Below, piece after piece: positions 1 through 13,172 of a DNA stretch of 13,172 bases. The notes under the pieces are model-generated. The model did no database searches and was not told where the DNA came from. It saw only the letters and a list, made by a program, of their open reading frames with translations. The stretch is from NCBI GenBank assembly GCA_043816785.1, contig JBDRHP010000064.1, positions 1 to 13,172 of the forward strand, read 5' to 3'. The translations under genes and the position numbers were made by a program. The DNA is from Candidatus Margulisiibacteriota bacterium. GTDB lineage: Bacteria > Margulisbacteria > WOR-1 > O2-12-FULL-45-9. Numbering within the stretch: position 1 is the first letter of the stretch; every line of letters starts with the position of its first letter.

Positions 1-96
1 CATCCCTGGCGAACGGATTTTGCAGTATGGACCATGAAAAGAAAATTGAAGCAAGCCAGGCTTAATAGATCAAAAAGTCTCGCTGGGGTTTCTTAA
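1..96 (+). CDS. 3' end of a probable ISNCY/IS1202-family (IS481-like DDE) transposase, 5'-truncated by the window edge
   Basis: Frame +1 is open from base 1 to TAA 94-96 and reads HPWRTDFAVWTMKRKLKQARLNRSKSLAGVS*. The HPWR motif is characteristic of the C-terminus of this transposase group, and an IS-like end follows immediately. Only 31 codons are visible. Confidence 0.6.
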   Translation, partial: HPWRTDFAVWTMKRKLKQARLNRSKSLAGVS

Positions 97-141
97 CATT
101 TTAAATTAGTAAATTATTAACATCTTGACTTAGTAGTAACA
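93..141 (+). mobile_element. Probable right end of an IS1202-like element with two tandem transposase-binding repeats
   Basis: Direct repeats TTAACATTTTAAATTAGTA (93-111) and TTAACATCTTGACTTAGTA (117-135) are 16/19 identical with a 24-bp period. The segment ends in ACA at 139-141 (5'-TGT on the minus strand), the architecture of IS1202/IS481/Tn7-type ends. Confidence 0.6.
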
Positions 142-145
142 GGAA

Positions 146-163
146 GTGTCGTAAACCCGACAC
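146..163. promoter_or_regulatory. Palindromic candidate upstream activator site for a sigma54 enhancer-binding protein
   Basis: Perfect dyad GTGTCG-N6-CGACAC, containing TGT-N10-ACA (147-162), about 40 bp upstream of a -24/-12 promoter. Confidence 0.5.
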
Positions 164-202
164 ATTGAACCTAATTCACGCATAAAATCCATCTATTCAG
201 GC

Positions 203-218
203 TGGCAATAAACTTGCT
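203..218 (+). promoter_or_regulatory. Sigma54 (-24/-12) promoter for ssb
   Basis: TGGCAATAAACTTGCT matches TGGCAC-N5-TTGCW at all but one position, with exactly 10 nt between GG (204-205) and GC (216-217). No convincing sigma70 -10 box was seen between it and the RBS. Confidence 0.65.
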
Positions 219-254
219 GTAAAGATAACAAACCGGAAAAAGGAGGTGAATATT

Positions 255-626
255 ATGACAGGTGGTTTAAACAGATCCATCCTCGCGGGTCGGCTAACTG
301 CTGATCCCGTTGTCCGCTACACCCAAAAGGAACTCGCAGTTACTCATTTCTGTCTGGCAATTAACAGAGGCGGGAGCGATAAAGCTGAGTTCATCAATTG
401 TGTTGCCTGGGGAGGTTTGGCTAAGGTCTGCGGTGAATTCCTTAAAAAAGGCCGATTAGTCGCGGTTGAAGGCAGGCTGCAGATCAGAAGTTACCAAGAC
501 AAAAAGGACCAGAAGAAAACTTCTACTGAAGTGGTCGTAGATAACATGCAGATGCTTGATTCCAAGTTCTACAACGCGGCCAAAAAAGCCGGCACCAGCA
601 CAGAACAAGACCTCATCGAAGTCTAA
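255..626 (+). CDS. ssb: Single-stranded DNA-binding protein, short form lacking the canonical DDDIPF-type tail
   Basis: OB-fold SSB motifs (LNRSILAGRLTADP, EFINCVAWG, KKGRLVAVEGRLQIRSY, TEVVVDNMQML). Strong SD AAGGAGGTG at 240-248 puts the start at ATG 255; the GTG at 246 is part of the SD. Confidence 0.95.
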   Translation: MTGGLNRSILAGRLTADPVVRYTQKELAVTHFCLAINRGGSDKAEFINCVAWGGLAKVCGEFLKKGRLVAVEGRLQIRSYQDKKDQKKTSTEVVVDNMQMLDSKFYNAAKKAGTSTEQDLIEV

Positions 627-633
627 TTTTACA

Positions 634-669
634 TCCCGGCTGGCAGCCTAGCCAGCCGGGAGCATTTTC
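634..669 (+). terminator. Probable intrinsic terminator after ssb
   Basis: 11-bp perfect stem TCCCGGCTGGC (634-644) / GCCAGCCGGGA (651-661) with a 6-nt loop, followed by a short T-run (GCATTTT). Confidence 0.7.
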
Positions 670-672
670 CAC

Positions 673-702
673 TTGCTCCCAACTATTTTTGAGTGATATA
701 AT
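673..702 (+). promoter_or_regulatory. Sigma70-type promoter, probably giving a leaderless transcript
   Basis: TTGCTC (673-678), 18-nt spacer, extended -10 TGaTATAAT (694-702). ATG 709 lies 6 nt downstream with no SD. Confidence 0.7.
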
Positions 703-708
703 CAAACC

Positions 709-1359
709 ATGTTGCGTAAAGCCTGTGCCATTTGCTTGATTCTGATTGTTGCTGGTGGAACAGCTATGTCAGCCAGGACCATCAGCCTGCCCGCGCCTAA
801 AACGAGCGGCAAAGTTTCCCTGGAGGAATCACTCTTTCGCCGCCGCTCCCAACGCAGTTTTAAGGCCAATGACATTCCCTTAGAATATCTTTCACAAATC
901 CTCTGGGCAGCTCAGGGCATCACAGATCAAACATACGGTTTTCGCACCGCGCCCTCAGCTGGCGCCCTCTACCCTTTATTCATCTACGTAGCAAAAAATG
1001 ACGGTGTTTTTCGCTACATTCCTGACGGCCACAAATTAGTGGAACTGTCAAATACAGATATTCGCCCTTCTCTGGGGCGCGCTTCTTTAGGCCAATCATA
1101 TATCCGCGAAGCAGCGCTTGATATCATTATCTGCGCTAACTTTGCCATCTCCCAGGCAAAATATGGTCCGCGGGCCTTTCGCTATGTCTGCATGGAGATC
1201 GGCCATGTTGCCCAAAACATCCAGCTGCAAACAGTTGCTTTAGGCCTGGGATCCGTGGTGGTTGGCGCCTTTTGGGACGACGTGATCCGGACTAATCTAA
1301 AAATACCAGAGAATCAAGATCCCCTTTACATAATTCCGATCGGTTACTACAATCAATGA
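709..1359 (+). CDS. SagB/ThcOx-family nitroreductase-like flavoprotein with a signal-peptide-like N-terminus
   Basis: Motifs RRRSQRSF, LSQILWAAQGIT, RTAPSAGALYPL, EIGHVAQNIQL, LGLGSVVVGAF. The N-terminus is basic then hydrophobic (MLRKACAICLILIVAGG). Confidence 0.88.
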   Translation: MLRKACAICLILIVAGGTAMSARTISLPAPKTSGKVSLEESLFRRRSQRSFKANDIPLEYLSQILWAAQGITDQTYGFRTAPSAGALYPLFIYVAKNDGVFRYIPDGHKLVELSNTDIRPSLGRASLGQSYIREAALDIIICANFAISQAKYGPRAFRYVCMEIGHVAQNIQLQTVALGLGSVVVGAFWDDVIRTNLKIPENQDPLYIIPIGYYNQ

Positions 1360-2252
1360 GCCGAAACAAAAAACGTCTCGACCTCATAAGACTATTGGCA
1401 ATCTTTACCGTTTTACTGGGCATTGCCTATTTCCACCTAAACATCTTTGCGCCGCAACTGATCCCAAAATCCTTAAGGATCGGCATGATCAGAAAGCCGA
1501 TCAATATCCTTATCCTGGGCACTGATCTCACTTTTGACTCTACAACGCACAAGCCTATGCCGGAAAAAGACGGCCGGACCGATACTATTCTCCTAACCCG
1601 GATCAACCCCATTACTGGCCAGGTCAACGTCTTGTCCATCCCGCGAGACACTTATGTCATGCTGCCAGGAATTGGCAATCGCAAGATCAACGCAGCCAAT
1701 GCCTTTGGCGGCATTAAGCTGGTTAAGGAAACAATCTATCAACTCACTCAACAACCAATTGATTATTACGTTGTGATCAAACCACCCGCCGTGACCAAAA
1801 TGGTTGATATCCTGGGCGGCGTCACCCTTGACGTGGAAAAGGACATGCGCTACTGGGACCGGGCACAAGGCTTAGACATCGATTTAAAAAAAGGCTTACA
1901 AAAACTTTCAGGCAAGCAGGCCCATGATTATATAAGATTTAGACACGATACCTTCGGCGATATTGGGCGCATTGGCCGCCAGCAAAAGTTTCTTAAGGCC
2001 TTGAGCAAAACCTTAACCAGTCCCAGCAATGCAGTTAAAGCTCCCTTTGCCATCCATACCGCTCTGCAGGAAATCAAAACAAATCTGCCTTTACCAATGA
2101 CCATCAGACTGCTCAATTGGAGCCGCACCCTGGATGTTGCTAACTTAAAGTCTGTTATGTTGCCTGGAGAAGTTGCTGAGGATAAGGAAGCTGGATCTAT
2201 CTGGCTGCCTGATTATCCGGCGGTCAGCAAAGTTGTGGCAGAATTGTTCTAA
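1356..2252 (+). CDS. LCP (LytR-CpsA-Psr) family protein
   Basis: N-terminal TM helix and motifs NILILGTD, GRTDTILL, LSIPRDTYV, KINAA, YIRFRHD, DIGRIGRQQ. ATGA overlap with the upstream gene. Confidence 0.93.
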   Translation: MSRNKKRLDLIRLLAIFTVLLGIAYFHLNIFAPQLIPKSLRIGMIRKPINILILGTDLTFDSTTHKPMPEKDGRTDTILLTRINPITGQVNVLSIPRDTYVMLPGIGNRKINAANAFGGIKLVKETIYQLTQQPIDYYVVIKPPAVTKMVDILGGVTLDVEKDMRYWDRAQGLDIDLKKGLQKLSGKQAHDYIRFRHDTFGDIGRIGRQQKFLKALSKTLTSPSNAVKAPFAIHTALQEIKTNLPLPMTIRLLNWSRTLDVANLKSVMLPGEVAEDKEAGSIWLPDYPAVSKVVAELF

Positions 2253-2782
2253 GCAGGACTCAGGTTGGCAATATACGGCAAGTTGCGCAATTTTTCAGCC
2301 AAATCCAAGCCATAGCCAACAACGAACTTGTCAGGAACTTCAAACCCCTTGTAAGCCAGCGGCACAGGAACCTCGCGGCGAGCCGGCTTATCCAATAATG
2401 CGCAAACCCTGATACTCTTTGGTTTTTTAACCTTGAGGGATTTCAAAAGGTAATGCATGGTGTAGCCGTGATCAATAATGTCTTCGACCAGCAAAACATG
2501 TTTGCCAACAATGGGCAGGTCAATATCCTTTTTGATCTTGATTACTCCGAAAGAAGTTTTTGAGGCGCCGTAGCTTGAGACTTGAATAAAATCGATCTCA
2601 ACCGGAATATTTATTTCACGCAGCAGATCAGCCAAAAAAACCACTGAACCCTTTAGGATCCCGATTAGAACCAGTTCCTTCCCTTTATAATCCCGGGAGA
2701 TCTTTCTGGCCAGCTCCTTAATCCTTTTCTTAAGCCTGTTCCGGCTGACCACCACTTCAGCTATCTGAGTTTTTTTCGGCAC
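2249..2782 (-). CDS. hpt: Hypoxanthine phosphoribosyltransferase
   Basis: Motifs GILKGSVVFLADL, VSSYG, PRPP-binding VLLVEDIIDHG, LLDKP, FVVGYGLD...RNLPYI. SD AGGAG (2794-2790) precedes the GTG start. Confidence 0.96.
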   Translation of the reverse strand: MPKKTQIAEVVVSRNRLKKRIKELARKISRDYKGKELVLIGILKGSVVFLADLLREINIPVEIDFIQVSSYGASKTSFGVIKIKKDIDLPIVGKHVLLVEDIIDHGYTMHYLLKSLKVKKPKSIRVCALLDKPARREVPVPLAYKGFEVPDKFVVGYGLDLAEKLRNLPYIANLSPA

Positions 2783-2796
2783 GCTGGGGCTCCTGA

Positions 2797-4503
2797 TTAC
2801 TCAAAAAGATCAACGATCTTAAACTTGGCCACATCAACCAGCCCTTTATTTGTCAGCCTCAATTCCGGGATAACCGGCAGTGAAAGGAAGGAAAGGATGC
2901 CAAAAGGATGCTCAATCTTGCAGCCCAGCTCTTTAAGCGCCTGCCCCAATATTTTTAGCTTTTCCAGCACTTTATCCAGCGGCTGGTCAGAGATCAAACC
3001 AGCAATCGGTAAAGGCAGTTCAGCCAGGACCAACCCGCCCCTCACAACGACCATTCCCCCTTCCAGTTCAACAACCCGCCTGACCGCGGAGATCATATCT
3101 TCATCATCGACCCCGGCACAGATAATATTATGTGAATCATGAGCAATAGAAGTCGCCAGTGCTCCGTTTTTCAAGCCAAAGCCCTTTACCAGGCCCAAAC
3201 CAATTTTACCGCTGGCCTTATGCCGCTCAATCACCACCAGCTTTAAAACATCGCTGTCTGGATCGGAAACCACAAACCCATTTAAATTTTTAACCGAGAC
3301 AACAATTGATTTAGTTAGGGTCTGTCCAGGCACCAGTTCAATGGCCTTGGCATACTCTGATTTGGCCTTGATCATTAAAGCCTCAACCTCAAAAGGCTTA
3401 ACCTTAACTGTTTCTCTGATGCCAGCTTTGCGTTTTAGCTTGGTTTCAAATAAGGGTTTATTGCGTGAAGCGACCTTTTTGCCGCGTTTAAAGACCAGGT
3501 CAACAGTAAAATCCTCCAGATTGGCAACAACATTGATATCAGCATAATATCCTGGAGCAATTGCCCCATAACCCTTTAAGCCATAGAAACGGGCCGCGTT
3601 GATCGTCGCTAACTGGATAGCAATGATCCGGTCCAACTTTAGCTCAACTGCTTTTTTCAAGATCATGTTGATGTGTCCCTGGGCCAGATCAGACGGATAG
3701 ATATCATCGGTGCAAAAAGCAAAGAAGCGGGAGTTAAGCGGCTGGATCAGCGGCAGGATCGCTTCCAGATTTTTGGCTGATGATCCCTGGCGCACCAGGA
3801 TCTGCATGCCATTTTTTAGTTTTTCCTGCGCCTCATCCAAAGTCGTTGTTTCGTGGTCAGTAGAAATGCCGGCCGCTAAATAAGCATTCAAATCTTTTCC
3901 GGTCAGGCCAGGCGCATGCCCTTCTATGCCGATCTCACAAGCCGCTTCTAATTTCTCCAGGGTTTCCTTTTTGCCGGAGAGCACATCTGGAAAATTCATT
4001 ACTTCTCCCAGCCTGATCACTCGCTCTTTTTTTAGCAAAGAAACAATATCCTCCAGCAACACTTTGCCGCCTGAGGTTTCCAAAACGGTTGCCGGCACAC
4101 AGCTGGGCACAGCAAAGAAAATGTCAACCGGCAAGCCTTCACTGGCTTCCAGTAAATATTTGATGCCGGCCACGCCAAGAACATTGGCGATCTCCAGTGG
4201 GTCGCAAATAACCGCGGTTGTTCCCTTGGGCACAATGGCCCGGGCAAGTTCGCCCGGCGACAAGAGCGTGCTTTCAATATGTAAGTGGCTGTCGATAAAA
4301 CCGGGAGTAATATAGCGCCCGTTGAGATCGATCTCTTCTTCACCAGCATAATCACCAACGCCAACAATGTAGCCTTTAGCGATCGCTACATCAGCCGAAT
4401 AGATCTCTCCAGAGAAGACATTGACCAGCTGTCCGTTCTTCAAAACCAGATCAGCTGGCTTTTCCCCGCGCGCGGCAGAGATCCGCTCTTTCAATGAATT
4501 CAT
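2797..4503 (-). CDS. ade: Adenine deaminase (amidohydrolase superfamily)
   Basis: Motifs PGFIDSHLHIES, GEVMNF, GHAPG, TDHE, CTDD, ATINAA, AHDSHN, LPLPIAGL, LSLPVIP. Start moved to ATG 4503 because the ORF-track TTG at 4539 coincides with the -35 box. Confidence 0.93.
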   Translation of the reverse strand: MNSLKERISAARGEKPADLVLKNGQLVNVFSGEIYSADVAIAKGYIVGVGDYAGEEEIDLNGRYITPGFIDSHLHIESTLLSPGELARAIVPKGTTAVICDPLEIANVLGVAGIKYLLEASEGLPVDIFFAVPSCVPATVLETSGGKVLLEDIVSLLKKERVIRLGEVMNFPDVLSGKKETLEKLEAACEIGIEGHAPGLTGKDLNAYLAAGISTDHETTTLDEAQEKLKNGMQILVRQGSSAKNLEAILPLIQPLNSRFFAFCTDDIYPSDLAQGHINMILKKAVELKLDRIIAIQLATINAARFYGLKGYGAIAPGYYADINVVANLEDFTVDLVFKRGKKVASRNKPLFETKLKRKAGIRETVKVKPFEVEALMIKAKSEYAKAIELVPGQTLTKSIVVSVKNLNGFVVSDPDSDVLKLVVIERHKASGKIGLGLVKGFGLKNGALATSIAHDSHNIICAGVDDEDMISAVRRVVELEGGMVVVRGGLVLAELPLPIAGLISDQPLDKVLEKLKILGQALKELGCKIEHPFGILSFLSLPVIPELRLTNKGLVDVAKFKIVDLFE

Positions 4504-4510
4504 AGCTGGC

Positions 4511-4539
4511 AGTTTAACAAATGGATTTCTAGTGGTCAA
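4511..4539 (-). promoter_or_regulatory. Sigma70-type promoter for ade-hpt, probably leaderless
   Basis: On the minus strand: TTGACC (4539-4534), 17-nt spacer, TAAACT (4516-4511) preceded by TGt, then 7 nt to ATG 4503. No SD. Confidence 0.7.
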
Positions 4540-4553
4540 GCACTTAATCTTTT

Positions 4554-4562
4554 TGCTATAAT
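4554..4562 (+). promoter_or_regulatory. Extended -10 promoter for the 4673-6587 operon
   Basis: TGcTATAAT, divergent from the ade promoter. No clear -35 box. Confidence 0.55.
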
Positions 4563-4573
4563 GAATGTGTTCT

Positions 4574-4666
4574 GAAACCTGAGAAAAAACTTTCCTGCCT
4601 GCCGGCAGGCAGGTCGGTTCCTTTGATTTTGGAAACCGCGACGTTTAGTCGCAGGTTTCTGTTCAT
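4574..4666. repeat. Inverted pair of 28-bp REP-like hairpin units; the left unit is degenerate and interrupted
   Basis: The right unit GAAACCGCGACGTTTAGTCGCAGGTTTC (4632-4659) is an imperfect hairpin. The left unit (4574-4593 joined to 4614-4621) matches its reverse complement at 21/28 positions without gaps. Confidence 0.65.
4594..4613. repeat. Perfect 20-bp palindrome CCTGCCTGCCGGCAGGCAGG, copy 1
   Basis: Read directly; identical to 6058-6077. Confidence 0.97.
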
Positions 4667-4672
4667 ACAATT

Positions 4673-4912
4673 ATGAAATACTATTTTTTAGCAGCGATTT
4701 GCTCAACACTAATTACAGGCCTCGGTCAGATAGTTAAGGGAGAGATAAACAAAGGCGTTTCCCTTTTACTGCTTTTCTATTTTGTTCTGCCGGCTATAAC
4801 CTACCTCTCCCTGATGCTGCTGCCTCTCTTTTTTCCGTATATTTTGGGTTTTGTGATTATTTTTGGTATAATTCTCTGGTGCTATAATATCTGGGACGCT
4901 TTGGCAAGATAA
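4673..4912 (+). CDS. Small hypothetical membrane protein (about 2-3 TM helices)
   Basis: 79 aa, highly hydrophobic, with GLGQI...G and WCYNIWDA motifs of the kind seen in small TM2-like proteins. Its stop overlaps the next start (TAATG). Confidence 0.75.
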   Translation: MKYYFLAAICSTLITGLGQIVKGEINKGVSLLLLFYFVLPAITYLSLMLLPLFFPYILGFVIIFGIILWCYNIWDALAR

Positions 4913-6036
4913 TGAAAAAGTCATTTAGATTAGCGACCCTGTTTAATATACCCATTGAGATCAACTATACCTGGTTCATTGTTCTGGGCTTGATCATCTT
5001 TACCCTGGCGCGGGGTTATTTCCCCTACACCAACCCGGAACTGGACCCTGCTTCGCACTGGCTGATGGCCCTAATTGCCGCGCTGCTGCTTTTCGCTTCA
5101 TTGCTGGCTCATGAATTTTCCCACTCACTAGTGGCGATCCATAATAATTTGCCGATCAACGGCATTACCCTGTTCATCTTTGGCGGCGTGGCGCACATGG
5201 AAAAAGAACCCTCTTCTCCGGCGGTGGAATTTAAAATGGCTATTGCCGGCCCGTTGATGAGTTTCTTTTTGTCTCTCCTTTTCTTTGGCCTGACTCAGGT
5301 CTTTTACATCCTGCGTTTTCCAAGCTTTGTGCTTTCGATTACCAATTATCTTTTTATGCTCAACCTGGTGGTCGGTATTTTTAATTTGATCCCGGGGTTT
5401 CCCCTGGACGGCGGCCGGGTCCTGCGCGCCACGCTTTGGCATTTTTATAAAGACATCAGAAAGGCCACCGCGATCGCCAGCGGGTTTGGCAAAGGCTTTG
5501 CTTTCTTGTTGATGGGCCTGGGGTTTCTCAACCTGTTCACGGGCGCCTTGATCGCCGGTATTTGGTTTATCTTTATTGGCCTCTTTTTGCGGGAAGCAGC
5601 CGAGAGCAGCTATCGCCAGGTTGCCATAAAAAAGTTTCTAGGCAAGGTAACGATCGCAAGCTTAATCACAAAAGATGTGATCTCTGTGCCGGCAAACACT
5701 ACTCTTGACCAACTGATCGATAATTACTTTTTTAAATTTCGCCATCATTCCTTCCCTGTAGTAGAAGACGATCAGATACTTGGTTTACTTACGCTGCATC
5801 TGGTAAAAGAAGTAGACCGCAGCAAATGGGCTAAAACAACAGCCAGAGAAGCCATGCTGCCATTAAACAACAGCCTGGTGATCAGCGAATATGCGGAAGC
5901 TATTGAGGCACTGCCCAAAATGGCTAGGAACAAAGTCGGCCGGCTTTTGGTCATTGAAGGTGATAAACTGGTAGGCATCCTCTCACAAAGAGATATTATG
6001 CAGCTGTTTGAATTCAAATCTGAGATCGAGGGGTAG
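4912..6036 (+). CDS. Site-2 protease (peptidase M50) with a C-terminal CBS pair
   Basis: HEFSH zinc motif, FIFGGVA, IAGPLMS, FNLIPGFPLDGGRVLRA; CBS motifs FPVVEDDQILGLLT and LLVIEGDKLVGILSQRDI. Confidence 0.95.
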   Translation: MKKSFRLATLFNIPIEINYTWFIVLGLIIFTLARGYFPYTNPELDPASHWLMALIAALLLFASLLAHEFSHSLVAIHNNLPINGITLFIFGGVAHMEKEPSSPAVEFKMAIAGPLMSFFLSLLFFGLTQVFYILRFPSFVLSITNYLFMLNLVVGIFNLIPGFPLDGGRVLRATLWHFYKDIRKATAIASGFGKGFAFLLMGLGFLNLFTGALIAGIWFIFIGLFLREAAESSYRQVAIKKFLGKVTIASLITKDVISVPANTTLDQLIDNYFFKFRHHSFPVVEDDQILGLLTLHLVKEVDRSKWAKTTAREAMLPLNNSLVISEYAEAIEALPKMARNKVGRLLVIEGDKLVGILSQRDIMQLFEFKSEIEG

Positions 6037-6057
6037 CTATCAACGAATATGAGAACG

Positions 6058-6077
6058 CCTGCCTGCCGGCAGGCAGG
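6058..6077. repeat. Perfect 20-bp palindrome CCTGCCTGCCGGCAGGCAGG, copy 2
   Basis: Read directly; identical to 4594-4613. Confidence 0.97.
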
Positions 6078-6092
6078 AATAAACGAATTGTT

Positions 6093-6587
6093 ATGATCAT
6101 TGCGTTCAATGGTTTTCGGGATGAAGAGTACGCAGAGCCCAAAGCTGTCTTTGAACAAGCCGGCATCGAAGTCATAACTGCTTCCACCCGGGTCGGCACG
6201 GCCAAAGGAAAGTTCGGTCTGCCGGTACAAGTTGATATCGCTTTAGAAGATCTCAAAGTGACTGATTATCAGGCTGTGGTTTTTGTTGGTGGTCCTGGCA
6301 GCTATGATTATTTTGATGATCCGGCTGCACAGGGAATTGCCAATGAAACAGTCAAAGCAAATAAAATTTTAGCAGCTATCTGCGCCTCGGTTTCGATTCT
6401 GGCTAACGCAGGATTACTAAAAGGCAAAACTGCCACTTGTTTTTCCGGTGAAGGCTATAACCTCAAAGCAAAAGGTGCGAACTATACTGCCAAGGGCTTG
6501 GAAATCGACGGGAAAATCATAACCGCGGATGGGCCCGCCCATGCTAAGCAATTTGGCCAGGTCATCGCTAAACAGCTAGACCAATAG
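6093..6587 (+). CDS. DJ-1/PfpI family protein; ancestral start probably ATG 6049, now out of frame
   Basis: Motifs GFRDEE, VVFVGGPG, AAICAS (nucleophile Cys), LANAGLLKGKTAT, DGKIITADGP. Confidence 0.9.
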   Translation: MIIAFNGFRDEEYAEPKAVFEQAGIEVITASTRVGTAKGKFGLPVQVDIALEDLKVTDYQAVVFVGGPGSYDYFDDPAAQGIANETVKANKILAAICASVSILANAGLLKGKTATCFSGEGYNLKAKGANYTAKGLEIDGKIITADGPAHAKQFGQVIAKQLDQ

Positions 6588-6590
6588 CAC

Positions 6591-7367
6591 CTATTGGCTG
6601 GCATATTGTTGGATAATTTCACAAACCAGAGCATAAACCTGCGGATCATAGCCCCTTTCTCTGATCTTTCTTAACGTATAATCAAAATTTAATCCTTGAT
6701 ATCTCCGGTAGCCTCTGGGATGGATCATTCCATCAACAGAATCAAGCGCAGACAAGAGCTGGGCTTCCAGGGGCATTTTGGTGGGGTCACAATCCACCGG
6801 ATATCCGTCATGGGCATGATTAAAGTACACTATTTGCGCTGCCGCGCCCAGCCATTCGATCTCTTCCATAAAATGAAGCGAAATCAATAGATGGGTCTTG
6901 ATAATTTCTCGCCAAGGATTGCTCCGGCCAATCCTCACCTCTTTCATTATAAGCGGCCAGCCCAGCTTGCCAAAGTCATGGAAACGAGCCGCTAGAACCA
7001 GGGCCGCTCTTGTTTGATTGGGCAGGCCGATACTGTCCGCTGCCCATACACAGTTTTCTCTAACCCGGTCTTGGTGCTCCGCGGTTGCCTGATTAAATCT
7101 TCTGACCGTACTTTCCACCAGTGAAATGAAATCTTCTCTACTGCCAACGGCTGATCCATTGGCCAGATCTATAAATTCTCCCAACCTTTGCCGAACAACT
7201 GTTCCTGTCATTTCCCGGGAAAGCCCAACGAGTTGTTGCGACAGATTAGCTGTTAGGCTAAGCAGCCTGGCAACAAACTTCTCCTCAAATCTTCTCCTGG
7301 GAACGGAACCAAGAGGAGAACGTGTCACAGTCTGAAACGCCTTAATAGACAAACGGCCCACAGTCAT
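6591..7367 (-). CDS. HD-domain protein, divergent HD-GYP-like
   Basis: Motifs EHQDRV, FHDFGK, IKTH, NHAHDGYP, LDSVDGM...RGYR, YDPQV. SD AAAGGAG (7383-7377) precedes the ATG. Confidence 0.8.
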   Translation of the reverse strand: MTVGRLSIKAFQTVTRSPLGSVPRRRFEEKFVARLLSLTANLSQQLVGLSREMTGTVVRQRLGEFIDLANGSAVGSREDFISLVESTVRRFNQATAEHQDRVRENCVWAADSIGLPNQTRAALVLAARFHDFGKLGWPLIMKEVRIGRSNPWREIIKTHLLISLHFMEEIEWLGAAAQIVYFNHAHDGYPVDCDPTKMPLEAQLLSALDSVDGMIHPRGYRRYQGLNFDYTLRKIRERGYDPQVYALVCEIIQQYASQ

Positions 7368-7445
7368 AGGTAGCTTCTCCTTTGCGGCAAGAATACATCG
7401 TGATAATCAGCAAAAAATTTCAGCTGGATATAAGAGTGATACAAT

Positions 7446-7473
7446 TTGCACTTAACCGGAGATGTACTATAAT
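7446..7473 (+). promoter_or_regulatory. Sigma70-type promoter for polX
   Basis: TTGCAC (7446-7451), 16-nt spacer, TATAAT (7468-7473). ATG 7484 is 10 nt downstream with no SD in between. Confidence 0.6.
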
Positions 7474-7483
7474 TATTGCTGAA

Positions 7484-9208
7484 ATGGAAAACCAGGAATT
7501 TGCCAATATCTTTTGGGAAATAGCTGAGCTCTTAGAACTAAAGGAAGACAATCCTTTTAAGATCCGCGCCTATCGTAAAGCCGCGCAGATCATTGAATCC
7601 CTTTCCAAGAACATCGAAGATATCTACTCCGCTGGCAACACCAAAGCCCTGATGGCCATCCCAGGCATTGGCCAGCATATTGCAGAAAAGATCGAAGAGC
7701 AGATCAAGACCGGCAAAGTCCTGGCTCACCAAAAACTGGGCAAACAATTCCCCAAAGGCTTCCTGGAACTAGCTAAGATCCAGGGCATGGGACCCAAGAC
7801 CGCTCTCCTCCTTTATAAAAAACTAAAAATTGATTCTATTGAGAAACTGGAGCAAGCCGCCAAAAGCGGCAAATTAGCTAAGCTGCCAGGCTTTGGCGCA
7901 AAAAAAGCAGCCAACATCCTGCGCGGCATTGATCTAAAAAAGAAAAGCCACGGCCGTTTTCTGCTGGACGACGCCACGGCCCACGCAGAATTGATCGTCG
8001 AAGAACTGAAAAAGCTAAAAGAGGTCAAGAAGATCCTGCCCTGCGGCAGTTTGCGCCGCGGCAAAGAAACGATCGGCGATATTGACATATTGGTTGTCTC
8101 TGATAAACCAAAAAATATCATGGACAAATTCACCCAACTTTTTGCGGTTAAAGATGTCCTGGCGCATGGCGCGACAAAATCATCGGTTATCTTAAGAAAT
8201 GGCATGCAGGCGGACCTGCGGGTAGTGCCAGAAAAATCATTCGGGTCCGCCAGCCATTATTTTACTGGCTGCAAAGGCCACAACATCCATTTACGCCAGC
8301 TCGCCCAGAAATCCGGCTGGAAGGTCTCGGAATACGGGATTTTCAAAGGTGACAAACAAATTGGCGGAAAGACCGAAGAGGAAATGTTTCGTAAATTCGG
8401 CCTGCAATACATTCCTCCGGAACTCAGAGAAACCCGGGGCGAATTTGCAGCAGCTGCCAAGGGAAAGATCCCCAAGCTGGTCGAACAACAAGATATTAAA
8501 GGCGATCTCCATATGCACACCAAGGCCACGGATGGAGCCAACACCATTGAAGAAATGGCCCTGGCGGCCAAGAAACTTGGTTATGAATATATCGCCATAA
8601 CAGACCACACCAAGTCAACCCGAGTGGCCGGGGGACTTGACGAGAAAGAGATGATCAAACATGTGCGGGCAATCCGCGAAGCGAACAATAAGGTAAGTGG
8701 GATCAAAATACTGGCCGGAGCTGAAGTCGACATCCTGCCGGACGGCACACTAGATTATTCGGACGCCATGCTGCAGCAGTTTGACGTTGTGCTGGCAGCT
8801 ATTCACTCCAACTTCAAAATGCCCAAAAAAGAGATGACCGCACGCGTTATCAAAGCGCTGAGCAACAAATATGTTAATATTTTAGTCCATCCCACCGGCA
8901 GGCTGCTCAACGAGCGCGACCCATATGAGCTCGACATGGAAGCCGTGCTTAAAGCAGCCAGAAAAAACCACAAAATGATCGAAATTAATGCCCATCCAAA
9001 AAGATTGGACCTGACAGATGTTTATTGCCAGCGGGCCAAAGAGCTTGGCGTAAAATTGTCGATTGCCACTGACGCACATTCCATAGATCAATTAACACTA
9101 ATGAAATACGGGGTAATAACAGCCCGCCGGGGCTGGCTTGAAAAAAAGGATATAATCAACACAGAATCCGTTGCTAAGTTAATAAAACTACTCTATACTA
9201 TGCGCTAA
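7484..9208 (+). CDS. polX: DNA polymerase/3'-5' exonuclease PolX (family X polymerase + PHP domain)
   Basis: Motifs NPFKIRAYRKAA, HhH repeats (IPGIG, IQGMGPK, LPGFG), GSLRRGKETIGDIDIL with an intact DxD, ADLRVV, YFTG. PHP motifs GDLHMHT, AITDH, GAEVDI, HPTGR, EINA, TDAH. Start set to ATG 7484 (MENQEFA) from the promoter position. Confidence 0.96.
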   Translation: MENQEFANIFWEIAELLELKEDNPFKIRAYRKAAQIIESLSKNIEDIYSAGNTKALMAIPGIGQHIAEKIEEQIKTGKVLAHQKLGKQFPKGFLELAKIQGMGPKTALLLYKKLKIDSIEKLEQAAKSGKLAKLPGFGAKKAANILRGIDLKKKSHGRFLLDDATAHAELIVEELKKLKEVKKILPCGSLRRGKETIGDIDILVVSDKPKNIMDKFTQLFAVKDVLAHGATKSSVILRNGMQADLRVVPEKSFGSASHYFTGCKGHNIHLRQLAQKSGWKVSEYGIFKGDKQIGGKTEEEMFRKFGLQYIPPELRETRGEFAAAAKGKIPKLVEQQDIKGDLHMHTKATDGANTIEEMALAAKKLGYEYIAITDHTKSTRVAGGLDEKEMIKHVRAIREANNKVSGIKILAGAEVDILPDGTLDYSDAMLQQFDVVLAAIHSNFKMPKKEMTARVIKALSNKYVNILVHPTGRLLNERDPYELDMEAVLKAARKNHKMIEINAHPKRLDLTDVYCQRAKELGVKLSIATDAHSIDQLTLMKYGVITARRGWLEKKDIINTESVAKLIKLLYTMR

Positions 9209-9221
9209 GGAGGTGAAATAA

Positions 9222-9356
9222 ATGGGTGCAATTTTATTTGTTATTCTGAGATTAATCGGCTTGGTCAACACTCCTATGGATCTACCGATCCTTTGCGCGT
9301 TGATTTCCTTAGACTCAATTGGAGTTCCAGCAGTGCTTAAACTAATTAGAAAGTAG
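9222..9356 (+). CDS. Small hydrophobic protein, 44 aa, not in the ORF track
   Basis: Perfect SD TAAGGAGGTGA (9206-9216) overlaps the polX stop; ATG 9222, TAG 9354-9356. Sequence MGAILFVILRLIGLVNTPMDLPILCALISLDSIGVPAVLKLIRK fills the polX-RNase H gap, ending 6 nt before the next ATG. Confidence 0.75.
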   Translation: MGAILFVILRLIGLVNTPMDLPILCALISLDSIGVPAVLKLIRK

Positions 9357-9362
9357 GGCCAG

Positions 9363-9788
9363 ATGCCAATACAGATTTTCAGTGACGGCGCCGCCCGGGG
9401 AAATCCCGGTCCGGCTGGGATTGGCGTGGTCATACGCAATGACGCCAAAGTCCTGGTTGAGGTTTCAGATTTTATCGGCAAAACGACCAATAATGTTGCC
9501 GAATACCTGGCCTTTATCCGCGGACTTGAAGAAGCCCTGGATATGGGGGAAAAGAACGTTGAGGCTTTTTCTGACTCAGAGCTGCTGGTCAAACAGATAA
9601 ATGAGGAATACAGGGTTAAAAACAACGGACTTATCCCCCTCTTCCATCACGCCAAATCATTGATCAAAAAGTTTAAACACTGCCGGGTTTATCACACCCC
9701 CCGCGAAGAGAACGAACTGGCTGACAAATTAGCCAACCGCGGGATCGATGAGCAAACCACCAAAGGCTCCCCCCTATTCTCCAAATAA
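9363..9788 (+). CDS. rnhA: Ribonuclease HI family protein (short archaeal/actinobacterial-like type)
   Basis: Motifs FSDGAARGNPGPAGIG, TNNVAEY, SDSELLVKQ, PREENELADKLAN; all four acidic catalytic residues are present. Confidence 0.92.
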   Translation: MPIQIFSDGAARGNPGPAGIGVVIRNDAKVLVEVSDFIGKTTNNVAEYLAFIRGLEEALDMGEKNVEAFSDSELLVKQINEEYRVKNNGLIPLFHHAKSLIKKFKHCRVYHTPREENELADKLANRGIDEQTTKGSPLFSK

Positions 9789-9794
9789 AACATC

Positions 9795-9803
9795 TGTTAT
9801 AAT
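9795..9803 (+). promoter_or_regulatory. Extended -10 promoter for rnpB
   Basis: TGtTATAAT about 20 nt upstream of the RNase P RNA P1 helix. Confidence 0.65.
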
Positions 9804-9822
9804 TATGCTAGAACCTTGAAAT

Positions 9823-10188
9823 GGGCAGGCCAGATGATCGCCCCGAGCGAGGCCGCAAGGCCGAGTCGAGGGGAGGAAAGTCCGGACTCCACAGAGCAGC
9901 GTGCTGGATAACGTCCAGTCAGGATAATAACCTGAAGGAAAGTGCAACAGAAAATATACGGCCGAACTGATCCCTAAAGGATCGGTGGCAAAGGTGAAAA
10001 CGGGAGGTAAGAGCTCCCGACGGTCTGACCGGAGACGGTCGCGTTGTAAACCCCACGTGGAGCAAGACCAAAAAGGGAGATGGATAGCTCGTCCGTTATG
10101 ATCCCGAGTAGGTCGCAATGAGGTCTCAAGCAATTGGGGCCCCAGACAGATGATCGTCCACGACAGAATCCGGCTTATCGGCCTGCCC
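9823..10188 (+). ncRNA. rnpB: RNase P RNA, bacterial type A
   Basis: Universal motifs GAGGAAAGTCCGGACTC, GGAAAGTGCAACAGAAAA, AAACCCCAC..GGAGCAAG, ACAGAATCCGGCTTA. Terminal helix GGGCAGGCC (9823-9831) / GGCCTGCCC (10180-10188), extendable by TTGAAA/TTTCAA to about 9816-10196. Confidence 0.97.
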
Positions 10189-10208
10189 TGTTTCAAACCA
10201 CAAGCACA

Positions 10209-10610
10209 ATGAATAAAATATCAGTTTTAGTTTTATGCGTCCTGTTCATCTGTGGCGGATTAGCCCTTAACCCTGCCCAAGCTACAACCCAGCATCCAGA
10301 AATCTGGATCACTCCCGAGGTCTGGGATCTGGGTAAGGTTGTTGAAGACAAAGCTTTTACTAAATCCATCGATATATATAATATGGGAGAAGCTTTGCTG
10401 GAAATAGAAAAAACCAGAACTTCCTGCGGCTGCACCACTCCTAAGGTTTCTTCAAACAAGATCCTCCCCTACGATTACGCCACATTAGAAGCGACTTTTA
10501 ACAGCAAAAGTCTTAAAGGCAAAGTTGAGAGGAAGATTTACGTCCATACCAATGACCCGAACCGCTCCATCACCTCGGTCAGGATCCTGGCCGAGATTCT
10601 GCCAAAATAA
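10209..10610 (+). CDS. Exported DUF1573-like (Ig-like) protein
   Basis: Signal peptide MNKISVLVLCVLFICGGLA and motifs WDLGKV, YNMG..L.I, TSCGCT, VHTNDP. Start moved to ATG 10209 because the ORF-track start lies inside rnpB. Confidence 0.85.
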   Translation: MNKISVLVLCVLFICGGLALNPAQATTQHPEIWITPEVWDLGKVVEDKAFTKSIDIYNMGEALLEIEKTRTSCGCTTPKVSSNKILPYDYATLEATFNSKSLKGKVERKIYVHTNDPNRSITSVRILAEILPK

Positions 10611-10615
10611 AGCAA

Positions 10616-11734
10616 ATGAGAAAGAAATTCTTCTTTTCATTTCTTTTAATATTCTTCAGCCTGCAGATCACTTCATTGGCACAAGGGGTTGTCCGCGGTT
10701 ATGTGTTTTATTCTCCTACCTGCCCCAAGTGTCTGGAAATTAACCAGTTTATTGCCCAACTGCAAAACAAATATCCCTTGGAAGTCAAACATTTCAATAT
10801 CGAAGAGGATAAAAACTACGAAACCCTGGTCCTGTTAGAGGAAAAATACCAGGTCTCAAGAAATGAGGTTCCCGAAATATTTATTGGCAGCTTCGTCTTA
10901 GCAGGAAAAGCGGAAATAATGGGTCGGTTAGAAGCCAAGATCAAACTCCTCCTGGATAGAGGCGGAACTTCCTGGCCAAACCAAGCAAAAGCCGACCAGG
11001 GCAAGGTTGTTGTAAAGAGATTCGAATCATTCAACTTAATAGCGGTACTTTTGGCTGGTTTAGTAGATGGCATAAACCCTTGCGCCTTTGCCACAATAGT
11101 ATTCTTTATCTCATTCTTGAGCTTTACCAAAAGAAGGCGGCGGGAAATCCTTCTGGTTGGCATATTCTTTAGCGCGGCGGTATTTGTTACTTATCTGCTC
11201 ATCGGCCTAGGCGCCTTTAAATTCTTAAGGGCCCTGGAAATCTTTACCACACTTTCTAAAAGTATCTATAAAGGTATTGGAGTCATAGCGCTAGGGCTAG
11301 GCGCCTTCAGCTTATACGATTACTTTAAAATCAAAGCGGGAAAAATCTCCCAAATAACCCTGCAGCTACCCAGAGGCATCAAAAGATTAATTCATTCAGT
11401 TATTAGGATTAATCAAACCTCTTCCGGCTTGGCCCTGACTGCCATAGTAACAGGTTTCAGTGTTTCTGTTCTGGAATCAATCTGTACTGGCCAGGTCTAT
11501 CTGCCAACAATTGTTTTTGTCTTGAAAACGCCGGGAATGCAAACTAAGGCCTTTACTTATCTAATACTGTACAATCTGATGTTTATTGCGCCCCTCGTCA
11601 TGGTTTTTGGCTTAACTTTTTTTGGGGTAACTTCTGACAAGTTTGGTAAAATCATGAACAAAAACACAGGGATGATCAAGCTATTAACTGCGGCTCTCTT
11701 CTTCGGGCTGGGAATTACTCTTTTAATTATTTAA
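10616..11734 (+). CDS. Thioredoxin/glutaredoxin-like domain fused to a CcdA/DsbD-like transmembrane domain
   Basis: Signal peptide, FYSPTCPKC (CxxC), VPEIFIG, followed by a multi-TM region with the Cys motifs AGLVDGINPCAF and LESICTGQVYLP. Confidence 0.85.
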   Translation: MRKKFFFSFLLIFFSLQITSLAQGVVRGYVFYSPTCPKCLEINQFIAQLQNKYPLEVKHFNIEEDKNYETLVLLEEKYQVSRNEVPEIFIGSFVLAGKAEIMGRLEAKIKLLLDRGGTSWPNQAKADQGKVVVKRFESFNLIAVLLAGLVDGINPCAFATIVFFISFLSFTKRRRREILLVGIFFSAAVFVTYLLIGLGAFKFLRALEIFTTLSKSIYKGIGVIALGLGAFSLYDYFKIKAGKISQITLQLPRGIKRLIHSVIRINQTSSGLALTAIVTGFSVSVLESICTGQVYLPTIVFVLKTPGMQTKAFTYLILYNLMFIAPLVMVFGLTFFGVTSDKFGKIMNKNTGMIKLLTAALFFGLGITLLII

Positions 11735-11757
11735 GAATCAAGGCTCAGTGAAGCACC

Positions 11758-12153
11758 CTACAAGTTTTGCAACGCCAGCACGTTACCCTGCAGCTGATAA
11801 AGTGACTTCAGATATGAGTCATTATTTGAATTTAGTGAAGAATTAATATCAAGCCCGCTGTTAAGCAAAGCCTCATCTATTGAACCGTCCGGGGATATCT
11901 GTTCAATGCCCAAACCTGAGGCCAGCTGATCAGTTGTGTTATGTGAAACAAAAGGGTCAAAAAAGTTCTCTTCATCATCGTCATTATCGTCTGAGCTTGA
12001 GATAAGATCGTCCAGCATCTGGTTAAAATTTTGCTGCAGCACCAACTTGGCTGCTTCAGGATTCTCTGGGCTCGTGCCCTTAAGCGACTGCAAACCCTGG
12101 ATCTGAGCACCAAGTGAATACACATTGTTGATCCCGTCCATTAAGCTAGACAT
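11758..12153 (-). CDS. Hypothetical acidic protein
   Basis: 131-aa ORF with SD-like AGGGGGAG upstream, starting 17 nt after the permease stop; acidic tract DDNDDDEE. No family recognised. Confidence 0.7.
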   Translation of the reverse strand: MSSLMDGINNVYSLGAQIQGLQSLKGTSPENPEAAKLVLQQNFNQMLDDLISSSDDNDDDEENFFDPFVSHNTTDQLASGLGIEQISPDGSIDEALLNSGLDINSSLNSNNDSYLKSLYQLQGNVLALQNL

Positions 12154-12170
12154 TTACTCTCCCCCTTTTC

Positions 12171-13172
12171 TTACTCATATCTCAAAGCCTCGATCGGCAG
12201 GAGCTTGGCCGCTCTCCAGGCCGGCCACATGCCGAAAATAATACCAACTAAAACAGAAAATGTAAATGCTAAAATTATCGAACCGGTCGAAATATAGACA
12301 TTCCACTGGGCAAAGACGGAAAGCGCCCAGGAGATCAGACTACCGAAACCGATCCCGATAACTCCGCCAAACAAACAGATCAGCACAGCCTCGACCAGGA
12401 ACTGGATCAAAATATCGCTCTTTTGCGCGCCAAGCGCTTTCCTCAAACCGATCTCGTGCGTGCGCTCCATGACCATGACTAGCATGATGTTCATGATGCC
12501 AATGCCGCCGACCAGCAAGCTAACCGCCGCGACCGCTCCCAGGAGATAAGACAAAGTTGAGATCAAGGCTCCAGCGGCAGCCTGGATCTCAGCCATGTTC
12601 ATGACATCAATGGACTGCCTTTGCGATTCGGGCAGGCGGTGCAGCCGCATCAGCTCGGTCACGACCTGATCAGAAACATACGCCATATTATCAAGGTTAT
12701 TGACCTTGACCTCAAAATAATTAATGTAATCCTCTCCGGTCAGACGAAACATCGCGGTCTTGACCGGCATCATGATCTGGTCATCCAGATTGCGCCAGCC
12801 AGCTGCGCCCTGTTCGGGCAGGAGGCCGATAACGTTAAAACTTATGCGGTTGATCCTGATCGACTGCCCCACAGGGTTTTGGTCGCTAAACAGTTCCTTG
12901 GCAACGGTCTTACCCAAAAGCACGACCTTGGCCTTGGCGTTGGCCTCAGCAGCGGTAAAAAAACGACCGGTATCTATTTGCACGTTACGCAGCCCTAAAT
13001 AATCAACACTCGTGCCGGTGACACTGGTACTCCAGTTGCGGTTCTGGTAAACGGCCTGCCCGCGGCCCGAAACATACGGCACAGCATATTCAACGCCTTC
13101 GATCCGCTTCAATGCCTCCAGGTCCCCAAAGGTGAACCTGGTCGGGCCGGAAGTCCCCATCGAGATGCCTCT
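12171..13172 (-). CDS. MacB/FtsX-type ABC transporter permease, 5'-truncated by the window edge
   Basis: Motifs GRFFT, VVLLGKTVAKELF, VSLLVGGIGIMNIMLV, ERTHEIGLRKALGA, ILIQFLVEA, PAWRAAKLLPIEALRYE. The frame stays open to base 13172. Confidence 0.95.
   Translation of the reverse strand, partial: RGISMGTSGPTRFTFGDLEALKRIEGVEYAVPYVSGRGQAVYQNRNWSTSVTGTSVDYLGLRNVQIDTGRFFTAAEANAKAKVVLLGKTVAKELFSDQNPVGQSIRINRISFNVIGLLPEQGAAGWRNLDDQIMMPVKTAMFRLTGEDYINYFEVKVNNLDNMAYVSDQVVTELMRLHRLPESQRQSIDVMNMAEIQAAAGALISTLSYLLGAVAAVSLLVGGIGIMNIMLVMVMERTHEIGLRKALGAQKSDILIQFLVEAVLICLFGGVIGIGFGSLISWALSVFAQWNVYISTGSIILAFTFSVLVGIIFGMWPAWRAAKLLPIEALRYE

Follow-up and report, generated by a model that had tools for sequence, protein, structure and literature searches.

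The stretch of DNA analysed here (13,172 nt from a Candidatus Margulisiibacteriota genome; hereafter the window) carries two copies of a 20 bp palindrome, with an M50 peptidase-CBS gene (4912..6036, + strand) between them. Copy 1 (4594..4613) splits a degenerate 28 bp bulged hairpin repeat that occupies 4574..4621 and has no assigned strand, and an intact partner of this host repeat follows at 4632..4659 in inverted orientation, completing a doublet. A TATAAT box lies upstream of copy 1 (4557-4562, + strand) and suggests that the copy and its host doublet are located in the leader of a plus-strand operon. Copy 2 (6058..6077) interrupts a repeat built of AACGAAT units (6036..6089, + strand) at a point that follows codon 3 in the ancestral frame of a DJ-1/PfpI gene (6049..6587, + strand), and the ancestral start codon, ATG 6049, is out of frame through this copy.

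The M50 peptidase-CBS gene is syntenic with the DJ-1/PfpI gene in most relatives and is an ordinary neighbour, not cargo. The same ordinary status applies to the PolX-PHP gene (7382-9208), the RNase H gene (9363-9788) and the RNase P RNA identified with Rfam (9822-10193), all on the plus strand, although the PolX protein is also a candidate for the gap-filling step inferred below. Two further ORFs in the window, at 4673-4912 and 11758-12153 (79 and 131 aa), have no Pfam match. At gathering score RNase P is the sole Rfam match in the window, and the 20-mer matches no RNA family.

The two copies, noted as identical in a preliminary description of this DNA, are exact at 4594-4613 and 6058-6077 and self-reverse-complementary, and the 20-mer gave 0 matches in 200 shuffles of the window. 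A search of the genome (1.53 Mb, 47% GC, 86.75% complete) returned 28 exact matches, which correspond to 26 distinct sites after two contig-end overlaps are merged; the chance that just the two copies in the window existed, which would have counted against a mobile element, is thereby removed. Sixteen further matches lie within three edits, giving 44 fuzzy matches in total. When the perfect palindromes of the genome are ranked, the 14 nt core of the 20-mer is by far the commonest, with 33 occurrences against 2 for the runner-up. The likely source sample has contigs that span site 1 in full; at site 2 its contigs cover each junction separately, and no single contig spans both.

To examine how these copies arose, each of the 44 fuzzy matches was removed and the joined flanks were searched across the genome. 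Convincing empty paralogues, aligned across the junction with nothing gained or lost, were found for 12 of the 44 sites. Both sites in the window are among them, with 50 empty paralogues in the same genome for site 1 and 4 for site 2. The joined flanks of the other 32 sites gave no match, weak matches alone, or the site's own duplicate contig end. The empty paralogues exhibit neither duplication nor deletion of the target, in agreement with what had been described for the two sites in the window, and no target-site duplication of the kind that marks MITEs is present at the 12 sites. The individual reconstructions were likewise reproduced. Removal of copy 1 yields a gap-free match (21 of 28 positions) to the reverse complement of 4632-4659, and removal of copy 2 restores three AACGAAT units and an in-frame start, the open frame from ATG 6049 reading MRTNKRIVMIIAF.

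The same conclusion is reached with a larger set of 179 sites (187 sites less 8 that are nested). Flanking direct repeats are absent from 106 of these against 110.9 expected, and their length spectrum follows background with one exception, five 7-base matches versus 1.2 expected, which we attribute to hosts that are tandem repeats. Contigs from five sequencing runs, which drop rare variants, contained no empty allele, excised form, circle or informative joint.

The host repeat of copy 1 is itself abundant, with 87 genome copies within 5 mismatches, often arranged as inverted pairs. Members of this 28 bp family flank two short IS200-like Y1 genes (on contigs C10 and C60). A second element, of 42 nt, is nested in the same host repeat at 19 sites (e.g. 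C10:13983), at one fixed position in 18 of the 19, and a sequence related to it lies upstream of a YhbQ-type GIY-YIG gene on contig C77.

Empty orthologous sites, whose existence the preliminary description had left to be established, were found at site 2. Two relatives (G008 and G012) retain the M50-DJ-1 gene order and carry the same repeat in its empty form, reading MSTNKRIL and MATNKRIA, respectively, and a third (G006) retains an AACGAAT-type repeat that is also empty. The exact 20-mer is absent from the DJ-1/PfpI locus in all 29 relatives examined, and hence is not fixed there. Because relatives are empty at this site and their frame is intact, copy 2 must have frameshifted the DJ-1/PfpI gene after codon 3. 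The ORF that remains (6093-6587, beginning with ATG 6093) is without 5-11 N-terminal residues that are present in the 29 relatives. Related hairpin inserts occur at other positions upstream of the same DJ-1/PfpI gene in two relatives (L187 and L200).

The 20-mer had been described as having no loop and no tag. This proved incorrect once its relatives were compared, since they share a 4 nt tag (CCTG, TTTA, CTTG and variants), a covarying 6 bp stem and a loop of 3-5 nt. Perfect stems of the form CCYRCC give 79 matches in the genome, with both strands of each palindrome counted, versus 2, 5 and 2 in Markov controls. Behind related tags, 11 different perfectly paired stems account for 46 of 59 matches, some of them by chance, and the loop, when the tag-first strand is read, is usually of the form G...A (81 of 119 non-palindromic matches). 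Wobble pairs, tallied as a guide to the functional strand, are evenly divided (G-T 4 versus A-C 4). The 20-mer is the member of this family whose tag makes both strands identical. With DNA folding parameters it can form an 8 bp hairpin of -8.0 kcal/mol, compared with -6.9 and -6.0 kcal/mol for its two possible 6 bp hairpins.

Both junctions in the window do fall inside a CGAA tetramer, as had been observed, but CGAA is not the target rule. It is found at 2 of the 26 sites in the genome, which are just the two in the window (0.5 expected), and at 8 of 161 sites elsewhere (6.0 expected). The target rule is instead a purine 5′ of the tag, which holds for 29 of 30 oriented 21-mers and for 61 of 69 non-palindromic CCTG-tagged copies. 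Applied to the palindrome, this rule predicts that pyrimidine-purine junctions should be few, and they occur at 13 of 179 sites against 40.7 expected and at 0 of 24 in the window's genome. Thus 13 of the 179 sites break the rule; both sites in the window obey it, and it places the tag-first reading on the minus strand for copy 1 and on the plus strand for copy 2. A preference for hairpin-forming targets was considered and rejected, because emptied sites fold no better than flanking controls (165 versus 330 windows, p = 0.22).

Copies of different length are distributed differently with respect to genes. Exact 20-mers lie within frames that are open for 50 codons on both sides at 4 of 26 sites, compared with 295 of 400 random windows. 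In contrast, 7 of the 9 variants of 21 nt in the genome lie in frame within long ORFs, and 19 of 30 21-mers from the class, a set that includes three from the window's genome, are inside ORFs. Five genes carry exactly 21 extra bases (7 residues) relative to all orthologues covering the insert, namely those for MutS (4 orthologues), GlmS (5), RarA (5), ApbE (5) and a ferredoxin-ETF subunit (3). The inserts in the ApbE and ETF genes are the 20-mer plus one terminal base, and in the other genes the extra base is located in the loop or the tag. A further in-gene copy, on contig C26, has one partial orthologue among 5 genomes. These data show selection on length: 20 nt copies persist outside genes, and copies with a net length of 21 nt persist in frame within them.

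Of 65 genomes of the class, with 0-32 copies each, 46 contain the exact 20-mer; it is present in 0 of 81 genomes from the phylum's other classes. Species genomes were also scanned, which uncovered at least 122 stretches containing it, and the 80 titles listed include Patescibacteria, Bacteroidota, Omnitrophota, Planctomycetota, Thermodesulfovibrionales, delta-proteobacteria and Chloroflexi; its carriers in culture are at least four Bacteroidota isolates, with Winogradskyella echinorum and Flagellimonas yonaguniensis as examples of cultured carriers. Forty viral stretches (L001-L040) contain the 20-mer, with copies between structural genes and within short tandem repeats. One of them (L037) carries a tRNA-fragment GIY-YIG cassette, of the type described below, with an exact 20-mer. 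The identity of the sequence letter for letter across phyla, coupled with its patchy occurrence among kin, points to horizontal spread. The original view of a discrete, non-autonomous 20 bp element that inserts precisely and without duplication is supported by the 26 sites, the empty paralogues and orthologues and the cultured isolates, and we consider it highly probable that the element is mobile.

It had also been suggested that HUH/RAYT or other nuclease genes might accompany the repeat. This expectation fails for Y1 genes (1 of 34) and holds for a single-domain GIY-YIG nuclease gene linked to tRNAs (45 of 66). The genome contains six small stand-alone GIY-YIG genes and five Y1 genes. Four of the GIY-YIG genes reside in cassettes, wherein a 5′ tRNA copy interrupted by hairpins is followed by the GIY-YIG gene (~80 aa) and then by an intact tRNA. 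In the cassette on contig C24, the tRNA-Leu piece carries three clean inserts, which are the 20-mer and two of its TTTA-tagged kin; the GIY-YIG gene of C24 occupies 5442-5675 of that contig on the minus strand. Two of the 26 exact 20-mers in the genome are at cassettes, as are all four perfect-stem TTTA-tagged copies.

In a survey of the class, 80 of 95 loci were parsed and provided 83 small GIY-YIG genes. A family hairpin is located no more than 250 nt away from 10 of 49 genes in the tRNA-front clade (for its tRNA-Leu type, 7 of 7) and from 0 of 34 genes of the YhbQ or Ssn type. Among the 15 loci missed initially is a tRNA-Met cassette, from a genome with 20 copies, that bears the exact 20-mer. 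Nearly every cassette has some hairpin, the type of which varies by subclade. Metagenomic relatives were retrieved by protein alone using an eight-protein profile, and 66 of these are distinct. A tRNA is located downstream in 44 of the 66, and the 200 nt upstream contain a family hairpin in 45 and the exact 20-mer in 16, in a collection with many close kin, three loci that repeat class genomes and at least one match that is a terminator. Most of these upstream hairpins occupy the D arm within the spare piece of tRNA. As controls for adjacency, the family element was found at 1 of 34 Y1 genes and 0 of 30 four-helix-bundle genes, for which start positions are approximate.

At the level of whole genomes, the 20-mer is present in all 17 with a profile score of at least 102 bits, of which 10 had no part in building the profile; this cut-off was picked after seeing the data, and kin among the genomes are not independent. 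Matches to the profile at E <= 1e-15 also occur in 14 of the 19 class genomes that contain no element and in 14 of the 81 from other classes. The element-bearing genomes G036 (5 copies), G040 and G143 give no profile match, and G140 (15 copies) gives a weak match alone. The presence of any GIY-YIG gene was uninformative as a discriminator (41 of 41 genomes). The core GIY-YIG residues are invariant in our alignment (A1). Relatives of the partner in the PDB are UPF0213 proteins and SLX1, and no NCBIfam model scores above its cut-off. Viral GIY-YIG relatives are distant, and a tRNA or hairpin accompanies 0 of 30. When ORFs around loci L001-L162 were clustered, the sole GIY-YIG cluster comprised 4 loci, indicating that most dispersed copies have no adjoining nuclease.

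Several other features of the cassettes were observed. Their tRNA targets include Leu, Ser, Tyr, Gln, Glu, Pro, Ala, Asp, Met, Lys, Asn and others (L224-L293, L424-L532), and each subclade has a characteristic hairpin position in addition to its hairpin type. The upstream tRNA piece is sometimes unlike the intact tRNA, as if the cassette supplied its own 5′ replacement. At one locus (L101:130-2232) a 701-codon ORF that resembles a type I restriction specificity subunit contains a GIY-YIG domain with the 20-mer in front of it. Other small nuclease or transposase genes in the genome have repeat types of their own, with an SRM at the Ssn-like gene on contig C33 and GTAG-type REPs at the Y1 genes on contigs C99, C16 and C49.

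The analysis of these cassettes suggests that the 20-mer is mobilised in trans by the small tRNA-linked GIY-YIG nuclease whose cassettes hold the same hairpin, a proposal to which we assign a probability of roughly 0.55. The nuclease would bind the tag and hairpin in single-stranded or extruded DNA and would cut at the edge of the hairpin, by analogy with the action of SsnA beside NTS. A host ligase or repair polymerase could then join the freed piece of 19-21 nt into a single-strand nick that follows a purine, and replication would fix the insert. Joining into a single-strand nick would explain both the absent duplication and the one-base length variants. A perfect palindrome would present an identical signal on each strand and is able to fold into a blunt 8 bp hairpin, properties that would explain why the palindrome, unlike its asymmetric TTTA kin, spread beyond the cassettes. 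The confinement of perfect-stem TTTA copies to cassettes and the dispersal of the palindrome suggest that symmetry freed the latter. To our knowledge, GIY-YIG enzymes act solely as hydrolytic nucleases, and the joining step would therefore be without known precedent. Biochemical data for the relevant type of cut come from SsnA, a GIY-YIG protein of 94 aa, which is described in the accessible portion of the Ssn paper as binding a single-stranded DNA hairpin and introducing a cut a few nucleotides upstream, with cleavage dependent on the bases immediately upstream of the stem (PMC11893778).

We advance a broader form of the proposal tentatively, at somewhat below even odds. Here a selfish, tRNA-invading GIY-YIG cassette would cut out its 20 nt cognate hairpin, and host ligation would place this piece into new nicks, amounting to transposition without a transposase. 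The palindrome would then be an escaped parasite of the cassette that crossed many phyla unchanged while writing seven-residue inserts into proteins.

Adjacency to GIY-YIG genes could also result from insertion by an element with another mover into spare tRNA pieces that act as neutral landing sites. The element might be moved by host end-joining or a gap-filling polymerase that captures a short oligonucleotide, or by reverse transcription of a small RNA, with the cassettes serving as favoured landing sites and as horizontal vehicles. This explanation accommodates the location of most copies far from cassettes, in other small repeats, as well as the high-copy genomes in which distant GIY-YIG matches alone are found, and the one-base length variants, seen in the loop, the tag and the ends, suggest that copying is prone to error. 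We regard it as unlikely, however, given that the element is not enriched at other repeat-flanked small genes (1 of 34, 0 of 30 and 0 of 34). Furthermore, hairpins of like type group together on the GIY-YIG tree (17 changes versus 28.7 for shuffled labels; labels are loose and kin are not independent; trees were made by a quick method and with FastTree). Reverse transcription in particular is not favoured, because an RVT_1 match is present in just 2 and absent in 3 of the 5 high-copy genomes, all of them incomplete (84-89% for the three without a match).

The preliminary description had favoured an HUH (Y1) enzyme, in which case a transposase of the RAYT or IS200 type would move the element by single-strand peel-and-paste. 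HUH chemistry acts on a tag and hairpin of this anatomy, leaves no duplication and supplies the joining step, so the structure of the element and its clean junctions fit well. The genome has five Y1 genes, four element copies lie in a host repeat that flanks Y1 genes, a variant is found upstream of the Y1 gene on contig C60 and an exact copy upstream of a Y1 gene in G011. Moreover, Y1 genes were found in 23 of 31 element-bearing genomes versus 4 of 10 element-free genomes, all of which are incomplete. Against this, a family element is present in the flanks of 1 of 34 Y1 loci, and Y1 was not found in 8 of the 31 element-bearing genomes, among them G023, G026 and G015 (84-90% complete; 16, 20 and 9 copies, respectively); conversely, G004 has no copy despite its 8 Y1 genes. 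In addition, the Y1 genes of the window's genome adjoin different repeats, and the element carries no GTAG tag. A Y1 enzyme as the general mover is therefore improbable, even more so than the polymerase or reverse transcription routes; since copy 1 is nested in a repeat found on the flanks of two Y1 genes, such an enzyme may take some nested copies along with it.

Passive multiplication of a few old insertions by recombination or by movement of the host repeat, with the 20-mer itself now immobile, would account for copies that share both host repeat and position (three in the site 1 host family and two in another). This is very improbable, because flanks are unrelated at most sites, single-copy housekeeping genes contain copies that are missing from those genes in relatives, different variants, oriented oppositely, occupy one and the same host position, and 28 of the 44 fuzzy matches are exact. 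An assembly or library artefact, to which a metagenome assembly with no contig bridging site 2 might seem open, can be dismissed for the element as a whole given its occurrence in cultured isolates, its restriction to one class of the phylum, its covarying stems and the dependence of its length on reading frame.

A defined 20 nt substrate, a one-base target rule and a candidate enzyme of 80 residues make the question of how such small repeats spread directly testable, and the same 20-mer is available in cultured Bacteroidota. An enzyme that cuts as predicted would represent a new specificity class among very small nucleases for single-stranded DNA. Were the transposase-free route to be correct, CGTC REPs and SRMs, both of which are without a transposase, would be candidates for the same route. 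The element stands at the lower size limit of mobile elements, with empty sites that document its movement. It further gives rise to 7-residue inserts and to spurious PACRQAG and LPAGRQ peptides in the annotated proteins of uncultured bacteria.

A literature search covering open full texts recovered no paper that describes the 20-mer or its peptides, and none with a GIY-YIG hairpin cassette linked to a tRNA. The closest parallel is the Ssn/SRM system, in which a small stand-alone GIY-YIG gene is likewise accompanied by a short, oriented hairpin whose 5′ side bears a conserved stretch (Chenal et al., 2025; PMC11893778). There the authors liken the nuclease-hairpin pair to REP/Y1 systems and suggest a mobile origin, mobility being put forward as a hypothesis (PMC11893778). 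Like Ssn (cd10448), the partner here is a single-domain GIY-YIG protein of about 80-100 aa. It probably belongs to a GIY-YIG clade other than that of Ssn, separate from the SRM-flanked C33 protein in a quick tree built on few columns, and it shares 35% identity over 66 aa with the Ssn-like protein of the genome itself. Of the 26 element sites, 0 fit the degenerate SRM pattern as published, although the pattern does match beside the C33 GIY-YIG gene of the same genome. The cassettes described here involve tRNAs, a word absent from the accessible text of the Ssn paper, and empty sites here reveal precise insertion of single hairpins, which that text does not report for SRMs (PMC11893778).

The element also resembles REPs, which the accessible parts of two reports describe as palindromes of 20-40 bp with a 4 nt tag at one end that are mostly extragenic, with some located within DNA repair genes (PMC3733652, PMC3116915). 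The palindromic form, the 4 nt tag at one end and the mostly extragenic location are common to both, as are some copies inside DNA repair genes. Unlike the GTAG and CGTC REPs as described there, the present family has CCTG, TTTA and CTTG tags, occurs as singlets instead of doublets and includes a 20-mer that is letter-identical across many phyla. It also differs from REP/RAYT systems in the scarcity of a flanking RAYT or Y1 gene, with 1 of 34 Y1 loci and one further copy, in G011, outside that set. No IS that shares the ends of the element was seen among the Y1 loci. A dedicated transposase is not an invariable feature of REPs, as the accessible text on CGTC REPs reports none (Di Nocera et al., 2013; PMC3733652).

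Judged by description alone, the element is like the SDRs of the Nostocaceae in being a very short mobile repeat without an enzyme of its own. SDRs are reportedly 21-27 nt in size, and we know of no GIY-YIG partner for them. They are stated to be limited to the Nostocaceae in the accessible part of one account (PMC5861425). RPEs are ~150 bp, and the defining features of MITEs are terminal inverted repeats and target duplications, according to a further report (PMC10969869). Like RPEs as characterised there, the element is a palindromic insert found in frame in unrelated housekeeping genes (five proteins, each with 7 additional residues). Unlike RPEs and MITEs, it is 20-21 bp in length, adds 7 residues and causes no duplication.

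The element thus works like a REP or an SRM yet fails membership of both, as judged from its tag, the absence of a RAYT and the 0 of 26 sites that match the SRM pattern. A tagged hairpin paired with a small nuclease is a known kind of arrangement, and there is a fair chance that the elements described here represent a new route of transposition within it. A 20-mer spread in this way would be one of the smallest mobile elements.
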